Source: Candidatus Undinarchaeota archaeon
GTDB lineage: Archaea > SpSt-1190 > JASMDC01
Direction of reading: 5' to 3'
Assembly (NCBI GenBank): GCA_964519305.1
Contig: CAZFHY010000002.1
Span: 32,001-96,000, forward strand
DNA: 64,000 bases
In this document: positions 1 through 64,000 of the stretch, one piece after another
Position numbering within the stretch: position 1 is the stretch's first letter
Layout: each line of letters begins with the position of its first letter
Notes under the pieces: generated by a model
What the model was told of the DNA's origin: nothing
The model's database searches: none
The model's input: the letters and a program-made list of their open reading frames with translations, nothing else
Program-made: the position numbers and the translations under genes

Positions 1-537
1 GCGTATTGTAGCGCAGAAGCGCGCGAGCATCTCACGTTCCTCTCCTTGGAGCAGGACCGAGTCCTCCTTTCCCTCCCGGTCGGACCAGCGTAGTGCGATA
101 TGGGTTACAGCATGGTTGGCGGCCTCGGGAGTGCGGTTGGGCTCGAACTGTGTCTCGATATCAAAGGCAAGGACGCACAAATTCTCGAAAGCGGTCCCTG
201 AGAGGAGGTCGTCCACCCGGTCATAGCAGTAGCGCTGTAGGAACACGATATCGTTCTCGTACACTTCTTCGACACCAGGGATGTCCCTGGCGGCACGAGA
301 TACTTTTGGTGTGTCCGATGGTTCCTCCAGCACGACCCGCCAGATTCCCTCATCTTTCAGGAATGGCTCCACCACACGCACGCCTTCCATTGCCCTGATG
401 GCCTCCACTGCTGGCGTTTTGCTGAGCCTGGCCTTGAAGTATGGAAAGAAGTCCTCGACGATGGTCTGAGTAACCTCACCGTCAAGATACCAAGCCCGCA
501 GGTTCCTACCTCGAAGACGCTCCACGTGGAGAAGCAT
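1..537 (-). CDS. polB: Family B DNA polymerase, N-terminal and 3'-5' exonuclease region (runs off the left window edge)
   Basis: Not in the ORF track. Manual translation from ATG at 537 is open to base 1: MLLHVERLRG...FFPYF...VYENDIVFLQRYCYDR...LAFDIET. It resembles the archaeal PolB 'YEYDIPFxxRY' segment and ExoI 'FDIET' motif. Confidence 0.8.
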   Translation of the reverse strand, partial: MLLHVERLRGRNLRAWYLDGEVTQTIVEDFFPYFKARLSKTPAVEAIRAMEGVRVVEPFLKDEGIWRVVLEEPSDTPKVSRAARDIPGVEEVYENDIVFLQRYCYDRVDDLLSGTAFENLCVLAFDIETQFEPNRTPEAANHAVTHIALRWSDREGKEDSVLLQGEEREMLARFCATIR

Positions 538-571
538 TTGACCTGTCGATAACCTACGTCATTAAAAATAT

Positions 572-670
572 TTCCATATCGTGCTGTAAATCCTGAAAAA
601 AGCCCATATCGTACGATTTACGCCTTATTAAGGGTTAATAAGCCCTTTTTTTCCAAAAACTATATAACCA
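572..670. promoter_or_regulatory. AT-rich divergent promoter region between polB and tfe
   Basis: BRE/TATA-like AAAAACTATATAA (~655-667) upstream of tfe; inverted repeat TTATTAA-GGG-TTAATAA (625-641); CCATATCGT occurs twice. Confidence 0.55.
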
Positions 671-695
671 ACGAGTACATCTAGAATGAGTCCAG

Positions 696-1211
696 GTGAG
701 AGATGTGGACATGTTGCGAGAACCAATTTTGGTGGACACCATTGCGGGATATGGTGGAATCCGAGCCATTGAGGTGGTGAGAAAGCTACTTAACACGGAC
801 GAGATGTCCGAGGTTGACCTTGCTCAGGAAGTAGGGATCCCGGAGTCCGTTATCCGAGGTATCCTCTATCGGCTCTACAATCAGAAGGTCGTGAGCTTCC
901 GCAAGGAACGAGAGGCTAATGGCTGGTATGTTTACCATTGGACCCTGATGCAGGACCGTTTGCATCAGCTGGTGGAGACGAGGCGTGACATGACCTTGGA
1001 ACTCCTCCGGCGCCGTCTCGATTTCGAGCGCGGTAACCACTTCTTCCGATGTGAGAGCGGCTGTACGAAGACCACCTTCGAGAACGCCTTCGAGAACGAT
1101 TTCGTGTGCACCGATTGCGGTGCTGCCCTTCGCCAGCACGACAATTGCTTCCAGATAGAGGAGATTAACTCCTATATCACCCGGCTCGAGGGTAGCTGTC
1201 AGGCCTACTAG
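696..1211 (+). CDS. tfe: Transcription initiation factor E subunit alpha (TFE)
   Basis: N-terminal winged helix with 'R.ILY.LY...V...R.....GWY.Y.W', Zn ribbon C-ESG-C...F.C..CG..L...DN; start may be 705 or 711. Confidence 0.93.
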   Translation: MRDVDMLREPILVDTIAGYGGIRAIEVVRKLLNTDEMSEVDLAQEVGIPESVIRGILYRLYNQKVVSFRKEREANGWYVYHWTLMQDRLHQLVETRRDMTLELLRRRLDFERGNHFFRCESGCTKTTFENAFENDFVCTDCGAALRQHDNCFQIEEINSYITRLEGSCQAY

Positions 1212-1306
1212 ACCATCTCGGTCAGGCATCGTTCCCCCTTCCCTGGTGGCGCCTTGGCCCTGCTCCCATCGTGTTTTTATGTTTTGCCTGAGCCCGCATC
1301 GGCACG

Positions 1307-2665
1307 GTGAGCTCTTTGGATAAGGTCTTCCGCACGACGAGGAGCGTATGTCCGACCTGTCTGCGGGAGCTCGAGGCCGAGGTAGGCGAGGACGAAGGCA
1401 GGGTCTGGTTGGTCCGTGAATGTCCTGATCACGGTACGATCCGGGCCCCCGTGGGTGTGGAACCATGGTATCAGGAAGGGCTGTCCCGTGACTTCTTTGC
1501 CCTGAACGGTGAGGCGCCCGTCACGGACGACTACGATTTCCCAGTGTACAATCTTTTCCTGACCATGCGATGCAACATGCGCTGTCCCATCTGTTCGGTC
1601 AATGGTGGGGACGAAGGTAGCGAAATGAGCGGGAAGGATGTGGACGACTTCCTGTCCAGGGTACGTGGTGTACAGGTCAACCTGTTCGGGGGCGAGCCCA
1701 CACTTCGGGACGACCTTGTGGATATCGTTCGCCGTGTGCGTGCATCTGGGAACCTCCCCGTGCTCTTTACGAATGGGAAGCGTCTCCTTGAATCGGGCTA
1801 CCTCGACGACCTTCTGTCATCGGGGCTCGCTGAGGTGCGCCTCCAGTTCGATTCGTTCGACGACGCTGCACTGGAACGTCTGCGTGGCGAAAAGGTGGCC
1901 ACCCTCCACGAAGAAGTGCTATCAGCACTTGAGGCACGTAAGGTCCCTACTGTGCTCGAAGTGGCCGTCGCCCGCGGGATCAACGAAGGTGAGCTCGGGG
2001 ACATACTCCGGTACGCCGTGGACCATCCGTTCATACGCGCGGTGGGTTTTCGCTCGCTCACTCGCCTAGGTCGGGCCCGCAAGGAGAACGCGGCCGCTCT
2101 GACCAACGACGAGCTTGCGCTCCTGCTCGAAAAGCAGACGGACGGCCAGTTCACCCTCCGGGGCCTCTACCGTTTCCAGCGGCTGTTCTTTGCCCTCTTC
2201 CACGTACTGGGACGGCTTAACTGCTTCTACAACCACCACATAGTCCTGGTCCGGGAGCACGACGGTGGGTTCACACCGCTGCCCCGACTATTGGACCTAG
2301 CGGCCCTCGAACCGTCCTTGGACGCCTATCGTGAGCGTGTGGTGGATGGTTCCTGGTTCGCGACACCTTTCCTGCTGACCGCTCTAGCCCGGGCGGGACT
2401 CTCCCGAGGTGGACTACGGTCCGTTCGACTACTGTGGCGCCAACTACTCTCTCTGGTGACCGGCGGTACCGTGACCGTTTCGGGCGGGAGCGGAGGTGTG
2501 CTCGTCGTCGGATTCGGAAGTCCATGCGATATGCTCACTTATGACCTGGCCAACACCGGTTTCTGCCAGGGGGGCAACGTCTCCCTTAGCGGCATCGCGA
2601 CCACTGCCGATGACAATCTCCAGCGCGAACGTGACGCGATCGCGGGCGCCGGGGACGTCCAATGA
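1307..2665 (+). CDS. Radical SAM protein, tetraether synthase (Tes/MJ0619)-like, divergent
   Basis: N-terminal CPTC...CPDHG metal site, CxxxCxxC (CNMRCPIC), GGEPT, TNG, and C-terminal YDL...C. Confidence 0.8.
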   Translation: MSSLDKVFRTTRSVCPTCLRELEAEVGEDEGRVWLVRECPDHGTIRAPVGVEPWYQEGLSRDFFALNGEAPVTDDYDFPVYNLFLTMRCNMRCPICSVNGGDEGSEMSGKDVDDFLSRVRGVQVNLFGGEPTLRDDLVDIVRRVRASGNLPVLFTNGKRLLESGYLDDLLSSGLAEVRLQFDSFDDAALERLRGEKVATLHEEVLSALEARKVPTVLEVAVARGINEGELGDILRYAVDHPFIRAVGFRSLTRLGRARKENAAALTNDELALLLEKQTDGQFTLRGLYRFQRLFFALFHVLGRLNCFYNHHIVLVREHDGGFTPLPRLLDLAALEPSLDAYRERVVDGSWFATPFLLTALARAGLSRGGLRSVRLLWRQLLSLVTGGTVTVSGGSGGVLVVGFGSPCDMLTYDLANTGFCQGGNVSLSGIATTADDNLQRERDAIAGAGDVQ

Positions 2666-2704
2666 GAACCTTTTTTAAAAGACCATTCTTAGTGGGCAGA
2701 TAGC

Positions 2705-3679
2705 ATGCGCATCGTCTCGCCCCTCAACACGGCCACCGAGGTTGACGCCCTCGTCGATGCCGGGGCCAACGAGTTCTATGCTGGACTGCTCCCTGCCACA
2801 TGGAAGGAGCGGTTCTCCCACTGCTCGCCCATCAATCGCCGGGAATGGCCGCAGTCCAACTTCGCAACTGCCGAGGAGCTGGGCAAGGCGATCGAGCGGG
2901 CACACGAGCGTGGCGCCCCGGTGAACCTTACCATGAACGCCCAGTACTACACACAGGGTCAGTATCCAGTTGTGCTCAAGGAGCTGGAGCGAGCGCTTGA
3001 TCTGGGGATCGACGCGCTCATCGTCGGGGACATTGGGCTCATGCTCACCCTACGCGAGCAGGGCGTCCCTGCACGGCTCCATGTGAGCACCGTGGGGACC
3101 ACTTTCAACTCGCGTACGGCAAAGTTGTACGAAGAGCTCGGTGCCGCGCGCCTGGTAATCCCTCGCCACTTCACCCTGCCTGAGCTGGAACGCCTGCGCG
3201 CTTCCACCTCTCTGGAGCTCGAGTTGTTCATCATCAACGCCCTTTGTAGCTTCATTGACGGGCTCTGCACGTTCCAGCATGCTTTGGACGTGGAGGGCTA
3301 TCCCGACCTCTATCTTGGTCCTGAAGGATGCCACGCATGCCGCCTCACTTATGAGGTGGAGGCACATGGACCTGAGGCCGAGACCGCAAGAAAGCACTAT
3401 CGTGGATGGAAGTCACTGCTCACCGAGGGCAACTGCCACTTCTGCGGAGCATGCGCTATCTGGGAACTGGACCGCATCGGTATGGACAGTGTCAAGATAA
3501 TCGGACGTATCCACGACACGGAGCGAAAACTGCGCGACCTTTCTCTTATCGCGTGGGCCCGTGACCTGCTGGCAGAGGGACTTACCAAGAAGGACTTTAT
3601 CGAACGGGTGACGGCGCGATATGCAGAAGTGTACGACTTCCCCTGCGAACAGCGATGCTACTACCCTACGGCGGTGTAA
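2705..3679 (+). CDS. U32 family (peptidase-like Fe-S) protein, UbiU/TrhP-like
   Basis: AGA.EFYAG, DALIVGDIG, HVST, C.F.DG.C...H, CGAC, KIIGR motifs. Confidence 0.88.
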   Translation: MRIVSPLNTATEVDALVDAGANEFYAGLLPATWKERFSHCSPINRREWPQSNFATAEELGKAIERAHERGAPVNLTMNAQYYTQGQYPVVLKELERALDLGIDALIVGDIGLMLTLREQGVPARLHVSTVGTTFNSRTAKLYEELGAARLVIPRHFTLPELERLRASTSLELELFIINALCSFIDGLCTFQHALDVEGYPDLYLGPEGCHACRLTYEVEAHGPEAETARKHYRGWKSLLTEGNCHFCGACAIWELDRIGMDSVKIIGRIHDTERKLRDLSLIAWARDLLAEGLTKKDFIERVTARYAEVYDFPCEQRCYYPTAV

Positions 3680-3684
3680 CTGAC

Positions 3685-4497
3685 ATGGAACACGCGCTCT
3701 ATCTATCACGGACAGATCTTACGAAGGACCTGGAGGACCGGTACACGCGGGTGTACTTCGGTGCTGAGTTCTGCCAGAACCTCATCCCCACTGCAAAGGA
3801 GCTTGGGAGCGTGCTCGATCTTTGCGAGGAACGTAAGCTGGACCTCACCCTCCTCACCCCCTATGTCACTGACGCGGGGCTAGACAAGCTGGAGCCCCTG
3901 TTCGCCCTAATGGTCGAGCGCCGACCCGGGAGCGAGGTGGTCATCAACGATTGGGGTACCCTTCGGATGATCAACGACCGGTTCGATGCCCTCGTACCGG
4001 TTTTCGGTCGGCTCATATCGCGCCAGAAGCGCGGCCCCCGACTTTCCCTGCTAAAGGGCAAGGTGCCCGATGCTATGGTGGACCACTTCCGACGTCTGGG
4101 GATCACAGTGCCTGTCGTGCGGCGGTTCTTGAGCGAACAGCGCATCGGACGCATCGAGCTCGATTGGCCACTTCAGGGACTCGATGTCGATCTCGATTTC
4201 CCTGATGTAAAGATTAGCGGGACCTTGTACAAACCATGGATCTATGTCACGACCACGCGCCTCTGCCTCACGAACGCCTGTGATCAGCCGGAAAAAGTGG
4301 ACCGCGTGGGGATATTCCCTTGCGGCCGTGAGTGCGATAACTACACGTTCCGACTAACACATCCCACAGTACCCGTAGAGCTCGTGCTCAAGGGCAACAC
4401 CCAGTTCTACCGCAACGAGGACGTTCCCTCGGAGACGGAGCTGGAGGGGATGGGCATCGATCGCTTGGTGTTCGAGCCCGAGGTCCCTGGCGGATAG
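3685..4497 (+). CDS. U32 family partner protein (UbiV-like second subunit)
   Basis: RVYFG.EFC..LIP, EVVINDWG, GRL..RQKRGPR, TTTRLC, C..EC, KGNT; ATG lies 5 nt after the upstream U32 stop. Confidence 0.8.
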   Translation: MEHALYLSRTDLTKDLEDRYTRVYFGAEFCQNLIPTAKELGSVLDLCEERKLDLTLLTPYVTDAGLDKLEPLFALMVERRPGSEVVINDWGTLRMINDRFDALVPVFGRLISRQKRGPRLSLLKGKVPDAMVDHFRRLGITVPVVRRFLSEQRIGRIELDWPLQGLDVDLDFPDVKISGTLYKPWIYVTTTRLCLTNACDQPEKVDRVGIFPCGRECDNYTFRLTHPTVPVELVLKGNTQFYRNEDVPSETELEGMGIDRLVFEPEVPGG

Positions 4498-4506
4498 GCG
4501 GGGGAT

Positions 4507-5661
4507 GTGGTAGTTCGACGTGACCTTGCAGCAGCCCTTCTGGTCCTGCTGCTCGCCATCCCATATCACGCCGGTACGTTGACCGAACTCCAGGCCAATG
4601 CCCTAGAGCTCAAACCGGCGGACGAGGCACTCATGGCCGCTCCACCTCGGTGGGAGAACGGTACGATCTTCGTCGAATCACCTATGCGTCAGTATCCGAG
4701 CTCCCGCATCTATCTCATCCTCAGGTCCTGGTACGTCTATACGCCCGATACCGTGTCGTATCTGGAGGCCGCCGAGATGGTGTGCACGGGATGGATGGAC
4801 TGGCATCATTATCGCGTCCCCTTCATTCTATTCCCGCTGACAGCAGCGCCGCTCTACTGTCCGACACGCGCGCTCAACGCAATGGTCGCGACCAATCTCA
4901 TCCTCATGGCCGGGACGTTCTTCCTGGTATGGCGGATCCTGGGCCGGTTGGGCCTTGGGAGCTACGCGAGGACGGCCGTGCTGGGTTGGATGGTGCTATC
5001 GCCCCTCCCCCTTCGCGGTTTCACGCTCATGTCCGAGTCGGCCAACCTATTCTTCTACCTATTAGTGCTGGAACGCTTCCTCGCCTACGAGGCGGAGGGT
5101 GCACGTCACCGAAAAGGATTGCTCGTTGCAGCGGCCTTCTTTCTCCTGGGACGGCCTACTAACGCTCTCCTATACATGTCATTTCTCCTGTTCCGCCAGC
5201 TGAGGTCACGTCCCTTCGACCCACGGCTGCTCTGGCCGCTCATAGTGCTCCTCCCCGTGCTACCTGCAGTTGCCACGAACATCGAGCATGCCAAGTCCCT
5301 TGACCTCATGTACCGCAGCTGTGATGGATACCTTCCATGCTTCGCCCGCCACTTCAACCGGGGCCTGGCCGAGGTCGGTGCCTCTTGTGCTGTCGAGCAG
5401 TTCCTCCCGGACTCCATCGCCCAGGCGATATACACCACCGGCCTCCCGGCCCTGCTCGTTCTTGCGATCCTCGTTGTCGGACAGGGTCTGAGACAGGCGT
5501 TCGTTACGGGGCCCATGGCAATTCTCGCGTTCCAACTTGTGGCCGTTGTCCTGTACATGCCGCTCGCAGGCCATTACATCGGCTATCGCCATGTGATATT
5601 CGGTACACCCTTGTTGATGGGGCTCATAGTCGGGCTCTTGTCACCCCCGGCACAGGAGTAG
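4507..5661 (+). CDS. Polytopic membrane protein, GT-C glycosyltransferase-like
   Basis: Many TM segments, YTPDT.SY loop, 'MSES' and 'GRP' motifs typical of PMT_2/ArnT-like proteins. Confidence 0.55.
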   Translation: MVVRRDLAAALLVLLLAIPYHAGTLTELQANALELKPADEALMAAPPRWENGTIFVESPMRQYPSSRIYLILRSWYVYTPDTVSYLEAAEMVCTGWMDWHHYRVPFILFPLTAAPLYCPTRALNAMVATNLILMAGTFFLVWRILGRLGLGSYARTAVLGWMVLSPLPLRGFTLMSESANLFFYLLVLERFLAYEAEGARHRKGLLVAAAFFLLGRPTNALLYMSFLLFRQLRSRPFDPRLLWPLIVLLPVLPAVATNIEHAKSLDLMYRSCDGYLPCFARHFNRGLAEVGASCAVEQFLPDSIAQAIYTTGLPALLVLAILVVGQGLRQAFVTGPMAILAFQLVAVVLYMPLAGHYIGYRHVIFGTPLLMGLIVGLLSPPAQE

Positions 5662-5666
5662 CGAGC

Positions 5667-7475
5667 TCAGCAGTAGCGCTCCCGGCCAGCGGGCGTGAGC
5701 GTCAGCAGGTGTACGTCATGATCCCCCTCACCGAGCACTATGTACTCCCCGAGATCGCCTACAGTTTCCGATGTGTAGAGGTAGGCATTCTGCATGGTGC
5801 AAAGTGTGTCGCGCACGCGTCCGGTGTCGAGCACGAACCGGGGTGACGCTGGCGAGACCGACGCTGCCAAGGGGATAGCGCACCGTTGTGTCGCCGATTG
5901 GACCAGGTCCACGTCCCCTTGGATGAGGACGACCGCTCCCTCAGGTATCGATGAGATGGCGTCGAGGCCGGGACGGAGGGCCGGGTCCTCGAACGCTGCT
6001 GGTGGTGCAAGCTCATGGCGGGCGGGACCATTGAGACCGAACGTTGACGTACGCGCGACGGCGGGCAGGACCCGGAGGGTCGTGACCTCCGCCCGCACTT
6101 CGACGATACGCCGCTCGCGAGCGTACAGGACAGGAGCATGGTGCTCACTTGGGAATAGGAGCTGCCAGGTGGGATCGGGGACAACTTCGACGTCTGTAAG
6201 GATTGTCAGCACTGCGACCAGTGCGATGACGATCCCCAATACATTCCATAGCTGGTCTGGCTCTCGCAAGACCCGTGCTGTCCCTATGGTCAGGAAAACG
6301 ATCATAGGCGGGATGAATGGAAGGAAGAGGCGCTCCTTGTCCCAGTCCCAGCTCTCCTGGGGAGCGAGGATGATGAAGTAGGTAGCGAACCACAACAAAG
6401 CGACCATTAACATCCATCGCCGCTCCTTATCCCATATCCCGGTCAAGGCCATCGCTGTCAGAGGTATTCCGAGCCAGGCCAGGATACGCAGGAACGCGAG
6501 CATGAACGCCGGATAAGGGTAACCCGGTGTCCTGATGATACCGTTTTGGAAGTTCAATCTACCATGGAAAGGAAATGTCATGCTCCCTATCCGCTGGGCG
6601 TGAACCTGTTCCTCGCCATCAGAGGATGCCATGAGAGAGCGGTCACATAAGACATCATCGCGATAGGCAGCTGGATCGCAGAAGAAGAGGCAGCCTTGGG
6701 TCGGGTGGACGAACACGCTCCCGCACATGGACTGGTACCACAGCATCCAAGGGATCACGGTAAAGAGCGTGCCCAACGCGAACGCCAGAAGTACGGGCCC
6801 CCTTCGTGATGCCTGCGCGAGCCACCACAGGATAGGGATGGCGAGCACCATAAGGATGTGCAAGACTCCGCATGCGGCACCGTACACCATCCCCATCGCC
6901 AGCGCTGTACGGATCGAGGGCCTTCCCCGGAGCAGCAGCATGGCGAGGAGGGTGGTTACCAGGAGGATAACTGGACGATTGGAGTGGAACGGTCGGGGTA
7001 CGACCGCTGTCGTGGAGGGATCACCGAGGTGCTCCCAGAACAGGATGGTCGGGTGGAGGGCGACCAGGATCATGCACATCAAGGCGATTCCACGGCTGCG
7101 ACCCACTCGCAATGCGAGAACATAAGTGAGCAGGGCGGCCGTCGCCACGCCGAGACCGTGGACCAGACGCAGGCCGAATGTGCCGAAGAACAGGAACAAT
7201 GGCGCTGCCACCGCAGGTACCCCAACTCGCACCATGGAAGTGGGACTGGCATCAGGCATGGTCGGTACGGGATCGGTGGTGCACGTACCCAGCGCATCGT
7301 CGATGACCGAATTACGGGCCAGGCCCGTGATAGCGAGCAGCCAGTTCACGTCCTCGTTGGAGAACCGGAGCGAGAGGCTTGGATTGACCAGGAGCCCGTG
7401 GAGGAGCAGGATGACGATGAAGAGCAGGACGGGAGCTGCGTCCCATGGATCACGGAGCCCCTCCCTTCCGGCCAT
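5667..7475 (-). CDS. Large polytopic membrane protein, GT-C (PMT/ArnT)-like
   Basis: About 10 TM helices, first loop with 'NED', acidic QESWDWDKERL loop, soluble C-terminal domain; ATG 7475 preferred over TTG 7532. Confidence 0.55.
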   Translation of the reverse strand: MAGREGLRDPWDAAPVLLFIVILLLHGLLVNPSLSLRFSNEDVNWLLAITGLARNSVIDDALGTCTTDPVPTMPDASPTSMVRVGVPAVAAPLFLFFGTFGLRLVHGLGVATAALLTYVLALRVGRSRGIALMCMILVALHPTILFWEHLGDPSTTAVVPRPFHSNRPVILLVTTLLAMLLLRGRPSIRTALAMGMVYGAACGVLHILMVLAIPILWWLAQASRRGPVLLAFALGTLFTVIPWMLWYQSMCGSVFVHPTQGCLFFCDPAAYRDDVLCDRSLMASSDGEEQVHAQRIGSMTFPFHGRLNFQNGIIRTPGYPYPAFMLAFLRILAWLGIPLTAMALTGIWDKERRWMLMVALLWFATYFIILAPQESWDWDKERLFLPFIPPMIVFLTIGTARVLREPDQLWNVLGIVIALVAVLTILTDVEVVPDPTWQLLFPSEHHAPVLYARERRIVEVRAEVTTLRVLPAVARTSTFGLNGPARHELAPPAAFEDPALRPGLDAISSIPEGAVVLIQGDVDLVQSATQRCAIPLAASVSPASPRFVLDTGRVRDTLCTMQNAYLYTSETVGDLGEYIVLGEGDHDVHLLTLTPAGRERYC

Positions 7476-7578
7476 CTTATTTCTAGGGAGCGCACCATCT
7501 TTAAATGGGCTACGGATGGCGTCTGCGCCCAAGTCGCGAAGGAACCTTTAAGTGCGTTCCCTTGGAAGGGGGGGATAC

Positions 7579-8577
7579 ATGCTCGTGAGGATGTTCAGGC
7601 GCCTGTACAAGACCCTCGCTGAGGGCGGCAACCGCGCCATTTGGCTCATTCTCGCGGTGGTCCTCATCTACTTGATAGGTGTAGTGGGTATCTACCACTT
7701 CGAGCATGGGAAGAACGACATGATCACGAACCGGGAGGATGCTCTCTACTGGGGCGTCATCACCATGTCGACGATAGGGTACGGCGATATCTACCCCGTG
7801 ACCTTCGAGGGACGCATGCTCACAGTTGTGTTCGCTGTCCTTGGCATCTCGGCCTTCGCCGTGGCCGCGAGCGCCCTGTTCGAGTTCATCGTCACACGTA
7901 ACGTAAGGAGGCTTTTAGGAATGGAGCGATGCGACTGGGAGAACCATATAGTCATCTGCGGCTGGAACGAGACCGCCAAGTCGACCCTCAGAGAGCTGCG
8001 GGCCAACGATCCGCGGCCGGTTGTGATCGTCGATCCATCTACCGTGGAGGACACTTCCGATGAGGTGCTCCATGTAAAGGGTGATTACTGGAAGGAGAAC
8101 GTGCTGCGCAAGGCAGCTGCCGCCAAGGCCGATTTCGGGCTCGTTTCCACCGGTGACGACTCCCGGACCATCATCACTATCCTCCTGCTACGCCGGATCA
8201 ATAAGGATATCCAGATAGTCGCCGAGGCGCTTGACGAGGGTAACGGCGAGCTCATGAAGCAGGCCGGGGCCCTGGTGGTCAACTCCTCCTCCTTCGGTGG
8301 CCGCCTCCTGGCGAGCTTCGTTTTCGAGGCAGGTGTGACCCGGCTATTCGAGGAACTGTCCACCTCTTCCTTCGGGAACGACGTGTTCGAGTTCCCTGCA
8401 CCCCGCACGGGCACGTTCGGAGACCTCCTGACCGAACTGAAGAAGGAGCAGAACATCATCATCGTGGGTATCAAGGCCAAGGACGCTATCAATGCCAATC
8501 CTCCCTGGGACCACAAGATCGATGAAGGGGAAGTGCTCATGGCCCTTGGTGTGGAGGAGCACGAGAAGAGCGAGTGA
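7579..8577 (+). CDS. Potassium channel, 2TM plus RCK domain (MthK/Kch-like)
   Basis: Selectivity filter TIGYGD, NHIVICGW TrkA-N domain, TrkA-C 'NPP.D..I' motif. Confidence 0.93.
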   Translation: MLVRMFRRLYKTLAEGGNRAIWLILAVVLIYLIGVVGIYHFEHGKNDMITNREDALYWGVITMSTIGYGDIYPVTFEGRMLTVVFAVLGISAFAVAASALFEFIVTRNVRRLLGMERCDWENHIVICGWNETAKSTLRELRANDPRPVVIVDPSTVEDTSDEVLHVKGDYWKENVLRKAAAAKADFGLVSTGDDSRTIITILLLRRINKDIQIVAEALDEGNGELMKQAGALVVNSSSFGGRLLASFVFEAGVTRLFEELSTSSFGNDVFEFPAPRTGTFGDLLTELKKEQNIIIVGIKAKDAINANPPWDHKIDEGEVLMALGVEEHEKSE

Positions 8578-8580
8578 TCC

Positions 8581-9975
8581 CTACCGCCCCAGGACCATTC
8601 CCCGGAGCATCCCCAATCCCACACGCACTTCGTCCAATCGGCGCTCTCGCACTACCTTCATCGCTTCTCGAGCGAACACCCGTGGCCTGAGGATGAAGGT
8701 GCGGAACGCTTCGTCCGCCAGTTCCTCGATCTCCTTGGGCGTGAGGGCATCAGTGCGCACCGCAGCATGTCGTTCGTCCATGGTATCGCCTGCAAGGTTG
8801 CCGCTCTGCGCCACTTCCTTGTGGAATGGAGTGCCCTCATAGGGTGAGGCCACGAAGAATGAGCAGTAGTCCGCGTCCACCTCGAGGACGAGGTCCAGAG
8901 TCTGCTGTACGGTCTCCCGGGTCTCCCCGGGCAGCCCTACCATGGCCGAGAACACGATCTCAAGGCCCGCCTCCCGGGTGAGCTTGGCAGCCTTGCGGAC
9001 CTGGTCGGGTGTTATACCTTTACTACAGGCACTGAGCACATCGGTCGAACCTGATTCGAGCCCGTAGAAGATGTACCTGCACCCTGCCCGTTTCATGGCC
9101 GCAAGCATCTCGGCATCCACTGTATCGACCCGTGCATTGCAGGTCCATCCGACGTCGAGGTCCTCGGCCACAAGACGTTGGCACAGTTCCAGTACGAACC
9201 GCCTGTCCTGGGTGAATGTATCGGCGTAGAACGCCACCGTAGGGATATCCAGCTCACGGACAACGTGGGCCACCTCCTCGACGATAGCTGCCGGCTCCCT
9301 GTACCGGGCACGGTTCCCGTAGAGCAGGGGCGCAGTGCAGAACGAGCACCTGTGGGGACATCCCCGCCCGGCCAGTACGGTGGTGTAACGTTCACCGGTG
9401 AACACGAAACGATACCTGTCGAGGTCGATCAGGTGACGAGCGGGATATGGTAGAGCGTCCAGTTCGAGGAAAGGCCGCCGTGGAGCCTTCATGACCTTCC
9501 CATCGGACCCCCTGGCAACCAGTCCGGGTACACCTGCGGGGGGACGCCCGCTCTCCAACCGAGCGGCCAGCTCGTCCACTGTACCCTCGATCTCGCCCGT
9601 GAGGACCGAATCGGCACCGTCCGCAAGGAGGCGTGCAGGATGAGCTGTGGGTAGCGTACCGGTCACCGTTACATGGGCGTCCGGTGCCTTGTCCTTCATG
9701 GTCCTGACCAGCGCCATGTCGTCCTCATAGGTGGTCGGGGATACGTTGATGAGCACGAGGTCAGCTGAGTTCAGCTCACCGAGCGGTGCGGCGACACCAT
9801 CGTGCACCTCTGCGATCCATCCCCGCCGTTCGAGCACGGCCGCGGGATAGATAAGGCTCAGTGGGACCAGTGTCAGCAGCTCAACCTGCCCTTCCCCGGT
9901 ACAGCGCCCCTCCCTGCCGGCACATCTGCGGGACGGGACGGGGGGATTGATGAGGAGTGCGCGACGTGCGCTCAT
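8581..9975 (-). CDS. B12-binding domain radical SAM protein (class B-like)
   Basis: N-terminal cobalamin-binding-like region, GEIE, LP.PAR, RGCPHRCSFC, GLESGS, GLPGET, PY.GT. Confidence 0.9.
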   Translation of the reverse strand: MSARRALLINPPVPSRRCAGREGRCTGEGQVELLTLVPLSLIYPAAVLERRGWIAEVHDGVAAPLGELNSADLVLINVSPTTYEDDMALVRTMKDKAPDAHVTVTGTLPTAHPARLLADGADSVLTGEIEGTVDELAARLESGRPPAGVPGLVARGSDGKVMKAPRRPFLELDALPYPARHLIDLDRYRFVFTGERYTTVLAGRGCPHRCSFCTAPLLYGNRARYREPAAIVEEVAHVVRELDIPTVAFYADTFTQDRRFVLELCQRLVAEDLDVGWTCNARVDTVDAEMLAAMKRAGCRYIFYGLESGSTDVLSACSKGITPDQVRKAAKLTREAGLEIVFSAMVGLPGETRETVQQTLDLVLEVDADYCSFFVASPYEGTPFHKEVAQSGNLAGDTMDERHAAVRTDALTPKEIEELADEAFRTFILRPRVFAREAMKVVRERRLDEVRVGLGMLRGMVLGR

Positions 9976-11165
9976 GATCCCTCACTCCTGAAATACTCGG
10001 GGAACAGTACTGTACATACAGAGGCGAGCCCTACTCCCGATACGGGTACCAACGGCGCGTACATACTAAGGAACGTTTCAGGGGAGTACATGGCATACGC
10101 CGAGTACGCGGCAAAGGGGGCCCACCATAAGAGGACCGGGGCCAAAGCGTACCAACCTGCAACCGCAAGCCCCACGAGCGCTGTCATCGCGGTCATTGGG
10201 GCATGGATGTTGCGAAGAAGGTAGCGGTCCTCCGATGCCCACCTGTCCTCTGATGAGCCCATCAGTCGTGCCAGCTCATCGATCCGCATCTGAAGACCAC
10301 CGAACGACTCTGGACCTTCCCGCGTGCTGTCGATGGCGATATGGACTAGCGATGGGAGCGTGAGGGCGAGGAGGAGTGCGGCGAGCGTTATGGGTGATAC
10401 GGCTCTCCTCTTCTCTTCTTTACCAGCGATAAGGACCATCGCAGGGATGATTAGGAGAAGGTTCTCTTTGGAGAGGCTGGCCGCTAGAGCCAGGGACGCA
10501 ACGGAAAGGCCTGCCAGCGGACGCGAGGACGTGCGCAGCGAAGCTGCTAGGGCCGTTATCGCGAGAACCTGGAGGAACAGTGAGAGCGACGGATCGGCAG
10601 CGGCCGTGGATACCGCGACATGGAGGGGCATAAGGACGAGGGATGCGCTTGCGAGCAATGCCGCACCTCGGTTACCGAGCACAAGGAACGTGAGCACGAA
10701 AAGACCGGGGACCGTCAGCAATGCCGCAATAAGGGAAACAGCACGTGCCGTGGTGACGGAAGTGCCTGCCAGAGCGAACGCCAGGGCCAGGCTCGTCGGG
10801 TACCCGGCGGTCCTCCCGTCCGTGCGTGGGGTTGGACATTCGACACTGGCGGAAGGAAGATGTTGGGCGAAGATATCCTGACCGCTCTTGTCGAAGTCGC
10901 AGTACGCGTTCATGTGTCGGAGGAGAACGGTCCTTCCCTGGAGCATACCTAGATGGTCCCGCTCCATGGGCGTATAGACGTCAGGGGCCCCGAGCCTCAC
11001 AAAGAAAGCCAAGGCAGTGAGGAACGCGAGCACCGCCCAGGTGGACCGGGGTACCTCTTGGAGAGCGTTGCGGAACGCACGCCTGCCTCCTACTGCCAGC
11101 ACCACCACCAATCCCCAGGCAGCAAAGGCCGTGGTAGCCTCTGCACCGGGCATGACGTGGAGCAT
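9972..11165 (-). CDS. GT-C glycosyltransferase family (PMT_2/ArnT-like) membrane protein
   Basis: 'GYP..LA..F.L.G.S...AR.VS......T...LF.L...L.....AALLA...L...P.H...S' pattern; overlaps the B12-rSAM start (ATGA); start may be 11201. Confidence 0.7.
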   Translation of the reverse strand: MLHVMPGAEATTAFAAWGLVVVLAVGGRRAFRNALQEVPRSTWAVLAFLTALAFFVRLGAPDVYTPMERDHLGMLQGRTVLLRHMNAYCDFDKSGQDIFAQHLPSASVECPTPRTDGRTAGYPTSLALAFALAGTSVTTARAVSLIAALLTVPGLFVLTFLVLGNRGAALLASASLVLMPLHVAVSTAAADPSLSLFLQVLAITALAASLRTSSRPLAGLSVASLALAASLSKENLLLIIPAMVLIAGKEEKRRAVSPITLAALLLALTLPSLVHIAIDSTREGPESFGGLQMRIDELARLMGSSEDRWASEDRYLLRNIHAPMTAMTALVGLAVAGWYALAPVLLWWAPFAAYSAYAMYSPETFLSMYAPLVPVSGVGLASVCTVLFPEYFRSEGS

Positions 11166-11262
11166 GGTATAGGTTGTGAATGGGGCAACCTTTTTTACCA
11201 TAACCCCCGGGCGGCCGATGATTGCATCCCCTTTCTTAAATCAAGCATATCTACCGGTGCCC

Positions 11263-12012
11263 ATGTCCGAGGATGTCGATCTCAACCCTTCCTTGAATGC
11301 ACAAGCCCTCACCCGGCGGTTCGGGGAAAAGACCGTTGTGGACGACATCGCTATAGCTGTCAGCCGTGGTTCTATTACAGGCCTGCTCGGGCCAAATGGC
11401 GCTGGGAAGACGACCGCAATGCGGATGATGGCCGGTATCCTGCGTCCTACCCGTGGCGAGACGCTCATCACCAGTTATGATATCTGGTGTGAACCTCTCA
11501 AGGCCAAGGCCGCCCTGGGATACCTCCCCGAGTCGCTCGATCTCTACGACAACCTCACAACCGAGGAGTTCCTTCGCTTCATCTGCCGCGCGTACGGTAT
11601 GGACGATAAGGCCACTGATGAAGCCCTTGAACGCTGGATGGCGACCTTCGGATTGAATGAACTGGCTGATGACCTGATCGGCGACCAGTCCAAGGGGTTC
11701 CGTCAGCGAGTGGCCCTTGCCTCGGTGTTCATCCACGATCCCGAGGTGCTCGTCCTGGACGAGCCCTTCATCAATCTCGATCCGGCCACGTCCCGTATGG
11801 TCAAGGACCTGCTGATGGATGGCCGTGACGAGCGTGCAGTGCTCTTAGCGACCCACCTCGCATCGGTGGCCGAGGAGGTTTGCGACCGTGTTATCGTTCT
11901 AAATAAAGGAAAGGTGATTGCCCGGGACCAGCCCGCCCCCCTTGCCAAGCGCTTTGGTGGTGACCTGGAACGGGCTTTCGTGGAGCTCGTCAAGGAGGAG
12001 ACGCGTGCATGA
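11263..12012 (+). CDS. ABC transporter ATP-binding protein
   Basis: GPNGAGKT Walker A, SKGFRQR signature, VLVLDEP Walker B, H-loop. Confidence 0.93.
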   Translation: MSEDVDLNPSLNAQALTRRFGEKTVVDDIAIAVSRGSITGLLGPNGAGKTTAMRMMAGILRPTRGETLITSYDIWCEPLKAKAALGYLPESLDLYDNLTTEEFLRFICRAYGMDDKATDEALERWMATFGLNELADDLIGDQSKGFRQRVALASVFIHDPEVLVLDEPFINLDPATSRMVKDLLMDGRDERAVLLATHLASVAEEVCDRVIVLNKGKVIARDQPAPLAKRFGGDLERAFVELVKEETRA

Positions 12013-13655
12013 AAGGTCCCCGCTATACTCGTGACCGGGATAGCGGTTCGAATCGCGTATCACCGGGATGGGCGGCCGTTTCGCTCCTCACCATCACTGA
12101 CCTGCGGAACCTGGCCCATCAGGGACGTCGACGTGTCCTGCTCATAATCCCGTACATCGTGTTCCTGCTCTTGTTCTACGGGATGGTGCGCGGGACGTTC
12201 GAGCACCTGGCCGAGGGAATCGCTGGGCGGGTGGCCCCGCTAACGGTCGCGGGGATAGTCTATCACCTCGTACTGGCCATGAGCCTGCTGGAGGGGGTGC
12301 TGGGCAGTATGCGGCTCTTCGTACGCTCTGATATGGACATCCTTCACGCGCTCCCTCTGACGAACCGCGACAGGTTCCTCTCACGGTTCGCGGTCGAAGT
12401 AGGGGTGGAGGCCGTGACGTTCGCACCCGTCGCACTTGTGTTCGCTCTTGCAGCAGCTCCAGGAAGGCTGGACATCGCGCTACCGTTCCTGCTCCTTTTC
12501 TGGGCGTTCTACTTCACTGCAGAGGGCGTCCGATATCTCGTCGACCTCCTTCTGGACCGACTGGTCACCTCCCGGCGACGTTACCTGACAGGTGTCCGCC
12601 GGATGGTCCTAGTGCTGACGATGGCATGCCTTTTCCTTCCCGTGCTCCTCAGGGTCCGGGGTGTCCTTGTGCTCCCTGCAGTAGGGTACATGGTAGGTAT
12701 CCTCAACGGTGTATGGTTCCTACCGTCCACGGCAGCTGCTGGGGCCACGCTCGCACTGTTCGCAGGACAGTGGATGGTGTTCGCGTCCAATTTCGCGATC
12801 GTGGTCGTGGAGGGCGCGCTCTTCCTCGTGGCCGCCTCGGCCCTATCCGGTCATGTGTTCGACTACGAGTTCGTACACTTCCGCACCCAGTCCATGATCC
12901 GGGCGCTCAGATCATCCCGATGGGGCGAGCTCGCCCTCCCCCGTAGCTGGCGCACAACGCCTTTCGCAGAACTAGTCCACAAGGACCTCCTTGTGCTCTC
13001 CCGCACACATGCATACCAGTTACAATTGGTGGTCCCCTTCGTGGTGTTCACCGGCATCATGGCGATAAACACACTCTACCTCCATCTATTCGCCCGGTTC
13101 TCCGAACCCGAGGTGACGCTCTTCATCGCGACCTACATCCAGTTCCTGGCGATATGGTTCATCTTCGTACCGGCCGCTGAGTACTGCTTTGCCGTGGAGG
13201 TGCGCCAGGAATGGTTGATTCGCATGCTCCCCCTCCATCGTTCCGACGTTATCCACGCTCGCTTCCTGGCGCTCTTGGCTTACAATGGCTCGCTGGCATT
13301 CTTCTTATCACTGGCCACGGTGCTCTCGGTGCTGGGAACGGTCAATCCCGCTTACGTACTGCTGGCGCTGGCTGTCGGGGTAGCCAATATCGCCTACTCT
13401 GCGGCGATGGCCATAATGGTCAATCTGATTTCTCCAGCCTACGTCTCCCGGTTCTTGGCAAATCCTCTGGCGACCGTACTATACATCGCTCAGTACCTCG
13501 TCACCCTTCTGGTCTTCTCCCGCGTAGCAGGGCTGTTCATAGACGATATACCGCTCCTTCTCTGGATATCGCTCGTGACGTTCCTGGCCGCCGCGATATT
13601 GTGCTTACGCCTGTCAGCAGGTCTCCTCGAGGGTAAGGATGCTATCGGGGCATGA
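12009..13655 (+). CDS. ABC-2 type exporter permease (two-lobed membrane protein)
   Basis: About 12 TM, 'D...L..LPL' motif twice, 'KD...L.R'; ATGA overlap with the ATPase gene. Confidence 0.75.
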   Translation: MKGPRYTRDRDSGSNRVSPGWAAVSLLTITDLRNLAHQGRRRVLLIIPYIVFLLLFYGMVRGTFEHLAEGIAGRVAPLTVAGIVYHLVLAMSLLEGVLGSMRLFVRSDMDILHALPLTNRDRFLSRFAVEVGVEAVTFAPVALVFALAAAPGRLDIALPFLLLFWAFYFTAEGVRYLVDLLLDRLVTSRRRYLTGVRRMVLVLTMACLFLPVLLRVRGVLVLPAVGYMVGILNGVWFLPSTAAAGATLALFAGQWMVFASNFAIVVVEGALFLVAASALSGHVFDYEFVHFRTQSMIRALRSSRWGELALPRSWRTTPFAELVHKDLLVLSRTHAYQLQLVVPFVVFTGIMAINTLYLHLFARFSEPEVTLFIATYIQFLAIWFIFVPAAEYCFAVEVRQEWLIRMLPLHRSDVIHARFLALLAYNGSLAFFLSLATVLSVLGTVNPAYVLLALAVGVANIAYSAAMAIMVNLISPAYVSRFLANPLATVLYIAQYLVTLLVFSRVAGLFIDDIPLLLWISLVTFLAAAILCLRLSAGLLEGKDAIGA

Positions 13656-13830
13656 AAAAGAGGGTACGCGGGCATATTCTCAGAGTCTGGTGGACAAGGA
13701 ATATCCCTTAATAAGGGACATATCCTCGTTATGACGTCCTGCGATGAGTTAATGTGTGTTAAACACAACATTTAAATATGATTAAAAATTGACCCTAAAA
13801 CGCATAAGAAAAGCAAAGGAGATGAAAAAA

Positions 13831-14106
13831 ATGGCAATAAGACTGTTGAAACCGCTCTTGCCGCCCGGTGTGGTGGACGTCGACTGCGTCGATGCGTGTG
13901 GGTTCACAGTGGTGCCGTATTCCGTGACCGCGGCTGTCCAAGGGGCTGACGCTGTCCCGGTAACGGGCCTCTACGCGGCCCTCACACTCGTCAAGGACGT
14001 GGTGGGGACCGACGAGTCCGTCGTATTGTACGAGATAGAGCGCCGGCTCGCGAGCCGGTGGACCAAGACCGCCTCGGGGCGCCTCAGGCGCATGCCTAAC
14101 ACCTGA
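13831..14106 (+). CDS. Hypothetical protein
   Basis: ORF with GGAG SD-like sequence downstream of an AT-rich promoter-like tract; start uncertain (13789-13831). Confidence 0.45.
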   Translation: MAIRLLKPLLPPGVVDVDCVDACGFTVVPYSVTAAVQGADAVPVTGLYAALTLVKDVVGTDESVVLYEIERRLASRWTKTASGRLRRMPNT

Positions 14107-14207
14107 AAAAAGTGTGGGACCCGAACGGAGGTGGTAGCTTGACCATAAGATCGCTCCATACTTAGGGACGCTCGCCGCGGGACGCCCGGGGCAAAGGCCG
14201 GACCAGC

Positions 14208-14834
14208 TTACTCAAGGGGCTCGATGAGCCCCAGTCGGTCCATCTCATGCTCCAGGCGTTCCCGAGCGGCGTCAAGAGCGACACCCATGAGATGACGCTC
14301 AAAAACAGATCCCTTATCGAGGTTAGCGGATGCGGCGTACCGCTGCCCGCCCACCTCGAACAGGCGCAGGTATCCTAGGGACTCGAGCATCTCCAGTCCC
14401 CGGGAGAACACCCTGCGTGTCTCCACACCGAGGGCGGCCCGCTCGGGTCGGGTACGTCGGAAGAGATAACCCTCCTCGTAGGAGAATGTGCGCTGGACGA
14501 GATGTGGGAGCACGCAGGCGCATGCCTTCATTGCCAGCCCGAGCCCCCCGGGATCGGATCGCACCCGACGAAGGAGCGAGGACTGGAAAGCTGCTCTGAG
14601 GTCATTATCGTCGGTATCGCGACGGGCATAGATCCGCTCCGCTCCAAGCTTCACATGACGCAGGTCGTGCCGACTGGCGTACCGGCGGAGACCCTCTCGC
14701 GCCCTCTCCGCCCCGGTGCCTGGGGGAACGGCCCGCTCTTCTTCGAGAACACGGGCCAACGCATCCACGGTCACGGCACCGTCGAGGGTCAGGACTGCTG
14801 AAATGAGCTGCTCGATCCTCCCTCGACCTGCCAT
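14208..14834 (-). CDS. Hypothetical protein, possible tandem winged-helix domains
   Basis: ATG 10 nt after the hutU stop; 'L..LE..GYLR..EVGG.RY' wHTH-like segment. Confidence 0.55.
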   Translation of the reverse strand: MAGRGRIEQLISAVLTLDGAVTVDALARVLEEERAVPPGTGAERAREGLRRYASRHDLRHVKLGAERIYARRDTDDNDLRAAFQSSLLRRVRSDPGGLGLAMKACACVLPHLVQRTFSYEEGYLFRRTRPERAALGVETRRVFSRGLEMLESLGYLRLFEVGGQRYAASANLDKGSVFERHLMGVALDAARERLEHEMDRLGLIEPLE

Positions 14835-14844
14835 TATCCGCTCC

Positions 14845-16530
14845 CTACTTTGGGATCTTGAGACCCTTCTCCCTTGCGGTCGTGATAGCGATGTCATATC
14901 CGGCGTCAACATGTCGGGCAACACCGATCCCCGGATCAACGGAGAGCACACGCTCCAGCCGCTTGGCACGCTCGGGGGTTCCATCGGCCACGATGACCAT
15001 GCCGGCGTGCAGGGAATTACCGATGCCCACACCACCCCCGTGGTGGAACGACAACCATGATGCGCCGTTGAGGGTGTTGAGGGCGAAATTCAACAGCGGC
15101 CAGTCACCGATGGCGTCCGAGCCGTCTTTCATCCCCTCGGTCTCACGGTTGGGTGAAGCGACCGAGCCGCAGTCAAGGTGGTCCCTTCCAATGACGATCG
15201 GTGCCTTCACCTCCCCGGTTCCGACCAGGCGGTTGATCTCAAGTCCGAACCGGGCACGGTCGCCGTACCCGAGCCAGCAGATGCGAGTGGGCAACCCAAG
15301 GACGGGGACCCGTTCGCGTGCCATGGTGATCCAGCGGTGGAGCGGCTTATCATCCGGGAACATCTTGAACAGCGCGTCATCGATGACACGCAGGTCCTCG
15401 GGATCGCCCGAGAGCGCCGCCCACCGGAATGGTCCCTTGCCTTGACAGAACAGCGGGCGGATGTAGGCCGGGACGAATCCGGGGTACACGAACGAACCGT
15501 CCTCCTTCCTGACCTTGGTACCGCCAAGCTCGGCCTGGCCGCGGAGGTTGTTACCGTAATCCACGGCCACAGCACCAGCCTCCTGCATAGCGATGATCGC
15601 CTCGGTATGGGCGCATATGGCTTCGAGCGACCTCTTCCGATACTCTTCCGGATCCTCCTCCTGCAACCGGTCGACTTCGTCGAGTGGTCCGGGTGGTACG
15701 TAAGAGAGGAGATCGTGTGCTGACGTTTGATCCGTGACGATGTCGGGGGTGACGCCCCGCCGAACGAGTTCCGGGAGGACCTCGGCAGCGTTCCCCACAA
15801 GACCGATAGACAGTGGCTCGCCAGCGGCGATGGCCTTGTTCACCCATGACAGTGCCTCGTCCAGTGAGTCAGTGATACGGTCGCAGTAACCCTCGTCCAC
15901 CTTTTGCTGGATGCGCTCACGGCGGACCTCAACGTCAAGTATGACCGCCTCGTTCATTGTACCAGCCATGGGTTGTGCGCCGCTCATGGCCCCCATACCC
16001 GCGGTGACGATGAACTTTCCCTTCAGTGTGTCAGTGTTGAAGTCCTTCTTGCCGATAGCACCGAACGTCTCGTACGTCCCCTGGAGGATACCCTGGGTGC
16101 CGATGTAGATCCACGAGCCGGCTGTCATCTGGCCGTACATGGTCAGCCCCAGCTGGTCCATGCGATCGAAGTACTCTTGGGTGGCCCACCGTGGCACGAG
16201 ATTGGAATTGGCGATGATGACGCGGGGCGCCTCCAGATGACTGGGGGCGATGTACACGGGCTTGCCCGACTGGACGCACAGGGTCTCATCAGGTCCCAGC
16301 TCCATGAGGGCCCGGACGATGCGGTTGAACTCCCGCCAGTTGCGGGCGGCCCGACCACTGCCACCGTACACGATGAGCTGGTCGGGGACCAGTGCCACCT
16401 GGGGGTCCAGGTTGTTCATGAGCATTCTGAGCGCGGCCTCTGCGTCCCAGGTCTTGCAGTGGAGCTCAGTGCCTGTGTAAGCGTGAATGTCGCCTGGAGG
16501 CTTTTCCTCCATGAACATGGGGCGTGCCAT
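14845..16530 (-). CDS. hutU: Urocanate hydratase
   Basis: [53 protein letters not shown]. Confidence 0.97.
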
Positions 16531-16599
16531 GTTGTGGACGGCCTGAAGAACGCTTAAAAGGCTAGGGGAGACGGCGTGCTATGGAGTGGCGGAGCGGGC

Positions 16600-17601
16600 T
16601 CAGTCGAGCTGTTCCAGGAGTTCCTTGACTATCCCCTTCACGCGTTGATCGGGGGATACTTGTGCAGGTTCTTCAGTGTCTCCCTCGTGCTCACCGAGAC
16701 ATTCTGCAACGATGGCAGCAACGCCGTTCCCCATGGCGTCCAGATCGTACCCGCCCTCTAGGAAGAAAGCAAGTTTCTTGGTCCGCTGGACGAGCTCCCT
16801 GGCGATGTGCCTGTACGTGGGGATTGTGACCTCTAGGGATGTGAGAGGATCGTTGGTATGTGCGTCCAGGCCCACGGACACAAGGACCGCCTCGGGCCGG
16901 AAGGAGTCGTACACCCTACCGAACACGGTGTCGAAGGCCCAGCAGAAGTCAGCGTCCCCTGCGCCTGGTGGAAGAGGTACGTTAGCTGTGAATCCCGTAC
17001 CATCACCCCTCCCTGTCTCGTGGGTGAAACCGCTGCCGGGAAAGAGGGTGCGCGGGTCCTGGTGGAGGGATATGTAGAACACATGGGGCGAGCTGTAGAA
17101 TATATCTTGTGTTCCGTTCCCGTGATGGCAGTCGATGTCGAGGACGAGCACGCGCTCCAGACCGTCGTCCAGCAATCGCTGAGCTGCGATGGCAACGTTG
17201 TTGTAGTAGCAGAAACCGCATGCACGTGCACGTTCGGAGTGATGTCCGGGAGGGCGCAGGAGGGCGAACGACGGTTCATCGCGTTTCACGGCCTCACGTG
17301 CCGCGAGAAGACCGCCGCCGACGGCACGACAGGCGATTGCATGGGTCCCCATCGGGACGGGAGTGTCCATGTCTATGGAGCCGCCTTGTAGGGAGAGGCG
17401 TTCGATGAGGTCAACGAGCTCAGACACATGGCAGGTGAGAAGATCATCCCGGGTGCACACATCAGGGGAGAGGACCTTGCACTGCTCCCATAGACCGAGT
17501 TGCTGGAGCGCAGCAATGGCGGCCTCCAACCTCGCGCGACGCTCCGGATGGAACGCCCCGGGATTATGGGCCAGATAATCATCATGATGAACGAGTAGCA
17601 T
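16600..17601 (-). CDS. Histone deacetylase family protein
   Basis: HPE, RPPGHH, GFC.YNN, DIDCHHGNGTQ, EGGY. Confidence 0.95.
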   Translation of the reverse strand: MLLVHHDDYLAHNPGAFHPERRARLEAAIAALQQLGLWEQCKVLSPDVCTRDDLLTCHVSELVDLIERLSLQGGSIDMDTPVPMGTHAIACRAVGGGLLAAREAVKRDEPSFALLRPPGHHSERARACGFCYYNNVAIAAQRLLDDGLERVLVLDIDCHHGNGTQDIFYSSPHVFYISLHQDPRTLFPGSGFTHETGRGDGTGFTANVPLPPGAGDADFCWAFDTVFGRVYDSFRPEAVLVSVGLDAHTNDPLTSLEVTIPTYRHIARELVQRTKKLAFFLEGGYDLDAMGNGVAAIVAECLGEHEGDTEEPAQVSPDQRVKGIVKELLEQLD

Positions 17602-18040
17602 TGGGTATCGCCCTCTCCATCACCCTCACCTGGTTGACGATCTCCCCGGCTATGATGCCGGCGCTGACGGCACCCTCAAGTGACATGTCGCCCCCACGGC
17701 TCTCGATGTGGATGGCAGGCACCGAGGAAACGTTCGCGTTAGGATGAGATGCTATGTTGACCTTTACTAAGTGGACTGTATCGTTCATTCCCTCGGCCAG
17801 GTCCTCCATGAGCGGAGTCTGGTCCCGGCACGAGGGGCAATCGTTGCGGTAATAGTAGGTCACGACCACCTTGTCCTGTGCAATCAGTTTACGAAGGATA
17901 GTGTCGTTGAGCGGGCTCGTGCTCACGTTATCGTGGTCGGGCTCAAGATAGGCCCCATAGATCTCGCGGTAGAACTGGACACCTAATGTGAGGGCCACTG
18001 AGACCACGAACACGGTCATGACAGCGTCCTTCGAGACCAT
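17582..18040 (-). CDS. Membrane-anchored thioredoxin-fold protein
   Basis: N-terminal TM, CPSC motif, cis-Pro 'SVP'. Confidence 0.75.
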   Translation of the reverse strand: MVSKDAVMTVFVVSVALTLGVQFYREIYGAYLEPDHDNVSTSPLNDTILRKLIAQDKVVVTYYYRNDCPSCRDQTPLMEDLAEGMNDTVHLVKVNIASHPNANVSSVPAIHIESRGGDMSLEGAVSAGIIAGEIVNQVRVMERAIPNATRSS

Positions 18041-18107
18041 GAGATGCCCCTCGGATTGCCGAAGCCCTCCTCAATTTATATACTTTGTCGGTGTCCGATA
18101 CGACGGT

Positions 18108-18362
18108 ATGCCTGACGCACTGTCCGCGTATATCTTCTACCTCGGGTTCCTGATAATACTGGGACTGGCGGTTCGCCAGTGGTATGAAAAGCTCGTCACT
18201 CCCGAGCCGGAGGAACCTCCTGTGGACAGGTACTGGAAGGATTCCTACGGTATAATGAAGTCGTACTATGCCTCAGAGCAGCTCCAGCCCCCGGTGGCCG
18301 ACAGACGGTACCTCAATCCACTTGGCCCTCAAGCCGGTGGGTGGAGAGCGGGGAATAGATAG
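18108..18362 (+). CDS. Small single-TM hypothetical protein
   Basis: ATG ~25 nt after TTTATATA; one hydrophobic helix; overlaps the thpR 3' end. Confidence 0.5.
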   Translation: MPDALSAYIFYLGFLIILGLAVRQWYEKLVTPEPEEPPVDRYWKDSYGIMKSYYASEQLQPPVADRRYLNPLGPQAGGWRAGNR

Positions 18363-18879
18363 GCCCCTGTGGTGTGAGAGTGCTCCTGATCAGGGAGAAC
18401 TCCTTGACCGAAAGCTCACCGATGTCCACGGTCTTTAGTCTTTCGATGGCCCCGACCAGCTCTGCCCGGTTCCTACCACTGCGTACCCGTGCCAGGGTTA
18501 TATGTGGTCGATAGCTCCTCGTGTCGCGCCGGAATCCTATTCCCTCAGCAGCCCGTTCCACATCTTCGTGCAGGGCACTTAGGGCGGGGGATGGCTCGAG
18601 CCCCAACCAAACGACTCGCACTCGTCGTGGATTGGGGAACACGCCGGTAGAGCGGACATGGAGCATGAATGGAGCGTTCCGGCCTGCGACCTCATTAAGA
18701 ACTTCGCTAAGCGGCCCCGCCCGTTCATCGGGGATGTCGCCCAAGAACTTGAGGTTCACATGTAGGTTCCTTAGTCCTACGAACTTGGCATCAGCTCCGG
18801 CGGTCTGCAGCGACTTCATCACATCATCGATGGCTGGAGCGAGGGCTTCAAGGCCGATACCGATGAACGCGCGCACCAT
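18313..18879 (-). CDS. thpR: RNA 2',3'-cyclic phosphodiesterase (2'-5' RNA ligase)
   Basis: RAFI, H.NLKFLG, G.FP....RVVW.G, PHITLAR, S.L.P.GPIY. Confidence 0.93.
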   Translation of the reverse strand: MVRAFIGIGLEALAPAIDDVMKSLQTAGADAKFVGLRNLHVNLKFLGDIPDERAGPLSEVLNEVAGRNAPFMLHVRSTGVFPNPRRVRVVWLGLEPSPALSALHEDVERAAEGIGFRRDTRSYRPHITLARVRSGRNRAELVGAIERLKTVDIGELSVKEFSLIRSTLTPQGPIYSPLSTHRLEGQVD

Positions 18880-18927
18880 TGACATATTTATAAAAGACAA
18901 GGTGTTATAGCCATTTCGGTGCGCACA

Positions 18928-19608
18928 ATGGCCCGGTACGTCATCAAGGTGGGCGGCTCGGTGCTTGCCCCTGACGGTCCTGATGTGGACCATATCAGGC
19001 GGCTAGCAGAGGCTCTCAAGGAGATAGCTTCGGACGCAGAGGTTTTCGTCGTCGTCGGAGGAGGCCGTGTTGCCCGCCGATATATCGACGGAGCGCGTTC
19101 ACTTGGAGCGCCCGACGCTTACAGTGACATAATCGCCATCGGAGTCACCCGGGCTAACGCCCGGCTTATTATCGCAGCGCTGGGTGACGTGGCGCGACGT
19201 TCGCCCCCGACATCCATAGAAGGCGCCGCTGCAGCCGCGATGAAGGATCGTGTAGTGGTCATGGGCGGGACTGTACCCGGCCACACCACGGATGCGGTGG
19301 CCGCCTTACTTGCAGAATACGTGAGCGCCGATGCCTTAGTGATGTGCAAGGACGTGGGCGGGGTATACACCGCCGATCCAAAGAAGAATCCTGAAGCCGC
19401 TTTCATCCCCAGTCTTACCGGGGAAAAATTACTGGAGATAGTCTCGAAGGGGGATATGGTGGCGGGAGTGTCCGCGGTCACCGACCTACTGGCCGCTCAG
19501 GTCATCACACGCTCGGGACTTTGCACGTACGTAGTGGACGGACGCGACACTGCTAACATCATAGCTACCGTGAGGGAAAAGAAGTGCCCGGGAAGCAGGA
19601 TCAACTAG
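18928..19608 (+). CDS. pyrH: UMP kinase
   Basis: KVGGS, VVGGG..AR.Y, GG..PGHTTD, GVYTADP. Confidence 0.95.
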   Translation: MARYVIKVGGSVLAPDGPDVDHIRRLAEALKEIASDAEVFVVVGGGRVARRYIDGARSLGAPDAYSDIIAIGVTRANARLIIAALGDVARRSPPTSIEGAAAAAMKDRVVVMGGTVPGHTTDAVAALLAEYVSADALVMCKDVGGVYTADPKKNPEAAFIPSLTGEKLLEIVSKGDMVAGVSAVTDLLAAQVITRSGLCTYVVDGRDTANIIATVREKKCPGSRIN

Positions 19609-20162
19609 TCATCGCACTGACGGGGATGCCCGCTAGTGGTAAGGATGCTGCTCTCGAACTCGTTCGAGAAAAGGTACCGATTTTTCGCATGGGTGACGTG
19701 GTCATCGAGCACCTGCGCGAACAGGGCGCCGAAGTTACCTCTGAGAGCGTCGGGGCCATGGCCAACCAACTACGCGCCAAGCACGGGAAGGGCGCTATCG
19801 CCCTCTTACTGGGTGAGCGACTCTCCCGACGTTCTGAGCCTGTGGTAATCATCAACGGTGTCCGGGGTATCGCAGAGGTGCGCGAGTTCCGACGCATGTT
19901 CCCTCTGTTCACACTCATCGCCGTTCACAGCGCCCCTGCCACGCGACATTCCCGTGTACAGGCCCGTCAGCGGGAGGACGATGCGATCTCACGAGAGGCG
20001 TTCGATTCCAAGGATGCACGCGAGCTGTCTTGGGGGCTGGGCGAGGCCATCGCGACGGCGGACCGAATGATCGTGAACGAGGGTTCCCACGAGGAGCTCC
20101 TGGACCGTTTCCGGGAGGTGCTGAATGCACTCGGCGTGCCTGTCGATAAGGATCAGGGCTGA
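19584..20162 (+). CDS. Archaeal dephospho-CoA kinase-like P-loop kinase (UPF0200)
   Basis: TGMPASGK, MGD, GVR...EV, RD.REL.WGLGE.IA.AD-like motif. Confidence 0.85.
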   Translation: MPGKQDQLVIALTGMPASGKDAALELVREKVPIFRMGDVVIEHLREQGAEVTSESVGAMANQLRAKHGKGAIALLLGERLSRRSEPVVIINGVRGIAEVREFRRMFPLFTLIAVHSAPATRHSRVQARQREDDAISREAFDSKDARELSWGLGEAIATADRMIVNEGSHEELLDRFREVLNALGVPVDKDQG

Positions 20163-20511
20163 AATAGGTCCCACCGAGGATTCCGAGAAGGTCGCCCTTG
20201 CGGTGAGCAGCCTATTCCCCTCTGCCGAGATCGATATCGGAAAGGATGAGATTCGTGCTACCGCCTCGGGTCGTGGAGCGCTCATGCGCTTTAGAGAACT
20301 GGTCCTCGTACAGCGCACCGGCTCCGCAGTAGCATCGAAGCTCGAGCGCAGTCTTGAAGGACAGGTCCTGCGGTTCGAGCTCAACAGGCTCGCAGCCTTC
20401 GCCTCACATGTGAACCTGGGTACCAGCGTCATGGGCCCCTTGGAGGTCGAGATGGAGGGTGATGATATGGAGGAGGTGATATCTTGGATCTGTGGGTCGA
20501 CCCCGTCCTGA
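20125..20511 (+). CDS. UPF0201/DUF54 RNA-binding domain protein
   Basis: PTED.EKV..AV..LFP, LNRLAAF; usual neighbour of the UPF0200 kinase. Confidence 0.8.
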   Translation: MHSACLSIRIRAEIGPTEDSEKVALAVSSLFPSAEIDIGKDEIRATASGRGALMRFRELVLVQRTGSAVASKLERSLEGQVLRFELNRLAAFASHVNLGTSVMGPLEVEMEGDDMEEVISWICGSTPS

Positions 20512-21197
20512 GGCTCGTCGCTTGTGGCCTCCTCTCCCTGGTCGTGCGTTCCGGTGGTGTGCTGGATACCAACGGCGCGTTCTTCGCCGGAGTGATGGGT
20601 TTCCTTGTATGGAGCACGCAGGGATTCCAGTGGGTAGTGGTAATGATCACATTCGTTCTCACCTCGACGCTCGCAACCAAGTACCGCTACGCGCGCAAGC
20701 GAAAGCTGTGGGTTGCCGAGGAGAAGGGTGGTACACGTCAGAGCCGCAACGTCATGGCCAATGGTTTGGCCCCCGTCCTAATCGCCGTGATGGGGCATGT
20801 GTACCAGGTACCTGACCTCCACCTGATATTCCTGGGCTCGGTAGCGGCGGCCATGGGCGACACGCTCGCCTCGGAGCTGGGGGTGCTGAGCACGAGCGAA
20901 CCCTACCTTGTCACCACGCTCCAAAGGGTCGAGCGTGGGACGGATGGCGGAGTATCCCTCTTGGGCGAGGCGGCGTGCCTTTTGGGCGGATTCATCATAG
21001 GCGCCGTGGGCGTGCTCATGGGCTTTCCCGAGCCTGGCAAGGTCATGGGCGTGGCCCTTCTCGGTGCCTTCGCCGGGTGCAATCTTGACAGCCTCCTTGG
21101 TGCCACTCTGGAACAGCGCGGTCTGGTCACCAATGAGATAGTGAACTTCCTTGCGACCCTTACCGGTGCATACACCGCCACGTTCTTCATGGTGTGA
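20484..21197 (+). CDS. DUF92 (TIGR00297) membrane protein
   Basis: R...NV.ANG, DT.ASE.G, GT.GGVS..G, DS.LGATLE, VNF.AT. Confidence 0.92.
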   Translation: MDLWVDPVLRLVACGLLSLVVRSGGVLDTNGAFFAGVMGFLVWSTQGFQWVVVMITFVLTSTLATKYRYARKRKLWVAEEKGGTRQSRNVMANGLAPVLIAVMGHVYQVPDLHLIFLGSVAAAMGDTLASELGVLSTSEPYLVTTLQRVERGTDGGVSLLGEAACLLGGFIIGAVGVLMGFPEPGKVMGVALLGAFAGCNLDSLLGATLEQRGLVTNEIVNFLATLTGAYTATFFMV

Positions 21198-21264
21198 TGG
21201 CTGGCCGCTGCGGGGAATACCTTTTTAAAACATGCCTCCCTTCCCGCTCCCGAGGATAGTCACA

Positions 21265-21531
21265 ATGGCGGACGAACTGGGCGACAGGAAGAGGTCCCGC
21301 GACCTGATAGGGAAAACAATTGTCAGCAAGACGGGGCGTAAGTTCGGGCGCGTGGGCGATATCCGGTTCGAGCCCCGGACAGGGGAGCTTATCGATATCA
21401 TCGTGGCCAATCCCAGCGATTACTCAAAATCAGTAATCGTCAGCGGCAAGGAGGGCATCATCAAGATACCCTTCTCGGCTGTAATCTCCATCGGCGACTT
21501 CGTCATCGTCTCCGAGGAAGATATCGTCTAG
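21265..21531 (+). CDS. PRC-barrel domain protein (CdpB-like cell-division candidate)
   Basis: LIGK.IV...G...G.V.DI.F...TG.L, IPF.AV..IGD.VIV. Confidence 0.88.
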   Translation: MADELGDRKRSRDLIGKTIVSKTGRKFGRVGDIRFEPRTGELIDIIVANPSDYSKSVIVSGKEGIIKIPFSAVISIGDFVIVSEEDIV

Positions 21532-21593
21532 AGACGCTGCAGGTTCTGGCGAGGACACCCAATCCTATCAGTGAGCGTGAGCTCTGAAGATCG

Positions 21594-21941
21594 CTATCCG
21601 GTGATGGTCTTTTCCACTTGCTCGAAGTGCTTACCGATGGATTCTAGTTCGTGCTTGAGCTCATGACGGTAGTTCTTGATGTCCTTATACCGTTCACGCT
21701 CCACTTTCTCGTAGATCTTGCTGAGAAGGGTTACCATGCGGAGGACGTCCTTGTGAACGTCGTCCATGTAGTATAGGAGGTCAAGGAGCTCCTTCTCGAG
21801 CTCATTGACGAGGACGGTGGATTTGATGATACGTTGCTTTCCCTGACCTATGTTTAGGCTCTCCAGCTCATCCTTAGCTTTAAGGAGCTCCATGCCTAGG
21901 TTCTTGGCCAGATCGACAACTGGCGCGGCCTTCTTCGCCAT
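21594..21941 (-). CDS. Hypothetical coiled-coil protein
   Basis: Helical K/E/L heptad-rich ORF. Confidence 0.6.
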   Translation of the reverse strand: MAKKAAPVVDLAKNLGMELLKAKDELESLNIGQGKQRIIKSTVLVNELEKELLDLLYYMDDVHKDVLRMVTLLSKIYEKVERERYKDIKNYRHELKHELESIGKHFEQVEKTITG

Positions 21942-22042
21942 GGTTGTGTATCGGTCGTTCATCCAATTTAAAGGCATGGAGTGGTGTGGTGTGGCCCCGG
22001 CCATCGCCGTTTTCTTAAGGTTTGCGCCCCTCTTGCCCTTCC

Positions 22043-22660
22043 ATGGAGGTCCCCGATGTTGCCGTTGAGGAGTACCGTTACATGCTCGACCGGGGCTACA
22101 ATCCCGTTTCAGCCTTACGGCTCGTCGGTGAGCGGCACCTGCTCCCGGCAGAGGCCTGCAACGTTCTCCGCCGCCGTGTGTTCCCTCAAGGATGGGTGGC
22201 GTCGGTCAAGGACAAGCTGCTCCTTCCGAACGACATCGAGGGTAAACAGGTCGCTGTGGACCTCTACAACGTGCTCATTACATGCGAGGCCCGGTCCGCT
22301 GGTGATGCGTTCCTGAGCGATGACGGATTGTGGCGGGACGCTCGTGGCGTGTACGGCAAGTACCGCATAAGCGACGACACGCTATCCGCCCTCACAAGCA
22401 TCGTGCGGTTCATGGTCGAGAACCGCGTGGCTCAGGTGCGGTTCCTACTGGACGCTCAAGTGAGCAAGAGCGGCGACCTTGCTTCCCGGATAAGGCAAGT
22501 ACTGGCCGGTGAAAGGCTCGCGGGCGAGGTCAAGGTATTAAAAGATGTGGATGCGAGCATGCGCCGCCTGGGACGCACTGATTGGGTGGTCGCTACCTCG
22601 GACACTGGTATTATCCAGTACGTGACCGCCGTTGTCGATGTCCCCGGAGGGATTCAGTAG
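22043..22660 (+). CDS. DUF434 domain protein (PIN-like)
   Basis: Y.L.RGY, D.YNVLIT.E, DG..RD, SKSG.LA, ATSD. Confidence 0.85.
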   Translation: MEVPDVAVEEYRYMLDRGYNPVSALRLVGERHLLPAEACNVLRRRVFPQGWVASVKDKLLLPNDIEGKQVAVDLYNVLITCEARSAGDAFLSDDGLWRDARGVYGKYRISDDTLSALTSIVRFMVENRVAQVRFLLDAQVSKSGDLASRIRQVLAGERLAGEVKVLKDVDASMRRLGRTDWVVATSDTGIIQYVTAVVDVPGGIQ

Positions 22661-23787
22661 TGAGGAACCTGTTCGACGGACCTGAGCGTGGTGTGTTCCG
22701 CGGAGACGACGGAGACCTTGTGCTCCTCCACGACTACTTGCCGGACGAGCTCCCACATAGGGAGAACGAGATGCACGTCGTGGCGGACTGTGTCAGCCCG
22801 CTCATCAGCGGAGGGCGTCCAGTCCATGTATTCCTTCATGGTGCCCCGGGGATCGGTAAGACAGCAGTGACAAAGACAGTGCTCACCCATATGGGCGACC
22901 AGACCACTTGTGTCAAAGCGCTCTATCTCAACTGCTGGAGCAAGAACACCAGGCATGGAGTGCTCGTTGAACTCCTCACAGCTCTAGGGGAGATAGTCCC
23001 CCGTCAGGGTCTTTCAACGGATGAGGTGTACGACCGGCTCCTTTACCGCCTGGACCGGAAGGCCGATGGTTACGTCATTGCTCTCGACGAGGTGGACCGG
23101 TTGGCAGGCAAGGAGGGTGACGTGCTCTACGATCTCCTCCGCTCCGAGGTGAACCTCGGTCTCATCCTCATCTCGAACGATCCCTACGCCTTCCGCAACT
23201 TCGATGCCCGGGTCCGGTCATCGCTCAGTTATGAAGAGGTGTCTTTCGCTGCCTACGGGTACGATGAACTGAAGGACATCCTGGGCGAACGCGCGCGCAT
23301 GGCCTTCCTCCCGGGTGCCTGCGATCCTGCTATCGTGGGCGTGGTCGCCCGGTTCACCGCTGATAGCGGGGGCGATGTTCGGCTTGGGTTGGACTGTCTG
23401 CTGAAGGCCGGGCGCGAGGCAGAGCGTGCGGGCTCCGCCCGTGTCGGCGCAGATCACGTGAAAGCCGTTCTGGGCAGAGTGCGGAGTGCTCGTCTCAAGC
23501 TGGACCTACAAGGGATCACTGACGAGGAACGTGCCATCCTGCGAACAGTGCTCACCCTCACCGAGCATGACACGTCACCCGTCACCACGGGAGCTGTGTT
23601 CGACGCCTATAAGGAGAACGGAGGTGTCGTCGCCGAGCGCACGTTCCGCAAGTACCTGGGGAACCTGGAGTCGCTGCGCATCCTATCCTCGCGTCTGAGC
23701 GGCAAAGGCCAGCGGGGCAACACCCGGCTCATCACCGTGCGCGCACCCAGTACCGAGCTCACAGCGCTCCTAGGCGAGATGTTCTGA
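22660..23787 (+). CDS. cdc6: Orc1/Cdc6 family replication initiation protein
   Basis: Y.P..LPHRE, GAPGIGKT, YLNC, LDEVD, GDVR, C-terminal wHTH with G.RG.TR. Confidence 0.93.
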   Translation: MRNLFDGPERGVFRGDDGDLVLLHDYLPDELPHRENEMHVVADCVSPLISGGRPVHVFLHGAPGIGKTAVTKTVLTHMGDQTTCVKALYLNCWSKNTRHGVLVELLTALGEIVPRQGLSTDEVYDRLLYRLDRKADGYVIALDEVDRLAGKEGDVLYDLLRSEVNLGLILISNDPYAFRNFDARVRSSLSYEEVSFAAYGYDELKDILGERARMAFLPGACDPAIVGVVARFTADSGGDVRLGLDCLLKAGREAERAGSARVGADHVKAVLGRVRSARLKLDLQGITDEERAILRTVLTLTEHDTSPVTTGAVFDAYKENGGVVAERTFRKYLGNLESLRILSSRLSGKGQRGNTRLITVRAPSTELTALLGEMF

Positions 23788-23820
23788 TCTCGTTGTCGGA
23801 AAGATGTCATACCGGGAACT

Positions 23821-24651
23821 CTACTCGTCCTGCTCCAGATATCGTGCGGCCTTCTCATAGGAGTCGAGCCGTTCTTCCATGTTACCGGCGATCTCAAGCA
23901 CGACACGGCCCTCGTACCCTGAGTCCCTAATCGTGCGAACCACGCTCTCTACATCCATATCGGCGTTCCCGATCGGCTGGTGCTTGTCATGGTCTTCGAG
24001 CCAGGTGTCATAGAGATGGACGTGCTTCACGACATCGCCCAGCTCCTCCCACACGCGTGCATCCTCCTCGTAGTAGTCCGTACCGCGTGAGAAGCAGCTG
24101 ACGAAAAGATGGCCCACGTCGTAGGTGAGCCCTAGGCCGGTACGGTCCGCGATCTCGCGGAGCTCCTCGATGGTGGCGCCCACGTAGATGCGTCCTGTAT
24201 CCTGCTCGTTGTTGTCGATCATCTTGTACGGGAGGTTCTCGATGAGCACATCAACGTTGTGCTCGCTGGCGAACGCAGCGATCTGGTTGTAGGAGTCGAT
24301 TGTCCGCTCAAGGCCGTCCGCCCGGTCGTCCTCGTACACACCTATATGGGTAACTAGGGTCTCGGAGCCTATCTGCTCAGCGATGAGCACGGCCTTCTTA
24401 ATCTCGTCGATGCTGTACTGGCGAAGTGACTCATCGCTCGTGGCGAGGTCGACACCGTTCGAGTAGAGATGAGGTGCGTGAGCAGAGATATAGATGCCGT
24501 ACTGCTCCTTGAGCGCTATGAGCTCGTCGATCTTGTCCTCATAGTCGAAGGTCGCGATCTCGAAAGCGTGGACATCGTGGTCAACGATGTACCGTTCGAT
24601 AACCTCGGGGCCGTCCTCGACGTGGATTTCGAGCTCAGGTCCCCCGTACAT
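23821..24651 (-). CDS. Sugar phosphate isomerase/epimerase (AP-endonuclease-2 TIM barrel) family protein
   Basis: HAP, IENL, D.GH, H.H..D, D.H.P.G, LE metal-ligand pattern. Confidence 0.85.
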   Translation of the reverse strand: MYGGPELEIHVEDGPEVIERYIVDHDVHAFEIATFDYEDKIDELIALKEQYGIYISAHAPHLYSNGVDLATSDESLRQYSIDEIKKAVLIAEQIGSETLVTHIGVYEDDRADGLERTIDSYNQIAAFASEHNVDVLIENLPYKMIDNNEQDTGRIYVGATIEELREIADRTGLGLTYDVGHLFVSCFSRGTDYYEEDARVWEELGDVVKHVHLYDTWLEDHDKHQPIGNADMDVESVVRTIRDSGYEGRVVLEIAGNMEERLDSYEKAARYLEQDE

Positions 24652-24717
24652 GTTGAAGATTGCAGCTGGACCTGAATATAAAACTTGTTTCTCTCCGGAC
24701 CGGAACGGCGATAATCT

Positions 24718-26097
24718 CTAGAGGTCGACCTTGTCGCCCATCGAGGGGATGGCACAAGTAAGGTCACACCCCTCGAGCCGCTCCTTGAACGCTACTGCCG
24801 ACCGCTCCTCGCCGTGGACGATGAACACTTTCCGTGGGGGTTTTGAGAAGCTGGACACCCAGTGTTCCAGATCCTCGTAGTCGGCGTGGGCGGAAAAACC
24901 CGCGATCTGCTCGATCTTGGCGTTGACGTCGAACTCGTACCCCATCATACGGATCGTCTCGGCACCGTTCAGGAGGTGATGGCCCAGAGTACCTTCGGCC
25001 TGGAACCCAACGAAGATCACAGCGTTGCGGGGATTTCCGATGCCGTGGCGGATGTGGTGACGGATCCGGCCGGCGGTGCACATCCCGCTCCCGGCGATGA
25101 TCACGCACGGTTCGTCGTACTCGTTCAGGCTCACAGAGTCGGCGGTGGCTTGGGTGAAAACGAGCCCCTTGAACTTGAAGGGCGTTTCGAACGCGTCCAT
25201 GTTCTTCGGGTCGAACCAGTCCGTGTGCTTCGAGAAGATCTTAGTGGCCTTGATCGCTAGAGGGCTGTCCAGGAATACGAGCATTTCGGGCATCTTAGCA
25301 TCGCGCAAGAGCTCGTTCATCCCGTACAGGATCTCCTGGGTGCGTTCCACTGCGAACGATGGGATCATCACCCGCCCTCCCCTATCGTATGTCTCACGGA
25401 ATATGCGGGCCATCGTACGGCGCCGGTCTTCGACGCCCTCGTGTAGCCGGTCGCCGTACGTCGACTCGATGATGAGGTAGTCGGTATCCTTGATGATGGT
25501 CGGATCGTTCACAAGCGGTGCGTTCCGCTGACCTAGGTCGCCTGAGAACACGAGCTTGACCACGCGTTCCCCCTCGGTAGCCCACAGCTCGATGATGGCC
25601 GAGCCGAGTATATGGCCGGCGTTCCTGAAGCGGGCCCGGACGTTCCGGGTCACTTGGATATCCTCATCGTACTCCACGGGCTTGAAGTGCTTCACTGCTG
25701 CAGTCGCGTCTTCCGATGAATAAAGGGGACGGCGGGGGGGCAGCTTCTGGCGCTGGCGGCGCCGGTTCTCGTGCTCGGTGTCCCGAGCGATGACATGGGC
25801 CGAGTCCGCGAACATGATCTGGCACAGGTCATGTGTGGGCTCTGTGCTCCAGATGGTGCCCTTGAAACCCTCCTTCACGAGCTTGGGGATGAGCCCTGAG
25901 TGGTCGATGTGGGCGTGGGTGAGGATGAGGGCGGTGATGCGGGAGGGATCGAAACCGAATCCCTCGTAGTTCTTGCGCGTGACCTCCTTCCGGCCCTGGA
26001 ACATCCCGCAATCGATGAGGATCTTATCCTTGCCGACCTCAAGCAGGTAGCATGAACCAGTGACGATTTTCGCAGCGCCGTGGAAGCTCAGTCGCAT
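24718..26097 (-). CDS. MBL-fold beta-CASP ribonuclease
   Basis: THAHIDHSG, AGHILGS, FSGD, ESTYG, FAVERTQE, FSAHAD, VHGE. Confidence 0.93.
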   Translation of the reverse strand: MRLSFHGAAKIVTGSCYLLEVGKDKILIDCGMFQGRKEVTRKNYEGFGFDPSRITALILTHAHIDHSGLIPKLVKEGFKGTIWSTEPTHDLCQIMFADSAHVIARDTEHENRRRQRQKLPPRRPLYSSEDATAAVKHFKPVEYDEDIQVTRNVRARFRNAGHILGSAIIELWATEGERVVKLVFSGDLGQRNAPLVNDPTIIKDTDYLIIESTYGDRLHEGVEDRRRTMARIFRETYDRGGRVMIPSFAVERTQEILYGMNELLRDAKMPEMLVFLDSPLAIKATKIFSKHTDWFDPKNMDAFETPFKFKGLVFTQATADSVSLNEYDEPCVIIAGSGMCTAGRIRHHIRHGIGNPRNAVIFVGFQAEGTLGHHLLNGAETIRMMGYEFDVNAKIEQIAGFSAHADYEDLEHWVSSFSKPPRKVFIVHGEERSAVAFKERLEGCDLTCAIPSMGDKVDL

Positions 26098-26124
26098 AGC
26101 GTTCCGGGGGAAGTGCATCCTTTA

Positions 26125-27528
26125 TTAAGGCTCTGTCGGCACCTTCTCCTTCTTTTCGCGCTCAGGAGGACATATCTTGTCACGGGGTCCACCGCCAAGC
26201 TCGCACCTGAGGCGGTGTATCGCATACAGCACGATCAGGAACCCCCCTGCATCGGCCAAGGGCATGGCCATCCACACTCCCGTAAGACCGAACCTCCCCG
26301 GTAGTAGAAGCAGAAGAGGAGGAAGAAAGATTACCTGGCGTACCGCTGTGAGTGCTAGTGCTGCGGACCCCTTACCCACCGCTTGGAAGACGATGATCCA
26401 AATGATCTGCACGAAAAGCACGGGAATGGACAACATGAGCACTTTGAATGCGGGAACTGCGATTGCGAGAAGCTCCTCGTCCTGGGATATCAGGGAAAGT
26501 GCCGGGCGCGCGAACACGAGTGTCCCTGTCATGGCCACCAATCCTACGACCAGACCTATGAGGGTGGTGGTCCTCACAGCCTCCCAGAGCCTGTCGTATC
26601 GCTCGGCACCGAAATTGAATCCTACGATGGGCATCAGTCCCTGGGCCAGACCGAACAATGGCATGAAGAACAGGCTCATGATACGAAAGTCCAGGCCGAA
26701 GGCAGCGATCGGGATATCTCCGAACTTCCCCAGGGTATGATTGAACAGAGTGATGACCATGCTCATCATCAACTGCATGATTGCAGCAGGGAAACCGACG
26801 GCGTAGACCTTCATCAGAACTGCAAGGTCGGGGACCGCCGATCCTCGGGTGAACACGTAGCTGGTGCGGGTGAAGAGGAAGAACAGCGACACCATGGCCC
26901 CCAGGGACTGGGAGATGGCAGTGGCGATAGCGGCCCCCTCGACACCTAGTGCGGGGAACGGGCCGATACCGAATATCAGGAGTGGATCCAGGATTATGTT
27001 CGTGATGGCGCCTGTGAGCATGACGAGCATGGGTTTGAGAGCGTCCCCCTGAGCCCGGAAGAGGTTGTTCGCCATCATGTTGAAGAAGAGGAATGGGGCG
27101 CCAAAACACACTAGGCGCAGGTACTTGGAAGCGATGGGCCGGAGGACGTCAGTGGCACCGAAGAGGGAGAGCACAGGTCCGGTAAGACCGCGGGCAACAA
27201 GGATGACAGCACACCCCAGAACGGCCGCCAGGAAGAACACCTGGGATGCTGCGTGGGATGCTGACTCGGGGTCCTTGGCACCGAACCGCCGGGATATGTA
27301 GGAGTTGAGTCCCACACCGGATCCAGCGCCCAGTCCCACGAAGATCATCTGGAGAGGGAACACGATGGTCAAGCCCCCTACAGCGAGAGCGCTCAGGCGA
27401 GCTATCCAGAAGGTGTCGACCACGTTGTAGAGCGACTGGACGAACATGGCCACGATGCTCGGCAAGCTCAATCGTAACAGAAGTGGTGTGATGGGCGCCG
27501 TCCCCAGCTCCTCGGTCGCCTCCCTCAC
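26125..27528 (-). CDS. MATE family efflux transporter
   Basis: YNVVDT, NIILDP.LIFG, G..GAA.AT, GFN.GA. Confidence 0.93.
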   Translation of the reverse strand: MREATEELGTAPITPLLLRLSLPSIVAMFVQSLYNVVDTFWIARLSALAVGGLTIVFPLQMIFVGLGAGSGVGLNSYISRRFGAKDPESASHAASQVFFLAAVLGCAVILVARGLTGPVLSLFGATDVLRPIASKYLRLVCFGAPFLFFNMMANNLFRAQGDALKPMLVMLTGAITNIILDPLLIFGIGPFPALGVEGAAIATAISQSLGAMVSLFFLFTRTSYVFTRGSAVPDLAVLMKVYAVGFPAAIMQLMMSMVITLFNHTLGKFGDIPIAAFGLDFRIMSLFFMPLFGLAQGLMPIVGFNFGAERYDRLWEAVRTTTLIGLVVGLVAMTGTLVFARPALSLISQDEELLAIAVPAFKVLMLSIPVLFVQIIWIIVFQAVGKGSAALALTAVRQVIFLPPLLLLLPGRFGLTGVWMAMPLADAGGFLIVLYAIHRLRCELGGGPRDKICPPEREKKEKVPTEP

Positions 27529-27620
27529 TCAAAGGGCAGGTAAAGGGGCCTTGATAAACCTTTCCTAGCGATTACGGCCCGGCCGCACATTTTTTATTTG
27601 GATGGTGCCTATAGGACCTC

Positions 27621-28124
27621 ATGGTCGACGACCCTCTTGCCCGGGTAAAGGACATCTCTCATGTGGGTGATGCTGTAGCCATCGCCATCGACTTTGAGAA
27701 CATGACCCGTGCGTTCTACCAGGGATTGCAGGAGAGGGTTACGAACAAGCATCTGGTGGACCTTCTTGAGTTCCTCGCGTCAGAGGAGGTGGCCCATGCC
27801 GAGTACCTCAGGTCGTTCGGAAAGGCACCGGATTCGTCCGCAGTGCTCGATAATGCTCTGGTCGACTTCAAGCGTAAGGTAGAGGACGTGATGGTGAAGG
27901 TCAGCGGGGAGGTCGATCCAACGGCTGAGCAGATACAGCTGCTCCTCGGCGCCATGCGTGTTGAACGTCAGGCAGAGGATCTGTACAGAGGGCTGTCGCG
28001 TCGGTTCACCAGTGACACAGAGATAGCTGCGTTCTTCGATCTGCTGGCGGCATTCGAGCGCACTCATTATGATCTGCTCGACGGCATCATCGTCCAAGTG
28101 GACGACTTCCGGATGCAGAGCTGA
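27621..28124 (+). CDS. Ferritin-like/rubrerythrin diiron protein
   Basis: E...FY, EE..H and E...Y, E..H repeats. Confidence 0.85.
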   Translation: MVDDPLARVKDISHVGDAVAIAIDFENMTRAFYQGLQERVTNKHLVDLLEFLASEEVAHAEYLRSFGKAPDSSAVLDNALVDFKRKVEDVMVKVSGEVDPTAEQIQLLLGAMRVERQAEDLYRGLSRRFTSDTEIAAFFDLLAAFERTHYDLLDGIIVQVDDFRMQS

Positions 28125-28139
28125 ACGGTGGGGATTCAC

Positions 28140-28682
28140 ATGGTCAAGAAGAAGTCATCGAAGAAGGAAGATAACACGTTCTGCGACACTCACGCCTGCC
28201 GACCGTTGCAGCCGTTGGTCGTGAGCGAGAAGCTCGTCAGCGACCTCGTAGCGATCACTCAGATGGCCCCCTCCTGCTTTAGCAGGGAGGGTTGGCGGTT
28301 CGAGTTCGTGTACGGGGATAAGTCACTAGAGCTGTTGCGGGACGCGTTGGGTGAGGACCTCGTCTGGGCCCGTACCGCGTCCATGTTCGTGGCCGTGCTC
28401 GCATCCAAGCGGAAGGGGTGTGTCCCCGAGGAAGTATCGTGGCACTTCTTTGATGTCGGTATTGCTACCGGTTTCATGATCATGAGGGGGACGGACCTCG
28501 GAATCGTGCTCGAGCCGCTGACGGTTTTCGACCGGAAGAAGGTCCATGCTGCATTGAAGCTGGACAAGGATACAGAGGTAGTCACGTTGCTCGCCGCCGG
28601 ACGCTATCTGGCGGATCATGTGGACGAGCTCAAGCATCGTCTCAAGGAGCTCCGCGATGAGCGTGGCGACCTCCTGATGTGA
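28140..28682 (+). CDS. Nitroreductase family protein (divergent)
   Basis: APSC..R..WRF, FD.G.A...M...T.LG. Confidence 0.75.
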   Translation: MVKKKSSKKEDNTFCDTHACRPLQPLVVSEKLVSDLVAITQMAPSCFSREGWRFEFVYGDKSLELLRDALGEDLVWARTASMFVAVLASKRKGCVPEEVSWHFFDVGIATGFMIMRGTDLGIVLEPLTVFDRKKVHAALKLDKDTEVVTLLAAGRYLADHVDELKHRLKELRDERGDLLM

Positions 28683-28781
28683 AATCCGCTCTGTGAAAGG
28701 AAACGTATATAACGGGCCCGGGGCGTCATCTCTGACATCCGCCGCGTCAGCGAATGCTGTCGCGGGGGCGGGGTGAACTGA

Positions 28782-29462
28782 CTGAGGAAGGTCGTAATCG
28801 TAGCGGATGTTGACAAGACGCTCACTGTGGAGAGCATGGAAGAGCCAATCCTCAACGACTTCGGCGTTCCCTCCGGCGAGTACTGGTCCAAGGTCAAGGA
28901 GAACGACCGGGAATCGCCCGACACCTTCACACTCAATTACGTCACCCCCCTCATCGAGGATGAGCGCATCGAACTCGATCGTGGGTATCTTCAGGAACTG
29001 GGGGGCCGGATCGAACTCTATGATGGTGTGGATGACTTCTTCTCACACATGCGTGAGTGGGGAGCCGAGCACGACATAGAGTTCTCTTTCTACTTGGTGT
29101 CCACCGGACTACAGGACGTCGCGGACAACCTTCCCTTCTCCGAGGAGATGGATGGTATCTACGGCACCCAATTAAGCTACAGCGCCAAGGACGAGCCTAC
29201 CGGTGTGACCTATGCTCTGGAACCCCGATCCAAACCCGAGTTCCTCGATCGTATCGCTAAGGACGAAGGCGTGGACATGAATGACGTCATCTACCTCGGT
29301 GACGGTGTTACTGACGGGTACGCGTTCGACCGGGTGAGCGATGGTGGAGGCTTGGGTATCTGCGTCATTTCAGACAAGGACCGCGATCTTGGTGATGTCC
29401 AGGTAAAGGCCGATTACGGCACGGACGTACCTGAGTACATCCAAGGCTACCTGCTCGGATGA
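28782..29462 (+). CDS. HAD-superfamily hydrolase
   Basis: Motif I DVDKTLT lies in-frame upstream of the ORF-track start (28827); VSTG, K, YLGDG.TD; start CTG 28782 is inferred. Confidence 0.8.
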   Translation: MRKVVIVADVDKTLTVESMEEPILNDFGVPSGEYWSKVKENDRESPDTFTLNYVTPLIEDERIELDRGYLQELGGRIELYDGVDDFFSHMREWGAEHDIEFSFYLVSTGLQDVADNLPFSEEMDGIYGTQLSYSAKDEPTGVTYALEPRSKPEFLDRIAKDEGVDMNDVIYLGDGVTDGYAFDRVSDGGGLGICVISDKDRDLGDVQVKADYGTDVPEYIQGYLLG

Positions 29463-29501
29463 TGTCACATCCTCAGGAGTGAAACCAGTTTCACAGGGGC
29501 G

Positions 29502-30440
29502 CTACTGCACCATTTCCTTGAACACAGCGTCATCGATGGCCTGCTCAGCAGCGATGAGGTTCATGTTGACGCGGTGCTTGAGAGCGATCTGACTCGGCGT
29601 CTCGAAGGTGAGGTTGTGCTTGGCGTCATGGCGCGCGCAGTATCCCGAGAACACCATGTGATAGGTGTCCGAGTATGGTTCACCCGCTTCCAGGATGCCG
29701 TCGTGGAGCACTCCCTGCTCGGTCTGCTCGTAGGCGCTCAGGAGCGGGTAGCCCTCCTGGTGCATGCGCTGGACGATACGTCCTCCGAGCTTTTCCTTCT
29801 GGTTCTCGCGGATGACCAGGAATCCGTCCATCCCCGGCGTCTCGTGGAGGTCAATGGTGAGAAGGATATCGTTGTCCTTGGCGATACCCTTGACGTAATC
29901 AGCTAAAGCATAGGTCTCCTTGGCCGGATCGTCGTTGACCACGAAGCCGAAGAACGGGTCCCGCATCTGACCCTTGTAATAGTGATTGGTGGCGTCACCC
30001 TCCGCGTTGTCGTACTGTCGATACTCCGGGTACTGCTTTGCGCTCATGGGATCGGTGAGCTTCGGATGGAAAGGCCTAGCGTACATGTCCGCGTTCATCG
30101 CGGGGATGATATCTATCTGGTAATTATCCAGTAGGTACTTCCCCTTCTCGGTACCGGATGTGAGGAGCTTGTCCATGAGCTCCAGGCTCGACTCGGTGCC
30201 TGCGGGCTCTGTTCCATGGTGGCCGCCGGCAATGATGATGTGACCCTTGACCGGCTTGCCCTTGGTATGGAGCTCGATGGCAGGGATCTTGCGTCCCTCC
30301 TCGGTCGTCCCGATAGAACGTACGTTCATCTTGCTACCATAGTGCTCGGTATAATAACCGAGGATATCGGGGAGGTCGCTGTAAGAGTGGTAGTCCACAT
30401 TCTCCGCCTCGGTATCAAAGACGTATCCGTCCGTATCCAT
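29502..30440 (-). CDS. M14 family zinc carboxypeptidase/deacylase
   Basis: IG.T.EGR, HGTE Zn motif, N.D, DLHE, TFETP. Confidence 0.85.
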   Translation of the reverse strand: MDTDGYVFDTEAENVDYHSYSDLPDILGYYTEHYGSKMNVRSIGTTEEGRKIPAIELHTKGKPVKGHIIIAGGHHGTEPAGTESSLELMDKLLTSGTEKGKYLLDNYQIDIIPAMNADMYARPFHPKLTDPMSAKQYPEYRQYDNAEGDATNHYYKGQMRDPFFGFVVNDDPAKETYALADYVKGIAKDNDILLTIDLHETPGMDGFLVIRENQKEKLGGRIVQRMHQEGYPLLSAYEQTEQGVLHDGILEAGEPYSDTYHMVFSGYCARHDAKHNLTFETPSQIALKHRVNMNLIAAEQAIDDAVFKEMVQ

Positions 30441-30707
30441 CGTCCATACCCTCCGTTTCCCATTCTTCCAGATTTATTGGGGCGCCCGAAGTGGGTTCGA
30501 CCGTTCTTATACCTGACCATGGTTGCCACTGGTTGGTTATACCTCACGACCGGTCGCCCCACTGACGTGAAAAAAGGTGAAAATGGGAACAGTGGTTGGG
30601 AACAAGAGTTACGTCAACGATGGTCCGTATCTAGACGTCCCTTTGAGCCCGGCCCTGACCAATGTGCTTTAAATGATTACGTCCCCCGCAATACGCGGGT
30701 AAGGACC

Positions 30708-31685
30708 ATGGAACGACGACGAGCGCTCCGGGCAGGGCTCGTCGTGATGGTGATCCTGCTGGCCTTCTTTGGAATCCGTTCACTAGTGGCCTACCGAGCC
30801 CTGATGGAAAGGGCGGTGTACGGTGAGGCGACTGTCGCCTCCCTGAGGGGCTGGATGTCCGTTCCCTATGCTGCATCGCTGACCGAGGCGGACACAGCGT
30901 GCGTGTGCATGGCCTTGGAAGTCCCGGTGAGCACATGCGATGCTACTAAGGTGAGGGACGTTATAGCAGCCCGCCGCATCACTGACCGTCGTGTGTTCGT
31001 CACCTACCTCGACAAGGCTTTCGACAGCTGTAGGTCGGTTCCCGCCCCACCACCCGTGCTTGAGGAGGGAGAGGGTCTCTCGGACGCGCTGCTGGCCCGC
31101 CTGGTCACCAACACTTACCCTGTCCTCGCTGTCGGCGTCGTGCTCGCTTCAGCGGGCATACCTGCACCTTCGTCCTTACTAGTGATCGCGGCCGGTGCTT
31201 TTGCTGCCCGCGGATTCGCCAACCTCTTTGTCGTGATGGTCATCGCAGCTCTTGGATCATCCTTGGGTGACACGATCCTCTATTTCATCGGGGTCAAGGT
31301 GGGAAGCTCCGCTGATCGGCTACCGGGTTTCCTCGCCAAGGCCATCGAGACCGAGCGTGTATCGTTCTCCGGCTGCCAGCCATCTCTCGTCTTCACCAGT
31401 CGGTTCATCTTCACACCCCTTATCATTCCAGTCAACCTCTTAGCAGGCATGTACGGATGCGCGTACCGCCAGTTCATCCCTTATGTACTGGGGGGTGAGA
31501 CCGTTTGGGCCGTGGAGATGGCAGGTATCGGCTATGTTTTCGGTGCGAACATCGAGCTCGTTAACGACGTTGTGGGCAACCTCACCGTCGTGGCCGTGCT
31601 CCTGTTGGGTGTGTGGGTGGTCTTCAAGCGTTTGCAGAACCGTGGTAATGGGGACGAGCCCTGCACGACGTGCACAGATAATTAA
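30708..31685 (+). CDS. DedA/VTT family membrane protein with N-terminal extension
   Basis: GIPAP, GD...Y..G, SRF, N..AG DedA motifs; ATG 30708. Confidence 0.85.
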   Translation: MERRRALRAGLVVMVILLAFFGIRSLVAYRALMERAVYGEATVASLRGWMSVPYAASLTEADTACVCMALEVPVSTCDATKVRDVIAARRITDRRVFVTYLDKAFDSCRSVPAPPPVLEEGEGLSDALLARLVTNTYPVLAVGVVLASAGIPAPSSLLVIAAGAFAARGFANLFVVMVIAALGSSLGDTILYFIGVKVGSSADRLPGFLAKAIETERVSFSGCQPSLVFTSRFIFTPLIIPVNLLAGMYGCAYRQFIPYVLGGETVWAVEMAGIGYVFGANIELVNDVVGNLTVVAVLLLGVWVVFKRLQNRGNGDEPCTTCTDN

Positions 31686-31719
31686 AACATGGATATACCT
31701 CTTACATGGGAAGGTATCC

Positions 31720-32049
31720 ATGCCGTGGGAACACTGGTCGCCTACAAAGAAAGGCTTAGCTACAGGAGTCCTGTTCGGGATTGCGTTCTCACTGGTCAGC
31801 TTGCTGGCTACGTGTCATCCAAATGCGTTGGGCGGGCGTTCCGACGAGTGCACGGGCACGCTCATGCTGCTATTCGGTACCGCTGAATTCCTGTTCTTTG
31901 TCCCCATCGGAGCGCTCTCATTCATCTTGGGGGTGGAACTGTCGTTCCCCGTCCAGCTCATCGCAGGTCCAGTACTCACTTCAGGGATATTTGGAGCTGC
32001 AGCGGGCGACCTATACAAGTATCTGGGCCCTACTGAAATAGAACGCTAG
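31720..32049 (+). CDS. Small membrane protein
   Basis: Three hydrophobic segments. Confidence 0.55.
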   Translation: MPWEHWSPTKKGLATGVLFGIAFSLVSLLATCHPNALGGRSDECTGTLMLLFGTAEFLFFVPIGALSFILGVELSFPVQLIAGPVLTSGIFGAAAGDLYKYLGPTEIER

Positions 32050-32068
32050 ACGCGGGCGCAATTATTCG

Positions 32069-32084
32069 ACCGTTGCGCAACGGT
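32069..32084. promoter_or_regulatory. Perfect 16-bp palindrome, putative operator
   Basis: ACCGTTGCGCAACGGT, ~25 nt upstream of TTTTATATA. Confidence 0.45.
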
Positions 32085-32223
32085 TTCATGGTTGTTACAG
32101 GCAAGTGTTTTATATAGGGACGGACATCGACCTAGAGGAGAGGAAGTAGTACCGCTGGAACGTGAGATTAATGACGTCGCTAGCATGTGGACGTACTGAT
32201 AGGGCGCGGGGGGTCGAAGTAGA

Positions 32224-32628
32224 ATGACCTCCTTCTATTCCATGGTCCGGCGACAGGATCCTATATCCCCCGTGACACCTAGGACATGGTGGAAAGGGCC
32301 TCTCCACCTCTTCGCCCGATCTAGGAAAGGGCAGACCGCGCTCGACTTCCTTCTGTGCTACGGCTGGCTCGTTCTGGTCGTGGCCATGGCGGCCTTTGCA
32401 CTGTACACGGTGGGGTAGGTCGCGGTATAGGTAATGAACGTTCGACGTTGATGGTGAGATGAGACGTCTGCGTTGGTAGCGTGCTTGTGCATGGTGATGT
32501 GGAGCCACCTGGAAGACGCTGATTATGAGATATACTACAGCACGTGGGACGGGAACGCATGGAGCTCCAGAGTCGCCGCCACCGACAACTTCGTTGAGGA
32601 CTTCCACCCATCGGTCTCTACCCAATAG
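32224..32628 (+). pseudogene. Degenerate class III signal-peptide (pilin-like) gene
   Basis: RKGQTALDFLLCYGWLVLVV... stops at 32418; the same frame continues past several stops into MVMWSHLEDADYEIYYSTWDGNAWSS...DFHPSV. Confidence 0.6.
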
Positions 32629-32651
32629 GCCCAAGACGACTGAGCTTTCGT

Positions 32652-33239
32652 CTATCGAGTCAGGTCATAGAGCGCATCGATTGTCCTGACGACATCCTGC
32701 ACCACGATGTCGGACACAGAGAAGTTGCTATCGTCGGTGATCATGGCGGCCAGCCGTCGTGGCTTGTCGTCCTCGGGGACCAGGACCCGCAGGTCGTACA
32801 GCTGGCCGATCCTGGCAACGGCACCCTCCCTGTCCGCGGGAGATACCTCCGCCTCGGTCGAGATCCACACCTCGTAATGGTAACCGATACCCTTGTAGCT
32901 GGCGTTGTAGAGCATGGTGAACGACCTGCCGTCCAGGGTGGTAACGCGGATCGTGGCACTGCGCAGGTAGGCGATGAGCTCCACTTCGACCACCCGCGGA
33001 CCCAGCTCCCTGACGACGGCTGCCAGATGGCCGTACTCGGCCAGAGCCCAGACAGAGAGACCTGTGGAGATAGCGAGCACGATCCCGAGAGCATCATTCG
33101 CGAAGGCCGCCTCGACCTGTTCCTTGATCCCTGAGCCTAACAGATCACCAAAAGCGATCAAAAGGAAGACGAACAATGTCACCAGAGGTGGTACGAGGAA
33201 CACGCGAGGATTCTCCAGGTACCATGGGAGTTCGGCCAT
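32652..33239 (-). CDS. Hypothetical membrane protein
   Basis: Two N-terminal TM helices followed by a soluble domain. Confidence 0.6.
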   Translation of the reverse strand: MAELPWYLENPRVFLVPPLVTLFVFLLIAFGDLLGSGIKEQVEAAFANDALGIVLAISTGLSVWALAEYGHLAAVVRELGPRVVEVELIAYLRSATIRVTTLDGRSFTMLYNASYKGIGYHYEVWISTEAEVSPADREGAVARIGQLYDLRVLVPEDDKPRRLAAMITDDSNFSVSDIVVQDVVRTIDALYDLTR

Positions 33240-33283
33240 GTACTTACATTGGTATAGCTGGCATAAAAAGGAATGGGGTTTTC

Positions 33284-33309
33284 CCGGGCGCCCCGCATGA
33301 GGCGCCCGG
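33284..33309 (-). terminator. GC-rich hairpin, possible terminator
   Basis: CCGGGCGCC-N8-GGCGCCCGG, perfect 9-bp stem just after a relic stop codon. Confidence 0.4.
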
Positions 33310-33319
33310 TGTGTCCTCT

Positions 33320-33358
33320 CTATTCCTCTTCCGCTTTCGCCTTCAATGCTGCAAGCAC
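33320..33358 (-). pseudogene. Relic copy of the xdh Mo-subunit 3' end
   Basis: Encodes VLAALKAKAEEE*; 22/25 nt identical to 34943-34967 (VLAALKAKE*), all mismatches synonymous. Confidence 0.5.
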
Positions 33359-33599
33359 CATATCCTCTGATCGGGCAGAGTAGTCCCGACTCAGGACAAA
33401 TTATTGTACCCTAGCGCGTCCTCTGGGAACTTCCCCTGTTCGAATCCTCCTGTCCTTCGTTATACCCGGGTCTAACCACAACATTTATCTTGAATGAACG
33501 ATACCTAATGGGAAGGTAGCGGTGGCAAGACGGGGACGAATCCTGGCAGGGAGCAATCTAAGCATCGACATGCTTGAGCGTCGTATACGTAGATTGCAT

Positions 33600-34157
33600 A
33601 TGTCCAAGGGCCAGTCGGCCATGGAGTACCTCATGACCTACGGGTGGGTTTTCCTCATCCTCGTCATCGCCGGTGCCGCTATGTATGCCATGGGCATCAT
33701 CAAGCAGGGGGCCTACGTCAAGGAGGGATGCGTGGGCTTCGGCAAGATGCAATACGAGGACCACCGGTTCAAGGCCATCGGCGCTGACGGCACCTTCGAT
33801 GTGGGCGATGACGACCGGGAGAGTATGTTCAGCATATCTTTTACCAACGGTTACACGTCCCTGATCCACGTGACGGAGCTGCGGGTGGAATATCCCGACG
33901 ATGTATGGGCTGAGTGGAGCGTTAAGGGCGTCAGCTGCGATAATTACAACACCCCTGGAGACACAACATCGGGGTGCGCCAGGACCTCTTTAGGTGAGGC
34001 TCAGAAGTTTGAGCTCCACTTGGAGGACGCGGGCGGTGGGCTTATCGAGATGGTCCGCGGCGATGTCTACTCAGTGCAAGTAGAGATTATCTTCGATCGG
34101 GAGGGCACCTTTGACGACCATAGCACCACCGGCACCTGCTCAGGTACGATCGAGTAA
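33600..34157 (+). CDS. Class III signal peptide (type IV pilin-like) protein
   Basis: KG|QSAMEYLMTYGW plus hydrophobic helix; 4 Cys in the head domain. Confidence 0.8.
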   Translation: MSKGQSAMEYLMTYGWVFLILVIAGAAMYAMGIIKQGAYVKEGCVGFGKMQYEDHRFKAIGADGTFDVGDDDRESMFSISFTNGYTSLIHVTELRVEYPDDVWAEWSVKGVSCDNYNTPGDTTSGCARTSLGEAQKFELHLEDAGGGLIEMVRGDVYSVQVEIIFDREGTFDDHSTTGTCSGTIE

Positions 34158-34233
34158 GCAGGATCTTCGCGCTCCACAGACTGAAGGTATCTTGGATATC
34201 GTGAAGACTAGCGTATTTGCGGGGACGCGACCT

Positions 34234-34824
34234 ATGTCGACACTAGGACCCAACCAACGTGCCCAGGCCGCCATGGAGTTTCTGATGACCTACGGGTGGG
34301 TTCTCCTCATCCTCGTCATCGCCGGTGCCGCCATGTATGCCATGGGGATCATGAACAGGGGGACGTACCAGAATACTGGGTGTGTTGGATTCGTCCACCT
34401 CCACTACCAGGACCACCTGTTCCGGCGCACGGGGCAGGACGACCTCTGGGACGTGGGGGACGACCTTATGGAGAGCAGATTCCGTCTGGCCCTCCAGAAC
34501 GGTGCCGGGGTACTGGTACAAGTGACGGGAATTGATGTGGAATACCCTAAGGAGGTGCATGTGACGTGGAGCGAGCGCGGGTATGACTGCGAAGCTTACA
34601 ACACCGCCAACGACACCGACAGCGGGTGCAACCACCAGAACGTGACTGAAGGGGAGATCACCCTGCTCTCCATGGAGGACGTGGGGTACGGGATGAAGAA
34701 GCTTGAGGTCGGAGAGCCCTACGCGCTCACGGTAAAGATATCTTATAACGCCTTCGGTGCACTCGCCGGCCACACGGAGATGGCGTTGTGCTCGGGCAAA
34801 GTGGAGGGTACATCCAACGTATAG
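34234..34824 (+). CDS. Class III signal peptide (type IV pilin-like) protein, paralog
   Basis: RA|QAAMEFLMTYGW; colinear with the upstream paralog. Confidence 0.8.
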   Translation: MSTLGPNQRAQAAMEFLMTYGWVLLILVIAGAAMYAMGIMNRGTYQNTGCVGFVHLHYQDHLFRRTGQDDLWDVGDDLMESRFRLALQNGAGVLVQVTGIDVEYPKEVHVTWSERGYDCEAYNTANDTDSGCNHQNVTEGEITLLSMEDVGYGMKKLEVGEPYALTVKISYNAFGALAGHTEMALCSGKVEGTSNV

Positions 34825-34937
34825 CGTGCCGTTCCCACCGTCCCACCACTGCAGCACCCCCGATCGGACGTGATGAGGGGCCACAGCCAGTCACTGGTGG
34901 GGTCTGAATCATCCCGTTCCCCTTGCGAAGGGGGAGG

Positions 34938-37301
34938 CTACTCTTTCGCCTTCAACGCCGCTAGCACCCGGTCGGGAGTGAACGGCGTCTCGTACAGCCT
35001 GATCCCGCATGCATTGTAGATGGCGTTGGCGATCGCCGGCATGGGGCCGTTGATCCCGATCTCCCCTACGGACTTCGCCCCGCACGGACCGGTCGGCTCG
35101 TACGTGGGACACAGGATGATCTTGAGCGGCGGTTGGTCCACCGTCGTCCAGATCTTGTAGTCGAAGAAGTTCGGGTTGAGCATGGCGCCCTTGCTGCTGA
35201 AGACGTACTCCTCGGTGAGCGCGAACGACAGCCCGTTCATGATGCATCCTTCCACCTGACCCTCTGCGAGGTTGGGATTGAGAGCAGTACCACAGTCGGT
35301 GGCGGCCGCGTAATCGACCACCTCCACTTTCCCAGTTTCAGTATCCACCTCCACCTCGGCGAAGTGCGCCGTGAACGGTGGCGGCGAGGTCATGGAGACA
35401 TGCGAGGCCCCTGCTACCAGTTGCTTCTTATCCTCAGCATAGAACCATGCGTGCAGGCCGACCTCCCCCAGGGTGAGGGACTTGCCCGACGGCGAGACTA
35501 CCTTCTTGTCCACGATGTCGAGCGTCTGGGGATCCTCTCCGAGCATGTCGCCGGCGACCTCGAGGATCCTGCGCCGCATCTTGTCCGCACACTTCACAAC
35601 GGCGCCACCGGAGATGTATGTAGTCGATGAGGCGTACGCCCCCACGTCGAAGGGCGTGAGGTCCGTGTCGGAGCTGAGCACCTGGATGTCCTCCAGCTCC
35701 ACGCCCAACCGCTCGGCCGCGAGCTGTGCCAGGATGGTGTCCGAACCAGTACCTATGTCGGTAGCGCCTATGAAGAGGTTGAACGATCCGTCCTCGTTCA
35801 TCTTTAAGGCGGCCGCGCCCATATCGATACCGGCGATACCCGAGCCCTGCATGAGGATACACATCCCCACCCCGCGCTTCTTGACGCCCTGCTTGCCAGC
35901 GGCCCGCTTGGCGGCCCATCCGATGGCGGTAGCGCCCTGCTCGATGCACTCAGGCAGCGATGAGGACTCGACGTTCTGCTCCATCCCCTCCCGGCCCTCG
36001 CCGAGCTTCTTGAAGATGGGCGATGTCCCGCCTTCCTCGATGTGGTTCATCTGGCGGAACTCGAGCGGATCCTTGCCGCACCACTCGGCCATCTCGTCGA
36101 TGAGCGACTCGAGAGCGAAGTAACCCTGCGTAGCCCCGTAACCGCGATACGCACCGCCCACGGGCATGTTGGTGTAGACCGCATGCCCCTTGAAGCGAAC
36201 GTTCTCGCACTTGTACAGCGGAAGGGTCTTGGAGCCGGTGTTGGAGAGCACCGTGAGCGCGTGGGAACCGTAGGCGCCGGTATTGGATAGAGCATACATG
36301 TCTATCGCAGTGATCGTCCCGTCCTTCTTCACCCCGGCCTTCAGCTTCACGGTCATGGGGTGGCGGGTCCGCGACGACACGAACTCCTCCTTGCGCGAGT
36401 ACTCAATCTTCACCGGGCGCCCGGTCTTGAGCGTCAGGGCGACCACCACATCCTCCAGGAGCATCTCCTGCTTGGTACCGAAACCGCCGCCGATGCGTGG
36501 TTTGATGACCCTGATGCGCTTGAGCGGGATGTCGAAGATCATCCCGATGATGCGACGCACGTGGAACGGCACCTGGGTGGCGGTGACGATGATGATACGA
36601 TTGTTCTCGTCGATGTACGCCATCGAGATGTGAGGCTCGATGGGGGTATGCTGGGCGTAGTGTGTACGCCAGGTCCCTTCGAACACCTTGTCGGCCGCTT
36701 TTAGGCCGCTCTCCACGTCACCCACCTCGATGCCGACCTCGGCAGCCATGTTGCGTGATGCGTCAGGGATGCCCGAGGCATCCTCCTCGTCATGTATTAC
36801 GGGCTGTCCCTCGTCCATGGCCGTCTCGTGGTCAAGGATGGCCGGAAGCTCCTCATACACGACCTTGATGAGCTTGAGCGCCTTATCGGCGATCTCGGCC
36901 GTCTCGGCGGCCACGAAGGCCACCCGGTCGCCTACGAACCGTACCTTTGTGTCGAGCACGTACGTGTCATAGGGCGATGGCTCGGGATAGCCCTGGCCAG
37001 CGGTGGTGTGCGGTGTGCGCGGCACGTCCTTGTGTGTTAGCACGCACGCCACACCGGGCAGTTCCTCGGCCGCGGACGTGTCGATGCTCTTGATCCTCGC
37101 ATGGGCGAGAGGGCTCGTGAGGATGCGGCCTATCAGAGGCCGCTCCACGGGCCAGTCGTCCACGAACAGTGCCTTGCCCGTTGCCAGGCCGAGCCCGTCC
37201 ACCTTGCGCGTGCGCTTACCGACTACGTTGAACCCATGATCGTTGGCGTCCGCTGCTGGAGCTGTCTCCTTTGAAGCGGCCCCGGGGAATATGCCTGCCA
37301 T
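34938..37301 (-). CDS. Xanthine dehydrogenase/aldehyde oxidase family molybdopterin-binding subunit
   Basis: IGGGFG.K, AYRGYG, D.G.GS, SSTT, GAKSVGE; ATG 37301. Confidence 0.95.
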   Translation of the reverse strand: MAGIFPGAASKETAPAADANDHGFNVVGKRTRKVDGLGLATGKALFVDDWPVERPLIGRILTSPLAHARIKSIDTSAAEELPGVACVLTHKDVPRTPHTTAGQGYPEPSPYDTYVLDTKVRFVGDRVAFVAAETAEIADKALKLIKVVYEELPAILDHETAMDEGQPVIHDEEDASGIPDASRNMAAEVGIEVGDVESGLKAADKVFEGTWRTHYAQHTPIEPHISMAYIDENNRIIIVTATQVPFHVRRIIGMIFDIPLKRIRVIKPRIGGGFGTKQEMLLEDVVVALTLKTGRPVKIEYSRKEEFVSSRTRHPMTVKLKAGVKKDGTITAIDMYALSNTGAYGSHALTVLSNTGSKTLPLYKCENVRFKGHAVYTNMPVGGAYRGYGATQGYFALESLIDEMAEWCGKDPLEFRQMNHIEEGGTSPIFKKLGEGREGMEQNVESSSLPECIEQGATAIGWAAKRAAGKQGVKKRGVGMCILMQGSGIAGIDMGAAALKMNEDGSFNLFIGATDIGTGSDTILAQLAAERLGVELEDIQVLSSDTDLTPFDVGAYASSTTYISGGAVVKCADKMRRRILEVAGDMLGEDPQTLDIVDKKVVSPSGKSLTLGEVGLHAWFYAEDKKQLVAGASHVSMTSPPPFTAHFAEVEVDTETGKVEVVDYAAATDCGTALNPNLAEGQVEGCIMNGLSFALTEEYVFSSKGAMLNPNFFDYKIWTTVDQPPLKIILCPTYEPTGPCGAKSVGEIGINGPMPAIANAIYNACGIRLYETPFTPDRVLAALKAKE

Positions 37302-37302
37302 G

Positions 37303-37764
37303 CTAGTCACCTCCCTGTTTGGCGACCCGTTGGATCGCGTTGATCTGCTTGGTATAGGTACCGCATCGACAGAGGTTCCCTGACAGGGCGTCCCTGATCT
37401 CCTCTTCACTGGGATCCGGGTTGTGCTTGAGGAGTGCGTACGCTGTGATGATGGCTGCAGGTGTGCAGAATCCGCACTGGATTGCGCCTTCCTCGTCGAA
37501 GGCCGTCTGGAGCGGGTGGGGCGCGTCAGGTGTCCCTATACCCTCGATTGTGATGATCTCCTTGCCTTGGACGCTGGCGGCGAACACGATGCATGAGTTG
37601 ACGACGACGCCGTCAATGATGATGGCGCAGGCGCCGCAGTCGCCAGTATTGCATCCACGCTTGACGCCCTTGTATCCCTCCCTACGGAGCACATCAAGGA
37701 GCATCTCCTGGGGTTCGGTCTCGAAGGCGACCTTCTCGTCGTTGATTGTTGCTATGATCCTCAT
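37303..37764 (-). CDS. Xanthine dehydrogenase family (2Fe-2S) subunit
   Basis: GC..GDCGAC, QCGFC, GNLCRC. Confidence 0.95.
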   Translation of the reverse strand: MRIIATINDEKVAFETEPQEMLLDVLRREGYKGVKRGCNTGDCGACAIIIDGVVVNSCIVFAASVQGKEIITIEGIGTPDAPHPLQTAFDEEGAIQCGFCTPAAIITAYALLKHNPDPSEEEIRDALSGNLCRCGTYTKQINAIQRVAKQGGD

Positions 37765-38612
37765 GACGATCCCTCCTTGGAGGCGAGCTGGGCGAGCGCT
37801 CGCTTCACCGCCACCTGGAGCAGCTCTGAGCGGTACTCACCGGTGGCGCGGACATCGGATGTCGGAGTGACGTCCTGTAGGGCCGCCGTCGCGGCCGCTG
37901 CTAGCACATCGTCCGATGCCTCTTTACCCTCTGCTGCAGCCTCAGCTGAAGGGAGACGTACGGCCTGGCTAGTCACACCTGCTACGGCGAGGCGAACGTT
38001 GGAGAGCTTCTTGCCCTCCACGTTGGCAGTGCCTGCGATGGTGACGATACCTATATCCGATTTAGTGCGTCCGAACTTGAGGAACACGCCACACCGGTCG
38101 GCCGCTTCTTTCTCGATGACAATCTCAGCGAGGAGCATGAGGTCAAGCCCAAGCTCCTTACGCATCTCAGCGTACCGTTCGACGGGCACTATGAGCTCTC
38201 TTGCACCCATGAAACGCAGCTTGGCGTCGAGGACGAGGAGGATGGGCGGCATGTCGGCCCAGTTGTACGGCGAGAGCACGTCACCACCGATGGTCGCCAT
38301 GTTACGTACGATCGCCGAGGAGAAATGATCGGACGCCTGGACGATGATGCCTGATCCGACCTTCTGCAGGGTAGGGCTCTCTCTGGCCGCAGAGAAAGTG
38401 ACGGTAGCGCCGATGCGCACCCCCGTGTCGTCCTCTGCGATATAGTCCATCCCCGCCTTGGTGATATCGACGAGCTGGGTGATCCTCGGGCTCGAGGACC
38501 GTGCAATGACGGTCCCTCCTGCGATGATCCGCGCCCCCTCGTTCCTTGTGAGGAGGAGCACGGCCTCGCGAACGCTCTGCGCAACGGTGTAGTGCTGAAG
38601 ATTTGGGAGCAT
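37761..38612 (-). CDS. Xanthine dehydrogenase family FAD-binding subunit
   Basis: AGGT, RN.ATIGG, D.R....YR. Confidence 0.92.
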   Translation of the reverse strand: MLPNLQHYTVAQSVREAVLLLTRNEGARIIAGGTVIARSSSPRITQLVDITKAGMDYIAEDDTGVRIGATVTFSAARESPTLQKVGSGIIVQASDHFSSAIVRNMATIGGDVLSPYNWADMPPILLVLDAKLRFMGARELIVPVERYAEMRKELGLDLMLLAEIVIEKEAADRCGVFLKFGRTKSDIGIVTIAGTANVEGKKLSNVRLAVAGVTSQAVRLPSAEAAAEGKEASDDVLAAAATAALQDVTPTSDVRATGEYRSELLQVAVKRALAQLASKEGSS

Positions 38613-38691
38613 TGTATGGACCTCCCGTCCGTTGAAACGGTCAGGGGACTAGCCTTTAAATCTTGAACGGTCGGCCACGTCGCGGCCTGGA

Positions 38692-39165
38692 CTACCACGC
38701 GTAGCCGAAGTCTTCTTCCTCATCGTTCTTACGGTGGTACTGGGACTTGATATCGTAGGCGGTGGTTCCGCCATCCGGCCTGAAATGGATGTCGAACCCG
38801 GGCATCTTCCGCTGCATCTCGGGATCGAGCTTGTATCGGAGGAAAGCGCACACTACCTGCATGGAGTGGTAGTTGCCGCCCTGGCCATCGGACACTCCGA
38901 ACACGCGGCCCCGTCCTTCTACGTTCCTTGAGCCATTGTACGCGCTGAAGAGGATGGACATATCCTCTCCGGGGAGCCCTGATCCTCCCGGACGGTATGA
39001 TTGCCCGCTCTTACCTGCACCCTTTGCGTATTTCGATTCACGGCTGTCTTGCAGGTCGTCCAGCGGGAGATCGTCATACCTCTCGGAAAAGAAGTGTTCC
39101 TCGGGCGGGTCGAACAGCTCGTCCCGTTCCCGGTCCCCGTCGGATTCTAAGGATGGGTCAATCAT
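38692..39165 (-). CDS. Hypothetical acidic protein
   Basis: ORF downstream of an AT-rich promoter tract; no recognisable motif. Confidence 0.55.
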   Translation of the reverse strand: MIDPSLESDGDRERDELFDPPEEHFFSERYDDLPLDDLQDSRESKYAKGAGKSGQSYRPGGSGLPGEDMSILFSAYNGSRNVEGRGRVFGVSDGQGGNYHSMQVVCAFLRYKLDPEMQRKMPGFDIHFRPDGGTTAYDIKSQYHRKNDEEEDFGYAW

Positions 39166-39423
39166 CCAGTCACGTACGGTGGGCTAAAGATTATTTATAC
39201 TTTTCGTCGCCGCGACGCATACTTTTATTAAGGATTATTCCGGCAGACGCCAGTACTTTTAGGTAAGCCTATACCTATGTTTTATACCATTAATAAAAGA
39301 CTGCTGATAGAATAGTAAAAAAGCCTTGCGGCGGACCACATCCGTGTTTAGTAGTGACACGATGCCTTCTTTCTCTCTGGACTCTTCGCATGGTTTAAAA
39401 ACGTGGCCTTCCTTTCGGGTAGC

Positions 39424-40281
39424 ATGCACATCCTAGCCGGACCGGGTGGTATCGAGGTCGCTAGAAAGGTCGGGCTTGGGCTTGGTGTTCCCGTCCAGGA
39501 GGTAATGGTACGAACGTTCCCGGACAGTGAGCGCCTGCTGTGGGTACCCCGCGTACCTGAAGGGCCTTTGGCACTGATACAGTCCACTGCAGCACCCCAG
39601 GACGCGCGCCTCATGGAGCTATTCTTTACTTTGGACGTGTTACGTGAACTGGGAAGGTCCACTACCCTTGTCATCCCGTACTTCGGGTACGGACGCCAGG
39701 ACAAGGCTTTCAAGACCGGGGAGGCGGTCAGCGCCATGGCGGTGCTCCGCATCCTTGCCACCTATCCAATCGATCGCTTGGTGCTCGTGGACCCGCATTT
39801 CCACCGCACGCCCGGTAACTTCTCATCCCAGGGACTGTCCTGTACATCATTATGCGCAGCTCCGCTCATGGTGGAGAGGATCTCGTCCACCCTCAAGGAT
39901 CCACTTGTCATCGGACCGGACCAAGGTTCGGCCAATCTTGTTCGAAATGCTTCTGGAGACGCAATCGCCCTATCGAAGACACGTACCGGGGACCGAGATG
40001 TGTCAATCGATGATGAGAAGCTAGCGGTCGAGGGACGGGATGTGATCGTGTTCGACGATATGGTGAGCACTGGTGGTACGATGATCGAGGCAGTTCGCAT
40101 CATGCGGGAGCAGGGAGCACGGCGCATCGTGGCAGCATGCACACACGGCGTGTTCGTGGAGAAGGCCGACGCTCGCATACTCGCCGCAGGTGCCGACGAG
40201 ATCGTGTGCAGCGACTCAATCCCGGGAGAATATGCATCCGTGTCAGTGGCACCGCTGATCACGAAAGCATTGCAGGAGTGA
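39424..40281 (+). CDS. prs: Ribose-phosphate pyrophosphokinase
   Basis: FPD.E, PY.GY.RQD, GPD.G, FDDMVSTGGT, THG. Confidence 0.95.
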   Translation: MHILAGPGGIEVARKVGLGLGVPVQEVMVRTFPDSERLLWVPRVPEGPLALIQSTAAPQDARLMELFFTLDVLRELGRSTTLVIPYFGYGRQDKAFKTGEAVSAMAVLRILATYPIDRLVLVDPHFHRTPGNFSSQGLSCTSLCAAPLMVERISSTLKDPLVIGPDQGSANLVRNASGDAIALSKTRTGDRDVSIDDEKLAVEGRDVIVFDDMVSTGGTMIEAVRIMREQGARRIVAACTHGVFVEKADARILAAGADEIVCSDSIPGEYASVSVAPLITKALQE

Positions 40282-40288
40282 GCCGCGC

Positions 40289-40951
40289 TCAATCGTTCTT
40301 GATTGTCTTGAGTGCAAGGGCGAGCTGGTTGTGAGCCGAGAGGAGCGTGTCCTTCCAATCAGCGGGCTCACCTGAGGGCGCCCCTTCCGCGTGTGACTCG
40401 ATCTGGGGGATTTCTTCCATCCCTACGGGCCCTTTGGCCTGAACGATGTCGACAAGCGTGTCCACGAGGGTCTCGAGCTTGCCCATTCGCGCCTCAAGAG
40501 GGCTACCCTTCTTGACGACCGCGTTCTCAAGGGCGCTGATCCGACCGGCGATATCCATGACCCGCGTGTCCAACTTCTTCTCCAGTGAGGCGTCCAGTTC
40601 GTCGAGGTTCAAGGTAGCGGCACCTTTCTCGTCGCTAGCCCCGGCCAGGGCCGACAGGTCCGTCTCGAACGAGCGCAGGCGCTTGTGAAGGGACTCCATC
40701 TTATCGAGGATGTCACGGTTCACCTTGGGTGTCGGGAGCCGGTTGATGATCTTCTCCAGCTTCGCCACACGTACCTCAAGCCCCTTGAGGGATTCGACCG
40801 AGTCTCGAAGCCGTTCCTCTTCAGCAATGGCCTTGAGAAGGATGTCTCGCTCCTTTTCACTGAACTTGCCCAATGCACGGAAGAGCCGAGCGTACTCGGT
40901 GCACTTCCTGTCCAGTTCATTGACCTTGTTCTCGAGCGTGGCGTCCGGCAC
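40289..40951 (-). CDS. Hypothetical coiled-coil protein
   Basis: Repeated 'R...LE' heptads. Confidence 0.65.
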   Translation of the reverse strand: MPDATLENKVNELDRKCTEYARLFRALGKFSEKERDILLKAIAEEERLRDSVESLKGLEVRVAKLEKIINRLPTPKVNRDILDKMESLHKRLRSFETDLSALAGASDEKGAATLNLDELDASLEKKLDTRVMDIAGRISALENAVVKKGSPLEARMGKLETLVDTLVDIVQAKGPVGMEEIPQIESHAEGAPSGEPADWKDTLLSAHNQLALALKTIKND

Positions 40952-41014
40952 GTAAGCACCCGGCTCCCACTTAGGTGGAAAACATTAAAAAGACCACCGA
41001 ACGAGGGAGGGCCT

Positions 41015-41656
41015 ATGAGGGCTATGCTATGTCCCACATGCGGCGTTGCGGATGTGAAGCCCTACGTTGCATTCGAATGTGGATTCCTTTACATGTGCGA
41101 GAACTGTGGTTACATAGGCCCCGTGGTCATTACAGTGGAACCTACGGATGCTGACACGTTCCTCAAGGATCCGGTGTTCGCCACCGAGGATTACGACTTC
41201 ACGCTCATTGATGTGATGCTCCTCCAGCAGCTGGCCAACGGGCAGGTTGCACGTGGGAAAGTGCTGGAAGGCCTCAGCCTCGCCAGCCGACATCTCGATG
41301 ATGCTCGTGAGAACCTCGCGAAGCTCGTGGGATTCGAGCTTATTGTCGAGAGCAAGAACGATGCGCTCAACCTCACAGATGCGGGTAAGGCAGCCCTTAA
41401 AGAACTGGAGGATAATTATAGCATTGATGAGGTCACCCCGCACGGTTTTGCTATAACCAAGGAGATCAAAGCAAAGCTTGCAGCCGTGTACCCTTCCCGG
41501 TTCACAGTCGAGGACATCTCGGAGGCAAGTTCGATTGATGAGATCGATGCCCAGCTCCTCATCCGCCATCTTGTGGAGCGCGAGCTCGTGCGCGAGGTGT
41601 CGGACCTGGGGATATTCGCCTTCACGGATAAGTTCGCAGAAGATATGGACCTTTAG
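41015..41656 (+). CDS. Zn-ribbon plus winged-helix hypothetical protein
   Basis: CPTC...CENCGY.GP, then wHTH-like 'LT..G' and 'L.E...V.E' segments; GGAGG SD before ATG 41015. Confidence 0.65.
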   Translation: MRAMLCPTCGVADVKPYVAFECGFLYMCENCGYIGPVVITVEPTDADTFLKDPVFATEDYDFTLIDVMLLQQLANGQVARGKVLEGLSLASRHLDDARENLAKLVGFELIVESKNDALNLTDAGKAALKELEDNYSIDEVTPHGFAITKEIKAKLAAVYPSRFTVEDISEASSIDEIDAQLLIRHLVERELVREVSDLGIFAFTDKFAEDMDL

Positions 41657-41772
41657 TGACGCCCTGTCACTATCACCACAAGTAATACTTGTCACTACAT
41701 CATAATGACAAGTTTTATATAGGAAGCGCGCCTAGTAATATACAGAGGATAATCGTCGGAAAAGCCAGGAGG

Positions 41773-42045
41773 ATGAGAGCGATGCAACCATACTACAGGT
41801 ATGCCTCGTATGCGCCTTCCTATAACTACCACCCCTATCGGCGCCCGGTCGACAATTCCCTCCGGCGCTCCGTTCTCCTGGCCACACTCTTCGTTGTCAT
41901 AAGTGGGATAATTAGCACATCGCTTGTTTCCTACGCGGCGACATTTTCCTGTATCGTGATCGCCTTCACGCAGGACCTTGAGCCGGTGGAGCACATGCTG
42001 TTCGGGATCCACCGGATGCCCCAGCGCTACAACCTTCGCTATTAG
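41773..42045 (+). CDS. Small membrane protein with Tyr/Pro-rich N-terminus
   Basis: ATG after AGGAGG; hydrophobic hairpin. Confidence 0.5.
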   Translation: MRAMQPYYRYASYAPSYNYHPYRRPVDNSLRRSVLLATLFVVISGIISTSLVSYAATFSCIVIAFTQDLEPVEHMLFGIHRMPQRYNLRY

Positions 42046-42104
42046 GGGAAGAGTCCGGCCAGCCGGGGATATATTTTAAAAACATCAGTACAATCTCCGC
42101 TCCG

Positions 42105-42683
42105 ATGGCAGCAACGAACGAGACTGATGATTACAATGAGCTTATGAACGCTTGGCTCTACAGATTGGGCCGGTACACGCTCATATTCCTGATCCTTGTG
42201 GTCCCTTACCTGTCGCTCCTGCGATACAACGGGTTCTTCGAGGACTACAACATCAATAATGCTCGCTACATGATCAGCTCGCTCATTCAGAGCGAAGCTG
42301 CAATGATCTCCATCCTCGTGGCAAGCAGCCTGATCGTCCTGAGGCTCTCCCCCCGGTCCATAGTGGCAAGCGAAGTAAGGAAGTTCCGTGAATCCCCGGA
42401 CCTGTGGATACTCATGGGCATCTACCTAGTAGCAATGGGCTACGGTCTTGTGACGCTGAACACACTTGGTATGGGATCCACGGAGGAGAACATAATCTCG
42501 AACTTCCAGATCGCATTCGTGCTCTATCTGGGCATCTTCGCCTTTGCATCGATCATCCCCTACGTCTGGAACCTTCTCAGCCTGATGGAGGGGGCCGCTT
42601 CGACCACTAAGGCCCCTGTCGCTGAAGAAGATGAAGGGGATGAGAAGAAGGAGAAGAAGGGAAAGGTCAAGAAGAAGAAATAA
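42105..42683 (+). CDS. Membrane protein (DUF2254-like)
   Basis: NARYM.S..IQS.AA motif, 4 TM, charged tail. Confidence 0.65.
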   Translation: MAATNETDDYNELMNAWLYRLGRYTLIFLILVVPYLSLLRYNGFFEDYNINNARYMISSLIQSEAAMISILVASSLIVLRLSPRSIVASEVRKFRESPDLWILMGIYLVAMGYGLVTLNTLGMGSTEENIISNFQIAFVLYLGIFAFASIIPYVWNLLSLMEGAASTTKAPVAEEDEGDEKKEKKGKVKKKK

Positions 42684-42753
42684 GGTCTGATCCCGCACCC
42701 CAAAAGGTTTTTATACAACCTGGGTCGCCCAGAATAACAGGACAGGGTATAAG

Positions 42754-44229
42754 ATGTTGTGCAATGAGGCCGAGGAGCCATTTGCAGCACCGGTCGCAAA
42801 GGCCTATGATGCGTTCGTCGAGGCCTTCGACACCCGTGACGATTACGAGACCATCAACGGTATGCGGGAGTCGCTCGCCAAGTCGTACGATCCAGTGCGC
42901 AATGGTAACATCGTTCTTGCACTGAACAAGTACGACATATTCACCGATAAGGACCGGGGGACGAGCCACGGCTCCCCGTGGGACTACGATCGTCATATCC
43001 CTCTCATCTTGTACGGGAAGGGGGTGCAGAAGGGTGTGGAGATCGATGACGATGCCATCCAGCAGGACATAGTCCCCACCCTCGCCTACCGCATCGGGAC
43101 CGATGCCCCGGCCACCGCCGAAGGGCGGGTCCTGCATGAGGCCTTCGACACCCGTGATGGCGAGCGTCCGAAGGTGGCCGTTATGATGGTTCTCGACCAG
43201 GTGGCGTTCCGCTACCTGGAAGAATACAAATGGGCGCTTAGCAACGTGCGGAAGATCGCTAGGGACGGGGTATCGTATAATAACATGCGCGTGGCCCACC
43301 TCCCCACCATCACAACCGTTGGCCACAGTGCTCTGGGAACGGGCGCGTTCCCGGGGACCACCGGTATAGTCGGTCACAATATCTACGATCCCGACCTCGA
43401 CGCCATGGTGTACGCAATGGAGGGGGGAAGCCCTCAGTACCTGGAGGCCGAGACCCTCGCGGACGTGTACGATCAATCCGTGGGCAATCGCGCCCGCATC
43501 GTTAGCGTTGGTGGTGCTGACCGGACAGCGATCGGTATGGCGGGTCATGGTACCATGTCTGCGGGCGGGGACAGTGACGACGTGTTCTGGTTCGATCCGG
43601 ACACAGGTCGGTTCGAGACCAACGATGCCTTCTACTCAATGCCCGACTACCTGCGCGGTATGGACATCATGGACTATTCCACACCCACCTTCAAAGGTCA
43701 TACGGTGGACGATCCCGAGGTGGCCATGGCATCACCTGCCCTCCCCCTGATGATGGGGGACGCCCTAATAAATGTGCTCGAGAACGAGGACCTGGGCTCG
43801 TCGGACGTCACCGACCTAATGTTCGCTAACTTCAAGTCACCCGATTACGTAGGCCACGCCTACGGCCAGGGGCCGGAGCTCTTCCTTACACTGCTGGCAG
43901 TGGACCGCTCCATCGGACGGGTCAAGGAGAAACTGGATGAGCTCTATGGGGACGACTACATGCTCATTATCACCGCTGACCATGGTGCCGCCCCGAATCC
44001 AGAGCGCTCCGGTGGCCACCGCGTCAACCCCGACCAGTTCGTGGAACGAATCAACACCGAGTTCAACGGTGCTGTTCGGTTCAATGAACCTGCGGGAGGT
44101 CTCATGAACCTCTATGTGGACGAGGACGCCTTGGCCCTCCAGGGGAAGACCCTTGAGGATGTGAAGGATACCCTGGAGTCTTACGACGAGGTATTCCATG
44201 CCTTCACGAAGGACGAGATCCAATCCTGA
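42754..44229 (+). CDS. Alkaline phosphatase superfamily (PafA/NPP-like) protein, circularly permuted
   Basis: Motifs LDQ, T.T..GH, DYVGH, ADHG and SHGSP.DYD..IPL are all present, but the last motif lies N-terminal to the others. Confidence 0.88.
   Translation: MLCNEAEEPFAAPVAKAYDAFVEAFDTRDDYETINGMRESLAKSYDPVRNGNIVLALNKYDIFTDKDRGTSHGSPWDYDRHIPLILYGKGVQKGVEIDDDAIQQDIVPTLAYRIGTDAPATAEGRVLHEAFDTRDGERPKVAVMMVLDQVAFRYLEEYKWALSNVRKIARDGVSYNNMRVAHLPTITTVGHSALGTGAFPGTTGIVGHNIYDPDLDAMVYAMEGGSPQYLEAETLADVYDQSVGNRARIVSVGGADRTAIGMAGHGTMSAGGDSDDVFWFDPDTGRFETNDAFYSMPDYLRGMDIMDYSTPTFKGHTVDDPEVAMASPALPLMMGDALINVLENEDLGSSDVTDLMFANFKSPDYVGHAYGQGPELFLTLLAVDRSIGRVKEKLDELYGDDYMLIITADHGAAPNPERSGGHRVNPDQFVERINTEFNGAVRFNEPAGGLMNLYVDEDALALQGKTLEDVKDTLESYDEVFHAFTKDEIQS
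42820..43157 (+). repeat. 20-bp direct repeat GAGGCCTTCGACACCCGTGA (42820-42839 and 43138-43157)
   Basis: Exact match; both copies encode EAFDTRD. Confidence 0.85.
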
Positions 44230-44233
44230 GCAG

Positions 44234-44926
44234 CTACCTGTTCATAGCCTGGTTGTATGATCCGAAGTTGACACGGTCGTAGTAGTAGCAGCGTGAGGCC
44301 TCTGGGCCATAGAGCGGTTGTGTCTGGTACTGCTGCTGTTGCTGTCCCTGGCCATACATCCCCTGGGTCTGGCCATAACCAGCATATGCGGGAGGCTGGG
44401 CAGCTACGGCCGCATGTGCTCGTGAGGCCCGTAGGGTGAGGACCACGACCGCACCAAGAAAGATGACCGCCAGCCCTCCGGCGACGATCATCGCCTTCGA
44501 GCTGCCCTCATCGTCACCCTCGCCTGAGGTACCGGACGCATCCTGGCCGCAGTCCTTGACCGTGAGCGTGCTTGATTCACTGCTCTCCCGTCCCTCGACG
44601 CCCATGGAACCCGTGAGAGTGAACTCGTACGAGCCCGCCGGGGTTCCGTCAGCGATGCGGAACGAGACCATTTGCTTGGCCTGTTTGAACGCTCCCAGGT
44701 TGATGGAGAATGTCTCGTCCGTGGCGTATTTACCGGCATCGCCCAAGACCTTCACGGTGAACATGACGTTGTCATCGATGAGGTTGCGGAATGTCGCTTC
44801 CGCTTCCACGATGTCCATTGGGCACCCGGGCGGTGGCTCGGTGATGGTCAGTTCGAGCACATCAACTGCGACCGCGCTCATGACCAAGATGAAGATGAGG
44901 GCAACAGCGCAACGCATAGGATTCAC
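44234..44926 (-). CDS. Secreted Ig-like protein with C-terminal TM and Gln/Tyr-rich tail
   Basis: Signal peptide, beta-rich domain, TM, QQQQQYQ tail. Confidence 0.7.
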   Translation of the reverse strand: MNPMRCAVALIFILVMSAVAVDVLELTITEPPPGCPMDIVEAEATFRNLIDDNVMFTVKVLGDAGKYATDETFSINLGAFKQAKQMVSFRIADGTPAGSYEFTLTGSMGVEGRESSESSTLTVKDCGQDASGTSGEGDDEGSSKAMIVAGGLAVIFLGAVVVLTLRASRAHAAVAAQPPAYAGYGQTQGMYGQGQQQQQYQTQPLYGPEASRCYYYDRVNFGSYNQAMNR

Positions 44927-45915
44927 TTTTCCGTGTTCAGGATGATGCGGTTCACCTTACCGATATGCTCTTTCTGGATAATGTTCCTAGCTTCGAGGGC
45001 AGTGATGGTACGTGATATCTTGGATTTCGAGTAGTCGAGTTCGCGGGTGAGGTCGGATTGCATCATGGTGCCGCCCGCTCGCACGACCGCTCGGACCACG
45101 TCACCTTCCTCCTCGCTGAGAGAGGGGAACAGTTCGAAGATATTGCCTTCCATTGTCTCGGTGCGTGGGGCCATGAAGAATCGCTTGACCACGTAACCTA
45201 TGGTAAAACCGAACATGAAGATGACCACCAGGGTCTGTATCGTATACCCGTTCTCCGTCACGGGCGGGCAATTACCTCTGATTACGGGTTTCTCGAAGGC
45301 CACCGAGAACTCGAGAGTGGTCCGCGGATCGAGGTTGCGGCGCGTCCAGGCCATGATGAGCGTACGTCCGTCGGTCTCTACCGACCCCTCAGGGTACATG
45401 AGCGAGGTCCCCTGGCCGGCCCGGTCGAGTGAGGCGGGGAGTACATAGCCCGGGGGCAGTCGTACACGGAGGCGAAAGTCCTCGATAGGGCGATGGGGTC
45501 TGAGGCGCATGGAGAATGTGTAGGTGGAGTTAACGCGCTTCACTGGTCCGCCCTTGTTAGCCTCCATGTCGAACTCAAGGTTCAGGGTGCGTCGCTCGGT
45601 CGGCTTGATGGGTGTCGTGAGGTTGATGGCCGCTACCCAGACCCCGGCCTCACGCACGAGCTTCCAATCTAGTGGTTGCATCGCGTCACGTACCTCGAAG
45701 TTACGGGCTTCGAATCCGAGGGGGAACGGTACCATGTGGATTGGATCCGTGCCCCAGTTCCATATAGTGGCGGTTACGACCTCGTGCACGTTCCCATTGG
45801 GCTCCACATACAGTTCCATGGCGTAGGTCTTGAACTTGAAGTCGTCGGCCACTCCCAGTCCGATGAGCGTGATGAGGGCGCAAAACAGGAGAATGGCCGT
45901 CCTACCTCTTCCCAT
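44923..45915 (-). CDS. Membrane-anchored protein with C-terminal winged helix (COG2512-like)
   Basis: Signal peptide, beta-sandwich, TM, 'QS.L......SKSK.SR....LE.R.II.K...G..N'. Confidence 0.8.
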   Translation of the reverse strand: MGRGRTAILLFCALITLIGLGVADDFKFKTYAMELYVEPNGNVHEVVTATIWNWGTDPIHMVPFPLGFEARNFEVRDAMQPLDWKLVREAGVWVAAINLTTPIKPTERRTLNLEFDMEANKGGPVKRVNSTYTFSMRLRPHRPIEDFRLRVRLPPGYVLPASLDRAGQGTSLMYPEGSVETDGRTLIMAWTRRNLDPRTTLEFSVAFEKPVIRGNCPPVTENGYTIQTLVVIFMFGFTIGYVVKRFFMAPRTETMEGNIFELFPSLSEEEGDVVRAVVRAGGTMMQSDLTRELDYSKSKISRTITALEARNIIQKEHIGKVNRIILNTEK

Positions 45916-45954
45916 TGCTCCCTATACGCACTGTATCCTATTTAAAAGCTGGCG

Positions 45955-47802
45955 TCAGCAGCGGTCGCAGCGCTCCACATTGTCCACGAGTACTGTGGCA
46001 CCATCCTTCATTACGGGCGTCACCGGTTTCATCACGATCTGGTGTTCGTTCTCGCCAGGTCGGACGAGCACGCGTTCGGTTGATGGGACAACGCGGTACC
46101 CTACGTTCCCGACATCATCCATTGATGGGACCGCGGCGAGTATGTACCATCCGGAGCGGATATGGGGGAAAGAGTATTCGCCCTTCTCGTCGACGACGGC
46201 CGTGTAGCTCAGACCCGGTTCATCAAGCGATGCTATGTGAATGGATATGTACCGCTCGGGCGAACCTCTAACGAACGATAGACGGGCGTTCCCCCTGTCG
46301 AGGATCATGTTCTTGCACCCGGTCGCTGAGCGGGTATTGCACAAAACAGCCGAACGCTTGAGCACCTCGCCTTTGAGGTTAGCCGCCGCAGTGAGGCGCA
46401 CTGTGACATTATTGACAACGTGCTCGCGCAGCTCGATAAGACGGGTGGATAGGAAATACGTATCCGTGTCCGTAGGTGTGGCCGAGAGACGGACATTGCC
46501 GCAGGGGACGTTCTCCACGACCGTCTCGTGGAACGAGCTAGGGAACGAGTGGATGATGGACATGTCGCAAACGTCCATGTACGCTCCGTCAATGATAGGG
46601 GTATCATCGGCCGCACCCAGTACCGTGAGTTTCATCGTGCAGGCGCCCAGACATTCCTCGCTAATGTCAGCTGCAGTCGAGCGGTATATCTGGTTCTCCC
46701 TTACCTCCCCCATGTACAAGACGTTGAATTTGAGGCCCGCCGCCGCAGACACTTCCTGGCCCAGGAGGACCTTGGATGTCTTGCGAAGGTCGACCACCGA
46801 TACTAGGGTGGGCATGGTGAAGTTGTACCACGCCTGCCAGCTACGTATGCAAGGATAGGTACGTCGAGCGACCCATTTATGGATGAGGTCGCGGTTACCA
46901 AAATAATCAACGAAGGTAAGATCTATCTGTGGGCGGACGGGTGACATGCGCCAAAGCACCTCCGCCTCCCGCCCGGTCAGGGTCTCATTGGTGCGGAGAC
47001 GGACGAGGGTCTGGGATATTGCCAGCTTGAGGTCCTCCTCCATAGGGGCGATGAGGTTGCGCTTATGCACGAACTCCTCTCTACAGGTGATCTCAGGGAG
47101 ACCTTCTGGTATCGGGAACCGGGGATCCTGACGCATGAAGTAGATGAAGTGTCGCTCGACGCTCTCGTTCCGGGCCATGAGACCTATCGCCTGCTCTGTG
47201 ATATCACGAAGGAACTTCAGGCGCAGCTCGAGCACCACCGACGGTGTATAGGTCTGTGTCTGGGGTCCAGTGCGGCCATCATGGGTGAGCACGACCGTGG
47301 CCGAGGCACCGACGTATGTGTCGCCGAGCTCGGCCTGTACCCTGACGTCCTTGGTGCGGAGGTGGACCGCTGCATACTCAGGCCGCTTCTCCAGCTCTTC
47401 GAGCCGCTCACGGAGCCGGCTGTCGATCTCATCCTCGAGCATAGAGCGCATAAGTTCGGTCGAAGGGATCTGTACTACACGTCCTCCGTGGAACCAGTAC
47501 GGGATCTGCTCGAACGAGACGGGCGGCACCAGCTCTCGGCGGTATCCTCCATGGGATGCGACTTCCTCGGTCGCCTCGTAAGTTGCCTCCTTCAGGGCAC
47601 TGGCCACGATCTCGTTGAGCTTTACCGCGGTGAACCGCTCCTCTTCTCCCTCCCGATTGTCCGAACGGCGCTTGTCATCAGCGCTCTGTCGTGCGTACGA
47701 ACCCGCGATGATGACCACGATTATGAGGGAGAACGCCATGAGCGCCAGCATGACGAACGCACCGCTCCCGCGATGCTGCTGTACGAGCGTCCTACTCCTC
47801 AA
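45955..47802 (-). CDS. Large exported protein with pilin-like N-terminus
   Basis: RG| followed by a hydrophobic helix, 'GGY' and 'PYW' motifs, C-terminal 'G.Y.F..I..G.Y' prealbumin-like domain. Confidence 0.6.
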   Translation of the reverse strand: MRSRTLVQQHRGSGAFVMLALMAFSLIIVVIIAGSYARQSADDKRRSDNREGEEERFTAVKLNEIVASALKEATYEATEEVASHGGYRRELVPPVSFEQIPYWFHGGRVVQIPSTELMRSMLEDEIDSRLRERLEELEKRPEYAAVHLRTKDVRVQAELGDTYVGASATVVLTHDGRTGPQTQTYTPSVVLELRLKFLRDITEQAIGLMARNESVERHFIYFMRQDPRFPIPEGLPEITCREEFVHKRNLIAPMEEDLKLAISQTLVRLRTNETLTGREAEVLWRMSPVRPQIDLTFVDYFGNRDLIHKWVARRTYPCIRSWQAWYNFTMPTLVSVVDLRKTSKVLLGQEVSAAAGLKFNVLYMGEVRENQIYRSTAADISEECLGACTMKLTVLGAADDTPIIDGAYMDVCDMSIIHSFPSSFHETVVENVPCGNVRLSATPTDTDTYFLSTRLIELREHVVNNVTVRLTAAANLKGEVLKRSAVLCNTRSATGCKNMILDRGNARLSFVRGSPERYISIHIASLDEPGLSYTAVVDEKGEYSFPHIRSGWYILAAVPSMDDVGNVGYRVVPSTERVLVRPGENEHQIVMKPVTPVMKDGATVLVDNVERCDRC

Positions 47803-50800
47803 TGTTCATCACCACACTCTTGGACGAGAGCACTAGCGACCGACCTTCCACTGGTGCCTCGATGTACACAGCGACTGCGTAGGAACCGGGCGCGAGAGCG
47901 TTGTCGAGGGTACAGGTCAAATGTCGTACCTCATTGGGCGCGATAGAAGCCACGTCGTACCTCTGGACAAGGATAGGTCGTTCAGCGAATCCCTTGGCGA
48001 TCTTCAATACCAGCTGTGCTTGAGGGGGCCACATACTCTCACCCGTATTGCGCACCGAGACGCTCAGATGGTCAAGTGTCCTCTCTTCGATGATGATGTT
48101 CCCGTAGGAACCCTCGTCACTGGTGACCTCACATGTGTCAAAGAGGTACCCGCCGGGATTCTGACGCACGAACAGGTGGGTCTCCGCGCTCGAGAATTCC
48201 TTTCCGGTCACAGCTATGCGCACCTTTAGGAGCTTGGGGAGGAAGATGACGGGGCCACAGAACCGCACGCTGCGTACGAACACCTGGATGCCCTGAGGTG
48301 TGTTCACGAGGTTCATCTCATCGTACGGGATTGTGGTCGTATTGACGCCTTCACCGTAGTCGTTGGTGATCGTAATGTAGAGGTTACGGAAGTCCTCGTT
48401 GCTGAATCCGCGGAGGGCAAGAGTGAGAGTGAAGTCGAATCCTAGAACGCTCTCTGCCTGGAACACGTAGTCGGCGGGCTCCACGGAGACTATGTCGATG
48501 GTCGTAGGCGCCACCTCGTGCAGCTCTACGGGTGGTGCTGTGAGGTTGATGCCTTGACCGAGATGGGATACGTTCACCTCAAGGGCCGCGTAAGGACCCA
48601 TCTCCTCGGGATGTGGGGATCGGAAGATGACGAGCATGTCCCACAGGCCCCTGATGTCGTCGTACTCGGCGGAGTTGACAATCATCTCCTCTCCACCAAG
48701 ATATGCACGAAACGCGTCCTTCGGGAAGGATGTGACAAGGTTACCCCGGTCCGAGAGACGCAATAGGATATGCTTACGTATGCCGAAGTGGATGTCCGTG
48801 TGCTCGAATGTCGTGGGCGCGGCCACTACTCGTCCGTTCAGGTCCCCGGCGTGTCGGGGGTACCACACCTCGATGGTGCGCGCCATTGACCAGACCTCCC
48901 CGTGATAGAACACCTTGATGTAAACACGATAGAAACCGGGTTCGGGATTTGCTTGGATGGGGAACCTGAAGCGCCACCTCCCACTGCCCAAATACTCCGA
49001 AGGTCGTACTTTGGGGAGGCGCTCCCGTCCAACGGTGAACTGGGCATGGAGGTCCCGGGTGAGCTCGTCGGAGAGGTCGACCTGGCGATAGCCCAACTTC
49101 AAGACAAGGTCGAAGGTGACACCCTCAGCAAGGTCCTCCCGGCGTACAGTGAGCGGGGTCAGTCCCTCCACTTTAGCCGTCAGCGTCGGCTCTATACACC
49201 CGTTGAGTGTGCACAGCTGGCTAAAAGCGCAAGTATCCAATGTGTTGGACGTGTCGTCAAGACATGAACACGTCCTTTTTGCACACGTCTCTCCGTCGAA
49301 CGCACAAGCATATGATACAAGACCGGCGCGGATGGAGCATCCGCCCTCGGTAAGGTCGAAGCCCACGTCCCTACCACCCTGACAGCCGTCCTCGGTGCAG
49401 AGGGCCTCCATCTTGCACACGAACACCTCGCGTCGGTTGGCACACAAGCAGGAAGGGAGCTCATCGGGCCCCGGTCTGCACCGCATCCCCTCGTTCAGGC
49501 AGGGCATGGCGAGGTCCGGGCCCACAATGAACTGTCCATTTTGGCAGATACCGAAAAGGCGGTTATCGGGTTCGATGTCGTGGATGATGACCGATTGGCT
49601 ACGAGTCGCCACCGTGCGACCCCCTTGGACGACCCGGATACGGAGCGTGTACTCGCCCCTGCGGGCACCAGCAGGCACCTCGAGGAAGAAGCCGGCACAT
49701 TGCTGAGGCTCGTTGTGGGCCGCAACCATCGAGCCCACAGCGTCCAGTAGGGTGGCGTAGCACATAGCGTTCGACAGATGCGAGAGCGTGATGGAGATTG
49801 TCTCACCGGCCATGAACTCCCGCTTGGCGGTGAAGTTGCCCTCGAGCTCTCGTGTTTTGGAGGTGATCACCTGGAACACACGGGAGAGAGAGTTGCGCTC
49901 TGGGCCGCTCACTCCTTCGGCCTTGAAGACATAGGTCCCGTCATCGAGCTGAGTGGTGTCGACGGGCACCTCTGCATCGCACCCCACAGCGCTGTCGAAC
50001 ACGGCCTCCCCCCGGGCGTCTACCAGTCTCACTGTGCAGCTCGCATCCAGCTTGCGGCTCTGCAGCCGGGCCGTAGTGGTCTCGCCACGGTACACGATAC
50101 GTGAAGGTCTGCTCACCGTTGTCTGGAATGAGATGAACTGCTGGGGTGGAGTGGTTACTGCGAAGGTGAAGCTCTTGTGGGCGACATGAAGGGTTTCCTC
50201 CACGCTAACAGCGAATGTCTCAATCGTGTAATCAGAGGCGACCGGCCACGGTCCCACGTGAACATATGTGGGGGCACAGTTGGGCGATACCTGGGTGAAG
50301 TACACGGCCCGTCCACGTCGGACGTAAGTAAGGCACAGGGTCGGTTTGACCTCAGTGGCCTCGTCGATGTTGAACTCCAGACCTACCGCGGAACGTTGTG
50401 TGGCCGCTGGTGTCGAGAGCATAGGATTGAAGCTGATTCCTTGGATGTCAGCGAACACGCCAACGTTGAGGGTGACGCCCTGGCCTGATACACCGCTCTT
50501 TCTAAACCGCTGGGCAGGGGGGATGAGCACGTTCTCTTCCCAGGTGATCCCTATGTTCTCAAAGAGGTCGAGATAGAGTGGTGTGTACGATACATGGAAC
50601 GAGACCTCACCTGTCGGTGCAAGGTCCTTGAGCACGATGAAACGCGAGATGTCGTCGATGAACACGTGTACATAGAGCTTCTCGTGTTCGAAGGATACGA
50701 AGCAGAAGCTCAGCGCATAGTCCTTGAAAAGTGACCTGCAGACGTACTCTCGTAGTTTCTCCTCCTCTGTTGAGAACAGTGATGCGACCTCGTCCGGTTC

Positions 50801-50947
50801 GAGCGCCATGGTGAAGGAGATATCGGCCCGGCGCATCTCAAGAAGATTGGTCGTGCCCGATACGGTAGCAGATGTGGCCGCCCTGCTCGTAAGTAAGACT
50901 ATCAGTAGAATGAGCGGTAGCGCACGGCCGACCAAGCTCATGCTCAT
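47792..50947 (-). CDS. Large secreted multi-domain surface protein (Ig-like repeats, Cys-rich core, CARDB-like end)
   Basis: Signal peptide; G.Y.. beta-sandwich motifs; Cys-dense middle; 'V.V.N.G' C-terminal domain. Confidence 0.7.
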   Translation of the reverse strand: MSMSLVGRALPLILLIVLLTSRAATSATVSGTTNLLEMRRADISFTMALEPDEVASLFSTEEEKLREYVCRSLFKDYALSFCFVSFEHEKLYVHVFIDDISRFIVLKDLAPTGEVSFHVSYTPLYLDLFENIGITWEENVLIPPAQRFRKSGVSGQGVTLNVGVFADIQGISFNPMLSTPAATQRSAVGLEFNIDEATEVKPTLCLTYVRRGRAVYFTQVSPNCAPTYVHVGPWPVASDYTIETFAVSVEETLHVAHKSFTFAVTTPPQQFISFQTTVSRPSRIVYRGETTTARLQSRKLDASCTVRLVDARGEAVFDSAVGCDAEVPVDTTQLDDGTYVFKAEGVSGPERNSLSRVFQVITSKTRELEGNFTAKREFMAGETISITLSHLSNAMCYATLLDAVGSMVAAHNEPQQCAGFFLEVPAGARRGEYTLRIRVVQGGRTVATRSQSVIIHDIEPDNRLFGICQNGQFIVGPDLAMPCLNEGMRCRPGPDELPSCLCANRREVFVCKMEALCTEDGCQGGRDVGFDLTEGGCSIRAGLVSYACAFDGETCAKRTCSCLDDTSNTLDTCAFSQLCTLNGCIEPTLTAKVEGLTPLTVRREDLAEGVTFDLVLKLGYRQVDLSDELTRDLHAQFTVGRERLPKVRPSEYLGSGRWRFRFPIQANPEPGFYRVYIKVFYHGEVWSMARTIEVWYPRHAGDLNGRVVAAPTTFEHTDIHFGIRKHILLRLSDRGNLVTSFPKDAFRAYLGGEEMIVNSAEYDDIRGLWDMLVIFRSPHPEEMGPYAALEVNVSHLGQGINLTAPPVELHEVAPTTIDIVSVEPADYVFQAESVLGFDFTLTLALRGFSNEDFRNLYITITNDYGEGVNTTTIPYDEMNLVNTPQGIQVFVRSVRFCGPVIFLPKLLKVRIAVTGKEFSSAETHLFVRQNPGGYLFDTCEVTSDEGSYGNIIIEERTLDHLSVSVRNTGESMWPPQAQLVLKIAKGFAERPILVQRYDVASIAPNEVRHLTCTLDNALAPGSYAVAVYIEAPVEGRSLVLSSKSVVMNIEE

Positions 50948-50996
50948 GCCAAAGGCTCAGCCGTGAAAGCTTATATGTTGTTTGGCGAGGGCTTTC

Positions 50997-51320
50997 TCAC
51001 GCCTGGAGGTCCACGTTCTCCGGGAGCATGAGGAGCCATGCACCGTCGAGACCTAGCATCCTGCCGCCGCGGTCGAGACAGGCCTGTCTCAGTCCCTTGA
51101 GCGCATTGCCCAAGTTCATTGAATCGGAGGAGATAGGTTCCCCAAGACGGATCATACAGATCTTGTCATCATTGAACGCACGCAGGACATTGTGCACATG
51201 TGGATACTCGCTCAGGTCGCACACTACAATGGAGTGTCGCATCTGGGGATCGGGGCACATCTCGTCCGCGTCGAGCACGGGCATCGCTTCGATGGGTGAT
51301 TCCTCTCGGCCGAAGAACAT
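50997..51320 (-). CDS. sepF: Cell division protein SepF-like
   Basis: Size and C-terminal 'GG....D..W....P..V' pattern of archaeal SepF. Confidence 0.65.
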   Translation of the reverse strand: MFFGREESPIEAMPVLDADEMCPDPQMRHSIVVCDLSEYPHVHNVLRAFNDDKICMIRLGEPISSDSMNLGNALKGLRQACLDRGGRMLGLDGAWLLMLPENVDLQA

Positions 51321-51401
51321 ATCATTTCAATCCTGGCGGGGGGGCCAGAGTAAGGATGTGTCATCATCGTATTTAAAGTTGCCAAGCGCGGTGCCCAAAC
51401 G

Positions 51402-52136
51402 TCATCGCACGATGCCTGCGGGCGTCACGCGTTCCAGACCGTTCTCTGCGGTCCTGACGTACACATCGTTATCGAACAGACCTGCCACGTCGACCGCCAT
51501 CTCTACGAGCTCGTCTCGGCTGTAGCTGGGTTCATCAGTGTACTCGGGGTCCAGTGTACCCTCCGATCCCCGGAACTGCTGGATTGTGAGACGGTCGGCG
51601 CGGATCGTGCGGGCGATGTCCAGGAGGTCCTCCTGTGTGTGGAGTCGCGGTACTACCGTGGTACGGGCCTCAAGGTACTTACTACGTGCGATGTCCTTTG
51701 AACGGCGGACGAGTTCCACGATACCCGGGAACTCCCGGCCGATGACCCGTTCGTATTGTTCTTGGACCAGGGGTGCCTTCACGTCGATAGCGACGTAGTC
51801 GACGAGGTCGATGAGCGCCTTTAACTTGTCGGGATGCGTGCCGTTCGTATCGATCTTGACCAGGAGGCCCATCTCCTTGATGCTCTTGACGAGGGGCAGG
51901 ATGTCCTGGAGCAGTGGTTCACCTCCCGTGATCGTCACAGCGTCGAGGAAGTCAGCAGACCCGCGGAGCTCGGCGAGAATATCCTCTTCACTACGCTCTT
52001 TGCAGTCCTCCCCGCTGATCAGGCTGCGGTTCTGGCAGTATGGGCAGCGGAGGTTGCACCCTCCAAGGAAAATCACGGCAGAGAGCTTGCCGGGGTAGTC
52101 CACGGTGCTCATATGAGCTATCGGAGCAAGGAGCAC
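51402..52136 (-). CDS. nrdG: Anaerobic ribonucleotide reductase activating radical SAM protein
   Basis: ST.DYPG, GCNLRCPYCQN, TGGEP, DTNG, D.KAP, RTT. Confidence 0.9.
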   Translation of the reverse strand: MLLAPIAHMSTVDYPGKLSAVIFLGGCNLRCPYCQNRSLISGEDCKERSEEDILAELRGSADFLDAVTITGGEPLLQDILPLVKSIKEMGLLVKIDTNGTHPDKLKALIDLVDYVAIDVKAPLVQEQYERVIGREFPGIVELVRRSKDIARSKYLEARTTVVPRLHTQEDLLDIARTIRADRLTIQQFRGSEGTLDPEYTDEPSYSRDELVEMAVDVAGLFDNDVYVRTAENGLERVTPAGIVR

Positions 52137-52137
52137 T

Positions 52138-52416
52138 TCACTGGCCTGCGCGCTTGATTATCTCTGCGATGAGCTGATCCTCTGAGGGGACCTCGCCACG
52201 GAACACAGCTTCCTCACCGATGGCGATGGATGGAGTGGACATGACCTGATAGAGAAGGCCCGTGACCATGTCCGTTGAGAGATCTACATGCTTGACCTCG
52301 ATCTTGTCTGAGCGACTGGCCACCTTGTCCACGACATCCTTGGCGGCGGGACAGTTGGCGCATTTCGGCATGGTGAACACCGTCACGGTGACGGATTTCT
52401 TGAGCTCAAGGTCCAT
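52138..52416 (-). CDS. Thioredoxin/glutaredoxin-like protein
   Basis: CANC, V.STP, F.G.VP. Confidence 0.85.
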   Translation of the reverse strand: MDLELKKSVTVTVFTMPKCANCPAAKDVVDKVASRSDKIEVKHVDLSTDMVTGLLYQVMSTPSIAIGEEAVFRGEVPSEDQLIAEIIKRAGQ

Positions 52417-52510
52417 GGTCCCTCGCGGAAGGGCCAAGCTTTAAGACCCTATTGGCCGGGCACCGAACCTCTCCAATCCCTTAATAAATCTTGTCAGGGT
52501 CCGCGACCTC

Positions 52511-53584
52511 ATGGAGACATGGGCTCGCCGGGCTTCCCGCAAGGGACACCTGGGGCCCTATGAACTGGAGCTGGGGACACGCATAATCAGGCTATTCCTC
52601 CGTCATGGTGCGTCCGATGCTGCCCAGCGGAGCGCAGATGCACTTACCGAGGCCCTTGGTGAGGCAGCGAACTCATGGGAGCGCTGGGAGCGGTACGGTC
52701 TGGCAGCAGAGGAGCTGGAAGCAGCGTCCGCCCTCCGGCAGATGGTCGGTGACGCTGAGAGTTGCAAGGTTCTTTCCCGCAAGGCCATAGTACTGCGCAA
52801 GCGTGAGGCCAAGCAGGACGTAAAAGTGTTGAAAGAAGCCCAACGCATCATCGCAGAGCATCGTTCGATATTTGAGAGTGGTGAGATGACTTGGGAAGAC
52901 CTACTATGGCTCCACGATGCAGCAGTGACTGTCCATTCACATCTCTGCAGGGATGTGGGGCCTGACGACGACCATTACGTCATTGTAGAGGCCTCTTGGG
53001 AGCGGCTCCTTCAAAAGCGGGATGAACTGGCAGTGCTGGACGTCATTAGGGGCTGCCCGGACTGCAGAACTGCGTTGTTGCCCCTGGTTTGTGCCCAAGA
53101 TCTACCCGCAGTAACCCTCCACTTCTGTCCTCAATGCGGACGGTGTTTCGGAACACGCTCTGCACTAGGATGGCGTGGACGGGGGCCGGTTGTGCTCACG
53201 CTCACTCGCGTAACCAATGTATCGCTCTCCGAGCGATTGTACACGATATTACGCGAGGATAGGGGAGCAGTCCATCTAGTGGTAAATCCCGACCGTAAGA
53301 TAGTCCTTGGCTTCGAGCTCACGACTTCTGGTCCCGTTGCGTTCAAGCCGGGGACCGCAGTTATCTATTCCGGTCTGGACGAGCCCTTGCGCTACTTGGC
53401 ACTTGAGGGTGGTCCCACGCTCGATGCCCTCCTGACGGCCTGGGGTGAGCACAGAGAGCATTTCCAGCATGTCGAAGAGGAGCTAACGCGTGCCCTCAGG
53501 GAGGAGACTGCCCGGTTGCTGGAGGAATCGGACCTATTGGAAAAGGCTGGTGCGACGCCGGTAGTGGGGCCCCCTGCGGGGTAA
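52511..53584 (+). CDS. Hypothetical protein with internal Zn ribbon
   Basis: Helical N-terminus, CPDC...CPQC. Confidence 0.6.
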   Translation: METWARRASRKGHLGPYELELGTRIIRLFLRHGASDAAQRSADALTEALGEAANSWERWERYGLAAEELEAASALRQMVGDAESCKVLSRKAIVLRKREAKQDVKVLKEAQRIIAEHRSIFESGEMTWEDLLWLHDAAVTVHSHLCRDVGPDDDHYVIVEASWERLLQKRDELAVLDVIRGCPDCRTALLPLVCAQDLPAVTLHFCPQCGRCFGTRSALGWRGRGPVVLTLTRVTNVSLSERLYTILREDRGAVHLVVNPDRKIVLGFELTTSGPVAFKPGTAVIYSGLDEPLRYLALEGGPTLDALLTAWGEHREHFQHVEEELTRALREETARLLEESDLLEKAGATPVVGPPAG

Positions 53585-53595
53585 TGACCCCGCCC

Positions 53596-53666
53596 GCGGC
53601 GATGATGAGAGCTTTTGTCTCGCAGGGCCTTTGGCCCGATGATGCGTGACGGGCGATCTGAGCCGC
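53596..53666 (+). ncRNA. Box C/D methylation guide sRNA, predicted target SSU rRNA C1402 (E. coli numbering)
   Basis: Terminal stem GCGGC/GCCGC; C box ATGATGA 53602-53608; C'-like ATGATGC 53639-53645; guide GTGACGGGCGAT antisense to CGCCCGUCAC; D box CTGA 53658-53661. Confidence 0.8.
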
Positions 53667-53745
53667 TGGCCCCTGACGGTTTAAAATCGGGATACTGCAT
53701 CGAGATTTTTAACATCACAAGTACACAAGATGTTATGGAAGGCAT

Positions 53746-54459
53746 CTATGCAACACTAGAGTGTAGATAGTACAGTCCGACCACGATGAAGATGAAAGCT
53801 GTAATCTTCCTCAACACAATCTCAACTGATGTAACCTGCTTAACGATGCGTTCGACCGAACTGTATCCCAGACTGAGGATAAGAGCGAACACAGCCACGG
53901 GTAAGGCGGTCCCTACGCCGAAGATGGGTGGAAGTAGAACTCCTCCAGTTGTCTTCAATGAGAGCGGTATGAGCAGCGCAAAGAAGAACACAGCACTATA
54001 AGGACAGAACGCAAGAGCAAGCAGAGCGCCCAGAAGAAAGGAACCCAAGGTTCCGGATTCCCCTGCTTTTAACCGGAGTCTTTCCATGAAGGTGCTACCG
54101 CTTGGAAGTCCAAGGGGGAGCAGGTCCGCAAGGACGAGGCCACCCAGGATAAGTATAGGTCCCATGAGGCTATTGCCCCATGACTGGAGGGGGAGGGCGA
54201 CCTCGCTGGCCTTCAGCCCGATAGTGACGAGGAGGACACCCAGTATCGAATATGTGAATACACGCCCGAGGGTGTAAAGTGAAGCGGCCACGAATGTGTC
54301 TCTGGGACGTGTCATATTCCTGGAAATATAGGCGATAGCAGCAATATTGGACGCTAGGGGACAGGGGCTGATGGACGTAACGAGACCTAACAGGAACGCT
54401 GTTACGGGTGCAACCTGTGAGGAATCGACCATCAATAATACTTGCTCAACGAGGCTCAT
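53746..54459 (-). CDS. ArsG-family/CcdA-like membrane permease
   Basis: ISPCPLA.NI.AI, Y.LGR, LAFCPYS..FF. Confidence 0.88.
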   Translation of the reverse strand: MSLVEQVLLMVDSSQVAPVTAFLLGLVTSISPCPLASNIAAIAYISRNMTRPRDTFVAASLYTLGRVFTYSILGVLLVTIGLKASEVALPLQSWGNSLMGPILILGGLVLADLLPLGLPSGSTFMERLRLKAGESGTLGSFLLGALLALAFCPYSAVFFFALLIPLSLKTTGGVLLPPIFGVGTALPVAVFALILSLGYSSVERIVKQVTSVEIVLRKITAFIFIVVGLYYLHSSVA

Positions 54460-55253
54460 CCCAGACCACCGAGCTTGGCCTTCAAGAGTGGTCGGAAGTA
54501 GTCCACGAATTGTTCCTGCTCATTGTTCACGTACCATGCCCTCGTGTTCTCCTCGATGTGCTCTTCTCCATCCTTGACAACGTTCAGAAAGAGAGAGGAT
54601 GACTTGACGCCATACTTCTTCGCGATTTCCGCGTTCTCAGGTAGTTCCACGTTGATCGATTCGTAAGTGATGACGCCGTTCTTTAGCTCTTCGGCGAAAA
54701 ATGTCCGGATGGTGTACTCAGCGAACTTGGCTATGTTCCTGCACCCCGTGCACTGTTGATGGCCGTGGAAGTGGCGCACATGGATGCGATCGACCGCATA
54801 TTTTTTCACTGAGGGCGTGGACGTCGGATCGAGCGTGGGTGATGGTTGAAATGGAAGGTCGCAGGATTCGCCAGTACAGTCGACCTCTGCGCCATCGGTA
54901 CAGAAATGGTCTAGGCCGCAATGTTGTTCTCCAGCACAGTGTGCATCCGAGGAGCAGCACGTCTTTCCAGCTGCACAGCATATGCTCCAGCGGCAGTTAC
55001 CGCCTCTGCATTCCGATGTAGAGAGGCAAGGCTCACCGTTTGCTCTGAGTGACGAACCATCATCATCGATATAACTTAATGGGCCGGTGTCGACACGGGG
55101 GCCTATCTCGATCGTGTCTCCCGTCTGGAACCTGTCAACGGTGATGGTCATTAGACCGATTAGCAGCGTAGCTAGGATTATCTTGTTCGCGACCATCTCG
55201 AAGGTCCAACCGGATGCCCGCCCGGTCTCAGGCATCCCGCTCAGCTCAACCAT
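54456..55253 (-). CDS. ArsF-family thioredoxin-like protein with inserted Cys-rich domain
   Basis: C-terminal FH...C..C..I domain; TM plus ~12-Cys segment in front of it; start uncertain. Confidence 0.75.
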   Translation of the reverse strand: MVELSGMPETGRASGWTFEMVANKIILATLLIGLMTITVDRFQTGDTIEIGPRVDTGPLSYIDDDGSSLRANGEPCLSTSECRGGNCRWSICCAAGKTCCSSDAHCAGEQHCGLDHFCTDGAEVDCTGESCDLPFQPSPTLDPTSTPSVKKYAVDRIHVRHFHGHQQCTGCRNIAKFAEYTIRTFFAEELKNGVITYESINVELPENAEIAKKYGVKSSSLFLNVVKDGEEHIEENTRAWYVNNEQEQFVDYFRPLLKAKLGGLG

Positions 55254-55471
55254 TTCCGGAGCTCCTCTTCATGTGGGACCCGTCCCGAACACTTGATATC
55301 ACCATCAATGGCCAGGGCAGGGATCATCATGATACCACGTTCGATAATCTCATCGAGGTCACTGATCTTGCTCACGTCGGCATGCGGATCCAGCTCCGAA
55401 ACGACCTTCATTACCAACGCTTCGAGGGCGGTGCACGCGGGGCAGCCGGTGCCGAAGACCTCGATTCTCAT
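55241..55471 (-). CDS. MTH895/ArsE family small thioredoxin
   Basis: MRIEVFGTGCPAC...G.M..PAL.IDG...SGRVP. Confidence 0.9.
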   Translation of the reverse strand: MRIEVFGTGCPACTALEALVMKVVSELDPHADVSKISDLDEIIERGIMMIPALAIDGDIKCSGRVPHEEELRKWLS

Positions 55472-55498
55472 TAAGCTGTTAACTGGTAGCCAACATTT

Positions 55499-55535
55499 AT
55501 ATGAATATCCGTACATATGAATACTCGTACATATG
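55499..55535. promoter_or_regulatory. Putative ArsR operator, tandem 16-bp repeat
   Basis: ATATGAATATCCGTAC ATATGAATACTCGTAC ATATG between the divergent arsE-like gene and arsR. Confidence 0.65.
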
Positions 55536-55835
55536 GATGTCGAACGCCTGTTCCGGTGTCTGGACGATAGTACACGCCGTCGCATCCTCCTCTTCCTTGG
55601 GAAGGACGAGAGATGCGTATGCGAGATCGTCGAGCACCTGGACCGGGACCAGTCGCTCACCTCCCACCACCTCAAGCGTCTGAGGGAATGCGGGCTGGTG
55701 CAGAGCCGTCGGGATGGGAAACGTATCATGTACCGTGTGACCGATCCCTCCCTCATCGTGCTCCTTCGTGATGCCGAGCACGTTACCGGGACGATCGATG
55801 GTATCTGTCGGTGCGTGGAGTGCGACAAGGACTAG
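55533..55835 (+). CDS. arsR: ArsR/SmtB family transcriptional repressor
   Basis: D..R..IL, CVCEI, S.HL..L...GLV, C-terminal CRCVEC. Confidence 0.92.
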   Translation: MDVERLFRCLDDSTRRRILLFLGKDERCVCEIVEHLDRDQSLTSHHLKRLRECGLVQSRRDGKRIMYRVTDPSLIVLLRDAEHVTGTIDGICRCVECDKD

Positions 55836-55886
55836 AGGGGTTGACGTCCATAAGAGCTGAATGATCAACGAGAACGGTGGACAACC

Positions 55887-57020
55887 ATGGGGAAAAATGA
55901 CGAGAAGATGGACAAGGGGTCCAAAGGGACGACCACAGAGGAGATAACCGCGGGACGCGGTCTGAGCTTCTTCGAGCGATACCTCTCTCTATGGGTCATC
56001 CTCTGCATCGTTGCAGGGATCGTCCTCGGGAGAGTTGCCCCTGGCGTTGCCACGTCCCTGGACCAGATGGCCGTGTACCAGGTGTCTATCCCCATCGCGA
56101 TATGCTTGTTCTTCATGATGTACCCCATCATGGTGAAGATCGACTTCGCCGAAGTGGTCAAGGCAGGCAAGACCCCCAAACCGGTCGCGCTCACCCTGTT
56201 CGTCAACTGGTGCGTGAAGCCCTTCACCATGTACCTCATCGCCTCATTCTTCCTAGGGTCCATGTTCGCTCCGCATCTGGTGGGTACCGAGATAATCAAG
56301 GATGGAAGACAGGTGGAACTGTTCCGCTCCTACATAGCCGGCGCCATTCTTCTGGGCATCGCTCCCTGTACGGCCATGGTGCTCGTGTGGAGCCATCTTG
56401 CCAGGGCTAATATGGGCCACACCCTGGTGATGGTCGCTATCAACTCTCTGACCATGCTGTTCCTGTACGCACCGCTGGGCGGCTATCTACTGGGCGTGAA
56501 CGCCCTACCCATCCCCTGGCAGACCATCGTGCTCTCGGTAGTTGTGTACGTGGGTCTCCCTCTGGTCGCAGGTTACTTCACAAGGAAATGGATCATCGAG
56601 AACAAGGGTATGGAGTACTTCGAGGAGAACTTCCTGCCGCATCTGGGCACCGTCTCTATCGGGGCGCTGCTTGTGACCCTGGTCCTCCTGTTCTCGTTCA
56701 AGGGGGACGTCATACTGAAGCATCCCGGTACCATCTTCTACATAGCGGTCCCCCTGTTCATACAGACCATCCTCATATTCGTGCTCGGTTACGGTATTGC
56801 CAAGCTAATCGGGCTCTCGTACGAGAACGCCGCTCCCAGCGCCATCATCGGTGCGTCCAACCACTTCGAGGTGGCCATCGCAACGGCGACCATGCTGTTC
56901 GGACTGAGGTCCGGGGCCGCACTGGCCACGGTGGTGGGCGTGCTCATAGAAGTACCCGTGATGCTAATGCTCGTTGCTGTGTGCCTGCGAACGCAGGACT
57001 GGTTCCCCACAGAGGGATGA
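55887..57020 (+). CDS. acr3: Acr3 family arsenite efflux transporter
   Basis: FFERYL..W, MMYP.M, APCTAMV, SNHFE.A.A, EVPVML. Confidence 0.96.
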
Positions 57021-57063
57021 TGGTGCCGTAACATTTAGGATTATTGTACAAAGGTGAACGACA

Positions 57064-57207
57064 ATGGCTGAAGAAAAGAAAGGCTGGCTCAAGGGATTAT
57101 TGGACAAGATGGACAGTGACCTGGAGGATAGGTCGAAGAAGAGCGGATGCTGTTGCTCTGGTAGTTCGTGCTGTCCACCGCCCAAGAAGAAGGACGAAGA
57201 GAAGTAG
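57064..57207 (+). CDS. 47-aa Cys-rich putative metal(loid)-binding peptide
   Basis: Below the ORF-track cutoff; AGGTGA SD; MAEEKKGWLKGLLDKMDSDLEDRSKKSGCCCSGSSCCPPPKKKDEEK. Confidence 0.75.
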   Translation: MAEEKKGWLKGLLDKMDSDLEDRSKKSGCCCSGSSCCPPPKKKDEEK

Positions 57208-57209
57208 GG

Positions 57210-58187
57210 ATGGTAGATCCGTTCTACCCTGTCCAGGTCCTGGCGGACCGGACGGTCCTAGCTCTCCTCGGGACCGGCGAAGGTCCCGCTGCAGCAGCGC
57301 TGAACTTCTTCCTCTACGATACTGTGAAGATACTCCTGCTTCTCTTCGTGATGATCGCTGCTATCGGCGTGCTGCGGACATATCTGCCCCGCAAGCGGGT
57401 GAAGGAATGGCTGACGCGGGGGCCTCCCGGCCGGGGGAACGTGCTCGCTGCGGTGTTCGGTGCGATTTCTCCCTTCTGCTCGTGCTCCTCTGTCCCCATC
57501 TTCATCGGATTCATGGAAGCGGGCATTCCGCTCGGGATCGCATTTTCCTTCCTCATCACCTCACCGCTCATCAACGAGTACATAGCCATCATCATGCTCG
57601 GCGAGTTCGGCTGGCGTATCACAGCAGCGTACATCGCGAGCGGAATGACGATCGGTATCGTCGCGGGCATGGTGTTGGGCCGTATGGGGCTGGAAGTGCA
57701 CCTTGTCGAGGACCTCGTGTCGCCTGACGAGGAGCTGGATGACGAGGAGTTCGGTTCCATGAGAGAGCGTGTGGACTTCGGCCTGGAAGAGGCCCGCGAT
57801 ATCGTGGGTAAGGTATGGCGCTGGGTCGTGGCGGGCGTCGCGATCGGTGCGTTCCTCCATGGCTATGTACCAGCAGAGACCATCCAGGGCATCATCTCGA
57901 GGGGCGGTGTGTTCATGGTCCCGATCGCCACGGCCCTTGGAGTTCCGCTCTACGCCAACTGCAGCGCAGTGGTCCCTATCGCCGTGGTGCTCTTTCAGAA
58001 GGGCGTACCCCTGGGCACGGCACTCGCCTTTATGATGGCAACGGCAGCCCTCTCCGTCCCCGAGGCCGTCATCCTCCGACGGGCAATGAAGCTACCTCTG
58101 ATACTGGTGTTCTTCGGTACCGTCGCGGCCGGTATAGTTGTCACAGGCTACCTGTTCAACGTGCTGCAGGTCGTGCTCATCGGTTGA
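57210..58187 (+). CDS. arsP: ArsP/DUF318 family permease
   Basis: FFLYDT.KI, PFCSCS.VP, SPL.NE, P.Y, S.PE. Confidence 0.88.
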   Translation: MVDPFYPVQVLADRTVLALLGTGEGPAAAALNFFLYDTVKILLLLFVMIAAIGVLRTYLPRKRVKEWLTRGPPGRGNVLAAVFGAISPFCSCSSVPIFIGFMEAGIPLGIAFSFLITSPLINEYIAIIMLGEFGWRITAAYIASGMTIGIVAGMVLGRMGLEVHLVEDLVSPDEELDDEEFGSMRERVDFGLEEARDIVGKVWRWVVAGVAIGAFLHGYVPAETIQGIISRGGVFMVPIATALGVPLYANCSAVVPIAVVLFQKGVPLGTALAFMMATAALSVPEAVILRRAMKLPLILVFFGTVAAGIVVTGYLFNVLQVVLIG

Positions 58188-58193
58188 AGGGGG

Positions 58194-58928
58194 CTAGTAT
58201 TCTCTCTCCTCGGTGTAGGGTATACCTGTGATGCCGAGCTCCTTCTCGGCCTTGCGCATGAACTCGAGCAGTCCCGGTAGCTCTGAGTCGTAGTGGCCGA
58301 GGAACACGACATTGAGCCCAGCCTCCTCGCAGCTGAGCAGTCCGTGGTACGAGCGCTCTCCTGTGACCAGGGTGTCGAGCCCCAGGGACTGCGCTTCGGC
58401 GACGACGTGACCCTTGGCACCACTACCTGTGACCACTCCTACACGGCGCACACCGCGGTCCGCCATGTGGACCGAGGCTGTGCTCATGCCTGCTAGGGCC
58501 TTGTGGAACGCCTCCGGATCGGTGGTCCCGTACACTCCCGCCTCGAATCCATCGAAAAATGCGAACCGGCCCTCGACCTTCACACCAAGGCGCTCGGCAA
58601 GCACGGGACCGTTGAAGACCGCGTCCAGTGGGAGATGGGCGGAGTATAGTGAGATATCGTTCGCGAGCAGCTTGCGGACCTTGCGTGCGACCGCACCTGT
58701 TATCCTAGGAATAGGACCATAGGTGATTGGGTGGTGTGTGACCAGAAGGTCGGCCCCTTCCTTCGCCGCGAACTCCACGGCACCCTCGGTGACGTCCAGG
58801 GCGAAGCACACCCGCTCGACGTCCTTCGATCCCTCGACATAGAGGTAGCTGACCTTCTCCGGGCAGATGGGGATCTCGAGCACATCGTTAGCGAACGACA
58901 GGAACCTGGTGAGCGGGATCGATGTCAT
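58194..58928 (-). CDS. Nif3-like dinuclear metal center protein
   Basis: ALD, THHP, HLPLD, TGSG, TGE, GHY.SE. Confidence 0.9.
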   Translation of the reverse strand: MTSIPLTRFLSFANDVLEIPICPEKVSYLYVEGSKDVERVCFALDVTEGAVEFAAKEGADLLVTHHPITYGPIPRITGAVARKVRKLLANDISLYSAHLPLDAVFNGPVLAERLGVKVEGRFAFFDGFEAGVYGTTDPEAFHKALAGMSTASVHMADRGVRRVGVVTGSGAKGHVVAEAQSLGLDTLVTGERSYHGLLSCEEAGLNVVFLGHYDSELPGLLEFMRKAEKELGITGIPYTEEREY

Positions 58929-58972
58929 GGAGTGTGTTCGACCGCTCAGGAATAAAAGTGCTACGTGCGCGC

Positions 58973-60376
58973 TCACTCCTCGTCAGGATCGTCCTCATCC
59001 TTCTCATCGGCGTCGCCGTCCTTTTGAGGTTCCTGATCATCTTCGTCGTCCTTCTGTTCGGTGGTCCCGCCAAGGAGGGCGATCATCAGCGATACACCAA
59101 GCCCCGGGAACAACGGATCGATAGCTGCAGGGGAAGTGAGCTTCCAGAGCACCGCGATCCCCGCACCTCCCACGATGGCGCCAACTGCCGCACGCTCAGG
59201 AAGGCGCTTTCCGAGTAGGAAGGCACCTGTGGGGACGGCGACACCGGAGATCCATACTGTGAGGAGGAAGATAAGGGCCGGAACGACCTGCTGGAACGCA
59301 AGGGCCAGCCCAAGGCTCACGACCGCGAGCAGGACGATGCATACCCGGATGGCTTTGACCGTGCCCGCCTCATCGAGGGATAGACGCTCTCTGAGCACAT
59401 CGTGTCCCAGTGAGCTCGCACCTGCATGGAGAAATGAATCAGCTGTGCTCATTATCGCAGCCAGCAATCCCACGAAGAAGAACGCTGCAAGCGCAGGGGG
59501 GAGTACTTGTTGTCCCAGCGCAAAGATGGCCTGGTCCGGATCCTCGACCTCTACGGTCGATGCGGCAACAAGGCCCGATGAAAGCACGCACAGGTCGATG
59601 GCGACCCAGATGGTGACGGATAGCACGAGCACGTTACGGATGTTGACGTCCTCGCGGGCTGCGAAGAACCGCTGGAACAATGGTGCCGAGGTCACAGGGA
59701 AAAGGAAGAGCAGCAGCGACCAAACGGCGATCTCCTGACCGGTAAGGTAGGCCATGGGATCGAAGTACTCGGGCGCGAGGGCCTGGGTGAAGTCCGGTGT
59801 ACCACGCACAGCAAAGAGAGCAAGAAGGACCATGGCCACAGCCATCAACACGAACTGAATCAGATCCGAGAACACAACCGCGCGCATACCGCCCATTAAT
59901 GTGTAGAGGGCTATCACCGTCGTTACCAGCACCATCGCGTGCGTCAGTGCCAGTTGCGGGAGGAGGAATCCAACGAGCTTTCCACCTGCGATGATGGATT
60001 CTGGCACGAGGCACAGAACGGCGAGAAGCACGGATGCCGCTGCGGCGGTCCCCCTTCCATGTTCCTTCCCTAGGAGATCGGGGAGGGTGTATGCTTCTAC
60101 TCCCTCAAGTCTGCGCAGGACGAGCACGAGCGACAGGGTTCCTAGATAGAACGGGACCATGAACCAGAGTGCACCGAGACCGAGCTGGTAGGTCAACGAT
60201 GCTCCGCCGATAACGGCGCTGGCACCGTAGAAGGTCGCGACGACGCTGGCAACGAGGAGGTGGAACGACAGGGACCTGTCCGCTAGGATGAAGTCACCGC
60301 TCGCCTCGTTCCCGCGCGTCCGGAGGCCGATGGCCAGAAGGATTATTATGTATCCGATGAGTAGCAACTCGTACAT
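58973..60376 (-). CDS. Sodium:solute symporter family protein
   Basis: F..A.R, YT..GG..AV..SD..Q, QRFFAA, AA.MSTADS; ATG 60376. Confidence 0.9.
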   Translation of the reverse strand: MYELLLIGYIIILLAIGLRTRGNEASGDFILADRSLSFHLLVASVVATFYGASAVIGGASLTYQLGLGALWFMVPFYLGTLSLVLVLRRLEGVEAYTLPDLLGKEHGRGTAAAASVLLAVLCLVPESIIAGGKLVGFLLPQLALTHAMVLVTTVIALYTLMGGMRAVVFSDLIQFVLMAVAMVLLALFAVRGTPDFTQALAPEYFDPMAYLTGQEIAVWSLLLFLFPVTSAPLFQRFFAAREDVNIRNVLVLSVTIWVAIDLCVLSSGLVAASTVEVEDPDQAIFALGQQVLPPALAAFFFVGLLAAIMSTADSFLHAGASSLGHDVLRERLSLDEAGTVKAIRVCIVLLAVVSLGLALAFQQVVPALIFLLTVWISGVAVPTGAFLLGKRLPERAAVGAIVGGAGIAVLWKLTSPAAIDPLFPGLGVSLMIALLGGTTEQKDDEDDQEPQKDGDADEKDEDDPDEE

Positions 60377-60452
60377 GGGGGACGCACCTGATGGCGCTCC
60401 AATGAGCAATATTATAAGCTTCTCCCTCACCGTACAGCCTGCGTGATGGTGG

Positions 60453-61478
60453 ATGGGTGAGAAGATCAGCGAGCCCATGATCCGTATGACGGGGCTCTCA
60501 AAACACTTCGGCGAGCTGAAAGCGGTCGATGATGTCTCTCTCGAGGTCGCCAAGGGCGAAGTTTTCGGCCTCCTGGGACCCAATGGTGCGGGCAAGACCA
60601 CAGCCATCTCCGTACTCTGCACACTCCTGGCGCCCACTGCGGGGGCAGGGATTGTCAACGGCTTCGACGTCGTAGGGGATCCTCTCGAGGTTCGGAAATC
60701 CATCGGTGTGGTGTTCCAGGACCCGAGCCTCGATACGAAGCTCACAGCACGGGAAAACCTGACTCTTCACGCCATGCTCTACGATGTACCGAATGACCTT
60801 GCTGCACGACGTATTGCTGAAGTGCTGGAGCTTGTGGAGCTGACGGACGATGCCGATCGGGATGTCAAGACGTTCTCGGGAGGCATGAAGCGTCGGCTGG
60901 AGATCGCCCGCGGCCTCATCCATCACCCCCAACTGCTCTTCCTGGACGAACCCACACTCGGGCTCGATCCCCAGACCCGCCACCACATCTGGGAGCACGT
61001 CCGCACCCTGAACAAGGAGAAGGACGTCACCATAATCCTCACCACGCATTATATGGACGAGGCGGACGCGCTCTGCGACCGCATAGCCGTCATAGACCAC
61101 GGACGGATCGTGGCCATGGGCTCACCGACGGAGCTCAAGGAGGGGGTGGGCGGTGATCTGATAACCGTAGAGACCGCTTCCGGGAACGACGTGGCCGTCG
61201 CCAGGACCGCATTGGATAGGCTTGACGGCGTGCTCGACGTGGACGAGAGCGATGGGAAGCTAATGGTCACGGCCAAGGGCGGCGACACCCTGATCCCCCT
61301 CGTAGTGGACGCGTGTCGGGATGCCAAGGTCCGTATCCGCTCGGTGAACCTCCGAACCCCCACGCTCAATGACGTGTTCCTGAAGCATACCGGCACCGAC
61401 CTCAGGGCCGAGAACGGGGATGCTATGGACCACATCCGGCAGATCGTACACAGGAGGGATGGCCGATCTCGGAGATAA
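60453..61478 (+). CDS. ABC transporter ATP-binding protein (DrrA-like)
   Basis: GPNGAGKT, FSGGMKRRLE, LDEPT.GLDP, TTHYM.EA. Confidence 0.95.
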   Translation: MGEKISEPMIRMTGLSKHFGELKAVDDVSLEVAKGEVFGLLGPNGAGKTTAISVLCTLLAPTAGAGIVNGFDVVGDPLEVRKSIGVVFQDPSLDTKLTARENLTLHAMLYDVPNDLAARRIAEVLELVELTDDADRDVKTFSGGMKRRLEIARGLIHHPQLLFLDEPTLGLDPQTRHHIWEHVRTLNKEKDVTIILTTHYMDEADALCDRIAVIDHGRIVAMGSPTELKEGVGGDLITVETASGNDVAVARTALDRLDGVLDVDESDGKLMVTAKGGDTLIPLVVDACRDAKVRIRSVNLRTPTLNDVFLKHTGTDLRAENGDAMDHIRQIVHRRDGRSRR

Positions 61479-62218
61479 GGGGCATCTACACGATCTGGCT
61501 GCGGGAGATGATGCGCTACTCCAGAGAGAAGGTCCGTGTGGTATCCTCGCTGGCCATGCCGCTGTTCTTCCTCTTCTTCATCGGTTCGGGGCTGAACACG
61601 GCCTTCGCTGCTGAACGGTATGGCGTCGATTATCTCCAGTTCATGTTCCCCGGTATCCTCGCCATGTCCCTGCTGTTCACGTCCATCGGCTCGGGGCTGT
61701 CCGTGATCTGGGACCGTGAGTTCGGTTTCATGCGCGAGATCCTGGTGGCGCCTATCCGACGAACGTCAGTAGTGGTGGGCAAGCTCCTGGGGGGCACCTC
61801 TGTGGCCATGATCCAGGGCACCCTGCTCCTGCTGACTGCACCGCTCCTGGGGCTCCGCATTCCCCTGGCAGCGGTCCCTGGGATCCTGGGGACCATGGCG
61901 CTCATCTCATCGGGCATAGTCGGTCTGGGCCTGCTCATCGCCGCCCTCTCCGAGTCATTTGAGGGGCACTCGGTGATCATGACGTTCATCGTCATGCCCA
62001 TGTTCATCCTGTCAGGGGCCTTTTTTCCAATCGACCGGCTCCCCTCGTGGCTGGCGGTCCTGGTGGCCGTTGATCCGCTCTCCTACGGCGTGGACCTCCT
62101 GCGCCACCTCATGCTCGGGACAGGGGCCAACAGCATCGCGCTCAATGTGGGGGCTATGGTGTGCTTCTCCGTGGCGACCATCGCCGCCTGCACCAGGGCC
62201 TTCGAACGGGAGATGTAG
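61466..62218 (+). CDS. ABC-2 permease (DrrB-like)
   Basis: PGI.AM, DREFG....LVAP, LSGAFFP, PL.YGVD; conserved-looking GIYTIWLRE lies upstream of the first ATG (61508). Confidence 0.9.
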   Translation: MSEIRGIYTIWLREMMRYSREKVRVVSSLAMPLFFLFFIGSGLNTAFAAERYGVDYLQFMFPGILAMSLLFTSIGSGLSVIWDREFGFMREILVAPIRRTSVVVGKLLGGTSVAMIQGTLLLLTAPLLGLRIPLAAVPGILGTMALISSGIVGLGLLIAALSESFEGHSVIMTFIVMPMFILSGAFFPIDRLPSWLAVLVAVDPLSYGVDLLRHLMLGTGANSIALNVGAMVCFSVATIAACTRAFEREM

Positions 62219-62343
62219 GGCCGCATCGCCGGGGCACCAAGAATAAAATATAGCTAGGTAGTATAGCCCAACACGTTATCGGGTACGAGATCATGACGTA
62301 CGATGTGATCTACGAGACACTGCGGGAATAGGTACGGTACACG

Positions 62344-63720
62344 TCATTCTTCTGCAGGGAGCCCGTTATTCTTGATGACTTGTGCATACCACAGTGCCGA
62401 GTCCTTTGGTATGCGACGCTGTGTGACGTAATCCACGTATACGATACCGAACCGCTGACTGTACCCCCGCTCCCATTCGAAATTATCCATGAGCGACCAC
62501 GCGTAGTACCCTCGCACGTCGACACCCTCCTCGATGGCGCGATGCACCTGGGAAAGGTGATCGCGGAGGAAGGTGAGGCGACGTGGATCGCGGATCCTGT
62601 CGTCAGGACCTATCTGGTCGGGGAAGGCGGCGCCGTTCTCTGTGATGTAGATCGGGATGGAGTAATAGTCGCGGTCCAGACGGACGAGGATGTCATGTAT
62701 CCCCTCGGGAGTCACATCCCACCCCATGGTCGTGTGCTCGCCCTCCTGTGGAATGTCGGTGAGCTGGAGGGGTCCGTCACGTGACGCGCGGATGACCTGA
62801 CGGAAGTAGTAGTTAACTCCAAGGAAGTCGATAGGTTCGGCCAGCGTCTCCACCTCGGAAGTGGACACCAGCGGCAGGGCCCCTTGGTGACGGTACCACT
62901 CTACCATGTCCGTGGGGTACGCTCCCGCGAGGAGCGGATCGAGGAACCAGCGATTGAAGAACCCATCGAACCTGCGGGCAGCGGCCACGTCCTGCTCACG
63001 GCCCGAAGCAGGAGTAGCAGGAGTGAGGTTCAGCACGATTCCGATGTCCCCCGTGAGCCCGGTGTCACGGAAGGCGGCCACAGCTCTTGCATGTGCGAGC
63101 AGAACGTTGTGCGCTACCACCAGAGCGGTGGACAGGTCCTTCACACCGGGAGCATGGTCGCCGATGAGGTTGCCCTTCATGGCCACGCACCAGGGCTCGT
63201 TGATGGTGGCCCATCGCGGGACGAGGTCGCCCAGCTCCTTATAGCATGTCCTGGCGTATCGGACAAAAGCGTCCACTGTGTCCTGAGATGTCCAGCCACC
63301 ACGCTCCTGGAGCTTAAGTGGCAGGTCCCAGTGATATAGGGTGACCATAGGTGAGATGCCTGCTTCATGCAGCCCTTCCAGAAGACGGCGATAGAACGCC
63401 AGTCCCTCTGGATTGATCTCACCATCACCTCCGGGTACGATGCGTGGCCAGGCCAATGACAGACGATAGGTCTGCAGGCCAAGCTCCCGCATCAGCGCGA
63501 TGTCCTCGCGCCACCGGTGGTAATGGTCACAGGCCACATCGCCGGAATCCCCTCCCTCTATGGTACTGGGGGAACGGCAGAATGCATCCCAGATGGAAGG
63601 GGCACGGCCGTCCTCGCTGACCGCGCCCTCTATCTGGTAGGCAGCTGTCGCTGCACCCCAGAGAAAGCCCTCAGGGAAGCTGAGCGTTCGCCCGGACCGC
63701 GCGTCGTCGGGCGCTCTCAC
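62344..63720 (-). CDS. GH1 beta-glucosidase
   Basis: F.WG.ATA.YQ.EG, TLYHWDLP, T.NEP acid/base, ITENG nucleophile, WS..DNFEW. Confidence 0.96.
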   Translation of the reverse strand: MRAPDDARSGRTLSFPEGFLWGAATAAYQIEGAVSEDGRAPSIWDAFCRSPSTIEGGDSGDVACDHYHRWREDIALMRELGLQTYRLSLAWPRIVPGGDGEINPEGLAFYRRLLEGLHEAGISPMVTLYHWDLPLKLQERGGWTSQDTVDAFVRYARTCYKELGDLVPRWATINEPWCVAMKGNLIGDHAPGVKDLSTALVVAHNVLLAHARAVAAFRDTGLTGDIGIVLNLTPATPASGREQDVAAARRFDGFFNRWFLDPLLAGAYPTDMVEWYRHQGALPLVSTSEVETLAEPIDFLGVNYYFRQVIRASRDGPLQLTDIPQEGEHTTMGWDVTPEGIHDILVRLDRDYYSIPIYITENGAAFPDQIGPDDRIRDPRRLTFLRDHLSQVHRAIEEGVDVRGYYAWSLMDNFEWERGYSQRFGIVYVDYVTQRRIPKDSALWYAQVIKNNGLPAEE

Positions 63721-63742
63721 AGCGTACTATCACCCGTCCGCG

Positions 63743-64000
63743 CTAGATACAGTCGTGGTTGGTCTTGCACTCTTCCTCGGTATCACCATAGCAGAGGATC
63801 TTACACCCGTACTCATGGGACCAATCACTGCAGTCGGTATCTGCTGTGAAATCGGCACGGACCTCGCTGTCGGCAACCCGGCTGAGGAACTTCAGGTACA
63901 CGCGGCAATCGCACTTGGTGAGCGTCCTGCCTTTAAGATATTCGTCAATATCGATCAGGAACAGACCCGTCTCGGGGGTCACTATTGTAGCGTATACTTC
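63743..64000 (-). CDS. Hypothetical Cys-containing protein, C-terminal part (start lies beyond the right edge)
   Basis: Open frame to the window edge ending ...EECKTNHDCI*. Confidence 0.45.
   Translation of the reverse strand, partial: EVYATIVTPETGLFLIDIDEYLKGRTLTKCDCRVYLKFLSRVADSEVRADFTADTDCSDWSHEYGCKILCYGDTEEECKTNHDCI

Follow-up and report, generated by a model that had tools for sequence, protein, structure and literature searches.

A circularly permuted PafA/PhoK-type two-zinc phosphatase encoded in an Undinarchaeota contig, and its mostly bacterial relatives in permuted order

PafA is a leading model enzyme for the contribution of individual residues to catalysis, and environmental surveys of phosphorus cycling count enzymes of its type. 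An open reading frame of 491 codons plus stop, located at 42754..44229 of a 64-kb window (the whole stretch of Candidatus Undinarchaeota DNA that was analysed; all coordinates given here are on its plus strand), raises the question of whether such an enzyme can be encoded with its final segment placed first and, if so, what kind of enzyme this would be. The reading favoured here, which is held with good confidence, is that of an intact, expressed-type gene for a circularly permuted PafA/PhoK two-zinc hydrolase, belonging to an old and mostly bacterial family, with probable PafA-like catalysis and a probably cytoplasmic location.

Chain order and predicted fold

The first-pass annotation of this gene had proposed that it encodes a PafA-type enzyme that is naturally circularly permuted, and had recommended a split alignment against PafA. 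Searched against PDB chains with phmmer, the query gave three matches to PafA (5tj3) in swapped order. Residues 136-295 correspond to PafA 15-183 (i-E 1.2e-15) and residues 329-474 to PafA 262-412 (i-E 5.4e-12), while the counterpart of residues 41-135 is the PafA C-terminal block, 444-537 (i-E 5.6e-4). Three segments in swapped order were also found with the PhoK/SPAP chains 3q3q and 5xwi. The NCBIfam PafA model NF042991 matched in three separate stretches with 192.4 bits, below its equivalog cut-off of 650, and the PhoY model NF051873 likewise in three stretches, with 133 bits and a cut-off of 1000. The Pfam family PF01663 (Phosphodiest) was recognised at 116 bits, above the gathering threshold of 23, in a match that spans only residues 143-487 and profile positions 2-296 of 342.

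The N-terminal block of 84 permuted relatives served to build a family profile, which was run on 56 canonical relatives. All 56 were matched; no E value exceeded 3.2e-9 (database size 1.8e9), and the median start of the main match lay at 82% of protein length. The swap is therefore far beyond chance. Two segments have changed places, each is significantly similar to its counterpart, and neither occurs as a second copy, as is characteristic of a circular permutant. The proposed permutation is thus confirmed by the phmmer, NCBIfam and family-profile matches.

The transposed block, which is homologous to PafA 444-537 and holds the last zinc ligand, comprises residues 37-135 (42862..43158). It is followed by the core, residues 136-491 (43159..44226), which is colinear with PafA 15-412 and stops where a canonical chain enters the block. 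About 10 residues, 131-140 (FDTRDGERPK, 43144..43173), link the former C-terminus to the former N-terminus; they are confidently modelled by AlphaFold2 and have, at pLDDT 90, the lowest confidence within the body of the model. The protein had been said to end where the block would normally follow, and this agrees with the mapping of the query C-terminus and of residues 11-38 to adjoining positions in canonical relatives, such as P0197 (q471=t418, q11=t421) and P0171 (q488=t439, q38=t450). In canonical relatives the first residue of the core is 18-53, and between the end of the block and the C-terminus there are 1-39 residues, with no more than 18 in 24 of the 25 relatives listed. One weak secondary match of the N-terminal-block profile falls earlier in a canonical relative.

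The AlphaFold2 model is a single compact fold with a pLDDT of 95.0 and a pTM of 0.93, in which the moved block reaches pLDDT 96-99. Also present is the long insert in which PafA has its “monoesterase helix”, a helix formed here by residues 256-263. According to Foldseek, the nearest solved structures are PafA 5tj3 (TMq 0.58) and PhoK 3q3q (TMq 0.60, the highest value, at rmsd 3.5), both with probability 1.00; TMq lies at 0.56-0.60, and the values of 0.58-0.60 for these two structures are due to Foldseek aligning chains sequentially and not in a permutation-aware manner. Other natural circular permutations include swaposin/saposin, transaldolases, glucanases and DNA methyltransferases, and, as in the query, the fold and the active site are kept there and the chain termini have moved.

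A family built in permuted order

A search for further permuted homologues had also been suggested, and among 265 related proteins it recovered 185 in permuted order, 61 in canonical order and 19 that are partial; none of the 265 has two copies of the block. The gene is thus not unique but one of a large, mostly bacterial permuted family. Related proteins at E≤1e-30 include 356 cluster representatives, and for more than 100 proteins the alignment to the query is colinear and covers about 92% of it. When species-representative genomes were searched with an alignment of the five-member clade, at least 555 of 599 candidate stretches encoded relatives; the best 80 of these relatives were from bacterial MAGs, and the matches listed from these genomes are all bacterial relatives, 24-40% identical, and do not include the lineage of the query itself. 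The ESM Atlas returned generic AP-family clusters only. Identity within the family lies at 25-45%. The nearest copy, P0002, is also 491 aa long and 93% identical to the query, and is represented by 8 member sequences on 4 other contigs of up to 290,849 nt. Judged from these comparisons, this is a large, old, widespread and mostly bacterial family built in permuted order.

The history of the family was approached with trees of the core alone. A FastTree analysis of 84 permuted and 56 canonical rows needed one change of order, and the branch splitting the two orders had a support of 100; a quick IQ-TREE run on 28 and 24 rows of the core, respectively, also gave one change, with an SH-aLRT of 100. 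This single split would fit one old permutation event. Because the core trees are unrooted, the permuted order is called derived on the basis of gene order in outgroups. Query residues 56-127 match the sulfatase chain 9bes_B at positions 261-334 of 514, and residues 74-142 match an arylsulfatase model at profile positions 319-392 of 486, both corresponding to the canonical order. From this order in other branches of the superfamily, we infer that the canonical arrangement is probably ancestral.

In the literature searched, no report of a permuted PafA or of a permuted enzyme of the alkaline phosphatase superfamily was found, nor any member of the permuted family with an assay or a solved structure, and the family is apparently new to description. 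Surveys of phosphatase genes probably miss or mislabel it, since the Pfam match is partial, the curated PafA model rejects it, and a filter for Lys162 would exclude it. A permuted family with the same catalytic core and a relocated lysine, as described below, constitutes a natural experiment on architecture versus chain connectivity.

Active site and probable reaction

The first-pass annotation had all zinc ligands retained, and the alignment bears this out: none of the 84 permuted rows deviates at H72, D148, D364, H368, D409 or H410. His72 (42967..42969), within TSHGSP, is the ligand contributed by the moved block. Asp148, in VLDQ (43195..43197), is also found in 54 of 56 canonical rows, the other two having gaps. 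The DYVGH motif (43843..43857), with the ligands Asp364 and His368, is invariant in all 140 rows, and in the ADHG motif Asp409 and His410 (43978..43983) are conserved in 140 and 139 of the 140 rows, respectively. Thr187 (43312..43314) aligns with the PafA nucleophile T79; 83 of the 84 permuted rows and all 56 canonical rows have Thr there. All elements of the bimetallo core are thus present, namely Asp, Asp-x3-His, Asp-His and His together with a Thr nucleophile.

In a preprint on PafA, the residues T79, K162 and R164 define a PafA-like active site, K162 and R164 touch the phosphoryl oxygen that distinguishes monoesters, and removal of both makes PafA equally active as a mono- and a diesterase (Markin et al., 2020, bioRxiv 10.1101/2020.11.24.383182). 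The PDB chain 5too differs from 5tj3 at T79S, N100A, K162A and R164A. PafA T79, N100, K162 and R164 align with T187, H208, A255 and R257 of the query, which therefore departs from this definition at one residue: T187 and R257 are present and A255 stands at the K162 position. The Asn-to-His and Lys-to-Ala changes noticed earlier are accordingly real in the alignment. His208 is directly followed by an Asn (codons 43375..43380); His at this position is confined to 7 of 84 permuted rows, among them the query and its 93% twin, and is directly followed by Asn in five of the seven, while the next relatives P0003, P0122 and P0004 retain Asn at the N100 position.

The lysine change is of a different kind. 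Ala255 is encoded with Asp256 and Arg257 at 43516..43524, and at the K162 column Lys occurs in 56 of 56 canonical and only 5 of 84 permuted rows. Conversely, Lys361 (43834..43836), which in the alignment lies three residues before the zinc ligand D364, is Lys in 83 of 84 permuted and in none of the 56 canonical rows. None of the 140 rows is without both lysines, and the sole permuted row without K361, P0147, has Lys at the K162 column. The loss of a monoesterase lysine, as first described, thus held for Ala255 itself; since the change is family-wide and paired with a near-invariant K361, it amounts to more than a simple loss. The shifted specificity proposed in the first-pass annotation is therefore a possibility at most. 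What is new here, as read from the alignment, is this family-wide absence of PafA Lys162 with a near-invariant K361 instead, and Lys361 is a candidate replacement for it.

The segment of about 100 residues that ends canonical enzymes comes first here, as residues 37-135 with the ligand His72, and the short loop 131-140 ties it to the normal mature N-terminus. For catalysis, the following mechanism is proposed. Zinc-activated Thr187 would attack the phosphate ester in a PafA-like manner, a phospho-threonine intermediate would form and be hydrolysed by water, and Arg257 together with the relocated Lys361, in the role of PafA Lys162, would hold the non-bridging phosphoryl oxygens. Given such contacts of Arg257 and Lys361, monoesterase activity would be more likely than diesterase activity.

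PafA (Elizabethkingia; 5TJ3, 5TOO; NF042991) is the best sequence match, with an E value of 5e-37, and has in common with the query the Thr nucleophile, the six zinc ligands, the equivalent of Arg164 and the long insert with the monoesterase helix. In contrast to PafA, the query has the equivalent of 444-537 first, Ala for Lys162, His with an adjoining Asn for Asn100 and a new Lys three residues before the Asp of DYVGH, and is without a signal peptide. PhoK/SPAP (Sphingomonas sp. BSAR-1; 3Q3Q, 5XWI, 5XWK) is the second-best match (E 5e-28) but, unlike the query, has the canonical order, retains the Lys (VAGKDR) and is secreted. It can be suggested tentatively, with the balance somewhat against it, that the query represents a leaderless cytoplasmic offshoot, further changed at the catalytic Asn, of an ancient, widespread and undescribed permuted sister family of PafA/PhoK, in which the lysine has moved to another strand, and that its intracellular substrate is unlike those of the characterised members.

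A predominantly phosphodiesterase or nucleotide pyrophosphatase (NPP-like) function of the same permuted enzyme, in which the missing Lys162 and a His in place of Asn100 would mark a changed substrate class, is rather unlikely. Both replacements (K162 to A255, N100 to H208) would suit that function, as would the equalised activities of PafA deprived of K162 and R164 in the preprint cited above, the Pfam assignment, which is to the type I phosphodiesterase/nucleotide pyrophosphatase class, and a cytoplasmic location, for which nucleotide-derived substrates are better suited than phosphate scavenging. The NPPs (Xac NPP 2GSN, ENPP1-7; PF01663) indeed share this Pfam family, the bimetallo core and the Thr nucleophile with the query. 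However, R257 is kept, a family-specific lysine at 361 is present in nearly every member, Asn209 adjoins H208, and between nucleophile and DYVGH the query has a long insert of the PafA/PhoK type, whereas the NPPs lack a large monoesterase insert and have the canonical order. They also match the query far less well, with an E value of about 2e-7 for the best of them and TMq values of 0.31-0.43 (0.37 or less for most), compared with those given above for PafA and PhoK. A monoesterase remains the more likely reading.

Cellular location and integrity of the locus

The absence of a signal peptide had been noted together with a possible cytoplasmic location. The N-terminal extension preceding the block (residues 1-36, 42754..42861, pLDDT 42-65) is non-hydrophobic, and its best 11-residue Kyte-Doolittle mean is 0.74; leaders were called by a simple hydropathy rule, an 11-residue mean of at least 1.6, and not by a trained signal-peptide predictor. 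By this rule the first of these claims holds, and the second is supported within the limits of sequence evidence, since 28-41 non-hydrophobic residues precede the block in the query and in P0002, P0003 and P0122, the relatives closest to it. With the export signal absent from the whole of this small clade, the cytoplasm is the most likely site of action of the enzyme, and a leaderless archaeal clade raises the question of the role of a PafA-type enzyme inside a cell.

It is improbable that the protein is exported after all, through an unrecognised start codon or route, and serves as an extracellular phosphate scavenger like PafA and most permuted relatives. A hydrophobic leader is found in 161 of the 185 permuted relatives, and a gap of 70 nt separates the gene from a preceding same-strand gene for a small membrane protein (42105-42683). 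Nevertheless, the ATG at 42754 is the first possible start after the upstream stop codon, so that no in-frame start lies 5' of it; the membrane-protein gene is read in a different frame; the N-terminus is shared by the 93% twin, and leaders are likewise missing from P0003 and P0122. The gap itself contains a TATA-box-like element, TTTTTATA (42708..42715), read from the sequence about 40 nt 5' of the ATG, and this element suggests that the phosphatase gene has its own archaeal-type promoter. A cytoplasmic enzyme therefore remains the preferred interpretation.

That the gene is a misassembly, or a fusion of a canonical 3' remnant with a 3'-truncated second copy yielding a non-functional product, is hardly credible: the classical path to a permutation is such a tandem fusion, and an exact repeat of 20 nt around the block could in principle mislead an assembler, but the same order recurs in the 185 permuted relatives from many independent assemblies, the 93%-identical copy lies on 4 contigs of up to 291 kb, the catalytic residues of both segments are invariant, 491 codons are open in frame, the model is one compact domain of pLDDT 95, and neither a second copy of the block nor a fused form of more than 860 aa was found in any relative. 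The artefact or decayed-gene reading is thus largely refuted, misassembly or gene fusion being ruled out by the independent copies, the family-wide order, the invariant residues and the compact model. Tandem-fused intermediates, looked for among proteins of 861-2455 aa, gave two weak matches only, at 52% query cover, a blank that counts as weak evidence.

The two copies of the repeat, which is direct, exact and in frame (EAFDTRD), flank the moved block at 42820..42839 (residues 23-29) and 43138..43157 (residues 129-135). The repeat was considered as a scar of the permutation and rejected as too recent, because it is exact and lineage-specific while family members are only 25-45% identical.

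A beta-CASP nuclease encoded in the window has one match at 95% and then matches at about 56% that carry the labels Woesearchaeota, Altiarchaeota and other archaea, which places the DNA in the archaea at no finer level. The gene neighbourhood, in the window or at bacterial loci, gives no functional clue. No phosphate-uptake or pho genes occur in the 64-kb window, and no pst/pho genes or recurrent partner were found among 123 neighbouring ORFs at 31 bacterial loci. A TonB-type receptor or an outer-membrane barrel is encoded at three of these 31 loci.

The phosphatase gene and its swapped order

The phosphatase gene (42754-44229, +) is one open frame of 491 codons, beginning at the first start codon that follows an upstream stop. 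Its product, hereafter the query, is matched by the Pfam family PF01663 (type I phosphodiesterase / nucleotide pyrophosphatase) at residues 143-487 with 116 bits, a match that spans only positions 2-296 of the 342 in the profile. The best NCBIfam model, alkaline phosphatase PafA, matched in three separate stretches (192 bits vs a cut-off of 650). In a phmmer search of all PDB chains, the top matches were PafA (5tj3, E 5e-37) and PhoK/SPAP (3q3q and 5xwi, E 5e-28), each found in three pieces with the order swapped: query residues 136-295 correspond to PafA chain residues 15-183, 329-474 to 262-412, and 41-135 to 444-537. A profile of the moved N-terminal block (residues 37-135), built from 84 relatives with the order of the query (permuted), matched all 56 relatives tested that have the order of PafA (canonical). 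Main matches lay close to the C-terminus, their starts falling at a median 82% of the protein length (median 78.7 bits, E <=3.2e-9 with the database size set to 1.8e9), and one weak secondary match sits earlier in a canonical relative. The split alignment and the block profile bear out the proposal of the first-pass annotation that the enzyme is a natural circular permutation of the PafA type.

In canonical relatives the core begins at residue 18-53, directly after the leader, and the block ends 1-39 residues short of the C-terminus (at most 18 in 24 of 25 listed relatives). About ten query residues (131-140, FDTRDGERPK) link the old C-terminal to the old N-terminal end, and the new termini map to the region after the last core strands of canonical relatives; query residues 471 and 11 correspond to 418 and 421 of P0197, and 488 and 38 to 439 and 450 of P0171, both canonical.

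The AlphaFold2 model, obtained with the 84-sequence family alignment as input, is one compact fold (mean pLDDT 95.0, pTM 0.93) in which the moved block reaches pLDDT 96-99, the linking residues 131-140 are the least confident stretch within the body (pLDDT 90), and only residues 1-30 score poorly. Foldseek against the PDB ranked 5tj3, its quadruple mutant 5too, 3q3q and 5xwk first (probability 1.00, TMq 0.56-0.60, 412-431 columns). Such TMq values are expected of a permutant, because an aligner that keeps to sequence order can fit only one of the two segments at a time; those of phosphonoacetate hydrolase and most NPPs were 0.31-0.37, and that of the ENPP1 entry 6wev was 0.43. Neither phmmer nor Foldseek found a full-length colinear match among solved chains, and thus the permuted family appears to have no member in the PDB.

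Distribution and origin of the permuted family

In a word-indexed search, 419 proteins were related to the query at E<=1e-3; for the best 120 the alignment was a single colinear piece that in most cases spanned about 92% of the query at 28-45% identity. Among 1.84 billion cluster representatives searched exhaustively, 5514 proteins reached E<=1e-3 and 356 reached E<=1e-30. The existence of other permuted homologues was confirmed when 265 related proteins were classed by the order of the three query pieces: 185 have the order of the query, 61 are canonical and 19 partial, and none of the 265 carries a second copy of the block. In a scan of species-representative genomes, relatives were encoded in 555 of the 599 candidate stretches listed. 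The best 80 of these 555 are colinear with the query at 24-40% identity and come from bacterial MAGs (Acidobacteriota, Vicinamibacterales, Gemmatimonadota, Verrucomicrobia, Planctomycetota and sphingomonads), with no close relative among them. P0002 (491 aa), one of the best 120 matches of the word-indexed search and 93% identical to the query, represents a cluster of eight member sequences on four contigs of up to 290,849 nt. Misassembly or a private gene fusion is therefore excluded for practical purposes by P0002 and by an order common to 185 of 265 relatives.

To keep the moved block from influencing the outcome, trees were built from the contiguous core (residues 136-491) alone. An unrooted FastTree analysis included 84 permuted rows, 98 further ones being left out to limit redundancy, and all canonical rows (56) in which the three pieces were present and the core reached 280 residues or more; the order needs a single change of state, on a branch with support 100. 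A second unrooted tree, from IQ-TREE under a site-heterogeneous model for 28 permuted and 24 canonical rows drawn at random, also needs one change (SH-aLRT 100). These core sequences point to one permutation event. The canonical order is most likely ancestral, since in distant superfamily members the core precedes the block: query residues 56-127 match positions 261-334 of 514 in a sulfatase chain, and 74-142 match 319-392 of 486 in an arylsulfatase model. A search for long fused intermediates gave only two weak matches, weak evidence either way.

An exact 20-nt direct repeat, GAGGCCTTCGACACCCGTGA, occurs in frame at 42820-42839 and 43138-43157, 318 nt (106 codons) apart, both copies encoding EAFDTRD with the moved block between them. 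No exact repeat longer than 16 nt arose in 1000 codon shuffles of the gene, and in register the flanks of the copies show background identity. The repeat is much too recent to be a trace of the permutation: near-copies of both peptides occur in P0002, and relatives of 45% identity have neither. The pair may be a short gene-conversion patch.

The new elements are the permuted family, a putative lysine relocation and a leaderless archaeal clade. Natural circular permutations are known in other folds. No paper describing one in the AP superfamily was found in full-text literature outside subscription journals, the matches using "permutation" statistically or being unrelated. Named relatives are annotated only as "alkaline phosphatase family protein" or [quoted passage not shown]. 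The query is a member of the AP superfamily and of PF01663 and is predicted to work like PafA/PhoK, but it falls outside both curated NCBIfam models, PafA and PhoY, and outside the "PafA-like" definition T79/K162/R164 (Markin et al., 2020).

Active-site residues

When aligned, 5tj3 and its mutant 5too (title: T79S, N100A, K162A, R164A) disagree at just four positions, from which the residue correspondences can be read: PafA T79 is T187 in the query, N100 is H208, K162 is A255 and R164 is R257, in agreement with the changed Asn and Lys positions noted earlier. Retention of the zinc ligands was likewise upheld, H72, D148, D364, H368, D409 and H410 being invariant across the 84 permuted relatives, as are H191 and, nearly, T187. 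Across the 140 rows of the joint core alignment, the T187 column holds T in 83 of 84 permuted and all 56 canonical rows.

Two accessory positions divide the orders almost perfectly. The PafA K162 column holds K in 56/56 canonical and 5/84 permuted rows, and A in 38 permuted rows including the query. The K361 column, three residues N-terminal of the zinc ligand D364, holds K in 83/84 permuted rows and in none of the 56 canonical ones (S in 52). Permuted rows thus have K361 only (79), both lysines (4) or the K162 type only (1), all 56 canonical rows have K162 only, and no row of the 140 lacks both. The sole permuted protein without Lys361, P0147 (ISLGSTDYCGH), has Lys at the K162 column, a single compensatory case. 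According to a bioRxiv preprint, PafA K162 and R164 touch the phosphoryl oxygen that carries no ester in a monoester but is esterified in a diester, K162 also forms a hydrogen bond with the ligand D38, and PafA without K162 and R164 is an equally good mono- and diesterase (Markin et al., 2020, 10.1101/2020.11.24.383182). The covariation suggests that Lys361 may have taken over the role of Lys162.

The query retains the R164 equivalent, as do 40 of 84 permuted rows. At the Asn100 column, N is present in 55/56 canonical and 57/84 permuted rows, and H in seven permuted rows, five of which, the query included, have Asn directly after the His. Because the nearest relatives P0003, P0122 and P0004 retain Asn, the His is no family trait but arose recently in the query and P0002. 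A sub-group (P0086, P0089, P0114, P0116, P0117, P0160, P0174, P0180 and others) lacks the Asn100 and Arg164 equivalents, has Trp after the K162 region, retains K361 and all zinc ligands, and is frequently membrane-anchored at the N-terminus and 540-635 aa long; it may be a functionally distinct branch of the permuted family.

Cell location and genomic surroundings

A hydrophobic leader, defined as an 11-residue window ahead of the block with a Kyte-Doolittle mean of at least 1.6, was found in 161 of the 185 permuted relatives. Among the remaining 24, 14 begin at or within the block, probably because their gene calls are truncated, and P0174 has a twin-arginine-like leader. The best window of the query reaches only 0.74. 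The query, P0002, P0003 and P0122 have 28-41 non-hydrophobic residues in place of a leader, and with P0004 they form one clade (support 99-100). No longer frame exists upstream of the query start, and a TATA-box-like element, TTTTTATA (42708..42715, +), sits within the 70-nt gap ahead of the ATG. From its N-terminal sequence the enzyme is most likely cytoplasmic, as the first-pass annotation had considered possible when it saw no signal peptide.

The window belongs to an archaeon of a poorly sampled lineage. It encodes Orc1/Cdc6 (22582-23787), a DUF7343 HTH protein (44923-45915) and a beta-CASP nuclease (24718-26118, -) with one 95% relative and then matches of about 56% among assorted archaea, none above about 58%; these matches carry the labels Woesearchaeota, Altiarchaeota, Micrarchaeota and "bacterium". 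Further genes in the window are those for urocanase, xanthine-dehydrogenase-type subunits and a GH1 glycosidase.

On the same strand, the gene for a multi-pass membrane protein of 192 aa that has a poly-lysine tail (42105-42683, +; weak DUF2254 match, E 1.4e-4) ends 70 nt upstream of the phosphatase gene. Downstream of the latter and convergent on it, four genes that abut or overlap (44234-50947, -) encode membrane or secreted proteins: one Ser/Gly/Gln-rich membrane protein, another with a DUF7343/MarR-like HTH at its C-terminus, and two large proteins of 615 and 1051 aa with no Pfam family except a weak WxL-interacting-domain match. These four may form a module of the cell surface that includes a membrane-bound regulator of its own. 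Genes for phosphate transport and pho genes are absent from the 64-kb window, and no conserved partner was found among 123 neighbours at 31 bacterial loci; the context is therefore uninformative on the substrate. At one Acidobacteriota locus (L036), a second AP-clan protein (4262-5155, +; Metalloenzyme superfamily, PF01676) is encoded immediately upstream of the permuted homologue.

Follow-up and report, generated by a model that had tools for sequence, protein, structure and literature searches.

Does the short element at positions 53596-53666 of this stretch encode an RNA that directs the 2'-O-methylation of one particular cytidine in the ribosomal decoding centre? This cytidine, C1402 of 16S rRNA in E. 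coli numbering, is in contact with the P-site codon. Bacteria methylate its ribose with RsmI and eukaryotes with the help of U43-type snoRNAs, snR70 and SNORD43 being the guides for the equivalent position. The initial annotation had named both the bacterial and the eukaryotic modification, in agreement with PMC11551388 and PMC11542601; PMC11551388 and PMC2831307 attribute the m4Cm1402 of E. coli to the joint action of RsmH and RsmI. Table 2 of PMC11542601 gives Arabidopsis 18S Cm1645 (guide AtU43), yeast Cm1639 and human Cm1703 as equivalents of E. coli Cm1402, together with the archaeal 16S Cm1369 of P. abyssi (citing Gaspin et al. 2000). Cm1402 is also described for N. equitans, by RiboMeth-seq, in PMC5389701. 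Guide predictions for helix 44 were called 'relatively sparse' by Dennis et al. 2015 (PMC4644070), whose Additional file 1 lists Pyrobaculum calidifontis sR25 and Thermoproteus tenax sR35 under '16S C1389*'. Counted along the alignment in the supplement of that paper, C1389 is E. coli C1402; in our reading of the printed guide, the fifth nucleotide before box D in PCAsR25 is an A where a G would be needed, and it is therefore not a clean guide for this site.

In the following, the window denotes the whole stretch of DNA that was analysed, with its length of 64,000 nucleotides. We argue that 53596-53666 is a genuine box C/D sRNA and the guide for 2'-O-methylation of the C1402 equivalent, a reading to which we assign a probability of about 80%.

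Box C/D Architecture of the Locus

The locus lies on the plus strand and is about 71 nt long. All elements of the initial description, namely the terminal stem, the 3-nt bulge, the C box and the D box, were found on this strand where they had been placed. Together with the elements added here and the features directly upstream, they read as follows:

52511-53584, plus strand: 357-aa ORF of no known family, on the same strand as the sRNA and ending 11 nt before it
53576-53593, plus strand: hairpin with the stop codon of this ORF in its loop (-13.6 kcal/mol), 2 nt before the sRNA and 100% conserved in the related locus L024
53596-53600, plus strand: 5' half of the terminal stem, GCGGC, pairing with 53662-53666
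53601-53603, plus strand: K-turn bulge G-A-U, three unpaired nucleotides, followed by the GA of box C
53602-53608, plus strand: box C, AUGAUGA, near the 5' end and matching RUGAUGA
53609-53620, plus strand: D' spacer, GAGCUUUUGUCU, 12 nt, reaching from box C to CGCA
53621-53624, plus strand: degenerate D' box, CGCA (compare CUGA), exactly 12 nt downstream of box C
53625-53637, plus strand: 13-nt hairpin GGGCC-UUU-GGCCC (-7.9 kcal/mol)
53640-53645, plus strand: box C', UGAUGC, with one mismatch, exactly 12 nt upstream of box D and preceded by G-A at 53638-53639
53646-53657, plus strand: D guide spacer, GUGACGGGCGAU, 12 nt, in which G53653 is the fifth base upstream of box D
53658-53661, plus strand: box D, CUGA, near the 3' end
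53662-53666, plus strand: 3' half of the terminal stem, GCCGC; the stretch shared with L024 continues to 53669

The terminal stem may extend outwards to 53593 with one mismatch. At the level of the sequence, the boxes permit the K-turn pairs G53604.A53661, A53605.G53660, U53606.U53659 and G53607-C53658. Both spacers between the C and D boxes measure exactly 12 nt, where about 12 nt are expected. This spacing also bears on the earlier statement that there is no clear D' box, which we can keep only in part: a D' box of canonical sequence is indeed missing, but a degenerate one, CGCA, is present, and because it stands exactly 12 nt from box C we regard it as a remnant of D'. The C' box UGAUGC had been overlooked. 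As to the two small internal hairpins reported before, GGGCC-UUU-GGCCC is solid, while GAG...CUC in the D' spacer is marginal with only -2.3 kcal/mol and was dropped as a feature.

How often would such an arrangement arise by chance? We searched both strands for sites that combine C and D boxes of exact sequence with a stem of 4 bp or more and with a C' box that has at most one mismatch and lies at 11-13 nt. The window contains one such site, compared with a mean of 0.01 in 100 first-order Markov resamples. A relaxed version of the scan returned the same single site, and neither the strict nor the relaxed criteria gave any further C/D sRNA in the window. One weak candidate on the minus strand, at 51172-51089, was lost under the stricter scan.

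Rfam gave no match anywhere in the window at gathering thresholds, and the best sub-threshold scores were those of SNORD103 (17.5 bits, threshold 45) and sR1 (15.4 bits, threshold 45). When 53400-53900 was searched in E-value mode, seven of the nine weak matches belonged to C/D-box families, and six spanned 53595-53667 on the plus strand.

Predicted Pairing with 16S rRNA

The sequence CGCCCGTCAC is found at positions 1400-1409 of E. coli rrsH, which bears out the target numbering of the initial annotation. G53653, the fifth nucleotide upstream of box D, forms a perfect G-C pair with C1402 of the E. coli 16S rRNA, also as proposed there. These pairings were computed with the E. coli 16S rRNA and with the sequence conserved among archaea in a published alignment, in place of the cognate 16S: the window holds no rRNA or tRNA genes, and blastn with the E. 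coli rrn operon detected no rRNA in the window or in any of the fetched relative loci. Among all sites of E. coli 16S and 23S rRNA, the guide pairs best with 16S 1398-1409, where 11 of 12 positions form Watson-Crick pairs; the runner-up scores 9.5. The duplex consists of ten contiguous pairs (1400-1409) and an additional pair with A1398, interrupted by a mismatch at 1399. In the alignment supplied with PMC4644070, ACCGCCCGUC is identical in E. coli and six archaea (Pca, Mma, Tte, Sac, Mka, Neq), and position 1408 is A or G.

The A at guide position 2, opposite 1399, had been explained either as a mismatch or as a sign of U1399 in the source organism. This A is invariant in all 27 copies of the family described below, and E. 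coli as well as the six archaea in the 16S alignment from Dennis et al. 2015 (PMC4644070) have a C at position 1399. On this comparison of sequences the mismatch appears to be the better reading, and we rejected U1399.

One may ask whether the RNA, although a genuine C/D sRNP, has its main job somewhere else. It could act as a folding chaperone of the 1400 region during 30S assembly, or it could address another RNA target that shares the same 9-10 nt. C/D sRNAs have indeed been proposed as rRNA chaperones (PMC7994747), and PMC5389701 proposes chaperoning for h44/h45 in N. equitans. The degenerate D' half in the window, the limitation to ten contiguous pairs and the conserved mismatch near box D would all agree with such a role. 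We nevertheless consider it unlikely as the main function, since the fifth position forms a perfect G-C pair, the spacer has its canonical length of 12 nt, and other archaea have been seen to carry Cm at the C1402 equivalent; moreover, chaperoning and methylation are compatible with each other. The reading that we follow is hence that of a guide for methylation of C1402.

Relatives in Other Genomes

We scanned 185,579 species genomes with the pattern C'(5 nt)-NN-UGACGGGCG-NN-CUGA, in which nine guide bases are fixed. The scan yielded 31 loci, where by our own arithmetic about 17 are expected by chance. Complete arrangements with box C, a complementary terminal stem, C', guide and box D were present at 26 of them; the other five, all bacterial (L005, L013, L020, L025 and L030), show the bare pattern only. 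The complete loci come almost entirely from contigs titled as archaea (23 of 26), mostly Thermoplasmata or Methanomassiliicoccales. The titles read Methanomassiliicoccales, Methanomethylophilaceae, Thermoplasmata, Proteinoplasmatales SG8-5, 'methanogenic archaeon', 'Methanobacteriota' and, in one case, Ca. Undinarchaeales. Three complete loci lie in MAG contigs with bacterial titles, namely L007, L022 and L023 (Faecalibacterium, Acutalibacteraceae, Eggerthellaceae). A Methanomethylophilaceae locus can be aligned to the greater part of L007 and L022 with 78-81% identity, and these two contigs look mis-binned. L023, titled Eggerthellaceae, matches the archaeal loci over 122 nt only, around the sRNA at the end of the contig, next to otherwise uninformative transporter genes, and may be chimeric.

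The terminal stem is supported by covariation. In the alignment of 27 sequences 96.9% of the cells are paired, and compensatory changes occur in four of the five pairs. None of 500 shuffles was as good, and when the partner strand was slid by 1-3 columns, pairing fell to 14-62%. None of the 27 copies departs by more than one base from the core UGAUGA of box C. The invariance of the guide core, on the other hand, is partly a matter of construction, because the search pattern had fixed it. The unfixed bases do vary: the one next to C' is G in 14 copies, U in 8, A in 3 and C in 2, and the one next to D is G in 20, A in 4 and U in 3.

A covariance model was built from 22 distinct relatives, leaving out the window and L024. 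It matches 53596-53666 over its full length (positions 1-61 of 61) with 41.8 bits and E = 8e-9. The next match in the window, at 19234-19298, reaches 14.2 bits; it has no D box, lies inside an ORF and was discarded. Most of the score of the locus comes from the boxes and the guide, so that the match is no proof of common descent, and the sequence data would be compatible both with homology of the window copy to the Thermoplasmata copies and with convergence on the same target. Six diverse relatives, compared with Rfam, gave E-values of 1.6e-6 to 1e-2 against sR60, sR1, sR2, sR3 and snoPyro_CD, all below the gathering scores.

Around the relatives the A/T content peaks at -28 to -23 from the stem (0.73-0.92 A/T, TATA-like), and T-runs follow just past the 3' stem, as is usual for promoters and terminators in archaea. 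Additionally, a gene of the tsr3/DUF367 family (SSU rRNA acp-transferase) lies upstream, head-to-head with the sRNA and divergent from it, at 0.1-2 kb in 20 of the 26 loci, for example at L029:3584-4126(-), L003:4052-4573(-) and L012:355-852(+). The encoded proteins contain PF04034 and PF04068 and score above the cut-off of NCBIfam PRK02287 and below that of the Tsr3 equivalog; identity among the Tsr3 proteins of these loci goes down to 40%, so that the arrangement spans distant lineages of Thermoplasmata. MCM follows in 12 of the tsr3 loci. We regard the linkage as supportive of a role in SSU rRNA, not as decisive, because related genomes share synteny by descent. In the window itself, tblastn found no tsr3 at E-values up to 1e-3.

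Taken together, the proposal that the D guide selects C1402 gains support from the complete architecture, the 26 related loci, which retain the guide amid variation elsewhere in the RNA, the covariation of the stem and the match of the covariance model.

The Copy in L024 and the Remodelled C'/D' Module

The one relative titled Ca. Undinarchaeales archaeon, L024 (JASMDC010000022.1), aligns with the window in two blocks of 85.7% and 88.5% identity over 8.5 kb, and the neighbouring proteins of the two loci are 76-97% identical. In contrast, positions 53576-53669 are the same in both at all 94 of 94 positions, a block made up of the upstream hairpin, the sRNA and the three bases after it. Since these 94 nt are 100% identical amid a divergence of about 12-14%, we argue that purifying selection acts on every part of the RNA including its remodelled middle.

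This middle sets the two copies apart from the rest of the family. The D' box is CGCA in the window and in L024, CUGC in L018 and CUGA in 24 of the 27 copies. Between D' and C' the window and L024 alone have an insert of 15 nt, whereas the loop measures 3-4 nt in 23 other copies, 7 nt in L008 (determined by eye) and 9 nt in L018. The 13-nt hairpin is absent from the 25 other relatives, with their 3-9 nt at this place, and identical in L024. Measured against a regular C'/D' K-loop, the module has one mismatch in C', two of the four D' positions changed and a hairpin instead of the loop.

Three folds can be drawn for the module. The first is a K-turn register on a 5-bp stem with the bulge G-A-U (G53641.A53624, A53642.C53623, U53643.G53622 and G53644-C53621), which retains just one of the two sheared G.A pairs. 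In the second, CGCA pairs with UGCG at 53643-53646 and GAUGA becomes a 5-nt bulge; this bulged hairpin is the optimum for the free RNA with -12.0 kcal/mol, compared with -10.7 kcal/mol for the third, a hairpin with a 2x2 internal loop, and -9.3 kcal/mol for the core hairpin alone, all according to a nearest-neighbour model, which cannot score K-turns. In the fold of the free RNA the first guide base is paired and part of the guide is paired with the D' side. It is the combination of the substitutions in D' with the one at the end of C' that creates the four Watson-Crick pairs, which suggests that the helix may have been selected rather than having arisen by simple decay, with two near-identical sequences behind this suggestion.

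Could the window then hold a decaying or inactive copy, in which the internal module has collapsed into a bulged hairpin that L7Ae does not bind, so that neither a symmetric sRNP nor methylation would result? The four Watson-Crick pairs between the D' CGCA and a C' box ending in C, the 5-nt bulge and the lowest free energy (-12.0 versus -9.3 kcal/mol) would be in line with such a collapse, as would the lack of the promoter and of the tsr3 context of the family. A copy without function would, however, hardly stay 100% identical over 94 nt between genomes that differ by about 12-14% around it, and the RNA of the window has kept its terminal K-turn, the C' box, the two 12-nt spacers and the guide intact. 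We judge this explanation to be highly improbable and return to a functional guide RNA with an altered middle.

What does the D' spacer do? For the D' spacers of the window and of ten relatives, E. coli 16S and 23S rRNA offer no convincing complement, and six D' target words of 8-9 nt are absent from the seven archaeal rRNAs in the supplement of Dennis et al. 2015 (PMC4644070). For this reason we consider these D' guides to be orphans; that of the window is probably an orphan or inactive guide, its D' function presumably lost. D' spacers also vary among the subclades of the C1402-guide family, whose C'/D' module seems generally tolerant of change. Deviant copies are found at L008:4957-5027, where the C box is a variant, the loop has 7 nt and the D' spacer extends to about 20 nt, and at L018:4996-5061, with the D' box CUGC and the 9-nt loop. 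The copy at L031:4971-5024 has a D' guide, GUUCAGCCU..., that agrees with the one of Rfam sR60 (41 bits against a gathering score of 50), so that an sR60-like D' guide is combined there with the C1402 D guide, the same guide being joined to different partners across lineages.

The Upstream Gene and the Flanks of the sRNA

No TATA-like element is present at -28 to -23 of the window sRNA, where the bases are GGCCCC, and L024 is likewise without one. A TATA-like motif of their own is present in only about 20% of the C/D sRNA genes of archaea, and it is common for such genes to lie less than 25 nt from an ORF and to be matured from longer transcripts, with the box motifs being what matters for maturation (all PMC7994747). 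Because the sRNA has no promoter of its own and starts 11 nt after a stop codon, we think that it would be trimmed from the transcript of the upstream gene, and the 357-aa ORF is probably its host transcript. This ORF belongs to no Pfam family, is 76% identical in L024 and has its nearest ESM Atlas clusters, at a weak 0.85, in Thermoplasmatota. The hairpin at 53576-53593 could serve as a processing boundary or as an insulator.

That there is no sRNA gene at all, only a structured mRNA 3' end (terminator-like or an L7Ae-binding regulatory element) with a chance resemblance to C/D RNAs, appears scarcely credible: the start 11 nt past the stop codon, the strong stop-codon hairpin before it, the missing promoter and the binding of L7Ae to mRNA K-turns reported in PMC5539422 may point in this direction, but the chance expectation for the architecture is 0.01 per window, the same guide and architecture recur in 25 unrelated genomic contexts with promoters of their own, and the covariance model matches over the full length. 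An sRNA gene that depends on its upstream neighbour for transcription remains our reading of the arrangement.

On the other side of the sRNA the window carries about 1.84 kb (53670-55510) that L024 lacks. This extra segment begins three bases past the 3' stem, so that the 3' end of the sRNA coincides with an indel boundary. It contains, all on the minus strand, genes for a DsbD_2 membrane protein (53746-54459) and a 265-aa protein of no known family (54456-55253) as well as a Thioredoxin_3 ORF within 55241-55828. It is followed by arsR (55533-55835), an ACR3/SBF transporter (55887-57020) and ArsP (57168-58187).

Elsewhere in the window we noted an Orc1/Cdc6 protein (22582-23787) and a beta-CASP/MBL RNase-like protein (24718-26118), whose closest non-self relatives are 50-56% identical; their named best matches are DPANN archaea (Woese-, Alti-, Aenigm-, Micr- and Nanoarchaeota) with 36-56% identity. 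These matches and the title of the L024 contig point to DPANN archaea; the other carriers of the sRNA are Thermoplasmata. The organism is poorly sampled. The metabolism encoded in the window is fairly rich, with urocanate hydratase, a three-subunit enzyme of the xanthine dehydrogenase type, a GH1 beta-glucosidase and B12-radical-SAM enzymes.

Comparison with Known Systems

The Pyrococcus sRNAs (snoPyro_CD and the sR families), among which we count the guide behind Cm1369 of P. abyssi, resemble the window RNA in class, size range, 12-nt spacers, the N+5 rule and the rRNA position. They differ in that the window RNA has a stem-closed internal module with a degenerate D' and no K-loop; this comparison covers the Rfam families, and Pyrococcus gave no match to the pattern of our genome scan. 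The guides of Thermoplasmata and Methanomassiliicoccales (25 loci) share the guide core, the C' box, the D box and the terminal K-turn with the window RNA. Unlike it, they have a canonical D' CUGA with a loop of 3-4 nt (23 of 25), a TATA-like promoter of their own, a T-run terminator and a head-to-head tsr3 (20 of 26).

The U43 family of eukaryotes addresses the same cytidine by way of a fibrillarin C/D RNP and the N+5 rule; the eukaryotic snoRNAs are, however, longer and work with Snu13, Nop56 and Nop58. No eukaryotic family for the C1402 site was among the Rfam matches, at E-values up to 10 for the window and up to 1 for the relatives. Bacterial RsmI has in common with the predicted role of the window RNA the nucleotide, the 2'-O-methylation and the P site. 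It is, in contrast, a stand-alone protein enzyme that uses no guide RNA and is evolutionarily unrelated.

In the literature searched we found no description of C/D sRNAs from Thermoplasmata, Methanomassiliicoccales or Undinarchaeota. The family of C1402 guides and its remodelled variant thus appear to be undescribed, while the class of RNA and the modified site are already known.

Proposed Mechanism and Conclusion

How would the RNA work? What the sequences show directly is the architecture, its conservation and covariation, and the complementarity to a conserved part of 16S rRNA; expression, assembly of the RNP, the methylation and the loss of D' function are inferred. Boxes C and D, joined by the 5-bp terminal stem, would form a K-turn to which L7Ae binds, following the model of PMC7994747, and Nop5 and fibrillarin would then assemble on the L7Ae-bound K-turn. 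The 68 tiled ORFs of the 64-kb window encode none of these three proteins, a count that is confined to the window; PMC9258230 lists fibrillarin and Nop5 among the single-copy markers of archaea. The D spacer would pair with 16S 1400-1409 and with A1398, and fibrillarin would methylate the ribose opposite the fifth guide nucleotide, at the C1402 equivalent in the P site and decoding centre. The sRNA itself is most likely trimmed from the transcript of the upstream gene and would be protected by the bound proteins. In this lineage the second module is remodelled: D' has decayed to CGCA, and the 13-nt hairpin closes C'/D' in place of a K-loop. A decayed D' and closure by a hairpin make a single-guide sRNA probable, whose internal module would then be an assembly platform only.

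A further-reaching version of this scenario is speculative, and we regard it as rather doubtful. It holds that the K-loop was rebuilt by co-ordinated substitutions (UG to GC in D', A to C at the last base of C') into a bulged hairpin with Watson-Crick pairs, which would make the RNA a natural single-guide archaeal sRNA ('half-mer', eukaryote-like), strictly selected for Cm1402 only. Cm1402 would belong to the core of RNA-guided methylations in the archaeal/eukaryotic small subunit and might be ancestral. If this were true, the retention of the guide across mesophilic Thermoplasmata, which have few sRNAs, and its coupling to tsr3 would mark Cm1402 as a core modification.

In summary, archaeal evidence for the methylation of C1402 has been patchy, consisting of Cm1369 in P. 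abyssi, Cm1402 in N. equitans and weak guide predictions in Thermoproteales only. A clean C1402 guide in about 25 genomes of Thermoplasmata and Methanomassiliicoccales, and in the separate lineage of the window, would supply the archaeal part of a modification found in all three domains. For cultivable gut methanogens it leads to the directly testable prediction that the C1402 equivalent carries Cm. The remodelled module, finally, would be a natural experiment on how much of C'/D' an archaeal sRNP needs.
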